A DNA stretch of 64,000 nucleotides from Ostrea edulis (lineage: Eukaryota). A program made the position numbers and the translations under genes. The notes beneath the pieces are model-generated. The model had not been told where the DNA came from. It made no database searches and saw only the letters and a program-made list of their open reading frames with translations. Below, piece after piece: positions 1 through 64,000 of the stretch; positions within the stretch are counted from its first letter, which is position 1, and each line of letters opens with the position of its first letter. The DNA is taken from the NCBI RefSeq assembly GCF_947568905.1, contig NC_079164.1, positions 78,182,001 through 78,246,000 of the forward strand. The letters are read 5' to 3'.

Positions 1-304
1 TTTTTAAAATGTGCAAGGGGTACACGAACAGGACATGCCTATCTGCTAATGAGTCATGATTACCATCAATATACTAAAAGGCATCTGTCAGTTCTGAAAG
101 AGGTGCTATTTTTGGGATTTTTTGCATAAAATGAGAAACGAATATTTCTTTTCAAGGAAAATTGATACCTGTCATTTTTAATGTTTTTGAGTCAACATGT
201 GGCCCAGCTGGATCATGTTTTGACATTTTGTCAAATAATTTTTGCATTATACATCTAATGACAACAAATTAAGTTTTCCTGTATAGAGAAAACCTTGTTT
301 CGAT

Positions 305-610
305 GTAAATATAATTCCATGAATTGACGTAGGTAGTCAGAGGAGTTAAAATTCCATAGGTTGATTTATGTACTTGTGTGGTTATATAATTCCATGTATT
401 GATATATGTCATCCTGAATTCCATGGATTGAAGTTTGTAGTCGTAGGGTTATACATATGTAATTCTATGGACTGATATATGTAGTCATGAGCTACATGAG
501 TCATATGTAATCATGGGGCTATAATTCCATGAATTGACATGTGTCGTCGTGGCGTTATAATTCCATAGATTGGCATATATGTCGATCGTCATGGGTTCCA
601 TGGATTGATG
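305..610. repeat. Degenerate minisatellite, ~35-bp units with core AATTCCATGGATTG
   Basis: Repeated variants of ataattccat(g/a)(g/a)attga; same core as the cleaner array at 1441-1715. Confidence 0.75.
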
Positions 611-935
611 TCTTGTAGACATATTTAATTTCTTTGGGGAAAATTTCGTTGTTTTTGTAGTGAACACGATTTTGTGTGCATTAATTTTCGTTGTTTGAGA
701 TCACCTGAAAAATACATATTATGCATACCAAACAATGCCACTTATCTGAAATCCTAACTTACTTAAATACTGTTAAAATACACATGTCATTTATACGTCG
801 TTTGTTTGATGAAGCGTGTCAACTTTAACACCTATTCCAAATAATCATTATTCCACTGTGCATGTAAGCTTGGGTCATTGAATTGTTGTACCCAGGCTGT
901 TTTGATAGTAATCATTCTCATTCTTAATTACATGT

Positions 936-1146
936 CCCGTGGGGATCCGGGTTAAAATAGGTCCTCAGTACCCCCTTGCTTGTCATAAGAGGCAACTAAA
1001 TGGGGCGGTCCTTCAGATGAGACCGCAAAAACCGAGGATCCCTCCCTGCTCAATGGCCATAAGCGCCGAGCATAGGCCTAAATATTGCAGCCTTTCACCG
1101 GCAGTGGTGACATCTCCATATAAGTGAAATATTCAATCAGTCAATC
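936..1146 (+). mobile_element. SINE-like bivalve interspersed repeat, internally deleted
   Basis: cccgtggggatccgggttaaaataggtcctcagtacccccttgcttgtcataagaggcaactaa... ending in a caatc-type tail. Homologous segments at 5711-5839, ~49555-49680 and ~56800-56890. Confidence 0.65.
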
Positions 1147-1440
1147 TTAATCATATTGAACTTTTTTATTTACACCTGTGTATTTTTGTGATAAATAGAT
1201 TAACTATACATGTATATTAATTGATACAACAGTATAGGAATATAATGGTGACAATTACGGACTGGCGAAATGTGATCTATAAATAGACAACAAATAACAG
1301 ACACAGATTTCTAACATTAAAATAAGGATTTTCTGATGTGAAAAATCTTTGTTGGATTTAATTCGTTGTTTTCTCCCAAACACGAAAATAATGAAATGTA
1401 ACACGAAATCAAATACATCCACTGTATGTAGTCATGGGTT

Positions 1441-1715
1441 ATATTTCCATGGATTGATGAATGTAGTTACAGGTTAGAATTCCATGGATTGGTGTATGTA
1501 GAATTCCATGGATTGGTGTATGTAGTTACAGGTTAGAATTCCATGGATTGATGAATGTAGTTACAGGTTAGAATTCCATGGATTGATGAATGTAGTTACA
1601 GGTTAGAATTCCATGGATTGGTGTATGTAGTTACAGGTTAGAATTCCATGGATTGGTGTATGTAGAATTCCATGGATTGGTGTATGTAGTTACAGGTTAG
1701 AATTCCATGGATTGG
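1441..1715. repeat. Minisatellite, 35-bp unit TAGTTACAGGTTAGAATTCCATGGATTGGTGTATG with 24-bp deletion variants
   Basis: Near-perfect tandem copies visible directly. Confidence 0.9.
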
Positions 1716-2279
1716 CCTAGCTATGTGGACATTATATGTGGGAAATTTCAAACTTGCATGAACTGCTTTAACTGTTAACTGCAATTATTGTTGTATTTGT
1801 TTATGATTTTTTCAATAAGCTATCAAAATAGCTGATCTTCCTGTGCTTGGAGCTTTAATTAAGGCACTCTCTTAATTTATAAAGCCTGAAGATTGATATG
1901 CCTTGAATATTCATGTAATGGGTTTTTATTATATGGAATTAATGCTTATTCTCAAAATGTTTCTTTTGCAATAGAGTTCCTGGCATTTTATTGTGATGTT
2001 ACAATAGAACATCTTTTTATGGGCCTGTCTTTCAATTCAATTCAATTTATTTATTGACATCACCATGTTGGCATACAGTCAAAATAAAAAACAAATGACA
2101 TAGAAGAGAAAAATTATGGCACAATGAATATACCATATATAAGACATATTCATACGGTTCTTTAAAGTCCATGAATTTGTTTTCTCTGCATAAAGCATCT
2201 TTAGACGAATGTCATGGTATAGTGATGTCTGTTCAGGGTTTTCTGTTTCTAATTTCATTTTTCTGTCGCATATCAAGCT

Positions 2280-2655
2280 AAAACTTGCTATGTAGCTTCT
2301 TTGTGCATCACTCTAGATCTTATTACAGTTTTGATCCATTTCTACCTCTCTTGCAGGAGTTTTGCCCCTTTATTTGAAAATTATTGTCATATGGAGGGTA
2401 CATAATTTGTCCAGCAAACTCCTCCCACAATTTTCAAGTGAGGACCATCTTGTTTTACAGAGTGTTTGTATGGATATTGAAGATGTGCATGTGGGAAGGA
2501 TTTTGATTTTCTTCAATTTTTGAGAAAATTACAGGTTGTTGAACTTAGTCCGTTTTGAGGAATATATTACAAAGAGAGTTCATGATTTGTTTAGTGAACT
2601 CCTCCCCCAGTTTTCAAGTGAGAACCTTATTTTACAGAGTGTTTATTTGGGTATT
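2280..2655. mobile_element. Fragment of a Helentron/Helitron-type non-autonomous repeat
   Basis: Two diverged tandem units (aactcctccc..caattttcaagtgag..ttttacagagtgttt) of the kind found inside oyster HINE-like elements. Confidence 0.45.
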
Positions 2656-4019
2656 AAGCTAATTCATATTATGCAAAAAAAAGGTATATTACAGTTTGAT
2701 GATGGCTGATACCACCTGAAGCAGAGTTCTACAAATTATGGCTTAAGAAATACACCCCATGTAAGCATTTTCATGACCGTATTATGTACCGTTTGCGGTA
2801 ATCTTGTGAAATACAATGATTGATGTTCAGACTATTTTGATGTACATATTCAATAATGGTGTGAATATGGGTGGATCTGTACATTTAGATCATTCTTTTA
2901 TTGTGTAAAGCCCTTCTCCTAATTAAGAAGTTCTTTTCAAGTTTTTACCTTGTGGACACCAAATTGACTGGTACAGATGGAATTCATTAAAGAAAACAAT
3001 GGTACCCAAATGAAGAAATTTTCATATCAGTCTATATTTGCATTCTGTTTTAAATCCAAACCATTTTTATGATATGGTTAACCACTTTTTACCTATGTTG
3101 GCTGGAAATAACATACGACACACCTGTACATTTTCCCAGGTCATTGACTCAATGTAGATTTCAAGACCAGCATTCATGTAGATTGCTCCAACTTTGATTT
3201 ATGATTTTCATGTATAAATTACTGTCAGTGCCACCAGAAAGATCACATTTGTTAACCAGTGTACAACAGCATGGAATGTCTTCAGTCACTGTGTCGGTGT
3301 GGAAGACCCCCTTCCTATGACTATTCGACACATATTGTTCTGCCACCCTATCAGTCTATTGATTTCATTTGACTTGCACCATTTTCCTCATTAATAATCC
3401 TCAAATATATTGAGTATATGGTTTTTATGGAATTCATTTTTACTATATGATTCACGGGGTGTGGCATGTTTAATGATGACTCGCTCAATTTTTATCAAGG
3501 ATTTCTAAAATTTGATTATACTTTTCGTATTGTGTTTTGACATGTATGATGATTTCCTTTGTACAACCCGTTTGGTGTGAATTGAGGTAATTGGGGATGT
3601 ATCGTGATACATCACAATATTTTCTTTTTAAAAAATATTGTAATATAGATCTACATTGTATCGCCATGAATCTTTATAAAAATGAATTGTTTCTTTCTTC
3701 AATTTATTCATCATTCGTAATGAAATATACAAGTCTATCAAAATCTTGCTGTTATAACTGACAGTATATTGAATTTACCAAGAACTACAAAATCATATCA
3801 GCATTTTTAGGTCATTACACTCAGTTAAATCAAAATGTGCAAATCTTATATTTCTGAAAAGTATTGCAGGACATTGATTTTCCTATTTTGTGTATTTATG
3901 TACATTGTGTCATTCAAATGTACTTGTATATTGCAATGCACCTATGTAGTATTACAATGACCATTATTAGCGAAACACCCCAATTAGTTGTATACATGTA
4001 CTTATTCTGCAATGTACTG

Positions 4020-4550
4020 GCGATATTTATATGCCCCCTTTGAAAAAAGGGGGTGCATATTGGTTCGCTTCTGTCTGTCGGTAGACCTAAGTGTTGTCTG
4101 CTCAAAATTTTGAGAACCCTTTGCTTGGCAAACATCGAATTTTGTGTACTGGTAGCCCACAGAGAGTATTTGACCGTTGTTGATGAGTGACAAGGTCAAT
4201 TGTCAGGGGTCAAACTACTCTGAACCTGAGAAAATGTTGTCAATTCAACATCTTAAGAACCCTTTGGTTGATAGAATCAATCTCTGTACAGTATTACCCA
4301 GAAGGAATGGATGATACCTCTATTGATTTTTAAAAGACCTTTTCTGTGAAACCATGATCCTTCCATCTTGGAGACTAATCCAAGTTTTATTAAGATTTAT
4401 CCTTGCTCGTAACTTTTAAATGGTGAGTGATAGGGCTCTCTTATTTCATTTGTGCATTCCTTGTAACAAGGCCCTTCTTTTGGTTCCTTTTTTTTTTTAC
4501 CTTATGACCTTGGTGTGTGGCCTACTTTTAAGAAAAGTTAATCTAGGAAA
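4020..4550 (+). mobile_element. HINE-like (Helentron-associated) element fragment
   Basis: T-rich start, small hairpin atatgccccc-tttgaaaaaa-gggggtgcatat, then a (ctgt/gtcg) microsatellite, the typical head of these elements. Confidence 0.5.
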
Positions 4551-4976
4551 AATCTCCTATAGATATTTTATTACTTATCCAGGTCCAATCAAGGGTATAT
4601 ACAAGGATTTACCCTGAGTAATATTCCATACACCCCGAAGCCTCAGTGATGGAATACAACCCGAGGTAAATCCCAATACATCTTAATTGGTTTTGACAAA
4701 TATAACGAGTTTATGTCCTAATGAACTCTTTATCTAGGTCCATTGCCATTTGTGCAGACGATTATAAGAGTAGTCCACTTTGTACACATATTAATGCTTA
4801 AACATTGTGACATCACATTATTTAACCCCCCCCCCACCCCCCCCCACCCGGTGTTCATAAATTTACACACAGCTACATTTAGTTAACCAATCAAATTTTG
4901 TATTACGAGGTAGAAAAGCAATAACTATTATTGCACCCCTATTAGTGATATCTAATTTTCTGGCAACATTTTTCAG

Positions 4977-7900
4977 AGTAAGGATCCTGAGAAATCTGAG
5001 GATTCAGCAGGAAGAGGACATTGAGCATCTGAAGGTGTCCCAGAACAAAGTCAGAGATATGGCTGAAAATCTGGCCTCCAAATACAGTGACTGTCAGGAC
5101 AAACAGGAGGAGATCATTCAACGGTCAGTGGTCAGCTGGAATGGTGATGTTTAAAGCTGTACTCATGGGGATTTATGTGTTGATCTGAGAGTAAATCTTA
5201 CATATTAAAGGTGTTATTTCTGAAAAGCAAATACATTTATATTCATGTAAAAAAAGCATTCATGTTTTCAATACAAGAAATGGGTGTTCTGAATACACAT
5301 GAAAAGTTCTCTCTGAAAAAGAAAAGTTTAGATTTAATCTCTACATGTTTATGTTACAATATTAGAAACATGTATATTGTGTACAATGTCTGAATACATG
5401 TGAAAAGTTCTCTCTGGAGAAGATGAGTTACAATATTAGATACGTTGTATATCGTATTTGAGTATTGGAACGGCAAATGTTTATAACTTCTTTATGGTGC
5501 TCGATGGTACAAAAATAGGCTAAGAATGCAAGCTGAACAAGAGTCGGAATGTACCAATAGTATACATACGTTAGATTCCAAATACACCATGAAGAATTTA
5601 TGATCGCGTAATTTAGCAAGAAGGACCACATGCGAAATAAAATTAATCACTTTCATTAGTTACTTGTATATAATAAAATATATGCAAAAGCTCTTCATCG
5701 ACATTCTAATCCCTTGGGGATCTGGGTTAGAATAGGTCCTCAGTACCCCTTGCTTGTTGTAAGAGGCGACAAAATGGGACAATCCTTCGGATGAGACTGC
5801 AAAAACTGGGCCATGTGTCACAGTAGGTGTGGCACAATATTTTGGGCCAGATGACTTTAGAAATTGTACCTACTTCTTTATTGAGCAGGATTGAGGATGT
5901 AATGAGGAGACTACAAGAGAAGATGCCATTGATGTCCGAGGCTGAACGAGGAATGAAGCGAGAACTGGAGACAATGGAGGAACAACTAAAGGTCTACAAG
6001 AGGTCCCTAGAACAGGTACAACAGGAAATGGGGGGGGGGGGGGGGGGGGTAGGATGAACTATTACAAGAGGTCCCTAGAAATGGGACAACACTTAGAAGG
6101 AAATGTGGAGGGGGGGATAGGGTGAACTATCTTCATAGAAAATTTATGCACATTCAGTTCACACAGTTTGACATTATGTAATTGAACAATGCAAGAAAAA
6201 AGTTTTATAAAAGTTTCCTAGTTTCAAAATATTTATATTTTATTATTTTTCTTAGCTGAAAATTAAACAAGAATACCAGAAAAGACAGATATCCCAGACA
6301 CCTAACAGGGTGTACGCCAGTCCTACCCTAAAATCTGGTCAACTCAAGCAGATAAAGGAAGTTCTCCAACAAGAGTAAGACAACAACCTCACAGTTTCTG
6401 AATTCAGTGATTCGTAATACTTTTTGTTTGAATATGCATCTGCTGTGTTCCTGTCCCAAGATATTTTGTTGTTTCATAAACTAGGGCAGTACTACAAATT
6501 TCACATCTTTGGGGTCCAGTAGTAAGCATCTGTCATGCAATGGGGTGGAGCATATATGTTAACCCCTCTCTGCGCATTATTCTGTAATGCGGGCTTTTTT
6601 GTTGTGCTTGTAAATAATAAGCTATCATCTGGTACACAGGCAAATGTGCCTCACGTGAATTTCATGTGAAATGCTGTTCACGTGAAATTCACATGAACCT
6701 TTCACGTGAAATTCACGTAAATTTCATGTGAATTTCACGTGAAAAGTGATTCACGTGAAATTCACGTTAATATGTCCACATGAATTTCACGTGAACCACT
6801 TTTCACGTGAAATTCACGTTAAAATATTCACATGAATTTCACGTGAACAGCAATTCACATGAAATTCACGTTAAATTTTTCACATGAATTTCACGTGAAA
6901 AGCATTATATCACTTTTCACATTAGTTCCTTGCGAAAATTTTAATGTGATTTGATTATCGCAAGGAAATAATGTGAACGTTGATTCACGTTAATTTCACG
7001 TGAAAAGATTCACACGAATTTCACGTGAAATTTCTTCATGTGAAATTCACACGAACAATTTCACACGAATTTCACGTGAAAAGCTATTCACGTTAAAACT
7101 TTAACAAGAAAAGCGATTAAAGTGAAATATTCACACTTCTTAATATATTCAAGCGAAAAAATAAATAAAATTAAGGTAAAATATAAAACGATATGGAGAT
7201 TAGGCAATTCAAAAGTAAGAGTACATTTATAAAATGTAGGCAAACGACCAATAAAGTAGATCCTGCTCACGCCTCCCTCTCCTCGTTTATTTGCGAAATT
7301 ATTAACTTGCATTGTTCTGTACGCAGTATGATTACATGTACTTTCCACACCTGATTTCTCTCATTTCCCATTATTTTTTCTCTTAGGAATTAAAATATAA
7401 ATTAAATCTCTCATCATCATAGATATTAATGAAAGCATATTTTCCAACTACTTGAAGAATCACTGTATTGATAGAGTTAGAATGTGCAACTTCAAAACCA
7501 CGAAATTTTCTACACATGGAAAATTACTATTTTACAGTAGAATCAGAAAGAACTATGAATTAAAACTAATAAGACCATTTGAAATTTCCATTTGTGAGAT
7601 CAGTACGTTTTAGATAGCTAAGAATATTTGCCCACCCTTTAGAAATTGAAACTGGTGGATATTCAAAACCATGCATTCCAAAAGATTGTTGTTTTTGTCA
7701 GTTTTGTAAAACTACTGAAGATGAGTTAAAGTTTTTATCGCGCTGCTTTATGATGTTAGTAACAGGCTACTTGTCGGGGTGCACTTGGGCTGTTTACATA
7801 CATGTGATTTGAGGGTAGTATTGTGCAGGTGGGGAAAAATGCCATGATATTGTTTTCCGCTGCCGGTAGTTTGGCATCAATTTTAATTACCCCCCCCCCC

Positions 7901-10372
7901 CCTCCTTATTAGATACATCGAGAATAATTACCGGTGTGATACCTTGGAAGCTGGTGTATGCATAAAGTTAGACTTATTGGAAATTGCTGATACACGCATG
8001 TAGAAATGAAAATTTTCTATCAGCCGTATTCACCATCCCGAATTTGTAGATCGTCAATCAAAAGGAAAACACAGATTTCTAGCACTCGGAAGAAAGCGAA
8101 TAACATAAACAATCCTTAACATTACTGTCCATGTATATTTAGATAACTTTTAAAAAATATATATAAAGCTTTACACTACAGTCAGATTCCGGTAATAGTT
8201 ACAAGACTGTGACGTCACACTCGAGTAAGCCGTCTGACGCGTCTGACGTATGCAAGACAGCGAATGTGAACGTACATAGAAACTCTACAGGTAAGATGAG
8301 ATTGAGCATTGTAATTTATAAATGTTCAGTGTAAATTCAAGCCATTAGGCTTATTACATTTATGTGATCTAAAGTTCCTAATGCAACCGCTTATTTCAGA
8401 CTGATGAGAATTACTTTAGACGGGGTACGTCAACGAATAGGCACGACAGCGAAAATACGGAAGTCACTTCGGGGACGTGTCGCAGAATCGCATAACTCTA
8501 CACGGTTTGTTAATCTTTCCTTATTCATCAGAGAACATGGTAATCGTAATTCAGAACATAATTTTTATAATTTAATCGATTTAGATATTGATTAGGGGTG
8601 CTAAGTAACGTTCTATATTACCTTCATAGAGGCATCATCGAAATCAGGCATGTTGAAAGGGGGGGGGGGGGGGGGTGATGTGTAACAATGTCCATCGATT
8701 GTTATATATATCGTAATGCCAATTAAATGTGTGTATATATATATATATATATATTGGTTGCTCCCCCATTTAACTATAGTTTTAAATGAGAAGAATGTAA
8801 GCTTGAAAGCTCTATCAATATCAATCGTTTCATTTTAAGCAATGCATTTACATAGATTTAATCTAGATAATGAGGAATGCAAAGTCATTTTCAAATCGCC
8901 TCTGGGTTAGAACATGACAATTTGAAAACATATTCCATGACTTCCTTCTGTATCTTGTATAATAGTTCTATTCTATTCTGTATGATGATATATAAAAGGT
9001 TATGTTTCTTTCAAACACAAATTATTGATAATTTTGCAACTTTTTTTTCTTCGTTTCTGCTACATCTACATGCAATTACATTCATAGTACAGTATGTGTA
9101 CATAAGGCTTAATATGACTCCTTTTGTATATTGAACAGTCCTTCTAATACATAAATATTTCTTTTTCAGAGATTAAAAGAAAGAAAAAAAAGACAATGAA
9201 GACAACCATTTAAAAACAAATTCAATCAATTAAATTATCAGCAGATTGAAAGCAGATTTGTACTCCTTTTTGTGTTCATCTGAACCCGAGATTCAGATTA
9301 TCAAAATATCCATGTATGATTTAAGTTATAAAGTTTATGTGAAATTCACGTGAATTTTATGTGAAATTCATGTTAAAGATTTCACGTGAAATTCACGTGA
9401 ATTTTATGTGAAATTCATGTGAATTTCACGTGATTTTTTTTCGTGTGAATTCACATTTGATGCTCTTTTAACGTGAATTTCACATAGAAATTTTCACATG
9501 AAATTCATGTGAATTTCACGTGAAATTCACGTGAGGCACATTTGCCTGTGTAGATCTCTTATATTGACGACTTACAATCCAAGTTCGAATTTCATGCCTA
9601 TTGAATTATTTTCACCATAATTGCCCTAGAACTTTTTTAAAAATTCTAAATTCTCACTGTTTGCCAGACTTTTTTTCTATGCCTGTAGATAACAAGCTAA
9701 TATTTGGTATATCTCCTATATTGATGACTTATAGATCAAGTTTGTCAATGTTTCATGTCATGTAATTATATGTAGTATCTGAGTAATTCATTAATTTACA
9801 AGGCCCAGCTTCCATGTCCTTAAAACTAATGTAATTCAATTCTCTTATCAACTGATTTAATAAAACTAAAGCACAAATATGACATTTTATTTATGTTTCA
9901 TTTGCACCCATTGTTATTTTCACATCCTGTTTCAAACAGCGAGGGCAATCATGTCATTTCGACACATCAAGTTTCATTGAACATAAAACCATGTATAGGA
10001 TGTAAATTCACATTAGCTTTAAAGAGAGTATGTGAATGGGAAATTGACACATGTCAATAGAAACAGCAAGCATATGCATGTTCAAACACCATGTTTTGAA
10101 ATTCTTATAATTAGTAAAAAATGACACATTGTAAAATTAATGAATTGTGTAAAATTCATAAAAGAACAAAGAATTTCCGAGAGGTTTTTGCCCAGTATTT
10201 CAGAAATTTGGGAAAATGGTAGACTTGTGATGGCACAGATATTTCTCAGTTATTAAGCTAAATTACAAGTAGTTTGTCTTTTTAAATATGCTTTTTATGC
10301 AATTTCAGGGGAGATGATCTGAGTGAAATGTTGAAACGAGTCAATGCCCTAAAACTGGAGGCAGGAGTCTGA
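4977..10372 (+). CDS. NUP88: Nucleoporin Nup88, last four coding exons; gene starts upstream of the window
   Basis: Exons 4977-5123, 5889-6015, 6256-6374, 10309-10372 join in phase (2,0,2) with GT-AG ends. Translation ...VRDMAENLASKYSDCQDKQEEIIQRIEDVMRRLQEKMPLMSEAERGMKRELETMEEQLKVYKRSLEQLKIKQEYQKRQ...QLKQIKEVLQQEGDDLSEMLKRVNALKLEAGV* resembles the Nup88 C-terminal coiled coil as I recall it (LAxKYEE..KQEDI..R; PVLSxxERxMKKEL). Confidence 0.88.
5711..5839 (+). mobile_element. SINE-like repeat, 5' part, in a NUP88 intron
   Basis: Clear homology to 936-1010 (ggggatctgggttagaataggtcctcagtaccccttgcttgttgtaagaggcgac). Confidence 0.65.
6635..9550. mobile_element. Non-autonomous TIR DNA transposon, 2916 bp, CACTA/EnSpm-like, in the last NUP88 intron
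   Basis: Perfect 30-bp TIR (CACAGGCAAATGTGCCTCACGTGAATTTCA), TA on both flanks (6633-6634, 9551-9552), subterminal arrays of palindromic TTTCACGTGAAA at 6650-7095 and 9335-9535. No transposase ORF seen. Superfamily is inferred. Confidence 0.85.
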
Positions 10373-11399
10373 CAGAAATTACCACAAACTGCTTATAAGG
10401 TTTGAAAGACTTGACAGCATCAGACTCCACAGAGAAATTACAAAGTGACACTGTTATTGTCAAACATTGTTCCGTATGTAATCTCGTTCTGAAAGCCATT
10501 TCTCCATGGCAGGCCCTCAAGAGCAGATACTTATTTAAAAAGACATCAAAGTACTCAGTTACAGGTGAAATTCATCTTTGTTATTTGTGTTTTACAAAAA
10601 TAAATACTAAAGATAAAATGAAACTTCGTGTTCAAATACAGTATAGAAAAGATGGTGTTGTCTTTTATGTGTGAAATAACAATACCTGGTGTTACACAGT
10701 CACAAATGAAGTGGTACATTGTAAAAAGTATTTACCTGCTGATTGTCTCACTTAAAACATGATTGTGACGTAAACCTTTTGTTTGAATTGTCCATTCTCT
10801 AGGTTTTTGTTGTGCGAACTTCATTAACAGTCCATTAAGTTACCTGTAAGTGTCTATTCTTTTTTAATAACTGTCCATTCTTTTTCAATCAGAATGGACA
10901 GTTACAACAAACAGAATGGACAGTGGCAGGTAAAGATTGGAATGTACCCAAGGGGGAAAAACAACAAATACATTAAATGCAACATTTAATTTACGTGACT
11001 TCAAAACTTGAACTCGAAGGAAACATTGCCAGATTTGATTTTGATTTCACTAGTGGTATTTCCAGTTCCTGGTACTTTCACTTGTTTCTCTTCATCTGCA
11101 TTTTGAGTGTCACTACTTTTAACATTCCCATGAATACCGTAATCTTGTTGATGTCTCACTCATCACTCGTTTTCAAAATATATTCTTGTGATGTAAATCC
11201 AAATGAATTCTGGCCCAAGATATTTTACCTGTTTTGCTGCGAAGTTGCAAACAATGATGCAAATACAAATATTTATTGGCACAAACACAATAATTGGCAA
11301 AGGCCCATTGAACATCAATACATAATGTTTACATAATTTTTATGTAGTTGAAAGTAATTGACTTCTGTATTCAAAACAGTCTCTAATAAATTTCACAGT

Positions 11400-14085
11400 A
11401 ATTTTTAAGACTTTATGTATATCACTGTTAAAATATATTTGTAACATGTATCTTTCATTGTTGAGACTAGAGTAATATTTTTCTGTGTTATATTATAAAT
11501 GTTTCTAAGGTAGGTGTTTCTTAGCTTAGAATAAGATTTACATTGAAAAAGAAAATGAATTTCATCTTCGATCACACCAGTATTGCAAGCATTACAACAT
11601 CTTTCATTCATTGTTGTGGAATTATATCTACCACTTTCTATTGCAAGTTTATGTGCACTTCATCTAATTCTACTATTAAAGAGAGGATCTCTCATCTTAT
11701 TCTGAGTAAATCAACATATGGACTTCTTTTTGTTGTGTATAATTTTTTATAAAATTCAAGTTTTTTTTAACCAAAGATTGTTGATGATTGCTCCTGGGTG
11801 CATTGGTCAATGATTCTTTGTTTTATGTTTGGTAAAAGGTGTTGAATTGAATCTTTATATTTTGTAATGTTTGAAAATCCCAGATTATCTAGAATAGAAA
11901 ATATTTTCCTGGTCCAAGTGTTGTAATCACTTGTGGATTGGTAAAGTTTAAAAGCCAAAAAGAGTCGGATGTTATCAGATGATTCCAATATTTAATACTT
12001 GAGAATGAAATTCTGGACCAAAGTGGTAGTCTATCAAGTTCAGCTAGATAACCAGCATTGGATGTTTTACAGTGCACTCCAAGGATATCTTTAATAAATT
12101 CTAACTGAAATTTTTCTAGATTTGAAATATCTTTGGATGAGAGATCCACTCCCCACATTTCACTACAATAAAGAAGAACTGGAAGTACAAAAGCATCAAA
12201 AAGTTTTTCTAAAAGTCTACATGAATTATCAATACCAATGATTCTTTTCATTTTAAAACTTGCTTTTCTAAATAACAGTATTTTGGTGCAATTTGTATTG
12301 TATTGCCATTAATAGTAGATTAATTTCCTTGAGGTTTGCCATTTGAGTTAAATATCAAAACTTTATATTTATCTACATTGACTTGCAGTTTCCAGTTTGA
12401 ACAATAGTTACTGAGAATATCAAGGCTGTTCTGTAAACCACTTTTGCTTGCAGAAAAGATTACAATATCGTCAGCATACAACATACAATTTACATGAACA
12501 TTGTTTACTTGCAGGGTCCCAACTTCGACTGAATACCTTAGGGGCCAAGTGGGCCCCTGAATAAGAAATACTGTTAGCCCACATGAAATTTCAGTAGCCC
12601 ACACATATCATGAAATTGAATACCATGGTTTCTTTACAAGAAAAAAGAAACATCAGGTCACGTTGCAATTTATTTAAAAAATAAAATATCAATATTTAAA
12701 TTCTGTTTTCTTCTCCGTAATTCTTTCAAATATCTCTCTCTCATTTCCACTCTCAATCCGTCAACATAGCAAAAATATCGGAGTTCATGGACTTTATTAT
12801 CTTCGCGGCGTCTGACTTTAACACACGTTTCTTCCAACTTTTTATGTGATTTCAAAATTTCTCAGTTTTACGATGCTGTCAAGTTTATAACTTGGGCAAG
12901 CTGTCACAACGATTGGACCTTTCATGTCATGTTTTGTACACACATCACGTCATCCCCTTTTCGCCGTCATCGAACCATATTCTCCCCTTCTTTCCACTTT
13001 GGTAAAAGCAGATGTTTTCTTTTCGTTTGAAGTAACCCTAGCGTTGTTCAACTTCTGGTTTAAGTACATTTTTGGAAGATTTGATACCACAGGAATGTCT
13101 CGCCAAGTGGCAAAACCTCAACCGGTAATTGAACTTCAATTATAATAGGACTCGGATCAGTCGGAAAGAAAAATGTTGATCGGACAATTACGGTCGCCAA
13201 GTGGGCGATGAGAACGGAAATTTTGGGTGCCCACAAGCAAAGTTTAGTCGCCAATGCGAGTGGGCTAGCGGTAATTTGGAACCCTGACTTGTACAGGATC
13301 ACATTTTCCATTCTTCAAGTCATTGACAATACATCAATAAATACATTGAAGAGTATGGGGCTTAAGACATCCCCTTGTTTGACACCACATTCAGAATTGA
13401 ATACATCACTTAAACCATCAGAAAATTTGATTCTACTCATTGTGTTACTATACATGGAAAATAAAATATTAACAATTTTTTGAGATATTAGATTCAAGGA
13501 GTTTATAAAATATACCTAATCTCCATACAGTGTCAAATGCTTTTCTAATATCAATAAAAGCCGCATATACTTTTTTGTTTTTGTAATGGTCAGTTATTGT
13601 TTTTATAGAGAACATGTGGTCTGATGTTCTACAATTTTCTTTGAAACCAATTTGATTTTCACTTATCAGTGACATAGAGTTTACAAATTCAAGTAGCCTA
13701 GTATGGATTGTTCTATTGAAAAGTTTTCCTAGATTTGAGGTAATTGATATACCTCTGTATTGAACAATATAATTGATATAACCTACCTCACCTTTCCTCA
13801 TGTTTTCTTTGATAGTCCTTTCTTCAGTAACTCATCTAATTCCTTTTGATTCAGCAGTTAAGAAAACGCTCAATATTTGCAATATCCTGGCCAGCATTTG
13901 TAAGTTCCTCATCAGAAATGTCCGATGATGAAACTACATCCAGGTTGAAGTTTGCCTCATTTTGCGTTAAACTATTTTCCATTTCTGCGTCCAAAATTTC
14001 ACTTAATATACCATCAGTATTTTGCTCATCTTCAGTTTCCTTGGACTTTCACCGAGTTTTAAAAAAAAACACTTTTCTCCATTAA
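11400..14085 (-). mobile_element. Decayed non-LTR retrotransposon (LINE; CR1/RTE-X-like ORF2), interrupted
   Basis: RT motifs YRGISITSNLGKLF, NQIGFK, AAFIDIRKAFDTV, GVKQGDVLSPILFNVFID, LYADD and C-terminal CxxC..EDEIHFLFQC, spread over frameshifted ORFs 13469-13801, 13315-13497, 12320-12604, 11889-12251, 11405-11611. Confidence 0.9.
12512..13286. mobile_element. 775-bp TIR element nested in the LINE RT domain, 5-bp TSD
   Basis: TIR CAGGGTCCCAACTT / CAGGGTTCCAAATT (12/14 match); ACTTG at 12507-12511 and 13287-13291. Removing the element restores ...KCDPVQVNNVHVNCMLYADD. Confidence 0.85.
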
Positions 14086-14767
14086 AGGAAGACATGCCTA
14101 TCGTACATAGGGGAACTTTCAATTGAGCACCCTTACCTGTGACTGTCTATTTTGTAAACAATGAACCTACTATCCTACGGCCCTCAATTAGTTCTTTCTC
14201 TCACAGAATGGACAGTTTTCGGCCTTTCTCCTTTACTTAAGGAGGCAAACTGAAGGACAGACTTGCATGTGCATATTTTAATAGATTTTATTAATGCCCA
14301 TTACATGTATATAACAAAAGCTGCAACATTACATGTATATATCCATGTAGAAAAACATTCTGACCAAAGTTTGAAAAATAGGAGGCCTTCACCAATATTA
14401 CATGACCAAGATTTGAAAGTTTGGTGTTAATGTTCTATAAACATATATATTTATTTCCTGAATTATGTTATCAGGACCGATGTTTAAGTTGTCATTAAAC
14501 ATACTAAGTCATATTGATATCCTAAAACTGGTATTTTCCTTAGTTTGAATTGCCAATCAAGTTTGACCATGCAAAGAAATAAATTTTAGTAGTGTAAATC
14601 TTTACACAGTCGTAGATAATAGAAAGAGTACATTATTATCACAAGTGTTTGCTGAGACAGCTCTTTTCCATTTGTTTATTGAGACCGGAGAACTTGTGAA
14701 ACAACAAAAGATACAATAATAGCCTGGACAGGAACAAGTAAATAATACACATGTACTACCAACCCAT

Positions 14768-16083
14768 TTAATTTTCTAAATTAGTCACACCTATAGTGTC
14801 TTTATTTTGTTGTTGAAATATTAACCATGAGTTAACAGCTTTCTGAATTTCATCCTCTGGGAGTAGCTTGTAGTGTTGTAACCCAATTAGTAACTCTTGA
14901 CGTGCATTTCCTGCAAAACTATTGGACAAAAAGGCAGGAAGTCCTCTGTATCCATCACCCATTGTAAACAGTGGCGGTCGTACTATACCTAGTGTCTGTT
15001 AAAGAAAGGAAATGCGGTAACCACAATTAATGATGGCATAATTTATTTTTTCTTTAGTGTTGGTACTTTTGGCATATATTTGGTTCCTTTATATTAAACA
15101 GTACGATATATTACTGGTTTTGCAATGGTGTATTGAGACTAATACCTGTTGTAATATATATACCTCTGATCCATAATCTGGAGCTTTTAAATTTTCAAGT
15201 TCAATTTCTTGGAATTGTGGCAGAGTCACCTCTCTCCCATAAAAGTGTAACACAAGAGTCTTGCTCTTGTTCACAAAGGAAATGACATGATCTCTGTCTG
15301 ACAGTTTAAATTTTTGCATGTCAAGACCAATTTCTTCCTCCAGTTCACGGTTTGCTGCTTGGAGGGGGTTTTCTCCGGGATCAACTAAGCCACCGGGAAA
15401 CCCCAGCAAACCATCAAACCTCATCTGCATCTGAAAGAGTTAATATATAAATGTAATTAAAAATTCAGTCTCAACCAGGATTTGAACTTGCAGCCTCTAG
15501 TTCTTTAAAAATTAAGCTTCTACAGTGTCAACCCTGTTGTCAAACTTTGTGTGAATGTAGTTGAACACGATATGAAGTCACTGTATTTAAACTGTAGTCA
15601 GCCTGCATGATGCATAAACTAGTTACTTGATTGTTATTCTTTGGACCATGTTTGCTTTAAATTGAAACACAAAGTATTGCAACTAGTGTCTGTGTATTCT
15701 GAAATACTAGTCCTCCTTCCTTCCCTATTTAGTGTTGCACCTAGTTCATTTGTCAACCTAGTTGAAATGTTCCGTGCAGGTACACAGCAAAGTTTGTCTG
15801 CTTTCAAGGAGATGATAGTGTAACTAAAATGTTGTTCTTTTAGCGACATGATGTGATGAAAAGCAAGAAACAGAATTACCAGCACTGCACCCCTGCAGTT
15901 GTATAGTTCCCAAAGGATAGCGTCATTTCTTGCAAACAGCATCGAGTGTGACGCGTGTCGGAATGAAGCATATTTATCTGATAGGGCTTCCTCGTATGAT
16001 ACGATATCAAAATCCTCTTTCTTATCACCCGCTCGACCATATGCCTCGTAGGCCTGTAATTTTCCCCATCCAATGTCGGTCAT
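14768..16083 (-). CDS. NUDT16: NUDT16-like Nudix hydrolase (U8 snoRNA-decapping enzyme / IDP phosphatase family), 232 aa
   Basis: Exons 16083-15880, 15430-15164, 14995-14768, all phase 0 with GT-AG. Motifs MQMRFDGLLGFPGG, Nudix box GGLVDPGENPLQAANRELEEEIG, DYGSETLGIVRPPLFT, GLPAFLSNSFAGNARQEL. Confidence 0.92.
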
Positions 16084-16239
16084 TTGTGTACGTGAAGTGG
16101 ACACCTGTTGAAATGACAATCTGATTGAATAGTTTGCCTGTTTTAATTGTAGTAGTTCATTTAACTTCCAGACACATAAGAAAATGTCTTTTAAAAGACG
16201 ACAACCATATCAAACTTGAAACTACCGTTACTACGGTAG

Positions 16240-16340
16240 TCGTCGCGTTGTAGAAATCTTGGTGGTCTCAAATCGGAAGTTCTGTATAGCACGAGAAGGT
16301 TAAAAAAAAAACACGTAGCCGGAAATATTCCGGGAAAAAG
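16240..16340 (-). promoter_or_regulatory. Probable NUDT16 core promoter, CpG-rich with ETS-like motifs
   Basis: Local CpG enrichment with CGGAAGT (~16274) and CCGGAAAT (~16319) just upstream of the first coding exon. TSS not determinable. Confidence 0.4.
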
Positions 16341-16354
16341 CTTTTAAAAAGTAA

Positions 16355-16599
16355 ACTCAGGTGACCTATTGCAATATGGTTTTCGTCCGTCGTCGTGCAT
16401 TAACAATTGAACATTTTTAATTTCTTCTTAATACCTACCAGTCCAATTCTTTCCAAATTTTGTATGAAGCATCATTGGGACATGGAGGACATAAATTGTA
16501 AATTTCAGGACTTGGACAGCGCCCCTGGGGCCGTAAGGGTAGGGCAAAAATTGACCAAAATTGACAAATTTTCAAAAATCTTCTCAAGAACCACATATA

Positions 16600-16643
<44 letters not shown>

Positions 16644-16673
16644 AAATGCATAGTGATGTAGAGCAGGAAGGCC

Positions 16674-16704
<31 letters not shown>

Positions 16705-17281
16705 GGGGGTAAGGGTTCTGACCCTAGCTAGGCGGGGCAAATCTTGTTATATAGTGTTTATGTGTAAAACACTTAAATTACATCTTCTTTAATGTTATTG
16801 ATACTAAATTGAAAGTAAATAGATATTTAGAAAGAAGAGGTAGTCCTTTACCAAAATTGTAAATTTGATTATTCCAGGGGTAGGGGTTTTGGTATCAGGG
16901 TGGGGCCAAAATGGTCAATTATTGAGTGTGTGAACAATAGACATTTTTAACTTCTTCTTGATAACTATCATTCCAATTCTTTTCAAATTTGGTTTGAGAT
17001 ATCTTTTGAACAAGGGGAACATAAATTGTAAATTTCAGGATTCTTGCACCCCTTGGGTCTTAGGGGCGGGGCAAAAACTGTCCCAATTGACAATTTTTCA
17101 AAAATCTTCTTCTCAAGAACCACACACATGTAAGAAAAACTAAATGCATAGTGATGTAGAGCAGGAAGGCCTCTACCAAAATTGTAAATTTCATGATCCC
17201 TTGGGGTAAGGGTTCTAACCCCAGGGTGGGGACAAACTTGGTATATAGTATGTGTAAAACGCTTAAATAACATTTTCTTTA

Positions 17282-17329
<48 letters not shown>

Positions 17330-17379
17330 TTTTTGTCCGTCGTCTGTCTGTCTGTCTGTTAAACTTTTCACATTTTCGA

Positions 17380-17417
<38 letters not shown>

Positions 17418-19523
17418 ATGGCCAAAAGCATCCTTGGGTGAAGGGCTTTCAAGTTTGTTCAAATGAAGGGCCATGTCCCTTTCAAAGGGGAGATAATCAC
17501 AAAAATGCAAAAATAGGGTGGGGTCATTTAAAAATCTTCTTCTCACGAACCACTGGGCCAGAAGAGCTGAAATTTACCTGAAAGCTTCCTGACATCTTTG
17601 TTCAAATTATGGCCCCCGGTGGTAGGAAGGGGGGATCAAAGTTTTGCATACAAATATATAGGGAAAAACTTTAAAAATCTTCTTCTCAAGAACCACTAAG
17701 CCAGAAAATCTGAGATTTACATGAAAGCTTCCTGACATAATGCAGATTCAAGTTTCTTCAAATCATGGCCCCCGGGGATAAGATGGGGCCCCAAGGGGGG
17801 ATCAAAGTTTTACACACAAATATACATGTATAGGGAAAAACTTTAAAAATCTTCTTCTCAAGAACCACTAAGCCAGAAAATCTGAGATTTACATGAAAGC
17901 TTCCTGACATAATGCAGATTGACGTTTGTTCAAATCATGGGCCCCGGGGGTTGGATGGGGCCACAATAGGGGATCAAAGCTTTACATACAAATATATAGG
18001 AAAAATCTTTTAAAAACTTCTTCTCAAGAACCACTAAGCCAGAAAAGCTGAGATTTACATGAAAGCTTCCTGACATAATGCAGATTCAAGTTTGCTCAAA
18101 TCATGGGCTCCAGGGGTTGGATGGGGCCACAATAGGGGATCAAAGTTTTACATACAAATATACAGGAACAATCTTCTTCTCAAGAACCACTGAGCCAGAA
18201 AAGCTGATTTTTACATGAAAACTTTCTGACATAGTGCAGATTCAAGTTTGTTCAATCATGGCCCCCGGGGGTATGATGGGGCCACAAGGGGGATCAAAGT
18301 TTTACATACAAATATATAGTTAAAATCTTTTTCTCAATAACCACTGAGTCAGAAAAGCTGATATTTACAAGAAAACTTTCTGAAATTGTGCAGATTCAAG
18401 TTTGTTTAAATCAAGGCCCCCCGGGGGGTAGGATGGGGCCACAAGTGGGGGGTGTGTGTCAAAGTTTTACATACAAATATAGGAAAAAGATTTAAAAGTC
18501 TTCATCTCAAGAACCATTGGGCCAAAGAAGTTGACATTTACATGAAAGCTTTCTGACATAGTGTAGATTCAAGTTTGCAAAGGGTAGTTTGGGCCATAAT
18601 AGGGACTAAGGTTTTACATGCAAATATATATGGAAAGTCTTCAGATATGGGCCAAGGTGACTCAGGTGAGCGATGTGACCCATGGGCCTCTTGTATTGAT
18701 ACTAAATTGAAAGTAAGGAGATATTTAGAAAGAACAGATAGTCCTTTACCAAAATTGTAAATTTGATTATTCCAGGGGTAGGGGTTTTGGTATCAGGGTG
18801 GGGCCAAAATGGTCAGTTATTGAGTGTGTGAACAATAGACATTTTTAACCTTAGCGACAGGGCAAAAACTGCCCCCAAAATGATCAATTTTCAAAAATCT
18901 TCTTCTCAAGAATCACACACATGTAAGAAAAACTAAATGAATAGTGATATAGAGGAGGATGACCTCTACCAAAATTTTAAATTTCATGATCCCCGGGATA
19001 GGGGTTATGACCTCAGGGCAGGGCCTAACTTGTTATATAGTGTTTATGTGTAAAACACTTAAATAACATTTTCTTTAGTGCTTTTGATACTAAATTGAAA
19101 CTAGATGGATAGAGCAGATAGTCTTTTACCAAATGGGGCCAAACTTAGTATATATAGTATTTATGTGTAAGTTTGCTGATACTGTATAAAATATATATGC
19201 ATACTTAGGAATAGCAGAAAAGGATGTACAAAAAATGGTGAATTTCACAACCCAGGGTTATGACTTTCAGATGAGTCCAAATTAGTCATCTTTTGATGTT
19301 TTAATGCTAATACACCTATTATTTAAAGCCTTTCATCAGTGTATATGCCCTTTTGAGGGTAGTGAAGTTTTAAGAACACATCTTGTTTTATACTGTTGCT
19401 GGACATTAGAATTTAGCTTAGATATTTAGAACAGGAATTTTTTTCTAGATTTCATAGCCCATGGAAATAGTGATACTTTTTTCACTAGTATTGAGGTGAC
19501 TGATAAGGCCTGTGGGCCTCTTG
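16355..19523 (+). mobile_element. Large HINE-like (Helentron-type) non-autonomous element with a nested element
   Basis: Head ctcaggtgacctattgc..cgtccgtcgtcgt, long diverged internal tandem units, 3' hairpin aggcc-tgt-gggcct followed by cttgtttt. Confidence 0.75.
17283..18694 (+). mobile_element. HINE-like element with ~7 units of ~165-170-bp Cg170/HindIII-like satellite, nested in the element above
   Basis: Subterminal inverted repeat gctcacctgag / ctcaggtgagc, (ctgt)n, tandem units containing AAGCTT, 3' palindrome acccatgggcc. The host sequence ttctttagt..attgatactaaattgaaagt is split at the insertion (compare the intact copy at ~16786-16815). Confidence 0.85.
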
Positions 19524-20364
19524 TTTTTTTAAAGGGTGGGATAATTTTTGTTCATCCTACAGTTTAAAATAAAATTTGAATTCACAGATTGTAAAAAGAA
19601 AAATTTTCCTTTTTACGCATTGTTAAAAAGACAATCTCTTATCTTAATAATCAGATAAAAAACTTTTATCTGAATCAGCCTTCGTGTACATATAAACTTT
19701 TAGAAAAGGTAGGTTTGGACGAAGAATATTTTATGACAATGTAGGGGTTATATTTGAAGTAAATTTTTATGTCACATGTAAACTTTAAAGCGATGAGGTC
19801 AAATTTCACTTTCAAGATTTATGATCATGTATGATATTCTAGTTCTATTAGATAATTCGCAGACCTCCTTGGGGGTAATACGCGATTGAGACGGTGCTGC
19901 TAGTCAAGATTGGCCTGCATGAGCTGGTTCTTGCCGATGTTGACAGAGCCAGCCTCTACTACTGAGGCAGGTAATGTCTTCCACTCTGATGGTTCTAGGG
20001 ATAAATGAGTGGAGTCTCAGTTGTGTTGTACTTCTGTTGTTTCAGTTTCAGAGAATGGTTTGTCATGGTTCTGACATCAGCCTTTTGTAATCCAAGGTCT
20101 TCAGGTGTGATGGCGACATGACCGTGTAAGATCTTGTACCTCACCAGGAGTCTGGCCCTCTTCCTCCGAAGTTCCAATCCCTCCAGCCCTAGTGATTCAA
20201 ACATTCCTGTCCCTCTAGAATAGGTACTGTAGTCCCTGCATATCCACCTAGCTGCTTGTCGTTGGGTTCGTTCGAGAGTACTAGCATCCTTCTTTGAGTG
20301 AGGATCCCACACAGTTGAGCCGTATTCCATAATGGAAAACTTATAATACGGTACCAATTTTGAT

Positions 20365-20408
20365 GCACCAGATGCGTATTTCGACAAATAATGTCTCTTC
20401 AGTGATGC
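20365..20408 (-). ncRNA. Minimal type I hammerhead ribozyme, copy 1 (stem III palindrome has one substitution)
   Basis: Minus strand GCAUCA CUGAAGA GACA-UUAUU-UGUC GAAA UACGCA UC UGGUGC. Confidence 0.72.
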
Positions 20409-20708
20409 TCAACCGAAATGTTTGAAATCCGAAGTAACAATGAAGTTTTAGAGCTATTATAGGGAAGAACAGTGTGCCAAAAAATGGAGTCAAATTCGTC
20501 TAAGGATAAGAGCCATGCGTGAGGGAGATAATCCTTAATTTTGAAATGAATTTCTAAATTTTAAAACAACAATTAAATATACATTCGTATTTTCAAGCTA
20601 GTAACTAAGTACTACTGGGCTGTAGAGACCCTCGGGGACTACCAGTCCACCAGCAGAGGCCTCGAGCCATGGGTCATAATGTAAAACTGATACGGTACCA
20701 ATTTTGAT

Positions 20709-20752
20709 GCACCAGATGCGCATTTCGACAAATAATGTCTCTTCAGTGATGC
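20709..20752 (-). ncRNA. Minimal type I hammerhead ribozyme, copy 2 (intact)
   Basis: Minus strand GCAUCA CUGAAGA GACA-UUAUU-UGUC GAAA UGCGCA UC UGGUGC: full core CUGANGA/GAAA/UH, 6-bp stem I, 4-bp stem II, palindromic stem III AUGCGCAU. Confidence 0.85.
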
Positions 20753-22219
20753 TCAACAGAAATGTTTGAAATCCGAAATAACAATGAAGTTTTAGAGCTA
20801 TCATAGGGAAAAACAGTGTGCCAAAAAAGTGGATCGCACCATAGAGATATATGCTGTCCTCTTGAACTCTTTCGGGCAGCGCTTGAGGTACAGTACCTAC
20901 GCAGGAAACCCAGCCTCGAATTAGCTCTTATTTAGCACACTGGCTGACCTGTTCTGACCAGTTAAGGCTGCTGGAAATTTTTACACTCAGGTATGTGCAG
21001 GAATCTTCTTGGTCCAAGATGGTATTGTTGAGCTGGTACATGCGTGTGATGGGCTTGGAACGAGCTATGGTCATGATGTTACATTTCCGACAGTTAAATG
21101 CCATTCCCCTCTGCATACTCCATCGTTCCAGCGTATCCAGGTCTTGTAGTTTGGTCTGGTCTTCTGGTGAGTGAATCTCTCTATACAACAAGCACTGGTC
21201 TGCAAATAGTCTGTACTTGGTATTCGGGTCGAGATTAGCAGAAAGAGGAGGGGACTCAGGACAGATCCTTGTGGCACCCCGACGTAACGTCAGCTTCCCG
21301 TGAATACTTGCCCTCCACAAGTAACAGCTGCTTTCCACCTGTGAGAAAAGCTTCTATATAGTTCATGTTGTTTTTGACCCCATATTGTTGTAATTTACAG
21401 ATGGATCGCTGATGAAACACTTTGATAAAAAACTTTGCTGAAGTCCAAAACAGCAACATCTACTTGGGTCTTCTTGTCTCGGATGTTTAACAAGTCATCT
21501 AGCTTAACTTATAACTGAGTCTCATTGGACGGTGATTTTCTGGAAGACATGACCTCCCTTTCTTAAAGAGTGTTACCACGTTGGCATGCAACCATATAGT
21601 AGGGGTGTACCGGTGTCTAGTGATTGTTGGTAGATGATGATCAGCATCGGCGCTAGGATTTCAGCAGGTTCTTTCAGTATTCTGCATGACTTTTGATCTG
21701 GCGCGCCTGCTTTATTTGGATTTATATCAGATAACAGCTTCTGGACTCCTTTGTTTTCTACACGTAGTCTCCTTATAATATAGGAGGATAGCAGGATCCT
21801 TGAAGTGTTGAGTTGGCGTAGCGATCATCTTTGCTGAAATCTGACTATTCAAGATGTTGGCTTTGTCAGTACTTCTGAGTATAGTTCTCCATTTTTATTG
21901 AGAGGTGCCGCTCCGTTCCGTTCGTTACACTGGTTGTAGAGGTACCTATACAGGGGTTTGTTAGTTCCTTCTTCCACTCTAGCTTACAAGATGCCGTTGA
22001 TGTAATTCAGGCTATCAGTGCTGAGAGCTTGGTCGTGACTTTTTAATGGGCATTATATTCTGCAATCAACCATTGTACGAATAGGACGTGTTCTAATTCA
22101 CTCCTTGGGAAGCTGAGATGAGTAAGCTCAAAACAATTTGCAGTGTAAATACGTTTATAGACAGCTTTTCCAGAAATAGGTATAGAAAAATGTACACAAG
22201 TACTGTAGTAGTATGATGA

Positions 22220-22710
22220 TATCACAAAGCTTCTAGAGTGTACTCGAGTAGTTTCTAAGGATATACTCCTGAAGAATTTAAGCTCACTACACTAAGGCTT
22301 GACACCACGTCACAAGATGGCGATTTAAATGTTTTGTGAAATTATTTGTATTGATCGACTTTGTTCTCTCTCATCGTAGCTCAGTGGTTAAAGGATTGGG
22401 TTGGTGAACCGCAGATCTCGAGTTCAAATCTCCCAGAGTCTTTCATTCGTATGTGTTGAAATTTATTTTTTTGAAAATCATGTTTTTTATCTAAATTTGT
22501 ATATTTTTTGCCTTTTTTGGTTTATGTACTGATCAGTCTGATTGTATATCATCATATTTTTTATAATTAAATCAATTCGTACTGATTTGAGAAACTATTT
22601 CTGGGTGTATTGAGTCACCTTAAGAAACTAGCCGAGTATACTTTTTATTATATATATACTCCTGAAGAATAGAAAAACCTAGCCGAGTATACTCTACCGG
22701 CTTTGTGATA
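22220..22710. mobile_element. MITE with ~36-bp imperfect TIR, carrying a nested insert at ~22290-22622
   Basis: tatcacaaagcttctagagtgtactcgagtagtttct vs reverse complement of the right end tatcacaaagccggtagagtatactcggctagg. Confidence 0.65.
22374..22436 (+). pseudogene. tRNA-derived segment inside a repeat; not a functional tRNA
   Basis: A-box-like tagctcagtgg and B-box-like gagttcaaatc at tRNA spacing, but no good acceptor stem. Similar segment on the minus strand at 33486-33544. Confidence 0.5.
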
Positions 22711-22721
22711 GTTTCGTTTTC

Positions 22722-22767
22722 GTTTGTCCTGAGGAAAGGACAGGTCCCGAAAATTAATTTGACAATC
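22722..22767 (+). ncRNA. Candidate minimal type I hammerhead ribozyme of a second family, partly degenerate
   Basis: UUGUC CUGAGGA A AGGA-CAGG-UCCC GAAA AUUAAU UU GACAA: core motifs, 5-bp stem I, palindromic stem III AAUUAAUU; A.C mismatch at the base of stem II. Confidence 0.55.
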
Positions 22768-22809
22768 TAATATTGTTTGTGTCGTTTGTAATGTTTGTGC
22801 TTTATATAA

Positions 22810-22948
22810 TGAGCTCACCCGAAGTGAAAACTCAAGAGAGCTTTTCTGATCAGCCCGCTGTCTGTCTGTTTGTCTGTAAACTTTTCATACTTTCGACTTG
22901 TCCGAAACCACTGGACCAATTTCAACTAAATTTGTTACAAATCATCCA

Positions 22949-22983
<35 letters not shown>

Positions 22984-23812
22984 ACCATGCCCCCTTCAAA
23001 GGGGAGATAATAACAAAAATGCAAAAACAAAAAATAGGGTGGAGTCATTTAAAAAATCTTCTCATGAAACACTGAGTCAGAAGAGCTGAAATTTACATGA
23101 AAGCTTCTTGACATAGTGGAGATCGATTCAAATTTGTAAAAATTATGACCCCCGGGGGTAGGGTGGGGCCACAATAGGGGATCAAATATTTATATGCAAA
23201 TATATAGGGAGAATCTTTAAAGGTCTTCTTCTCTAGAACCACTGGACCATATACGAGTGGAGATTTACCTAAAGCTTCCTGGTATGAAGTAGGCTCAAGT
23301 TTATTCAGATCATGGTCCTCGAGGGTAGGTGGGTGCTACAATAAGGGATCAAAGTTTTGCATGCTGATATATATAGGAAAATCATTTTCTCCAGAACTAA
23401 TGGGTCAATTTCAACCATATTTGGTACAAATCATTCTTGGGTGAAGGGGGATTCAGGTTTGTTCAAATGAAGGATCATTCCCCATTCAAAGGGGAGATAA
23501 TAGCAAAAATAGAGTAGTCTTCTTCTCAAGAACCACTGTCGCCAGAAGAACTGAAATTTACACGAAAGCTTCCTGACAAATTAAGTGGAAATTCAAGTTT
23601 GTTAAAACCATGACCTCAGGAGTAGGGTGGGCCACAATAGGGGATCGAAGTTTTACATGCGAATATATAGGGGGAATCTTTAAAAGTCTTCTACTCAAGA
23701 ACCACTGAGCAATAAGAATGGATATTTGCCCGAAAGCGAATATGTAGGGAAAATCTTTAAATATGGGCTAACGTGACTCAGGTGAGCGATGTGGCCCATG
23801 TGCCTCTTGTCT
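22810..23812 (+). mobile_element. HINE-like element with diverged Cg170-like units
   Basis: Same architecture as 17283-18694 (gagctcacc head, (ctgt)n, ctcaggtgagcgatgtggcccatgtgcctcttgt tail). Confidence 0.8.
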
Positions 23813-24604
23813 TTGTATTCGTATCTACTTTGTGGTTCCGACACAGTCACACGCTAAATAATCCCTTACATGGCAGATATGAAGTTTTACGCATCTAGTA
23901 TGTGGATGGTTCATTTAAAGTATGAAAGTAGGGTTTATAACATTCAACTAATAGGGGGAAATCAACAAATAAGAAAGAAAAAATCTGATAAAAAATATAT
24001 GGTAAATATTATATTAATTTGAAATTCAAGGAGTAAATTGTACTGAATTTTTGTGATACTTTTGACATCACATCAATATACTGCAATCGTTTGATATTGT
24101 ACCATTGTCGTTACATGTATATACATGTAGTGTGAAAGGTTAAAAAAAATTAATAAAGTTAACGTTGAGATAACAAAAGTTGATACAGTTGTTTGTATTG
24201 CAGTTAATAAAAATGGCTAACTTTTGGAAAACAATGCCGATTGTTATTAATGTTCATTATCATTTCGCACAAATGTTATGATAATGTTATGTTTTATTCT
24301 GTTCATTATTTTGGTAAATATAAAGCGAAAAAGTATTTGGTTTCGATAAAAACTAAAATTTCACAATTTGACCCATTTGTTTTCATTAGACTCTCTGTAA
24401 TGTATGGGCATGATGAAATGAAATTAAACTTTTTTTTAAGTTCGGTGTAAGCTTCTGTGTCACTAATGGATTTCTGGTGATAAACTGAACACAGGTTTCT
24501 AGCTCTTTAAACAAGGTACCTCTGAGACGATAATCCGACATTGTCCAGGAGGGGGTCATCCGAAGTGGTCATTATCTTTAAATGAAATGACCGGTACACG
24601 GGAC

Positions 24605-27600
24605 ATGCAGGTATTGTTCTGGCTGGTGTGTGCTTTTCCGACAGGTAAGTGTCCAATATTTGCCACGTGCTTCTGTGTGCGATTCTGCCAGAGATTTTTT
24701 TATCTGTCAATATTTAACTCAACCAAATACACAAATGTTAAGGTACAGAGGTCAGGCTTATCTATGTAAGAGATAAAACTCTAGCATTGGTAAATGACTT
24801 TAATTCCTTTACAATTATTATGCTCAATAAGTATACGTTGCTTGATGTATTGTATGGTAACACAATGGATTCGGATCTTTCTATAAAGTACACATCCTGA
24901 AGCGTACCTACTACTACACCATTTGAACCGGAAGTTCCGTTCTTGATAAAAACCGTACCGTTCTCACGTCAAACCGTTCAGCGTTCCGTTCCCGTTCATT
25001 CCTTTCACACCGCTCGTTTCCGCGCAGGATCATTCGGAACTCGCGCATAATTCAGTCATCGTAGGTCAACACCGAGTTTAGTAGAGGTGGAGAGAGACTA
25101 TATAATAATTGCTTTTGACTCAACACAAGACTTTCCGTAGTTCAAAAAAAAGTTTATATATAAAAGTTTATATGTGAGCGGATCTAACATCTAATTTTGA
25201 TTATAGATTGGAAATAGCCTAATGTAAAACTTATACGGTACCAATTTTGATGCACCCGCATTTCGACAAATAATGACTCTTCAGTGATGCGATTTTTAGA
25301 TTTAAAAAAATTATATTGGTAGCATTAGAAATACACTTAAATACTACGATCCCCATGTAGCATTTAAGATGCGTATAACTGTATGAAAGGCGAAGACAAC
25401 GAACGGTGATCAATTTCATAACTCCTATAAGCAATACAAAACAGAGAGTTGGGCAAACACGGACCCCTGGATATATCAGAGGTGGGATCAGGTGCACAAA
25501 AGGAGTAAGCATCCCCTGTATTAATTTACTTTTATCCCCTTCCATTTATTTTAGATATTCATAATTTTAATTATATTAAACTTTTATATAGTTGAGGAAT
25601 TTTTTCTTTCCCACCATGAGTAAAAAGTACCGCAAGTGTCCGAAATTCAGAATTTGAAATAGAGGTTAAACCGTTCATTCCCATCTTAGTTTGGTCCTGA
25701 TTCTCATAAAGAAGGCTAGAAATACTTTTTAACGGCAAATAATTATTATTCAGTCCAGCATAGTTGTTAACATAATTAAGGTACACTGAATCCGGGAAAA
25801 AAATACTGGCCATTTTGAAAATGGCGTTAATTGGGTCAAAATGGCTCAAAGCATTCCGTTCTATATAAATCTAATTAGAATTAAAATTAGACCCCATGAT
25901 CTGCTTATCTACTACAGTTACACCTATGTGTAGCGATAGTAGATGAGCGGATCATCGGGTCTAATTTTAATTACGTTGGTTCTCGATGAAAACCGTTCGT
26001 TCCCTAGCTCAAAGCGTTCTGTTCTCGATGAAAACCGTTCCGTTCAAACTGTTCACCATTCGTTCTCCAAACAAAACCGTTCGTTCACCGTTTCACTGGT
26101 GTAGTAGTACGCTTCAGAATCTGTACCTTGCTTGACATTTGTGACGTAAATAATTACTACATATAGAGAGATAACTTTCAGAATTTTCCTTTCTGTGACC
26201 TTGACCTTTCTCCTATAACATCTTCCTTTAAAAGCAATACCAATCGATGTTTTATACAAATTATCATCTTGTAAGTTTCGTAGAATTTGGATGACATATA
26301 GTTTTTCATGTAATATTGTTCACAAAAATCCCGAATTTCCCTTCCAGTGACTTGACCTTTCACCTGTCACATTACAAACTAACAGCATATACAAAGAGTT
26401 ATTCCGGCAAGTTAATTGATAAAAATCGGGTAAAAGAGTCTCGATTCTTGTACACAATAACGGACGAACGTATACATGTGTGAATAAATGGGCAAGTTAC
26501 ATGTGTGAACAAATGGGCAAGGTACTACAAGTGTTTACTTTACAACCCTCCTTTTCACTGCAGTGTACTTTATCTGTTTTCACTGTTCACCAAATGTTTG
26601 CAGTGAATGTAACTTAAAAATGTAGCCATGATTTATCTAGAATAGTATTAAAACCACGAATTTAATACTACATGAAAACGGAATAAGACAAGAAACCGAA
26701 AATACATCAGGGTATGAACTGTGACGCTTCACGCTGTCATAAAAGTATGCCGGCGTGAAACATTGCTGTTCATACCCGCATGTGTTTTCAAAAATTAAGT
26801 TTATTTATATTTATATTCTTTCATTTCTGTTAGAATTCCCAGCCGATAAATAAATATTTATGTGTATAGATACACACAGTATTTACATTAATTTCCAATG
26901 TTTTTACCTCCGATACCTTTACCAATTAAAATAACAGTGAACAATGTGCGTATGAATCTTTCTAAATATAGTCCGACTAATTCAACGACCATGGATATTC
27001 CGTTTCATGAAAAGCATGCTGGAGGTGAAGCATTGCTGTTCATATCCTCATGTATTTTCAAAATTTTGAAATTTACCTTTTAATTGTTTACATTTATAAT
27101 GCGTTCATGAGGAAATGACTATCATTGAAATTCGTAGAACTATCAAAGGCAAAAAACATTGAAAATGTAAATATCATGGTACGTGTATATTTATTTCACT
27201 TTATCATCTCGTATGCATTGCGTTTTGATTCACTTTAAAATGATATATTTGTACTGATTTATGTGGAGCGAAGTTGAGTCAATTTTCAATTACCATGGTT
27301 CAGATTTCAAGTACAACGTGTTCATAAAATCCATTTCTGGGACACCTGGGTGTCCTTGAAGACAGACAAATAATTTGATAATTGGGCACTCGTCAACAAA
27401 GTGTTGGCAACTGCCTTGGACATTCTGACCAACATTTTTTCGTTGTCAGTCGTTGTCAGTCGTTGTCATCGTTGACCTTAGACAATTATAGTTTGTTAAT
27501 TAGGTAAACCCATGATTTTATTGCACCAACCAAGAACCCTATTATGTTGTTGTTGTTGTTTATTAGTCAAAAGCAAATACATGTACAGCTTATAGACATA

Positions 27601-30600
27601 GTATACAATGTAATAAATCTAAAATCATATAAAGGTCAAGAAAGAATAGAAATTGTGCTTATACATTGGTTATTCTAATTTCAAAGGAATTCTTAATAAA
27701 TTTACCCAGGTTACATAATTCCTTTATATTCTCTGTCGATAAAAATTGAATTAATTGAATTATATTCGAGGTGGATATCGGTTTTTTGGTGCGGTAAAAT
27801 CGTGTATTAATCGATGTCAACATACTTCAGTTCCTTTATCATTTTTGTAGATCTATTTCATTCTACTATTTTTGGAAACGAAGTCTACAATATCAATGTA
27901 GCATGGTATTTTATCAGATAATCACGTGGTATCATTACAACCAATAATTTTTTGGGGAATTACATTAAATATAATTCATATTGTCGATTTCTTCTGAAGA
28001 ACTTCTGAGCTAATTTGAATCAAACTTGACCACCCCTGTAGACGTAGATCAGAAATAAAATGTGAAAAGCACAACTGGACCATGTTAAAAACCTGAAACT
28101 TAGTGACTCAAAATTTTACATTGCTATCTGCCCTGAACACATGGCTACACCTTAAATGTCAAATTGATAAATTCAAGAATCCTCGTGATTGTAGATAAAA
28201 GTTTGTTCAAGCCAATGCTCGAAGTCACGACAGGACACGGAGGTATACATGTACAATAAGAATAAATACCAAACATTTTCTCAAGAATCAAAATTTTGTC
28301 AAATTGATGTGCAAGCATTATCTAATATAGTTCAGACTGCATGACAGTTTTTTTCACTTATGGTCCTTGAGGGTAGAGCTATACCATGGGGATATGAATG
28401 CACAATATACACATATATAGGAGTATGCAGCAAAATCCATTAAACTATCAATATTGTGGCAAATCTTACTTTGACAAATCCCCTTGACCTTTAACAGTTA
28501 GATAATATTGATTTTCACCTCTCCTTTTCTTAATTAAAAAGTGTCTTATAGAATTCAAAAGTTATGACAAAGATTAAAATTGCGGATATAGAATTAAGAA
28601 GCGTCTCAATCAAAATTAGAATTTAATTTTAATTAAATTGGGAGTGTCTAGAAGTGTCTTATAGAATTCAAAAGTTATGACAAAGATTGAAATTACGTAT
28701 ATAGAGGGTAACAAGGAGTAAGACAGGTCATTATGTTCCCGGTTTTCAATCTTCGGGGCGGGAGATTAAAACAAGATAAATATCTAGTTCGAATGTATAT
28801 ACAAACTTTTATGGGCCGATCCATTTTTTACCGGAAATGTCCGACGGTCCGACATATTTCGCGTATTCTGCAGTATGGGGAATATTATGTATCTCAAACT
28901 GCAAACAGCATTCTCCTTGCATGTACGTGCATGTGTCCAAAATGTATGTTTGACAAAATTAATCCGTAGAAGATTTCAGAAAACACTATAATGAACGATT
29001 TTCAAATCAAAAGCATTGTAACAGCGTATAAATAACTTCTCTTTGTTAGTGCTGTGTGGGCTGTGGAGCCATTCAAATTGTCCCCCTGGAAAAGAGACCA
29101 TCGTTCATCTCTTCGAGTGGAAATGGAAGGACGTGGCAACAGAATGTGAAAGAATTCTCGCACCGGCTGGGTTCTGTGGTGTACAGGTGAGATTTGGACC
29201 TGCAAGCAATATACGATTTTTTTGTTTTAGAGAAGGATAATGGCTGACATTTTTCAAAACACAAATGAAAAAATAAATACCAGCAATATATACTGTCATT
29301 TTGAATTTTATAACCTGGCGCTGTGTAGTCGAAACGACTGCTAATAAAAAAAAAAATGAAAAGACAAAAAGGTGTTGAGTGCCAAATTCTAGATCGTGAG
29401 TCCAAGTGCTGTTCTTCCTTAGTCCATATTCATAGTTAGCATCAAATTGCCATCAAGCCAATGTTTAAAAGATCTCCTGACTGTTGGTATAATGACAACC
29501 ACATTAAAGGTGAAGATAACGAACAGTGATCAATCTCATAACTCCTATAAGCAATACAAAATAGATAGTTGGGCAAATACGGACCCTTGAATACACCATA
29601 GGTGGGATCAGGTGCCTAGGAGGAGTAAGCATCACTTGTCGACCGGTCACACCCGCAGTGAGTCCTATATCTTGATCAGGTACACTGAGTTACCCGTTGT
29701 CCAAATCAGTGTGCCAAGAACGGTCTAACAATCGGTATGAAACACATCAGACAGCATTTGAGACAATGATAGGTTGTATTGGCAAACTAGATGGTTATAA
29801 CGACCATAGAATTTGCGAAATGCTGACTTTAAACGAGACTGTTGAAACCCCTGTACCATCAACTTATTTGTCAATAGCCTGCCTCGATTTAAAAACTGAC
29901 CATACGCAGAACAAGCTCTTGTTATATTTATTTTCAACTAACCATTGATGATATGTAAGGTATGAATTTTATACACAATACGTTGCGGATTTGTAGACAT
30001 TTTGCATATGAGTAAAGGATCATAAAATGTTCTAAATGTTAGTTTCCAATCCTACTTTGACCTTATACATTGTTTAAAGATTTCTCCTCCACACGAAAAC
30101 AGAATCGTCCGGCGTCCGCCTCGGCCGTGGTTTGAGCGTTATCAGCCCGTCTCTTACAAGCTGGTAACGAGGAGCGGCACTGAGCAAGAATTCCAAGACA
30201 TGGTGGTGCGCTGCAACAAAGTCGGAATCAGGTAATCACGTAGTTAAATCAAAGACACTGACCGGGTGTATCTTTCAGCATGTAAAGCGATCTAAGGGAG
30301 CGGATCAAATGATCTTAATCTAATTAGATTGGGTAATAGTATCATGATACTTTCGAAATTTGGCTCAAAGTATATAAATTTTGACTTGTGATTACTGATG
30401 CATACATCATTGAAAGTTTTACCGATACATACATTATTTAAAGTTTTACCGATACATACATTTAAAGTTTTACCGATACATACATCATCTAAAGTTTTAC
30501 CGTTACATGCTTTATTTAAAGTTTTACCGTTACATACTTTATTTAAAGTTTTACCGATATATATTTTATTTAAAGTTTTATCGAGACGTACATTATTTGG

Positions 30601-33600
30601 GGGGGGGGGGGGTCTGTTTGTTCATTTATCTATTTGGTATTTTTGGGTTTTTTCTTTTTGCAAAGAGATAAATAACGTGATTTCACTTAGAATAGCGTTA
30701 AAGTATTCAGTGTCAAACACATGGAGAATTAAGTCACTCACTGTACCCACGTAAACATTTATATAAGGGGTCCGGCACGCACTGTCACCGATTTGAACAT
30801 TTATATAAAGGAACCGGTACGCACTATCGCCGATTTTTTCAATTTTGACACATCGACTTAATTTGGCCTAAGTAATTTAAAACCATCATAATTTGGTTGC
30901 TATGCAACTCCGTTGCCATGGTAACACGTACATGCCATTCAGGTCACAAAAGATTAAATTTTACATGAAAAATGACATTTTTATTCAATTGTGCTGGATT
31001 TACACTCTTATGAAATCATTATAAAATGATGATATAAAGCATTTCTATTATGTAATTTGATATTTAGTTAAAGGCTTGAATATTTCTGTATCGTTTTCAT
31101 TCTGTCTGGAAAAGAGGGATGTTTGACACATTCTGAAAAAGCTACTTTAGAGGCAAATTAGAATGATGGATAAAAATTCCCGCATTCAGCTTGAAATCTA
31201 TAAATGCTTGTACAACATACATTAGATATAGTACTATCATATAACAATGAGACATGTTTGGGAATCTTTCTTCTAAGCTGTGTATTCATGGAAACAAAAT
31301 GATGCATTTCGTCATATGACAGTAGAGATGCATTTTGAATGCTTTAATAAATAAATGTTTATTGTCAGAAAATGATGAAGGTGCAATTTACTGGTAAATG
31401 ATTAAAAGCTGATAATTTTGCACAAGAAACTGTCGGAGGAGTTATCCACCCTTGCTAAAAACAAGAAAAATCTAATTTTAAAAAAAACTTGCTGTAAATT
31501 ATTAATTTCATTCATATTTTTATAAAAAAAAAAAAACAAAACAACAACAACAAAAGTTTGAGTAACTTTTTATTAAGGGATTTTAATGAAAGTACAATTT
31601 CTTGTAAGATATTTCTGTAAGATGTTCTTCCTATAAATGTCAATTCAAGGTAAGATACACCAAGAAGCAATGATTGTAAATGTCCATGGTGGATTATTTT
31701 TATTTGATAAACTTTTCAAAAGAATTATATAAATTTCACCATTTATTTATAAGGGATGATCGTTATACATCGAATACCTTAAGGACATTAAGATTTGGCA
31801 GGTCAGCTGAGTTGACAACAGAATTTTATATAAAAGCTTATACAAACGTTATTTATGGCATCTATAATCTTATTGCATTTTTATGAACCCATCCTTCTTA
31901 TTGTTGATTGTTCATTAATCACCTAGTAAGAAAGCGTTTACTTAACCGCTATTAATTTGTGATTAGCCTAAGGGGCAGTGGTAGCTAAGTTTTCTTTGTA
32001 GTGAGTAAAACGAAGACAACTAACATTTTCAGAATCTACGCAGATGTGACCTTGAACCATATGAGCGAAGCAGGTTCCAGTGGACTGGGCACCGGCGGGT
32101 CTTACTACAGCGACCCCTTTTACCCGGAACTCCAAATCTCTGAATCCGATTTCAACAGTGCACAAAACTGTTCAACCAAAGATTTGACTGTCCATAACTA
32201 TACTAACAAAGCAGAGGTTAGAAACTGCAGGCTGCAAGCTCTGAACGATTTGAAGATATTTTCAAATCACATACAAGAAGTACAGCTAGAGTTTTTAAAC
32301 AAGCTGATAGATATCGGAGTGGCGGGTTTTCGAATCGATGCCGCTAAACACATGTGGCCCTCTGAGCTAGAGCGTTTGTACCTCAGGTTCCATCACCTAA
32401 ATACAACATATTTTCCATTTGACACTCGCCCCTTTATTCTTCACGAAGATCTCGTAATAGATACAGTTGGACTGTCCAATGATGTTCCCGAGTACAGCAA
32501 ATTGGCTAAGGTCACCAACTACGAATATGGGTACTTTCTTGCACGGGTATTTCTGTAAGTACCATTCATATTGGAGCTTTTTATTTGCACTATTTCATAT
32601 TTGATAGGAAACATTTAAATATGATGTCTGGAGATTTTGATTGAACTTTGTATAGGTTTAAATTATGGATGGTCCCATATGTCCAGTGCTTTATAGGAAT
32701 ATTTTGTTTCTCAGAATAAATCAAACTAAGTAAATGGAGTGGACCTGACTTTATAAGTAGTAGTTGTGCTGTGAAACTAAGCCTTACAAAACAATGCCTT
32801 ATTTATGAATTGTAGAGGCCACACAGCCAATCTGAGAATTCTGACTGACTTAGAGTTGAGACCAGGTTGGTCAGCCTCTGAGGACACAATGGTTTTCATC
32901 GATGACAGTGCAAGTCAACGTGGCTATGGAACAGGTAACAGTAAATCAGATTGAAAACAATTTCACGCGGTTTTACTACATTCTTTGTACGTTGAATCTA
33001 CTCCGGTTTCTTTGGGTTTTTTTCCCTTATCCATATCAAAGTTAGCGAAACTTTCTATGGAGTTACATTTATACGCCAGTAATTAGAATTAGCAAAACTT
33101 TCTAGGGAGTCATTTTTTATACGTCGGTCTTTAGAATTAGCAAAACTTTCTAAGGGGTTATTTTTTAAAACGCCCGTCTTTAAAATTAGCATAACTTTCT
33201 AGGGAGTTATTGTTTATACGCCCGTCTTTAGGTAGGACGTACGTGCATATATGGATTTGTCGATTGTTCGTCCGTCCGTCTGTAAGGAATCAGTTGTACG
33301 GCCTTTTCCCCAATGTTTGACGTTTAGCTTTGATACACATGTGGTATACCACCTCGATATAGAATAAGTTAAGGATAATTATCATGTACAATAATATTTT
33401 GAAATCAAAAGGCTTAACATTCATTCTATATAGCCAAAAATGCAGCTTAAATAAAAGGTAATGTGGGGGAAATAAAACAACTCTTGTGAAATTCGAACTC
33501 ACGACTTGCAGACTAGGAGCCACACTTTAACACACTGAGCTAACCCGTTTGTCAATGAAGTTTAAAAGGTCAAGAAATATGATACTATATTTTTATTTTT

Positions 33601-35229
33601 CCATTTATAGTTCGTAAGGAAGTCGGTCATGATTGTGGCCCTATGAAAATTCTTCTTGTTTTAATTTTAGACTTTTTTCTTTGTTGTGTTATTGCTTTGC
33701 GTGTTGCTTCACAATGCTACTCATTGTTCATTTAAGTTGTTCAGAGTTTTCCTTTGATCTAAAAGTTTCGAAAGTAAAATACAAACCACGAAATAGGCAT
33801 CAAATTTATCGATGTATATGTAAAGAATTACAGCCGCATTTTGTATCGTTGAGGATACTCTTAGTTTAGTTGGGTTTTTTTTATTTGCTATTTGCGGTCC
33901 AAACATCAAATGTGTCCATTGTGTATTTTTCAGCGAACGTGTTGTCTAACTTTAATAATCCCCGTCTGTATAAAATGTCAACGGCTTTCATGCTCGCACA
34001 TCCATATGGATTGGTAAGAGTTATGAGTAGCTACTATTGGCCGAGGACGATGATCAACGGTACAGATGTCAATTCCTGGATGGGCCCGCCAGCATCTAAC
34101 AACATGTCTACTCTGGAAGTCTTCGACGAGAACAGTCTAGATTGTAAAAATGGATGGGCAAGTAGATATGCCAACACGCTAACTTTTGAAGATTTAAATC
34201 TGTATATCCAGTAGTATGAACATATCTACCACTGCAAACTATCTTCTCTTGAGATCTAATTGTACTTGGGAATGTGTCATTAGGAGTAAACTATCCATGT
34301 ACAAGTTGCAAAGTAGAGGTAGTATGACCATTCTTTTCTTGAGATTTAATTGTAGTTGGGAATGTGTAAACTATAAAGCAGAACTACTTTTGCTCTGATG
34401 TTAGATGTGTCGATAATCGAGTTATTTTGCTCTGATGTTAGATGTCTCGATAATCGAGTTCTTTGGCTCTGATGTTAGATGTCTCGATAATCGAGTTCTT
34501 TTTCTTTGATGTTAGATTTCTCGATAATCGAGGTTTTTTCTCTGATGTAAGATGTCTCGATAATCGAGTTATTTTGCTCTGATGTTAGATGTCTCGATAA
34601 TCGAGTTCTTTGGCTCTTATGTTAGATGTCTCGATAATCGAGTTCTTTTTTACGCTGGATAATCACCAAAAGCTGTTTTCATTTGTGCAGATTTGTGAAC
34701 ATCGATGGCGACCAATAAAGAACATGGTGGGTTTCCGGAACGCTGTTGGTAAGACCAGATTAACGTATTGGTGGAGCAACGATCAGAGACAATTTGCCTT
34801 TGCTCGACAAGGTAGAGGCTTCCTTGTCGTGAACGCAGGAAATTCTGAACTTTCCATCGGACTACTAACTACTCTACCAAGTGGCACATACTGTGACGTC
34901 ATATCTGGGGACTTTGTGAATGGTTTATGTACTGGACAGACAATAAAAGTAAACAATGCTGGACATGCAAGTTTCAGAATACATTCTCGTCAAGCGGAAC
35001 CGATGATTGCAATACATATTGGTAAGGGATAAAGACCACACTAAGCGTGATTTATGTATTACTGCACGTGTACTGGTATTTCTAGCGATACATTCAATTG
35101 TAAATTACATTTTTAACGTTTTCTAAAATCTTTTATTTTACAGGTGCTAAGTTGGGAACCTCTAATGAACAGACTTCTATTCAAAGTATTCCGAATGTTG
35201 GATCATTTCCAGGAGTCGTGGGAAAATGA
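24605..35229 (+). CDS. Alpha-amylase-like protein (GH13, animal type), ~536 aa, secreted; catalytic Asp of region IV replaced
   Basis: Exons 24605-24644 (alternative ATG 24587), 29050-29186, 30080-30231, 32033-32554, 32816-32934, 33934-34157, 34691-35021, 35144-35229 join in frame with no stops. Motifs [75 protein letters not shown]. Confidence 0.93.
24885..26129. mobile_element. Unclassified TIR element in amylase intron 1 with CCGTTC-rich ends
   Basis: Imperfect TIR aaagtacacatcctgaagcgtac..ctactacacca / aaggtacagattctgaagcgtactactacacca; contains a Penelope fragment and a hairpin. No clear TSD. Confidence 0.6.
25231..25520 (-). mobile_element. Penelope-like 3' fragment followed by a broken hammerhead (25252-25290)
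   Basis: Family 3' end (25385-25520) plus a copy of the 20709 hammerhead lacking 5 nt that include the cleavage site. Confidence 0.7.
29505..29935 (-). mobile_element. Penelope-like retroelement 3' fragment
   Basis: ORF remnant [41 protein letters not shown] plus the shared 3' end seen in about eight copies in this window. Confidence 0.8.
30405..30590. repeat. Minisatellite, ~27-bp unit (ttaaagttttaccgatacatacattat), ~7 copies
   Basis: Direct tandem copies in amylase intron 3. Confidence 0.85.
33040..33295. repeat. Four ~54-bp tandem units running into a HINE-like head
   Basis: ttagcaaaactttctagggag..ttatacgcccgtcttt repeated, then cgtccgtccgtctgt. Confidence 0.6.
34392..34650. repeat. Minisatellite, 37-bp unit GCTCTGATGTTAGATGTCTCGATAATCGAGTTATTTT, ~7 copies
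   Basis: Direct tandem copies in amylase intron 6; each holds the palindrome CTCGAT-A-ATCGAG. Confidence 0.9.
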
Positions 35230-35872
35230 AGATGTTATGTTCGATAGTTTACGAATTAAATTCTGTTTTATACTTTTTTCATCAAATATGAAATTAGCCT
35301 TTTCTAAATTCCAAAATATTTGCCAGCAAAAGTCATAATGAAGATAACGTTTTTTAGATTAGATACTGATAACAGAGAATGGAAAACTTTCAATATACTA
35401 CCTTTCAAAATAACTAAAAACTGCAAACTCCAATGGTTTCTATACATTAACGGAATTTTAGCAACAACTTCGTTTTTATTCAAAATTTTAAAAAGTGAAT
35501 TGTTAGATGTGTACGTTTTGTCACAGAGAGGAAGAGAAAATAGAACATATACTGTGAGAATGTGATTGTGTTCAAGCATTCCTAGATGAGTTTCAACTTT
35601 GCATAGAAGATAAAACAAACTTTCAAATAGTTTTTACCAAAAAAATATTTTATTTTAGGTATTCCTGGTAAAAAGTTTTGTATGCAAAATACTCTTATCC
35701 TTTGGTTGAAATACTATATTTATACAGCAAGATGTACTGAGAAATCATTGAGCATTCGTTTTGCAATATCATACTTAAAACTCTTTTATGAAACACAAAA
35801 ATTCATATTTTACAAAAATGGTGATAACGAAAAATTTAATACCAGTTAGAACAGATGGAACCTGATCTCATC

Positions 35873-35875
<3 letters not shown>

Positions 35876-35932
<57 letters not shown>
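35876..35932. repeat. (CT)n microsatellite
   Basis: Direct. Others: (CT)n 37223-37264, (GA)n 41800-41848, (TA)n 46512-46563, poly-A 16603-16641. Confidence 0.95.
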
Positions 35933-35935
<3 letters not shown>

Positions 35936-36029
35936 GTAAAAAACCAGTCTTTGTATTCCTACATGATCCTATGCATATATTGAACATGTCTTATGATATA
36001 TACAGATTGTTTACCAAAAAAAAAAAAAA

Positions 36030-36385
36030 AGAGTTGGACAGACACGGACCCCTGGACTTACCAGAAGTGGGATAGGGCTCCTAAAAAAGCATTCCCTGTC
36101 GACCGGTTGATGTTGCTAATTTGAGAAAAGTTTTGCGATTTCAAATTTACTAAAAGTTCTTTAGAATTTTTTAGAATCTACATTTGATTTACACCACTTC
36201 TGGCTATGGTAGTCGCACAGTACGTTTGAAGTTTCTCCTTCATAGCTGTAAACATTTTCGTGAGGAACAAAGATAGGGGCTTGGTAGAACACTTACTGGA
36301 TCCTGCGATATATCTTTGTTTGTAAGGGTTTTTATGTACTTTAGGAATCCAATATAGGTACGGTAACTCGTATTCATTCATCCCA
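36030..36385 (-). mobile_element. Penelope-like fragments (3' end piece and N-terminal RT piece)
   Basis: LPYLYWIPKVHKNPYKQRYIAGSSKCSTKPLS resembles the PLE RT motif region. Confidence 0.75.
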
Positions 36386-37220
36386 TTGTATGAAACACGT
36401 CAGCCAGCATTTGGACTAATGTTAGACAGGTTTTATTTGCAAAGAAGATTACTATAACGACGACAGAATTTGTGAAATGCCGACAAACTTAGAGTTGACA
36501 CCTTTGCAGCAACAACTTATTTGTTGGTAGACTGTCTCGGTTCCAATTTTACTGTGAATGAATTGTTCTACTTTTAAAGTTATTTGTTAAAAACAAAACG
36601 GAGCTGAGTTCACTCTAGACAATGGTGAGAAGTTTCTTCTGTGTGACCCAATGCAATACAGTGCATGCAGTAATGGTGGACATATATTTCACTTTACGTA
36701 ATGATAAAAATTAACATACACAAAAGTTTAAATGTCATTTCTATCTTCCCAAATGACCCTAACCAACAACAAAATTATATTATTATACGTTCATGTAAAA
36801 TACTCGAATCTGATTGGTCGAGAAGCGTTTGAAAATATTTCCCTCTGAGAACAGAAAGCACGCGTTCCAGGATGATGATATCTAGCAACGGGTAACAGCA
36901 CTTGACAACGGTAGATATTTGTTTTGTTGTAATAGTATGATAACGAATTGAAAGGATAAATCTATGAAGACGAAAACAATACAAAAACAGTGTTAGCATC
37001 TAAGAAAATGAAAACAAAATCAAAGAGTAACACGTTAACGTATACCAATACTACATATAGTATATGAATTATCAGAAGTACACCAAAACTACGTGTAGTA
37101 TATGACTTAGCAGAAAAATCTATTTTACCTGATTTGAAAATACGAACACGGAATGATTTTCGCATTTACTTTACAGATGTTGAACATTTACCGGCAACAT
37201 GCCCAAAGCCTTCAGGTTAA

Positions 37221-37268
<48 letters not shown>

Positions 37269-37409
37269 CGTGGTTTTAGAGATATTTATGATGAATTTAA
37301 CATCAAGTTGGAGCATACATGTACAGTTCATCCCATAAACAGCAAAGAATGATTTTTTTAAAAAAACTCAAGATAGAACTATACCTTTAAAACAATGGTT
37401 TACATACTG

Positions 37410-38827
37410 CAGAGATGGGGTAATCGTAATCTGTAATCGTAATCGGCTGTAATCGATTACAGTTTTTCATGTAATCGAATGTAATTTGTAATCGTGTACT
37501 TTTTAGATTACATGTAATTGTAATTGTAATCGATTACATTAATTTTACCCTGTAATCATGATTATTTTTAGATTACTTTTTTGATTACTTTCATTAATTT
37601 TGTATATTTTTCATGTTTTTTTTAATTATCAACAAGTTTTCTTCTAATGATGTTTTTATAAATATTATTTCTTGATATCTTATTCATTTAAATCAGATGC
37701 ATTTATTAATTTATTTCATTCTATATGTTTTATATTTTTATTTTACAAAAAAACTCGAAATAGAGTTAGCACCCTTAGTAGTGGAATGAGTTTGTGATCA
37801 AATTCTATGTTAAACAGTAAGCGTGGTTGACAAGTTACAATGCTCTGATGTTGTGGTGTGGACCCCAAACAACTGCCTTTGCGCTTACAACACAGATATT
37901 TGCTCATCAATAAGTTTGTTATGCAAAATCTGAAAGTTAAACTTAGTTGTTTTCTCGGATTTCCTCTGTGGCATAGGTTACAATGCCATACCAATTTTTA
38001 GCTTACATATCAACACTTCCCATCATAATTTTGAAAGTTATTTAAACATTTTAACCTGGTTATACCAGTTATAAGATCCTCCAGAGAATGTGGATCAATG
38101 ATGGCCACTTAGCACATTAATATTACCTTTCCGGTCTGGCACTAGGTTATAGCGTTTTAATGCTATCTGAATTTTATATTAAAAGGCTTTCATGCAATTT
38201 TCAGATTCACTGTTGTAGAATAGATTTATCTTCTTTCAGTTAAAAAAAAACAGGCCAAGTACCCCTCCCCCATATTTGTTTTTGGAACAGCCTATAGATT
38301 TCACCGTTGTTTTATCAAGTTTTAATGTTTGATTAAATTTCCTGATGGGGTAATCCAACCTTCATAACACAAAACAAAAACAACAACAAAAATGGCTATC
38401 GGAAGATGAAGGTTTTATACACCTTTTCTTGGAATTCAGTTTAGATACACTTGATCTCTACAGGTGAATTTCTACTAATTGACAGATACTAAACAAACAA
38501 CTTGTGCACTGGAAACTGGGTGCTATTATCTAAGTTCCCTAGAGTGTGACATATCACCTGGGATATTTATAATATGTGGGTTTTAATTATGAGACAAATA
38601 ACAGCTAGGTCTTGGTTTAGAGTGGGATGGGTGCAGTAGTAAAGATAAAGCTTTACTCAGCGAAAGTATCTAAAAGTAATCTGTAATTGTAATTGATTAC
38701 TTTTCAAAACAATTGTAATTATAATCAATTACATTTCAAAATAGATGTAATTGCAATTGTAATCATAAATTTCAATGTAATCTGTAATTATAATCGATTA
38801 CTTTGAATGTAATTGACCCCATGTCTG
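37410..38827. mobile_element. hAT-like non-autonomous element, 1.4 kb, with GTAATC/GATTAC subterminal repeats
   Basis: TIR CAGAGATGGGGT / CAGACATGGGGT; flanks ttacata(ct)g and ttacatag consistent with an eroded 8-bp TSD. Confidence 0.7.
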
Positions 38828-39255
38828 TTACATAGATCCATCGTCCTCGGGTAATTTATGACTATGGAACATGACAAACCGGAACGTCCCAATTTACTGA
38901 TAAAAACTGCTCATCTGAGAGGACGTTCTCGTTATTTATCGCAACAAGATATAATGAAGAAAACTTATAGACGCAAGCACCAAAGTCGGCCGTAACTACT
39001 TGTAACTATCAGTGCTATGTAAAGCGATCAATCTCACAAATACCATAAAAAATACGAAACTGAGAGAACAAACACAACACCTGGAAATACCCGATGTGGG
39101 ATCAGGTGCCTAGGAGAAGTAAGCATCGCCTGTTAACTATCAAAACTGTAAAATAAACCATTTAGAAGCCTTCACATTTATTTATTCCTGAATTAGTACA
39201 TTCTGGCAGGTTAAGGGTATTGATCATATTTTAGATAATATTCTATTGCCTTGGA

Positions 39256-39476
39256 TACTGTAGATTCCTTATTTTACATGAGTACTTATTATTACGAAAT
39301 GACTCATGGACGTCAAATCGCGAGAAAATAAATTCGCGAATGTTCTGTTGACCAAGTGTTTTTGCATGTATTCAAGCAATATAAAAATAAAAGCGAGAAA
39401 TGTTTTTTCGCGAGCGATGTTTCTCGCGAAATTACGTGATAATAAATTTCTCGCGTATATTGAGGAATTTACAGTA
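39256..39476. mobile_element. Tc1/mariner-type MITE, ~220 bp
   Basis: TIR tactgtagattcct / tactgtaaattcct including terminal TA; internal TCGCGA repeats. Confidence 0.75.
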
Positions 39477-41797
39477 ATATCCCATTGAATGAAGTAACTT
39501 TCATCTCTAAAGAAATAAAAATGCTCACTGAAGAGTGTGTTTAGCTATGGCTTAATAGCTATATTTTCAAATTTAAAGACTGTTAAAAAGGTGACGTATG
39601 AATACAGGGAGGAAATATGATATAAAGGTGCAACAAAGAGAAAATAAATACTAGTACTATAAGTCCTGGTTATTGGAAGGAAAACCAAACAGTTAAGTCG
39701 CCTCTTTCAATGCGAAAATAAATGGTACAAGTTATCAGATCCCATATGTCGAAAATTACATTCGTAGGGATATTTATAAAAATCATAATTATCTTTATGT
39801 AACTTCCGTAAGTTGATTTGATAGAATAACCTTCCAAATCCAATCACTAAAATACCAAGATACATTATCTTAGGATGTTTCACTTCAAAGTGAAATGGAA
39901 GTGAAGTTTCAAATGGCGATACATGACTCAAACTTGGTAAAATCGGCGAGATTTCAGAAAATGGTTACAATTTGCCATTTTTTCGTCAATAGTGTATATG
40001 TTGATCACCAATTCATTTGAAAACTTTTTTACGTTCGGTTCCAATTTATAATACTCAGATAGTAGTGAAATAAACTTAAATTAACATCAATTTAGCCAAC
40101 CCTTAAAAAGAAATTAACAATTTATAGATGGGGTCATTACATATTTTAAGCGGTAAACACGCCGCGGCCGGAGTTGCTTTTCTCTGTTGTGTATGTCTCT
40201 GATATAAGTTTATTATTTTATAATGTAGGCCCGCAGTAAATTACGGTCATCTTGTTCAAACTATAATGTACAAGTATAATCGCCCGCCCCCTTCTGGCCG
40301 ATACTGACCACTGACCAGTTTGTGACTGCAGTAGTTGACAATACTTCGTTCATTCCATTACGACGCCCTATTTATGTGATTAAAAATAAACATACCTACA
40401 TGTATAACATGTTGAAACGATTCCTCACATTTTGTCATTTAAACATCAATAAGATTTATGTAAACACGAAATGACTCTATTTGTCCGTACAATACATGTC
40501 AATATGTAATTTTAAGGTGGGTCCTTAGTCCTGGATTTTTGGGGTTTAGGTAGCATATTTCCATATTAATTTTCATTACATACACCACTAAAGTCATATA
40601 CTCCGATGTAGATTTTTATGAAATTCATTGGAAACAGTTATTTGTTGTTATTTTAATATAAAAACAACAAAATATTTTTTGAATTGCATTTATTTATCGG
40701 GAAACATGTCAATAACTAAAGCACATGTCATTTTCAATATGTTCATCAAGTTTTAGAATAATATATGCACAATTATTGAATTAGCGTTATTCCCCAAAAT
40801 GTTAAAAAGCAAACAAATGTGGACGCATTTTCCTTATAGCATGGTTTACATATAATTTTTTCTGTTTATATTAGTAGAGTTACATCTGTTATAGTTATTC
40901 ATGGGAAAAAATCCATACCTTTCCTTAATAATTTCAAATCTATAGCTTCCAGATTATGTATACCCCCATCAAAAACTGAAGTCTGGCACCATACAGCTGA
41001 GCTATTTAAAATCACTCGGGATTAAAATTGTATGTAATTTCATGAAAAGACACAGATAATGATTCCTTATCACCTTAGTAAAATGTTTGTCAAAAATAGA
41101 GGAAATCTATCGCATTATGGACTTGATAAATAATTGAATGAAAACAGAGTTATTGTCCTTGGATTCAATATTTTGAAACATATCATTGACTATTCAAATA
41201 TAACTAAGAATTTTGAAATATTTTATGGCTAGCAAGATTTTTTACAATAACTATTGAAAAAAATTCCAACAAAATTTATGTTCCTATCATTAAATCATTG
41301 ACTTTGCAAAATCCTATGACGTCACAGGGGTGTGGAACTACGTTAATATTTCACTCCAGATGCAAGAAAACTACAGTGTATGTCGAGTCATGACAAGATG
41401 AACAAACAATGCCTCTAAATGCTATTATGAAATGGTTACAATTTCGATCGTTGTCCCCCCCCCCTTTTTTTAGTCGATATTTCATGTCGATAGTTTGAAT
41501 TTCCCAGTATCATTTTTTTAACATTCACTAAACAGTGCGTGTCTGTTATTAGATCTTTAGAAGGACGGAATTAAAACCTATCGGTAGCCTCCGTGATGCT
41601 AATCACCGATAATGCACTAAATCTGAGACAAAACTAGGTGTACGGTGTTAAACAGATAGTAGGCCTACTTAATCCCATTGTTGCTCACCAAAACTGCAAA
41701 TTCAAACACTTTTAGATCTCCTTGTATTTTTAGCGAACGAAATGTCTATTTAGAACGTCCTGTATAATCATTTAGGGTGAATGTCTTGTATGAAATT

Positions 41798-41852
<55 letters not shown>

Positions 41853-42196
41853 GGGTAAACTGTAAGTCAGGACGAATTTTAACCAATGGGCAGAATTGCA
41901 CCATGAGGACCAAAACAAAAATGTCCTCATAATTATGTCCTCTTAAATGTGACCTACAGCGTGTGAAAGATGTAGATACAAAATGTTAGCTTAGTGAGGA
42001 TAAATGGTGTGAGGATATGTCCTTACTAATATTCTCTCTCAGAAACCTTTTTTCATAATTCGAGGGATAGTATTAGATAAGCCTTTATAGGTATCCCTAC
42101 AGCTATACCTAACATAGTACTTTTTTGCCTTTAGAATAATATATGTGTGTAATTTCTTTTACAAATTGTGAGGACGTCATCACTTAGGTTTGGTCG

Positions 42197-42413
42197 NNNN
42201 NNNNNNNNNNNNNNNNNNNNNNNNNNNNNNNNNNNNNNNNNNNNNNNNNNNNNNNNNNNNNNNNNNNNNNNNNNNNNNNNNNNNNNNNNNNNNNNNNNNN
42301 NNNNNNNNNNNNNNNNNNNNNNNNNNNNNNNNNNNNNNNNNNNNNNNNNNNNNNNNNNNNNNNNNNNNNNNNNNNNNNNNNNNNNNNNNNNNNNNNNNNN
42401 NNNNNNNNNNNNN
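42197..42413. other. Assembly gap, 217 N
   Basis: N run. Confidence 1.
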
Positions 42414-42842
42414 TTGATACGATTTATATACAGTAATTGTGCAAACTTTGATTCCATTTTTCGACTGACCCAAAAGAAAATGCTTTGTCGCAAAAATTTT
42501 AATATCGCTTTATCCCATGTTGTATTTATTGTTTCATCCCCCCTTTATACTAATTAGAACTTTAATTACCATTTTCCCTCTCCAATTTTATGCTCTATCT
42601 CCCATATACGCTGTACATGCATTCGGAATTCAATACCTTCCCCTCTCGAACCCCGCGAAATATATGTAAAGTATCAACGTAATTGTTTGGTGTTATTGTT
42701 TATATTGAAGATAAATTTACCAAACTAATTACAAGGTTTACCTAATAGTGCTTTGTTTACGAAGATAATTAGGCAGCCTTGGTTTCACCCAATCGTCCTA
42801 AATATTTCATGGTAACCTCCACTCGATAAGGGACCAGTAAAA

Positions 42843-42851
42843 GTATAAATT
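42843..42851 (+). promoter_or_regulatory. Candidate TATA box of the GPx gene
   Basis: GTATAAATT about 55 nt upstream of the ATG at 42901. Confidence 0.4.
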
Positions 42852-42900
42852 CAAGGGGTTTAAAACAGAAACCATACACAACACAGTACAGAGTAAAACC

Positions 42901-45121
42901 ATGCTTCTCTTCATTGTAGTCCTCGCCCTCGTGGCTTCACCCAGCCTGGCCCTCATTGGGAAATGTTCTCAGCCAATATCTGACGCTACCACCATTCATG
43001 GTTTTACCATGCCAAACATTTTCAAGACTGGTTCCATCAATTTCGCTGATTTCCGAGGCAAGGTGGTCCTGGTGGTGAATGTTGCTACGTACTGTGACCA
43101 CACCCCACAGTTTCTGGGACTAAATGCCCTCCAGAAGGAGTTCGGACCTGACCTTCAGATCATTGGAGTCCCCACTGATCAATTCCACTTTGTAAGTTTC
43201 TTTAGAATTCTCAGGTAACTTGACCATGATGTTCTTTGTAAGTACAATTAGATAATTTGTGCCTTTTGAGTTTAGAAAAAACCTTAATTCCACGTTATTC
43301 TAAATCTGCATAAAATCGCATTGAATGAAGCATTTTAGACATGGAAATATTCTGTGAACAGGATTCCCAAAGAATGATACTGGTGTAATATTTAAAATCT
43401 GTTTTATTTCAATCTATCTACAACATCACTAATGAATGCTTCTCATACTCAAGTGATCTTAATTTTTTTTTTAAAATGCATGAAAGAAAAAACCAAATTA
43501 ACAGAATACGTTTTATCTTTCAATTAATTATTTTGGTTATATTTTTGTACTTTCCGAATTAATTATAGTAATTCAAAAATTTATCTTTAGGAGGAACCCG
43601 GTGCAAACGGAACGGAAATTATGAATGGACTAAAATACGTCAGACCCGGAAACGGATTTGTTCCAGCATTCCCTCTCACCGCTAAAACGGCAGTTAACGG
43701 ACTCCACGAGCACAAAATGTTCACCTACTTGAAAGTAAGCAAAATTGTCAGCATCATATTTAGCGCTTTGGAATACTCGATGGTGTTCCTCACTATTTCG
43801 ATGGCGTTCCTAACTATTTTGAAGTCATGTCCTTTGGTCGTCATCTTGCAGTAAAAACACCATTTTCCCCACTTTGACCTTTGTAAATCATCAGTCACCC
43901 ATATGTCGATTCGATATAATCTCAATGAACTCGAAATAAAAGAAACAAAGGTCTTCCAAATTTGCTTCATACTTCGATATTTTGTTGAACATAGATGTTA
44001 ACGGTAAACTAAAAACTCAACTTTATGACAAACGGAATGACTTCAGCTTCCCCATTGTCATCTTCCCATATTTATGCTGCAATATTCAATTTTCACCTTC
44101 ATTTTATGTTTCTCAAATGATTCGATACGCAAGAGCTTGTTCTGCGTATGGTCATTTTTTTTTTTATCGAGGCGAGCTACTGACAAACAAGTTGATGGTA
44201 CAAGAGTTTCAATATCTTCGTTAAAAGTCAACATTTCGCAAATTTTATGGTCTTTATAACGATCTAATTTACTAGTACAACCTGTCATTGAATAAAATGC
44301 AGTCTGATATGTTTTATACTAATAAGCCGTTCTTGACTATGAATTACTTCGTTTACCCGATCGAGATATATACGGCGTGTGTGACCAGTCGACAGATGTT
44401 TATTCCTCCTACGCACCTGATCCCATCACTGGTATGTCCATAAGGATCCGTGTTTGCCCTACTATTAATTTTTGTAATCTTTGTTGGAATTATAAGATTG
44501 ATCACTGTTCGTTATCTTCACCTTTTCCGTATCTTTTGTAATTTCTTTTTTAAAAAATGAATATGTTTCATTTATTATTGCCGCGATCCCCTACGATGGT
44601 GCAATCCATAGAGTAGCACAGAATCTTCAATTTACTTGCAAATTCCAGCAGAACGCTCAGGTAGTTGATAGTGTAAAGAAAGTTAGAGGGTTTTTTTCAC
44701 TGCCAGATTGTGATCAGTGTTGACATAACTCCGGTTAAAAAAGGAAATGACGTGTCACGAAAAATCTCTCTTTGAGAATTCATGATCAATTTCTTATTAA
44801 GAAGTTGCCGCAGATAACTCTGATGTTCAGCTTAATATTGTTTGCTTAAAAAGGCCAGATTAAAATGAAGAAATTTACGTATTTCAGAAATACTGTGAAC
44901 CAACCGACGAGCTGTTCTATCCTGGGTTGACCTACCAAGGAAACAAAGTCCACGACATCCGCTGGAACTTTGAGAAAATCCTCGTCGACAAGACAGGGAA
45001 ACCTGTCAAAAGATACAATGTCTACGTGCTTCCGGCTGACCTCCGTGACGATATCCGGGCCGAGATCCAAAGAGCAGAAGAACATCACAGACTCCCAATA
45101 TTGGGACCTTTCTTGGGTTGA
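42901..45121 (+). CDS. Secreted glutathione peroxidase (GPx3/5/6-like), Cys-type, 222 aa
   Basis: Exons 42901-43191, 43591-43734, 44888-45121, phase 0, GT-AG. Signal peptide [17 protein letters not shown]; motifs [46 protein letters not shown]. Confidence 0.93.
43870..44530 (+). mobile_element. Penelope-like RT 3' fragment in GPx intron 2
   Basis: [38 protein letters not shown]; ends with the shared family 3' end gattgatcactgttcgttatcttcacctt. Confidence 0.8.
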
Positions 45122-45259
45122 AGGATTTTTGTTGGGTTTTTTTTATTGGAAAAAGCTATATGAATTTAAACTTTTATATACTATGATTGATTAAATCGTG
45201 TTTCAAAATATATAGGTATTTTAGTAGTTCGTTTTTTTTTGGGGGGGGGGGGAGTCGAG

Positions 45260-45440
45260 GGTGTAATGACATAGGGTTCATGGTGGGTGTGACCGGTCGA
45301 CAGGGTTTGTTTACTCCTCCTAGGCACCTAATCCCACCTCTGGTATATCCAGGAGTCCGTGTTTGCCCACCTCTCTATTTTGTATTGCTTATAGGAGTTA
45401 TGAGATTGATCAATGTTCGTTATCTTCACCTTTCATGTAT
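45260..45440 (+). mobile_element. Penelope-like 3' end fragment
   Basis: Same family 3' end. Further copies at ~39000-39135 (-), 52730-53100 (-), 56895-57030 (+). Confidence 0.75.
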
Positions 45441-45654
45441 ATATAAGCAGTATAGATGGAAAGACAACTTGCAAGTAGTGGCTCTGAAATGTTAGTACAA
45501 TAGACTACGTTTCAAAAAATAGAACCAAAAAGACAGGAGACACATCGAATTTATGTACCACATTATCTAGTTCATTCACCCGTCAGCGTTTTATGTGTAA
45601 ATAATAAACTTCGAGTTCACACCAAAATGAAGTTTACAGAATACACCATAAACA

Positions 45655-45915
45655 ATAAGTCATGAGCAGAAGTAACAAAATTATAAAACGTTGGCACCAC
45701 ACCTCCACTGAACATGACTTGCGCTGGGTAACATTGGGTATATATATAAGAACCCGTTACCGAGCATTTCAATCTCACAGGACACAGATGGTAAGACATG
45801 ACAGTAGTGGTTATTGACCATACCACTCACTGGACCGATGTGGAGAGAAAAAACAAGGAGAAATTCTGGATGCATAGACTGAAGTCATTCTGCCCTAATG
45901 ACATGAACAAACCCC
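45655..45915 (+). mobile_element. Penelope-like GIY-YIG endonuclease C-terminal remnant (different family)
   Basis: From 45753: PVTEHFNLTGHRW*DMTVVVIDHTTHWTDVERKNKEKFWMHRLKSFCPNDMN. Confidence 0.65.
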
Positions 45916-46510
45916 AGACAATTATATCACTTGGGTTCGAATTGACTATTATTATAGAACTCTAAATATAGGGTACCCAAGTTTGCCGAGGTAAAAGCAA
46001 TAAACCATTTGGTATAAAATTCTACTTTGTATTCTAATATATTCAAACATAATCAATCCACATTACCACCAAAGTTTATCCCGAATTTCCGTATCCTTCC
46101 CAAGATATGCAGAAATGAATTCGGAAAAAGGCTTATTTTTTGATCGAATGTTAGCTGGGCCCTGGCACTATACGACTAAACATATTGTTTAAGCATTGCA
46201 ACAAGCTATTAAATAGAATGGGCAGCATTATATATCATTTTTAAGTTGAATTTCTTACTCCAATTCTGGGAATTGTCTGTACTTTCCCTTATCACAGCCA
46301 TTTTGACTGGTGTAACTAATTACCCCAAAAGGATTATAGGACCATAACTATTTAGAGACTCAAATACTTTTTTTTTATCAATATCAATTCATTATAGCAC
46401 ATACATTATGCTACATGTAATAACAAGTCTTTATAAAGGTACAATGCCTTTCTTGAATTATTTCTACTTTTATCCAAATTTATCCAAACTACATTAACAC
46501 AAGCGTTTGA

Positions 46511-46567
<57 letters not shown>

Positions 46568-46589
46568 GAATATGTATTGAATGTGATGT

Positions 46590-46925
46590 ACATTCAACGA
46601 AGTCGAAGGTTACTTTCGGTTTGCACACCGTCCGTCCGTCTGTCCGTCAGTCTAGTAAATCAGTTTTCCTCACTTTTTTTCTCTGTTTTTGCAGTTATTT
46701 ATTTCATATTTGGGGCATTACTTTGCCATAACAAGTTACAGTTCAAGTTCGAATTTCGTCTCGGTCCGTTGATTTTTCACTTAGCTATGGCCCTTCGACT
46801 TTACAGATATTCATTTTATATTTGGTACATTGCATGCCATAACAAGTTACAGATCAACTTCATATTTCGTCTCGGTCCGTTGATTTTTTACGAAGCTATG
46901 GCCCTTGGACTCAGAAAAATAGCAT
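46590..46925 (+). mobile_element. HINE-like fragment
   Basis: Head followed by ccgtccgtccgtctgtccgtc and two tandem internal units. Confidence 0.55.
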
Positions 46926-46961
46926 GCATTAGGCCTATTAGTTTACCTCCAAGTTTCTTAA

Positions 46962-47479
46962 AGGGACTGATTCACGATTTTCCTCCAAATTTTATTTTTC
47001 ACTTTAAATGATCAAAATCTACAGTCTAATACGTTTAGAAGGTTTCACAAAAAAAAAATCAAGGTTATTCATCGTGACAGAAGCCCATCTTAGAGAGTTT
47101 ATTATTTGTTTTGAAAATAAAGATTGAGGTGTGTTATTGTTTACGGGTTTTCAAAATAAATGGATATTGATCCAAGTTTATTCTATATATCACATCCCAA
47201 GTATACTTCAGGTAAAATGTGTCATTTAAAAATTAAAAGTTGTGATTATACAAAATAAAGATGCTTTAAATTACAAAATTAACGTTTCACTGGTTTGTTT
47301 GTTTACATAAAAAGACTCGAGTCTTTGTTTACATAACACAGAATCGAAGTTAAAATATTTGTCTTATCCTTCCATTCAGACGGTTCAAATTTTGGTTGTC
47401 AACATTAAATGAGCTATATTTTTAATTTCTAACATTAAAAATGAAAAACATTTCTTTCGAAAAACGTGAACCAGTCCCT
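46962..47479. mobile_element. Kolobok-type MITE, 518 bp
   Basis: TIR AGGGACTGATTCACG / AGGGACTGGTTCACG; TTAA on both flanks (46958-46961, 47480-47483). Confidence 0.85.
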
Positions 47480-48283
47480 TTAAGTTCTGTAGATAAGAGT
47501 ACTACACTCATTCAAACTTCTAGCATAGTAATAAAACAATGGTCTAGTCTTTATACCTGAATAGTAGTTAATATCAATCAAAGTCCCTATCTGTGTTGTT
47601 TCAGCTAATCAGCCACGTAAGCTAGGCCTAATATCCTTGATTCTATTCGGAGTGATGTCATGAAAAAAATTCTGACGAAAAAGCAACTTTCACTCCATTT
47701 TTTGTTGGACTTTTCACGCACCACTTTTGTTTCCAGTAAACACTCATACCCGGTATTGTATTTTATCGCACTATCGCATTTGTGTTTGGTAATAATATTG
47801 TGACAGGTCGAGCGCTGTATTCCTAATCAATATGCGGGTATGTCTCCCTCAACGAACGAAATCATTAAAAGCTGTGAGTTTTCGGGTCATATGGGATTTT
47901 AACGAATATATGAAGGTATGTTTGGACACAAGTATAGTAGGAAATTATGTTAGGATTTTTTAAATATTAAATTCATAAGACTGTGATACAAGAATATAGC
48001 GATATAAGGCCTCAACCGTGCGCATTTGGGTTTTTTTTTTTGTGCGCCATAAATCGAAGGTTTTTATAAGGGGTGGATCTGGAGCTCTCTGATCTGTCCC
48101 AATATTTTCTCAGAGAGCTACGGTTCAGCAGCTAGTCTCCCACCCAATTTGTCCCTGTATTTATTTTTAAAACTCGCATTATTTCGTCATTCTGAATAAA
48201 TGACAAACTTTTACAACTGACATGTTTTTCTGTTATGATTTACATGGAAATAAACAAAGCTGCAGTGTTGCCTTGGATTAATA

Positions 48284-48621
48284 CAGAGGCGTATCAAATG
48301 ATAAAATAATGGAAGTATAGGCGCCAAGCGATTCCCAGCAGGTCCAGGGCAGGTCCCTGGTAGGGGAACCAGGGGTCAAAGCCACGAAAACGAATTTAAG
48401 CATTAAATGTCATAAGATGGTTGATTTATCTTCATATTGGTTCAGACTTGGGGGAACGTTCATAATCCCCCAATTTTAACCTTGTCGAAAATTAGCATAC
48501 CATAACCAGAAAGTCCGGAGATAGACATGGACGACATTTTTTAAGCCATAGACGACTTATTTTTTGTTGAAAATCCCGTGTAGGCATGGGCTAATGTGCT
48601 ACCGTTGATGTTACGCCCCTG
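48284..48621. mobile_element. 338-bp TIR element with 5-bp TSD
   Basis: TIR CAGAGGCGTATC / CAGGGGCGTAAC; TAATA at 48279-48283 and 48622-48626. Confidence 0.7.
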
Positions 48622-49064
48622 TAATAAAACGGTTTTAACATATTTATTGGTATCATTTAGCTAGCTGTAGAACTGTAGCAGAGTGTCCTGTCACAATATT
48701 TTTCAGAGTGCTACAGTTCTGCAGCTAGGTTTTAACATAAATATTGGTATCAATCGTTTTTATATGCAACACTGCATTAGAGATTTGACAGTGAAACACA
48801 TAATATATGTATATCTATAATTATTTAAAGCCTTTCTTAAAGTGACATACTACCAAGCTCGTCTGCAATGCAGCATGTGGCGAACTGACAAAGTTCATGG
48901 TCTCAAGGAGCTTATATCGTGTGCTTTATTAAACATTGGGTTATTAAACAGCTGGGTTAAAGACAGGGCATGACACGGAATATTATCCACACGTTTAAAC
49001 TTTCCCTTTGCCACTAGCTGATCACGTGCTTGAACACATAGTTGTGTTAAGCCTTTTCTCTACT

Positions 49065-52000
49065 ATGGATACAGTTGCAATAATTCTTACAACTATTTTC
49101 GGATTTCTAGTTTTCTTGTGTGTATTTTGGCGGAAAAAGAGAAACCTACCCCCTGGACCAACTCCAGTACCACTCCTAGGAAACCTGATTCTGTTCCGTA
49201 AAGATCCACGTGCATATAAATTGTACACAAAGCTCGCGGAAGAATATGGAAATATTTACAGCCTTCACTGCGGGTCGACCCTTATAGTTATTCTTAATGG
49301 ATATGACGCAATAAACGAAGCTTTCGTAAAACAGGCAGACGTTTTCACAGACAGGCCCCAGTTGTTTGTTCCGCTCATTGGTGTCTCAAAGGGAACAGGT
49401 AGTACCATAGTACCATTGTCTCTTTAATCAAAATATTCTAGTACCTTTATGAAAATTAGTTGCCATAAACTATCGTTCAACCTTACATACTTTATAACAA
49501 TGATATTAGTTACTAGCATGTATCGGTCAAGTCTTTTAGATATGACCTTAGATAGAAGGTCCCAGTTCACGACAGATGGTATGATAAAGACCCCTCTCTG
49601 TTATGGCTGTAAGCGCCGTATTCTCAAATTTTCTTGGTGATGTCCTCGAATGGGGCGTAATATAAAACAACACACAAATAGCTAGTAGCATGTCCTATCT
49701 ATCGTTTATGCGTTTTCACTTGTGTATACATAAGATTTAACGAATATTCATTATCAGGATGCTGCTTTACATAAAGATTAGTCTTTAAGGTTATATTTTT
49801 GAGAGAAAAAAGTCATGTTGTATATAAGGAGTATTTTGGATGCCTTTTGCAGATGAATTACACTATGTTTTCTGCCACCGCAGAACATTAGGTAACGGGA
49901 CGCTTTTATTCAATAGAAACATTACACTCTTTCAGGTTTAACATACAATAGTGATCGACCATGGAAAATCCTGAGACGGTTCGCTCTGCAAGCTCTAAGA
50001 GATTTTGGAGTGGGGAAAAAGTCACTAGAAGATAGGATACAAGAGGAAGTGCATGTTGTCATGGAAACGTTGAAAATCAGCGACGGACAGCCAATCCGAG
50101 TTAAACCGCTGTTTTTGTCAGCTGCAACAAACATCATATGCAGTGTCATGTTTGGTGCAAGGTTTGTCATAATTTGCACAAGGACTGAACCCCTGGTAAA
50201 GTAATAACAGAGGACTTTAATTTCATAACATATTTCCCCCCATATTTTGCAGGTTTCAGTACACAGATGACCGATTCAATGAGCTGACGGATGTTCTAGA
50301 CTCCATATTTCGACTTAACGCACCGTTTGCGAAGGAAAATTTCTTTCCGTTCACCAGAAACCTCCCTGGCGGGAAAGAGGCAAGTGTCTGACAATTGCTA
50401 TAAGATCGTCAAACAAGAAACATCAAATCAATAAATGCATTTAATAATCTACATTTATATTTCAGCTAATAAGAAAAAGAAGTGCTGCAATAGAGAAAGT
50501 GAAACAGTACCTAGCTGTAACCATAAAAGAACACGAGGAAACCTTTGACCCCGATATCATACGAGATTTCATTGATTTGTACATTAAGGCGTCTCGAGAC
50601 GAATCAGACCCCGAGATATACACTGGTCTGGTATTCTCTGGAATAACATTAAGATGGAAATTATTGTGAAAGCATCTGAACCAGTGATCATTATGAACAC
50701 GTCATCATATTATTTGCAGAAGCCAATGTTTATAAAGTCATCGTTGACCTTTTCCTCGCGGGAGGGGAGACAACTGGAACAAGTTTAGACTGGTCCCTAT
50801 TGTATATGATCACATTCCCAGACACACAAAGGAAGTGCCAGGAAGAAATTGATCACGTATGTTAGGCAACACGGCTCATGTAATATGATAAAAAAAAAAT
50901 TCTGAAATCCATTAATATACTACCATATCTACCAATATACACAAATCTTGTGATTCTTGACACAGGTTGTCGGTAAAAGCAGGTCCGTTGGTTTAGAAGA
51001 TAGGGGTAAAATGCCATACCTGGAAGCCACTTTGCTGGAAATTCAAAGAATAGCGAATACTTGCAAGTATCAACTTTCGATATTCTTCAAGTGGTGAATT
51101 TGATTAATTGTAATCTGCAGTATATATGTTTGAAATACATGTGAAATATACATTATAATTAACAATCTGGGGATTGTGTATTTTATAATTCCATTCCAGA
51201 AATAATATGATGGAAAAACTCTTGATTTCCTGTTTCAGTAACCTTCTCCCTTCCACACATTGCAAAACAAGATACCCAGTTGCTTGGATTTGATATTCCA
51301 AAAGATGCTATCATCATTGCCAATCTATACTCCGCCCACATCGACCAAAAGTATTGGGAAGAGCCTCACATGTTCAAACCTGAACGGTTTTTAAACGACG
51401 CTGGATCCCTTAAACGAAGGGACGCTTTTGTCCCCTTTTCCACAGGTATCTAGCCGTTACACATAAATTCTTTTTGAATTTTCCCATTTGCGAATGGTAC
51501 ATGTATTTGCGTCACCTGCAGAGGTTAACAACTAACCTCGGGTTTAGAATAGGAAATACATGCTCGACAAGATTTACTAGGCTTGGGTATCATTATTCTG
51601 TGTATAACATTCATCAAATTTCGTGAACATGATTTTATATAATTTAGTAGAATCCACTGACTTCCCGTTGAACTTGACTTTTATTTATTTGTATAAATGG
51701 TGGTCATCTTTAATTCATAGATAATCCCGCATTGCTTAACGTGAAACTATTGCTTAACATCTAAAGGCATTTGATATATTATCTGGAGACCAAGAGGTCT
51801 CGGACAGACGGAAGGGACACGACCCCCACCCCCTCCCGCCTTTTGCTTGAGCGGATGACACTACACGTGTACTCATATGCATAGAAACAAAAAGAGAAAG
51901 ATATTATTTTCCTTGTACCAAACTAATTTGCATTTTACATATTGATTTGTAATATGAATACTTGATAGTTACATGAACATATGTTACATTTAAATAACTT

Positions 52001-52276
52001 TTATATCAAATTGAATATAGAAATGATTCATTTTTTTTGCAAAATAAAAAAACACTCCAGCATTAGTACTATATATAAGCTTATTTTGATTGAGTAGGTC
52101 CACGTTTTTGTATTGGAGAACCACTTGCAAGAATGGAGTTGTTCTTGTTTTTCACCAATTTGCTGCAGAGGTTCCGGTTTTCGATGGATGATAAAGACAA
52201 CCCACCTTCACTTGACGGGATACAGGCCCTTACATTGACGGCACTGCCATACCGCTTGGTGGCGATTCCACGATAA
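49065..52276 (+). CDS. Cytochrome P450, CYP2 clan, 488 aa
   Basis: Exons 49065-49398, 49936-50161, 50253-50379, 50466-50625, 50720-50856, 50966-51062, 51239-51445, 52098-52276 in frame. TM anchor, PPGPTPVPLLGN, WKILRRF, AGGETT, EIQR, PERF, heme motif FSTGPRFCIG. Confidence 0.95.
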
Positions 52277-54137
52277 CATATAGTGAATAAATAAAAGACT
52301 ACAAAAAGTGTCTTTTTTAATTCAAATATTCTTTTTTGAGTTGGTCGTTGGGTCTTCACAAAATGAACAAGACCGTTTATAGACCACAAAATCCCTCCAA
52401 GGCTTGTCGAATTTTCTCACATCAATACCAGTGTTACCGTTTTGGGTGTAAAACAGCCATGTAAGATTTCTCTGTCTTACACGTAATTGAGTTTTTGCAT
52501 TCAAATGAGGATTTCGATAATGTCCTCAATGCTACTGAATTAAGGAACTAAACTGTTGGTAAAATATGAAAAATAATCCTTCATTATTTACTTTTGTGGC
52601 ATGGGAAATCCTACGAAACGGGGGCATTTGTTAAAGTTCCATTTTAAAGGTACATACATACTAATGATTAGAATGGGTTTTTTTTTCTTCTTTCCAAATT
52701 AGAATTGTTAAAGGATATATAATAGCGATGTGAAAAGGTAAGATAATGAACAGTGATCAATCTCATAACTCCTATAAGGAATACAAAATTAAAAGTTGGT
52801 ACCTAGAGGGAGCAAGCGTCGCCGCTCGAGCGGTCACACCCGCCATGATCCCTATATCTTGATAAGGTTTACGGAGTAACCCGTAGTCACAATTAGTGTG
52901 TAAAGAACGACCGAACAAGTCAGACAGTATTTGACCCAATGACAGGTTGTATTGGTAAGTTAGTTCGTTATAACGACCATAGAATTTGCGAAATGTTGAC
53001 TTCAAACGAGATTGTTGACACGGTTTGAACATCAGCTTGTTTGTCAGTAGCTTGTTTTGATTTAAACACTGGTCATACGTATACTGACTTGTGCAACGTG
53101 AACTATTTAATTTCACCACAAATGAAAGGAATACATGGAGGTCGAAATGACATCTTCATTTAGCCTTGCATGTATAATGTGCGCGCGCTTTCTACACTCG
53201 TGGTCGAAACAATGGCGTCGGTAAGTTTTGACATCGAGTTCACCGGATGTGGATGTACATGTAGGGTTACGGACCAATTAAACTAAATTCTCTATGCTAG
53301 ATAATGTGTAAAATACTAAAAGGTAGTTAGCTATGGTTGCAGGGAAAATAGCACGTGGTATGTTAGTAAGTCACGTGGTTAGCATTCTGCTTGTTCCGGA
53401 ACCCACGGTCGGTCGCACTCTTACCTGGTAAACGGAGTGCGACCGACCGAGAGTTTCCGACGATGGTAAAAAGACAGTCTGTTTGAAAATATTTTCATTT
53501 ATATTTCTACAACCGTAGTTTTTTTGTATGCATTTTGATAAAGTTTTGGTTTCATTTTAATCATAGAATACCGTAGTATTAATATCTTTATTAAAATCTT
53601 AATATCAGACTGACCTTTAATCCAAGACTTTGTAACTTACATGGATTTTTAGAAACTGATAATACTCCTAATAGTGTTCTTTTTTTAAATTCTCAAATAT
53701 TATAAGAAGAATTTTCTTGTATATTAACTGCAATAGAGTCATTACTTATATTTCCGATTTACTAGCATTGAACTTTTTTATGTTAGAAGACTTGAGTTGG
53801 TACTTATTTGATGTAATGGTTGATTTGTGTTGGTTATGTTGTGTTGACACCAAGAGACGAATCGAACTTAGGCGAATAAATTGTATGTAAATTTTAAATA
53901 CAAAAAGGTCAAGTTTAACATACAATAACCAGCATGATAACCCCAGTCTTTTCTTTTTAATTTCATAATTCCCTTTCAATATATAGAAATAAAAATATGC
54001 TTCTAAAGAATGACAGACAGTGATTGGATTACAAAACGCAGATGCGAACCTCTTTTTTAAAAAAAATCCAATCTGTCTTGTTTGCAAACAAACTTACACG
54101 CATAAAACAGTGCTAATATTGCCTTCTCAGGTTTGAC

Positions 54138-54200
54138 GTGAAAGGGAAAGACAACCCTAACCACATTGATGCTTTATGAATAAAGTGTCACTTACTGCTC
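54138..54200. mobile_element. Solo end of the Kolobok-type element found at 61421-62226
   Basis: aaagggaaagacaaccctaaccacattgatgctttatgaataaagt matches the reverse complement of 62175-62226. Confidence 0.65.
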
Positions 54201-54204
54201 AAAG

Positions 54205-55075
54205 AGCATTAGGCTCAGATCAGCTAAAGCAACATTAGAGCATTCAGCTCAGGTTAGCTAAAATCAACACTAAAGCATTCAGCTCAGGTCAGCTAAACTC
54301 GACACCAGAGAATTCATTCAGCTTAAGTCAGCTAAAATCAACACTAGAGCATTCAGCTCAGGTCAGCTAAATACAACACTTGAGCATTCAGCTTAGGTCA
54401 GCTAAAATCAACACTTGAGCATTCAGCTCAGGTCAGCAAAATTCAACAATAGAGCATTCAGCTCAGGTCAGCTAAAATCAACACTTGAGCATTCAGCTCA
54501 GGTCAGCAAAATTCAACACTAGAGCATTCAGCTCAGGTCAGCTAAAATCAACACTTGAGCATTCAGCTCAGGTCAGCAAAACTCAACACTTGAGCATTCA
54601 GCTCAGGTCAGCTAAAATCAACACTTGAGCATTCAGCTCAGGTCAGCAAAATTCAACACTAGAGCATTCAGCTCAGGTCAGCTAAAATCAACACTTGAGC
54701 ATTCAGCTCAGGTCAGCAAAACTCAACACTTGAGCATTCAGCTCAGGTCAGCTAAATACAACACTAGAGCATTCAGCTCAGGTCAGCTAAATACAACACT
54801 AGAGCATTCAGCTCAGGTCAGCTAAAATCAACAATAGAACATTCACTGCTACGGTAAGGTAAATCAACACTAGAGCATTCAGCTCAGGTTAGCTAAATTA
54901 AACACTAAAGCATTCAGCTCAGGTTAGCTAAAATAAACACTAAAGCATTCAGCTTAGGTCAGCTAAAATCACATTATAGCATTCAGCTCAGGTCAGCTAA
55001 AATCGACACTAAAGCATTCAGTTTAGGTCAGCTAAAATCAACACTAGAACATTCAGTTCAGGTCAGCTAAAATCA
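54205..55075. repeat. Minisatellite, 35-bp unit AGAGCATTCAGCTCAGGTCAGCTAAAATCAACACT, ~25 copies
   Basis: Homogeneous centre with diverged edges. Confidence 0.95.
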
Positions 55076-56459
55076 AGATGGTCTAATTTATTATAATTTG
55101 TTCACGGATAATGGTATTTATCGCAATTCAAGCTGTAACTGACGGTATTTTTCAACATTCCAAGTATGCATCAATTAACACCTATCGGTATAACTAATAC
55201 AATCCTTAAGATCTGATGAAAAATTTAGTAAAATAAACAACAGAATGTTACTTGAGAGCATACCTATAATGAGCGTACCGTATAAACCGTATAAACGATT
55301 GCCACCATCGTCATACACTCGGACGCGGGAACGATGATGTAACAGTATGAACATAATCGGGTTGTTAACACCGTGGTCATACATAGATGGACACGGAAGT
55401 TAGCCCCCTTCATGATACGATACATATTGCAATACTTATGCCGCGATTCAATACGATACAATTTACGGAAGAAACCAATACAAACAAAAATTTGATTGTA
55501 TACCAAGATTCACAATCATAAATTTAAATGCAAAATTTTTCCAAATTCCCAAACGGTAAGACGTCTATTGGATGTCTGTAGTTTAAACCAATAAAGTTCA
55601 TTATTATTTTCGTCAGACTCAAGGCAAACAACAATCTGAACATTATTGGACTCTATTTTGTCCGTCTTGCAGTTATTCTAGATAAGAACAGGTCAGGCCT
55701 GATGTGTTTTACTGAACCTGTTTGTAATAAACACATCGAACCGAAAATCAAGGCAATGAATCGAACATTGAATCGAGCGTTTATATTGAACAGTATCGAT
55801 ATTTCGGTGAATCATTTCAGCCCTAACCGAAGTAAGGAACTACACATTCCGTTTGCTTGAAAATATTACATCGTGTCATGAATGACTTTGGTTTAAACTA
55901 CATTTATTATTTGAACAATTCACGTGAAACGTAGCAACTATACTGAAGTGCAATCGGATGACTCCATCTTCGAATGTTAGAAGTGTAAGAAAGTAAAACA
56001 TCACGCAAATGTTCCACTCAAATAAAATTTTGATAATGAATATGCTATAAAATTGGCATATTGAATTGTTTACAAATCTGACACTTTCGCAATGTCACTC
56101 TTCCTTATTTTTCCGAACTGGTGACCTTGAGGGTGTGCATCAGAAATTATGAACAGAAATTACTGTCAATAAGGCAATAATTCATGAATCGAAATTCTCT
56201 GCTGATTTGACGGGTTTGTTGCCTCGGATCAATTCTGATTCAGGAGATTATAAATTTTCAATCACACATATGTTTTTCAGTTTGTTCTTGTATTTTTCAC
56301 TTTATTTACCGTCAGTTACAGTTTGTATTGTTTTAAATGCTATATACATGTATTAACTAATTCTGTTATCAAAAGAAGATGAATTTATATTATAAGTCCC
56401 TTAAAATGCATCACCTTTACTCAAGAATAGTTGTATCAGGATACATCACTATCTATATA

Positions 56460-56792
56460 ACACTGAGATTCCTCACAGATCATTCAACATCTGGACAATA
56501 TAACGCTGTCTGAGGTTCTTCACAGATCATCCTACATCTGGACAATATAACACTGTCTGAAGTTCCTCACAGATCATTCAACATCTGGACTATATAACAC
56601 AGGTTCCTCAAATATCATTCAACATCTGGACAATATAACGCTGTCTGAGGTTCTTCACAGATCATCCTACATCTGGACTATATAACACTGTCTGAGGTCC
56701 CTCACAGATCATTCAACATCTGGACTATATAACGCTATCTGAGGTTCCTCATATATCATTTAACATCTAGACTATATAACACTGTCTGAGGT
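56460..56792. repeat. Minisatellite, ~47-bp unit (cactgtctgaggttcctcacagatcattcaacatctggactatataa), ~7 copies
   Basis: Direct tandem copies. Confidence 0.9.
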
Positions 56793-57404
56793 TCCACAAA
56801 GGCCCTAAGCGTCGAGCATAAGCCTATATTTGGCAGCCCTTCACCAGTAATGGTGACCTCTCAATGTGAGTGAGAGGAACGTTAAATATTATACAGTTAC
56901 CGGTCGACAGGGGATGGCTACTCCTCCTAGACACCTGATCCCACCTATGGTGTGTCCAACTATCTATTTTTTATTGCTTATAGGAGTTATGAGATTGATC
57001 ACTGTTCGTTATATTCACCTTTCATACAATCGATCAGTCAATCCTCATTGACTATATATATTTATTTACCCCAAGTCTAATCATTGTTGACATGTTGTTA
57101 AGTATAACTATGTAAAGAGTGTAAAATGATATCTTTAACTGAAAGATTTTAAGATCATCATTATAAAGTATTCTTAACGGAAAAGTATTGTTACATTTAT
57201 GATACTTTCCGGTCAAAATGTCTTTACAAATTAACAGCCACATCTAACAGTTATAGTATTCGTTAAAGTCTCCTCGTGATAATATACTCCTGGTCCAACA
57301 ACAGAGACACGTTATGTCTCTGCCAACAGTGATACAATAAATTCAAATAAGACTGATTTTTACGTATCATATTCTGGAGTAACATTCTTTACACAATGCA
57401 ATGT

Positions 57405-58420
57405 TAACTAGAAAGAAGTGCTTTGGCGCACTAAAACTGACGTCTTCCATTCCATTTGTCATCGTTTTTTAAAAACATTTTTAGGGATCATCTTTAAAGT
57501 GGAAAATTAAGACTTACGGTGCATAACATTCGCCTATATGTAAATGAGCTTCAAACAAGGAACAGTGTTGTGAACATATGATAGTAAATTAAATTTGCCA
57601 ACATACCAAATATCCTATGTCAAAAGACAAAAAGTTATGGTCCGGACTAGACAATTGCTCTAAAAATTCTGTTATTTGACCTATACATAAAAGTTCAAGG
57701 TCAAAGGTCAGCAAAAATGACACATGACACACTGTCTTATCATGGTATACCCACATACCAAATTTCAAAGGCCTGGCCGAAAAATTCTATTTGACCTTTA
57801 CATAAAAGGTGAAGGTCAAAGGTTAGCAAAAATGACATGCAACACCCTGTCTTATCATGGTATACCCATATACCAAATATCAAAGGCCTAGCCCAAAAAT
57901 TCTATTATTTGAACTTTACATTAAAGGTCAAGGTAATCACAAATGGCACGTGACACACTGTCTTATCATGGTATACCCACATACCAAATATAAAAGGCGT
58001 ATGTTAAAAGACAAAAAGGTTATGGTCTGAACAACAAAAATGCCCAAAAAATTCTATTATTTGACCGTGACATAAAAGGGTCAAAGGTCAGCAGAAATGG
58101 CACATGACACACTGTCTTATCATAGTATACCCATATACCAAAGGCCTATGTCAGAAGACCAAAACGTTATGGCCCGGACAACAAACATGCCCAAAAACTT
58201 CAGTATTTGATCTTTAAATAAAAGGTGAAGGTCAAAGGTCATCAAAATGACACATGACACACTGTCTTATCATGGTATACCCACATACATGTACCAAATA
58301 TCAAAGGCCTCTGTCAAAAGACAAAAAAGTTATGGCCCGGACAAACATTGTATGAGAAACGGAAGAAGAAAAATTCACATTAAACAATATGTCCCCCATC
58401 TGGGAAGGGGAGACATAATG
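57405..58420 (-). mobile_element. HINE-like element with internal tandem units
   Basis: Repeated tgacacactgtcttatcatggtatacccacataccaaat units; terminal hairpin atgtcccc-catctgggaa-ggggagacat. Confidence 0.7.
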
Positions 58421-58870
58421 ATAGCTATACAGATATATCTAAATGTATACACAATTTAAGATATAATCAACCTAGAACTGTAGTATTCTAGAAGATAAAT
58501 ACTTTGGGGGATACACGATTGTAATTTTAGTGTCTATTTCAGCTTCAAAATGATAGAAATTATAAGAAAGCAAATGGACTTATTGGAAAAAGTCCTTTGT
58601 TTCCTTGGCAACATATCTGTTTTATCTCAATGTAATCACCCAGACACATCTTATTCGTCTTCATTCTCGCTGGTCTCCTCTAAATTCTTATCATCGCTGT
58701 TTTAACTCATTTCATTGTGTTTGCTCATGATCAAGTTTCTCGCTATCAGAATGAGTTTATTCACTTTCCAAACACTCCTTAGAAATGGAAAGTTTATGTA
58801 AAGTGTTACGACAGAATGAGGTTTGGAACATTATGTATTGTTACCTATGGATGCATTGGCTTATTTCAAT

Positions 58871-59143
58871 TTAGTCTTGACAATTGAAAATGTTGAGACA
58901 GCACTGACAACAGGATTCAGGGGTGTCCTCGTCAGATTCCTCTGATTTCTTATCATCATCATTTTCCTCTACACAATTATCTTCACTGGTCTCTGATTCA
59001 GCATTGTCCACAGACTTCAGTTCCTCGCTGATTTCTTCAGACTCGGACTTTTCACTGATTCCCAGCTCTGATCCACATTTATGAACCTCCTCATAACTTG
59101 AAGCTTCTGTGACCCGCTCATCTCTGACTGGATTATCTGACAT
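58871..59143 (-). CDS. Small acidic protein, 90 aa, with C-terminal Cys cluster; unknown function
   Basis: MSDNPVRDERV...EENDDDKKSEESDEDTPESCCQCCLNIFNCQD*; polypyrimidine/AG acceptor about 40 nt upstream (59183-59184) implies a 5' UTR intron; strongly E/D/S-biased codons unlike the flanks. Confidence 0.6.
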   Translation of the reverse strand: MSDNPVRDERVTEASSYEEVHKCGSELGISEKSESEEISEELKSVDNAESETSEDNCVEENDDDKKSEESDEDTPESCCQCCLNIFNCQD

Positions 59144-61093
59144 TTTAATAGAGCAAGGAAGGTGGTCGATCAATCATTAATCCTACATCAAAAAAAAAGT
59201 TAACATGGAAAATACATGCATTTTATCTAGTATATGTGAAGTTTGAACCAATTGTACAGCATAGAATTCTCTAGCAGTGGGGCTAGTCTACCACATTGAA
59301 TTCTATATGCTTGTAACACTAATTCAACAATTGTAAATGTCATACATTGTGTGACTTGAAAGACTTTACAACAAGAGACCCATTTCGCTAGAAGTGGGCC
59401 CAGTCTACCATACACAATATCATCAGTTCTAGATACTCGTCACATTAATTGTAAGTGATATGCATTGTGTGATTTGAAAGACGAGAGACCCATTATGAGT
59501 GAACAATTCTCGAGAGGAACATTAAACAAGATGCAATCACTATATACATGGTATCACAGGGTTCGGACCCAAAACGAGCTTAGCCCCTGCGATTCTCATG
59601 TTAAGTTGGTATAGCAAATGTAAATGTATGGGTGTTTTGTGTGTTGTTTTACACCCCGACCATTCTACCCCACCCATATAGATACGTCATCAGCTGTAGG
59701 TGTAGTCATACAATTTTGACCTAAGCATGTTGCTCAAGGCAACGAGGGTTTTTACCGTGGAAACACCTGTCATGACTCGGGACTTTGAAATGTAATCCGA
59801 TAGACCAATGACTCTCATTTTTAATGTTGCATGGGATTTCCATTTTATTCTTTTTTCTCGTTCGACTACTCGTGCAGCACTCGAGAAATCGTGAAAGGCA
59901 ATGGGACCCTGAGCGTCAAACATGGGTCTAAATTTGAGATATAGTTGGTGACGTCCTAATACGAGTGTAATATTCTCGAAGGGACATCAGATATACAAAT
60001 CATTTCAGTGGCGGATCCAGAGGGGGTGGGGGTCCGGGGTAGGAACCCCCCTTTCGTCATAACATTTTGCTGTAAAAGGAAAAAATAACGCATTTTGAGG
60101 ATGACACCCCCCCCCCCTTGACGCCCTTTCAAAAATTCCTGCACCCACCCCCGCATTTACTGTATTAGTTTGTAAAGGGATTTTTTTCCCAGCCAAGCAG
60201 TGGAACATCAACTGTTTAGTCTATGATCAATGTAGCCCAGCGATAGTCGACTCCTTGTTGAAATATCTGATAATCAAAATATTTGAAAAAAACACAGAAA
60301 GACCAAAATGGAATCACAACAGAGATATAGATGCGAACTGTTCAAATCATGGTCGGTGCAGCTACACAAGGGACTTTTAAGTTCAAGAGGTAGGCCGCTT
60401 ATGTGAGCGTGGTTGCCTGCTAGCAGCAGATCACGTGCGGCCCGCTGCAGAACTCCGATTACATGTATAGAACATTTTCGCGAGTTGTTCAGTACTACGA
60501 TAGTACATTGGTAAACATCAGCTGTTTTATTGAATGACCTTCAGAAACCCTCGTTACACAGATAGCTTGAACTGCTGTTTCTTATCAACAATACTACAGA
60601 AGGATTATGAGATAAGCAGCAAATGTAGTTTTCATTTTGTGAACTAACCGTCCGGTATTACAAAGTAAATCTACCTCAAGTCACTGCCAGCGTCAACTAA
60701 CTCATCAAAATGGTCCATCTACACAAAGGCCACAAACGGAAGGAAGGAACGGACGTTGGAAAAATTATCCACCAAATGAAGGTAACCTTTAACCTAATTC
60801 TGGGGGTATCAGCGCCGACTTTAATGACAAAAAATTACTTAATGTTAAAGATAGAACCTTATTCACTATCTATGCATCAACGACGATAATAAGTGCTAAT
60901 TATCATTCGGACTAATTCTGGAAAATACGTTGATTTAGAGATTAAGTCTTTGAAACATCATTGAATATGTATATTGGGAGTAGGTGGGTTGGGTCAATCA
61001 ATGTTTTAGGTTTAGATATGACTCTTTATCAAAGGATACATCTTGTCATCAGAAACCGTTTTTATGTAGCACACATCAGTGATAAGAAATATA

Positions 61094-64000
61094 ATGACGT
61101 CATCGCTAACTGCTGTGGTGACCCTTGTCCTAGCATTCGCCATATTCAATTACATGGAAACTGGTGTTCCCGAGGGTGTTCCGGAAGTCTGGAATGCTCG
61201 AATATTAGACACCTCACTTCGGACGATGGGAAAAGTGGCAAGTTGTACTTAAATAGTTTCTATCTACGAACGGGAAAAAAGCATGTCAAGTTTGATGTGA
61301 ATGAGGGTAACTTTGCTGCTGTAATGAGAGTGACTACTGTCTCAATTCTATGAAGTTTTTCCACAATTTTTGTTTTAATCTCTTTTCCTTAGATCAATCT
61401 TTTTGTAGTAAAACTTTTAAAGGGGAAGGCAACCCAAAATTTATTTTAATGATTAATAATACGATAAATATTTGTCATACTATTCTATTGATATACGGCC
61501 TAGAAAAGCTTCAGTACTAATTTGAAAACGGTAAAATTGAAATTCCTGCTATCTATAGAGGCTGCCATGATGTGGAACTCTTATGTATTCAAGACCACAA
61601 AGTCATTAATTTTGACGTCACACCGTCTGTTCCGGTTTTGATGAGCTTCATGATTATGAAAGATGTGCACGTGGTAGATTTTACGAATAAATAGGTTGAT
61701 GCCTTCCTGTCAAGCAGTAAATTATACTAATGCGAAGGGGAGTTGTGGGGGGGGGGGATTCTTCAAATTCCTCACCCAACCAAGTCATCTGAAAAGAAAA
61801 GACTGTAAACTGTGGATCCATCATTTGCACACGTAAATACAAGTTGAGGTTCGGGACATTTGTATGAAGAAACGTTTACATGTACCGTCTGCTTGGTCTG
61901 CGACTCGACGGAACGTCTTCTTTTTTAAATTTCTTCTTGCGAACGAACGAGCTCAAATCTGTACAGCTCCGGATCTAAGCTTAACTGTTCGTGACTTGTC
62001 ATGTTTACAGTGCGTCTGATGAAATAAACCGGAACCGACGGTGAAACGTCATAAATTATACCTCAATGGTCGCTCTCTTGGCTGCGGGTAATTTAAAATA
62101 TATGACAGATTAATATCGATTTATTCGTTAAGCAAGGATTTTTGTTGTTAAAGACTGTCATTTACGATATCAGTAAGTAATACTTTATTCATAAAAGCAA
62201 CAATGTGGTTAGGGTTGCCTTTCCCTTTAAGGAGGAATAAGACAACAGAAACATCTGATATGGACAAAAGTGGAGGATGTGTACAATAATATTCTAAAAT
62301 AGAAAACTTTTGAATTTATCTTATTTAGTTAAAAAATGCAGTTTTAGTAGAAATTAATCTGAAAAGAAAACATTAAAACCCTTGCTAAACTCGACCGCAC
62401 GAGCTACAGAACAGCAGTCGACACGTTAACTAACGCACGAGCTACAGAACAGCAGTCGACACGTTAAGTAACGCACGAGCTACAGAACAGCAGTCGACAC
62501 GTTAACCTAATGGGATATCGAGCTTGGCAATTGGATTTAAAGGAATATATCAGCCATTATGACGTGGTGTTATTCCTCCTTAAAAAGAATCAAAGAATAG
62601 ACATTTTATGTAACATTATCTAATGATAATCTCATTGACCACTGCACAGACAAATTAGGAAACATAAAACTGGTAACGAGTTATAGGGATGTCTATAAGC
62701 AAAACAATTTATAGACTTCAGTACCTTATCATGTTATGTAATAGAGATGAACTGCAGCATTGATATGTGAATTCAATCTAAACAGATTTTAACCCTAAAT
62801 AATTTTGGTGTTCATGGAGGAGTTACGTGGTGGACTAGAAAGATGGTGGAGATCATGCTAACGACTTTGATAACCGGAAGTCCCCGTGGACTTGGTGACG
62901 ATCCGGAACTAAAGGTAGGACGATCCGGAACTAAAGGTAGGCGAGTTCATGAATTTCTAAAAACATGTACATGTAGTTTAAAACAGCAACAATGCATTTT
63001 TTGATATTGTATAGTCACAACATTGAATTGAACAATATTTTGACAATAAGGATTCTCTGATACAGAGAAAAAAATCAGTAGTTATTGGCTAAATCACTGA
63101 AACCTCTATATACAGATATATGACAGGAAGATGGCTGGAGTGGACGTGAGAGTATATGAACCTACCAAGGGAAAACACTCCGATCGTCCAGCCTTGGTGT
63201 ACTACCATGGTGGAGGGTGGTCATGGCTGTCGATAGGTCAGTCTAATAAATGGAATATGACGCTATATCTGCTGATAAATACCAGTATAACGGACTAGAA
63301 ATACACGATACCAACCATGGTCAGGAACCTACAAAAAATAAAAGTATATGTACTTGAAATTTGTTGAAAAAAAATCTAAATACTCATTCTTGGTTTTTTT
63401 TCTAGATGTTTATGACCAGGCCACCAGACAACTTGCTAAAGGAGTTGGGATGGTCGTCGTTTCTGTTGGGTATGAAATGAATTTGATCATTGCGACAAAA
63501 AATAATTGTTAAATAAATCGATGACCAATAAAGTAAAACACAATTATATGCAAAATAATTATCTTATATCTAAATATCAATCATTTTAGGTATCGTCAGT
63601 CTCCGGAATATGCGCATCCAATCCCTTTCCAAGATTGCCTTGACGTCACCGAACACGTGATTAATAACGGTAAAGACCTTGGTATCGATAGTTCCCGTGT
63701 AGCAATTTCTGGCGACAGCGCTGGTGGTCACTTAACAGCCGCTGTATCCCTCCGCTTAAAGAAGAAGATCAAAATTCAAATCCCTATTTACCCGTGCCTT
63801 CAGTTGTTCGACATGCAAACACCTTCTTATATTGAAAACAAGGATTTCATTCCTGGCATGCTAACAGATATATCGATGTTGACCTACTGGTTGAACTATG
63901 CCAACATCAGTTATGATCATATCGACACGATCATGGCCAATAAGCACACATCACCAGCTTTGAAGAAATCCAAATACGCCGATTATATTTCACCAAAGTG
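61094..64000 (+). CDS. Arylacetamide deacetylase / neutral cholesterol ester hydrolase-like esterase (HSL family); runs off the window end
   Basis: Exons 61094-61237, 62786-62914, 63116-63236, 63406-63469, 63590->64000 in phase. N-terminal anchor MTSSLTAVVTLVLAFAIF, then VRVYEP, LVYYHGGGW, VVVSVGYRQSPE, nucleophile elbow GDSAGG, QIPIYP. Confidence 0.92.
61421..62226. mobile_element. Kolobok-type non-autonomous element, 806 bp, in esterase intron 1
   Basis: TIR AGGGGAAGGCAACCC / AGGGAAAGGCAACCC; TTAA on both flanks (61417-61420, 62227-62230). Confidence 0.85.
62396..62506. repeat. 38-bp unit x3 (CGCACGAGCTACAGAACAGCAGTCGACACGTTAACTAA)
   Basis: Near-perfect tandem copies in esterase intron 1. 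Confidence 0.9.

Follow-up and report, generated by a model that had tools for sequence, protein, structure and literature searches.

An oyster-specific amylase paralogue without Asp300 and His299, a candidate secreted pseudoenzyme under strong constraint

Animal alpha-amylases are textbook enzymes in which, to our knowledge, Asp300 is treated as invariant. Asp300 and His299 hold O2/O3 of the -1 glucose, Asp300 being the transition-state-stabilising residue, and Asn298 is a chloride ligand. In the human pancreatic enzyme, D300 mutants have a kcat lower by ~10^3. The window analysed here, a 64,000-nucleotide stretch of an Ostrea edulis contig (NC_079164.1), carries an amylase gene in which these three neighbouring residues are all replaced, and this raises the question of whether the gene is an assembly error, a decaying copy, a protein that has given up starch cleavage, or an enzyme whose chemistry has changed. 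The DSA amylase, as we call it after its residues at 298/299/300, is without one of the three catalytic residues and probably binds sugar chains or acts differently from normal starch digestion.

The gene occupies eight coding exons on the forward strand (24605-35229), all of them open, which together give a 1611-nt coding sequence for 536 amino acids with a signal peptide. Its exon lengths (40/137/152/522/119/224/331/86) compare with 40/140/152/522/119/224/331/83 in the Magallana gigas RefSeq model and also agree with the RefSeq models of C. virginica and Saccostrea; the exon phases are, like the lengths, conserved in five species. Exon 1 (24605-24644) was located by a scan for phase-1 ATG...GT exons together with reading of the sequence. 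Besides the start codon it encodes the greater part of the signal peptide (13 residues plus 1 nt); it ends at the donor CAG/GTAAGT, and is identical in length (40 nt), phase and 'MQV' start to M. gigas XP_034337342. An additional in-frame ATG lies upstream of it at 24587. The end of the signal peptide and the mature N-terminus follow in exon 2 (29050-29186; 137 nt, equal in both Saccostrea orthologues). A TTG-initiated start ('MLVLCGLWS') and a TATA-driven start at 29030 were both rejected, because exon 2 has no in-frame ATG and the orthologues use the upstream 40-nt exon. Exon 3 (30080-30231; 152 nt in 5/5 species) encodes the retained W58 and Y62 and the change W59F, while exon 4 (32033-32554) holds conserved regions I-III, including the codons for D197 (32337-32339) and E233 (32445-32447). 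Exon 5 (32816-32934) carries region IV, then Y305 and a shortened mobile loop.

Exon 6 (33934-34157) encodes LVRVMSSY, with R337 retained, and is followed by a GC-AG intron whose donor, GCAAGT at 34158, is common to the RefSeq models of M. gigas and S. cucullata and is GT in S. echinata and C. virginica. A GT donor at 34162 was rejected: it breaks the phase, and it is the GC donor that is conserved. Domain C (Alpha-amylase_C, Pfam PF02806, E 3.5e-13) lies in exon 7 (34691-35021); Pfam PF00128 stayed below threshold when the exons were searched singly. An open reading frame end at IGKG-stop (35030-35032) was also rejected, since every orthologue splices at 35021 to exon 8 (35144-35229). This last exon, found by tblastn with the orthologue tails and from the sequence, encodes a 28-residue C-terminal tail and ends in TGA at 35227-35229. 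An earlier note on this DNA had proposed eight stop-free exons and a signal peptide, and the 536-residue model, with its match to the exon lengths of RefSeq orthologues, bears that proposal out. Upstream on the reverse strand lie the exons of a Nudt16-like NUDIX gene (15161-16097), which are 77-90% identical to ORFs that precede the amylase orthologue in S. echinata. As this neighbour is also upstream in Saccostrea, it serves as a synteny anchor for the amylase locus.

Translation of 32886-32934 (16 residues) gives region IV of the O. edulis copy as FIDDSA, against the canonical FVDNHD. The codons GAC (32904-32906), AGT (32907-32909) and GCA (32910-32912) correspond to N298D, H299S and D300A in mammalian pancreatic amylase numbering. 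In a phmmer search of the PDB the 13-residue motif aligns without indel to VFVDNHDNQRGHG of Drosophila amylase, and a MAFFT alignment numbered from a primate pancreatic-type amylase likewise places D, S and A at positions 298, 299 and 300. The earlier note's reading of DSA for NHD with no indel, its codons and its residue numbering are all upheld by these alignments, as is its claim that the nucleophile, the calcium site and the chloride arginines are kept: R195, D197, K200, H201, E233, N100, R158, D167 and R337 are retained, H101 and Y62 are also strictly retained, and W58 is kept. All four Ca2+ ligands (N100, R158, D167, H201) are present in 5/5 species. The chloride site R195/N298/R337 is incomplete, with both arginines kept and N298 changed to Asp, and so is the catalytic triad Asp197/Glu233/Asp300, in which D197 and E233 are present and position 300 is Ala in O. 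edulis and all orthologues. Key catalytic residues are replaced by H299S and D300A, as expected of a pseudoenzyme.

The changes extend beyond the motif. N298D, H299S, D300A, W59F, E240L, H305Y and the shorter mobile loop recur in every oyster orthologue, all of which also share a two-residue Asp-Leu (DL) insertion directly after the acid/base Glu233 (32448-32453 in O. edulis). T163Q, F256Y and N301S are further substitutions in the O. edulis copy. Apart from the motif itself, none of these features, including the insertion and the loop, was on the earlier note's list. Among the fetched homologues, 75 motif matches read NHD, and DSA occurs nowhere outside the oyster clade. That clade keeps 119 of the 138 columns that are invariant in 36 canonical animal amylases, and the 19 that changed include clusters at 238-240, 281-284 and 298-314. 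Such clustering looks like directed remodelling and not like decay.

That the change at the NHD codons stems from an error in sequencing or assembly is exceedingly improbable. Contigs from three public DNA runs of O. edulis cover 31558-33016 and show no difference at 32904-32912, so that where the earlier note had suggested looking for NHD in reads, independent contigs carry DSA. These are DNA contigs that span introns and hold no splice joints, and one run has other intronic alleles and thus represents an independent haplotype. The same three residues are also present in five other species, encoded by different synonymous codons. Orthologues with an identical 13-residue DSA motif and HEDLVID come from M. 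gigas, C. angulata, Crassostrea virginica, Saccostrea echinata and S. cucullata, the full-length Magallana and Crassostrea proteins having surfaced through protein cluster membership only, and the Saccostrea orthologue in a search with a partly misaligned alignment of the Haliotis amylase and the O. edulis exons. Across a codon alignment of five species (O. edulis and four orthologues with fetched DNA), 10 of the 13 motif codons vary silently with no amino-acid change, and a 16-residue segment of exon 4 is invariant in protein despite silent differences at 13 of its 16 codons. Pairwise full-length dN/dS over the five species is 0.066-0.106, with exon-level values in agreement; synonymous sites are saturated between oyster genera, and an unsaturated pair has dS 0.56 and dN 0.06. 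The gene is therefore under purifying selection across species, as seen both in dN/dS and in the silent-only variation of the motif codons. The earlier note had proposed an intact gene, kept by selection, whose catalytic centre is disabled or altered, and had suggested a check of DSA conservation in other oysters and of dN/dS against a value of ~1; both checks, together with the gene's intactness and the DNA contigs, came out in its favour.

These data also bear on whether the gene is an unexpressed or decaying pseudogene that only looks intact. A search of public sequencing runs with exon 4 found no RNA run containing that exon, and no transcript-derived full-length protein turned up among the protein cluster members examined (21 in the C. 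virginica cluster, plus those listed for M. gigas), as would fit a silent copy. Against this stand eight open exons with lengths and phases conserved in five species, a dN/dS of about 0.08 despite saturated synonymous sites, the retention of most universally conserved columns noted above, and a locus syntenic with Saccostrea. We consider a pseudogene very improbable, and the selection data already contradict it.

In a maximum-likelihood tree the DSA clade is monophyletic (support 100/100) and groups with pteriomorph and unionid bivalve amylases (98/97). Its stem is 1.43 substitutions/site long, compared with 0.05-0.2 for the crown branches. An exhaustive search of representative proteins turned up nothing of intermediate identity beyond the oysters, and a search with the Haliotis protein P0123 alone gave only canonical amylases among the matches listed. 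Two candidate homologues were set aside: P0148 (60%) is the M. gigas exon in a C->T-converted, bisulfite-like form, and P0115 is a chimeric gene model. We found no paper on the DSA clade, on the orthologue accessions, or on any catalytically deficient oyster or bivalve amylase. The gene probably arose by duplication of a bivalve digestive amylase, followed by a burst of change that would have remodelled the -1/+1/+2 subsites and by near constancy afterwards. Canonical bivalve digestive amylases (GH13_15/24; M. gigas K1QDY3, Pinctada fucata) are ~50% identical to the DSA copy and share with it the three-domain fold, Ca ligands, disulfide cysteines, regions I-III, R195/R337 and the signal peptide. 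The DSA clade differs from them in having DSA for NHD, DL after E233, fixed W59F/E240L/H305Y and a shorter mobile loop, and its C-terminal tail extends to about 28 aa with FPG-x-x-G-K/R at the end, longer than the canonical GAKKGSPKKVTT.

The fold was assessed on the S. echinata orthologue, which is 82% identical and whose AF2 model (pLDDT 87.8, pTM 0.89) superposes on human and pig amylase with TM-scores of 0.94-0.95 and rmsd of 1.8-2.0 Å. As modelled, the fold is of the animal GH13_15/24 type, with a (beta/alpha)8 barrel, domain B and a C-terminal beta-sandwich, that of a normal animal amylase, an outcome in the earlier note's favour. The C-terminal tail is predicted to be disordered (pLDDT about 32-35), and the loop with the DL insertion (residues 242-245) is the sole internal segment of low confidence (pLDDT <50).

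On balance, we favour the view that the gene encodes a secreted, catalytically crippled, glucan-binding pseudoenzyme, the O. edulis member of an oyster-specific amylase paralogue clade. The predicted secreted product retains the fold, disulfides, Ca site, stacking residues W58/Y62, nucleophile D197 and acid/base E233, and has lost Asp300 (to Ala) and His299 (to Ser), with the chloride ligand Asn298 turned to Asp. Starch hydrolysis would most likely be down by orders of magnitude, leaving a non-catalytic or very slow alpha-glucan-binding protein. PDB entries 1kbb/1kbk and 1xgz, which were among the structure matches, are presumably the human pancreatic amylase mutant studies. Such a protein might bind or escort glucans, or might modulate or partner canonical amylase, as plant ISA2 does with ISA1. 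There are precedents for a change of this kind. The SLC3 heavy chains rBAT/4F2hc are non-catalytic GH13 paralogues, and the same holds for plant ISOAMYLASE 2 (PMC12510319). In both cases the GH13 scaffold was kept under selection after catalytic loss and function moved to binding or partnering, although they belong to other subfamilies and other cellular settings, and the oyster DSA protein keeps two of its three carboxylates.

Those remaining residues speak for the main alternative, that the protein is still an enzyme of changed chemistry or specificity. D197 and E233 might then run a retaining mechanism, and the space opened at O2/O3 of the -1 sugar might accommodate another or a substituted glucan or might promote transglycosylation, with Asp298 supplying the chloride pocket with an anion of its own and the inserted Asp perhaps partly replacing Asp300. 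D197, E233, R195, R337, H101, H201 and Y62 have been strictly conserved over a long time, which counts against a pseudoenzyme; the DL insertion is invariant and adjoins E233; and the substitutions are concentrated in substrate-contacting loops and not scattered. A fully dead copy is exemplified by a second oyster amylase-like paralogue (S. echinata XP_061183288, S. cucullata XP_062588492), which has lost both Asp300 and the nucleophile (GFRISSAKY) and has no DL insertion. As that paralogue illustrates, a plain binder need not keep catalytic residues, and their retention in the DSA clade hints at residual or altered catalysis. The joint loss of H299 and D300 is expected to be multiplicatively damaging, which counts against such an enzyme. 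A relevant precedent is BmaN1, a bacterial GH13_45 alpha-amylase that is active with Asp replaced by His at the transition-state-stabilising position (PMC5347038), and it warns against equating substitution with inactivity. The BmaN1 group resembles the DSA clade as a set of GH13 proteins, natural and conserved, that have a replaced stabilising Asp but keep nucleophile and acid/base. It differs in being bacterial and of another subfamily, with demonstrated activity and a replacement His that can hydrogen-bond, whereas the DSA clade has Ala, which cannot hydrogen-bond the sugar, and has also lost the adjacent His. We hold changed chemistry to be possible, as a minority view.

A bolder form of this idea has Asp298, or else the inserted Asp that follows Glu233, taking over as third catalytic carboxylate in a working hydrolase or transglycosylase; Asp298 would also replace chloride activation. 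Both new carboxylates adjoin the active centre and could compensate for the missing one, an observation that again weighs against a pseudoenzyme. Compensation by the inserted Asp has no geometric support, the DL loop being modelled with low confidence, and we regard a relocated carboxylate as unlikely. If true, an animal GH13 enzyme would have undergone a natural rewiring of its active site, and it might have come to act on a new substrate, for instance an algal glucan that is branched or substituted.

Loss of Asp300 is not confined to the DSA clade. Besides the second Saccostrea paralogue, amylase-like proteins without Asp300 occur in the sea cucumber Holothuria leucospilota (region IV SHY) and the shrimp Halocaridina rubra (SHL); all are lineages separate from the DSA clade, and the DSA motif is absent from each. 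The pattern suggests that pseudoenzymes derived from amylase are recurrent and under-described in marine invertebrates. In oysters, the DSA clade has preserved a secreted amylase that has neither Asp300 nor His299, and strong constraint on it has lasted until synonymous sites became saturated between genera. As DSA proteins carry the database label 'alpha-amylase(-like)', oyster amylase gene counts, and studies of amylase expression or growth association, may include a non-amylase unnoticed. The DSA clade offers a clean natural experiment on what the chloride ligand and the third carboxylate do in GH13 enzymes, and its O. edulis member is a candidate for a regulatory or glucan-binding role in a farmed oyster in which glycogen and starch metabolism are economically relevant.

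The window carries a single amylase gene by tblastn. Reading of frames and splice sites gave, on a first pass, six exons from 29050 to 35032 without an in-frame ATG, and a scan for short phase-1 ATG exons placed exon 1 at 24605-24644, with donor CAG|GTAAGT. This exon is validated by the M. gigas RefSeq orthologue, which has a 40-nt first exon in the matching phase and a protein starting MQVPVLLLCGFVQ. The stop at 35030 was rejected as the gene's end, because orthologue C-termini show a donor at 35021|GTAAGG splicing to exon 8 (35144-35229, + strand). Eight exons, 40/137/152/522/119/224/331/86 nt long, make up the final coding sequence of 1611 nt (536 aa), and four RefSeq proteins, mapped exactly with splicing onto their own loci, show the central five (152/522/119/224/331 nt) in every species. 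At the exon-6 donor (34158) the window shares GC (GCAAGT) with M. gigas and S. cucullata, and the other two species, S. echinata and C. virginica, use GT; this is a conserved GC-AG intron rather than a defect, and the donor has changed between GC and GT within one orthologous intron. Upstream on the opposite strand are exons of a Nudt16-like NUDIX gene (15161-16097, -), and the amylase paralogue has this upstream neighbour in the two Saccostrea genomes as well, so the gene is syntenic. The S. echinata RefSeq model XP_061162621 begins with a 7-nt exon (L006, the S. echinata locus, 6001-6007) encoding 'MA' plus the next codon's first base, and lacks a signal peptide; its 5' end is probably mis-modelled, because other species have a signal-peptide exon of 40-67 nt.

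Direct translation of 32886-32934 gives the region IV segment, with codons GAC, AGT and GCA at 32904-32912. In a phmmer search of all PDB chains, exon 5 aligns without indel to Drosophila amylase, where the counterpart of region IV is VFVDNHDNQRGHG. A MAFFT alignment numbered on a primate pancreatic-type amylase recovers R195, D197, E233, N298, H299, D300 and R337 at their expected positions and assigns D, S and A to positions 298-300 of the window protein, which keeps W58, Y62, Q63, D96, N100, H101, Y151, R158, D167, R195, D197, K200, H201, E233, R303, R337 and R398. On these three lines of evidence, the earlier note was correct throughout in reading N298D, H299S and D300A with the other sites kept. 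Two further features come from the clade: an Asp-Leu insertion of 2 residues directly after Glu233, found clade-wide, and a loop shorter by 1-2 residues in the alignment. Assembly error, which the earlier note named as a refuting outcome, can be set aside: Logan contigs from three same-organism DNA runs cover 31558-33016 and are identical at 32904-32912, and the DSA codons are no artefact. One of these runs carries several other intronic variants and therefore represents a different haplotype.

The introns contain repeats. Within intron 2, 29400-29999 is an extremely high-copy repeat, with summed contig depth of 10^6-10^7 in DNA runs against ~30-130 in the flanks, and contigs show many joints jumping backward or skipping ahead at ~29505-29550; together, depth and joints suggest a very abundant short interspersed or satellite-like element. 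Repetition is moderate at 30600-31400, and intronic minisatellites occupy 30392-30598 (27 bp x 7.8 copies), 33042-33231 (48 bp x 4.0 copies) and 34387-34650 (37 bp x 7.1 copies). Elsewhere, retroelement RT-like ORF fragments and, further along, a cytochrome P450-like first exon (PPGPTPVPLLGNL…) are found at 19995-21338 (-) and 49008-49427 (+), and a run of 217 N at 42197-42413 is an assembly gap or masked stretch.

The same substitutions recur in other oysters. A word search with exon 4 returned exon-sized ORFs at 79% identity, all with the unusual HEDLVID segment that contains Glu233 and the insertion, and one contig (L001) includes exon 5 too, its region IV peptide encoded with six silent codon differences. 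Cluster look-ups identified annotated orthologues in M. gigas (XP_034337342), C. angulata (XP_052715816), C. virginica (XP_022342131), S. echinata (XP_061162621) and S. cucullata (XP_062592180), all named merely 'alpha-amylase(-like)'. The closest to the window protein are from Saccostrea (80-82% identity), and all five hold the 13-residue region IV motif with DSA and a 16-residue exon-4 motif, answering the earlier note's question of whether DSA is conserved. Searched exhaustively with HMMER, 1.84 billion cluster representatives include no relatives between 79% (oyster) and <=48% (ordinary amylases), and within reach of that library the clade appears restricted to oysters. P0148, a 90-aa Logan protein, was rejected as a '60% homologue': it is a copy of the M. 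gigas exon-4 ORF that bears the changes S->F, P->L, T->I, A->V and R->C along its whole length, a C->T-converted contig from a bisulfite library that has entered protein databases.

Across five full-length coding sequences, pN is 0.06-0.18 and pS 0.40-0.80, and dN/dS is 0.066-0.106 wherever dS is estimable; exon-level comparisons agree. The unsaturated pair, S. echinata and S. cucullata, gives dS 0.56, dN 0.060 and omega 0.106. Codons differ among species at 10 of the 13 positions of the region IV motif, 13 of 16 in the 16-residue motif and 11 of 15 in a 15-residue motif, with no amino acid change in any. Low dN/dS and this silent-only variation exclude a decaying pseudogene, and where the earlier note had asked whether dN/dS was near 1, selection is instead purifying. 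Such a signal implies that the gene is used somewhere, though its expression may be weak or confined to a tissue or stage that is seldom sampled. Queried with exon 4, sequencing runs yielded no RNA run containing it, and transcript-derived proteins number 0 of 21 C. virginica cluster members and none among the listed M. gigas members, these being genome annotations or exon-sized DNA ORFs.

In a maximum-likelihood tree of 42 animal amylases (LG+C20+F+G4 PMSF), the five DSA proteins form a single clade (support 100/100) nested within pteriomorph and unionid bivalve amylases (98/97). Its stem measures 1.43 substitutions per site, and crown branches of 0.05-0.21 are comparable to canonical amylase branches. 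The clade retains 119 of 138 columns invariant in >=35/36 canonical animal amylases; among the 19 altered columns are 238, 240, 252, 256, 281, 284, 298, 299, 300, 301, 305, 309 and 314, which belong to the beta5-alpha5 loop, to region IV or to the mobile loop closing over substrate. The catalytic cleft thus appears to have been remodelled in a concentrated manner, with the scaffold otherwise preserved. For the S. echinata orthologue, AlphaFold2 with a 46-sequence alignment gives a model (mean pLDDT 87.8, pTM 0.89) that matches human and pig amylases in Foldseek at TM 0.94-0.95 and rmsd 1.8-2.0 Å; inside the chain it is weak only at 242-245, in the loop following the insertion, and its C-terminal tail is disordered. 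Exon 8 and the orthologue C-termini encode a disordered tail of ~28 residues with a conserved end, F/V-P-G-[IV]-[ILV]-G-[KR](R/K)(R), and in M. gigas and C. virginica the final 14-18 residues follow a KR/RR site. The arrangement resembles a processing signal of the convertase and amidation type. Canonical mollusc amylases end in GAKKGSPKKVTT.

The transition state of GH13 enzymes is stabilised by Asp300 and His299, which bind O2/O3 of the glucose in subsite -1. In human pancreatic amylase, loss of Asp300 alone reportedly cuts kcat by roughly three orders of magnitude, and PDB entries of mutants of that enzyme appear among the Foldseek matches to the S. echinata model. A protein with Ala at 300 and Ser at 299 is very unlikely to hydrolyse starch normally. 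The oyster protein is secreted and keeps the Ca site, disulfide cysteines, stacking residues W58/Y62 and most of the cleft, and because of these features the best-supported reading, to which we give slightly better than an even chance, is a catalytically crippled alpha-glucan-binding pseudoenzyme, whose role would have shifted to binding, escorting or modulating. The main rival, an enzyme with altered chemistry, seems to us rather unlikely. It draws on the strict retention of D197, E233, R195, H101 and H201, on two new carboxylates beside the centre (Asp298, which lies in the anion pocket, and the Asp inserted behind Glu233), and on a second oyster paralogue that has lost its nucleophile too and shows the look of an unconstrained catalytic centre. 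Asp298 or the inserted Asp might compensate as a third carboxylate. Bacterial aberrant-triad amylases of the BmaN1 type are active with His replacing the Asp (PMC5347038), which favours altered chemistry, but the DSA clade has Ala, which in contrast to His is unable to hydrogen-bond the sugar.

Other departures from the canonical centre occur among animal amylases. In the second oyster paralogue (Saccostrea XP_061183288 and XP_062588492; protein entries P0137/P0428), region IV reads DDQ[LV], with Asp300 lost, and the nucleophile segment GFRISSAKY. An amylase-like protein of the sea cucumber Holothuria leucospilota (P0149) has SHY in region IV (Asp300->Tyr) and, in contrast to DSA cluster members, is seen in three full-length contigs of transcript size; that of the shrimp Halocaridina rubra (P0161) has SHL, with Asp300 lost, and a Haliotis protein (P0123) has TQD (H299Q).

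The DSA protein is a member of the animal amylase lineage, as its fold, phylogeny, Ca site and regions I-III show. It departs from alpha-amylases in the catalytic triad, region IV and the chloride triad, and for that reason should not, on its residues, be classed among the alpha-amylase enzymes. Functionally, its closest analogues are the BmaN1 type and those GH13 paralogues that are non-catalytic, plant ISA2 for example; full-text searches of an incomplete library turned up no account of an oyster or bivalve amylase that is catalytically deficient, nor any of the orthologue accessions. The DSA clade is a conserved group within a well-known family whose centre has been rewired or disabled.
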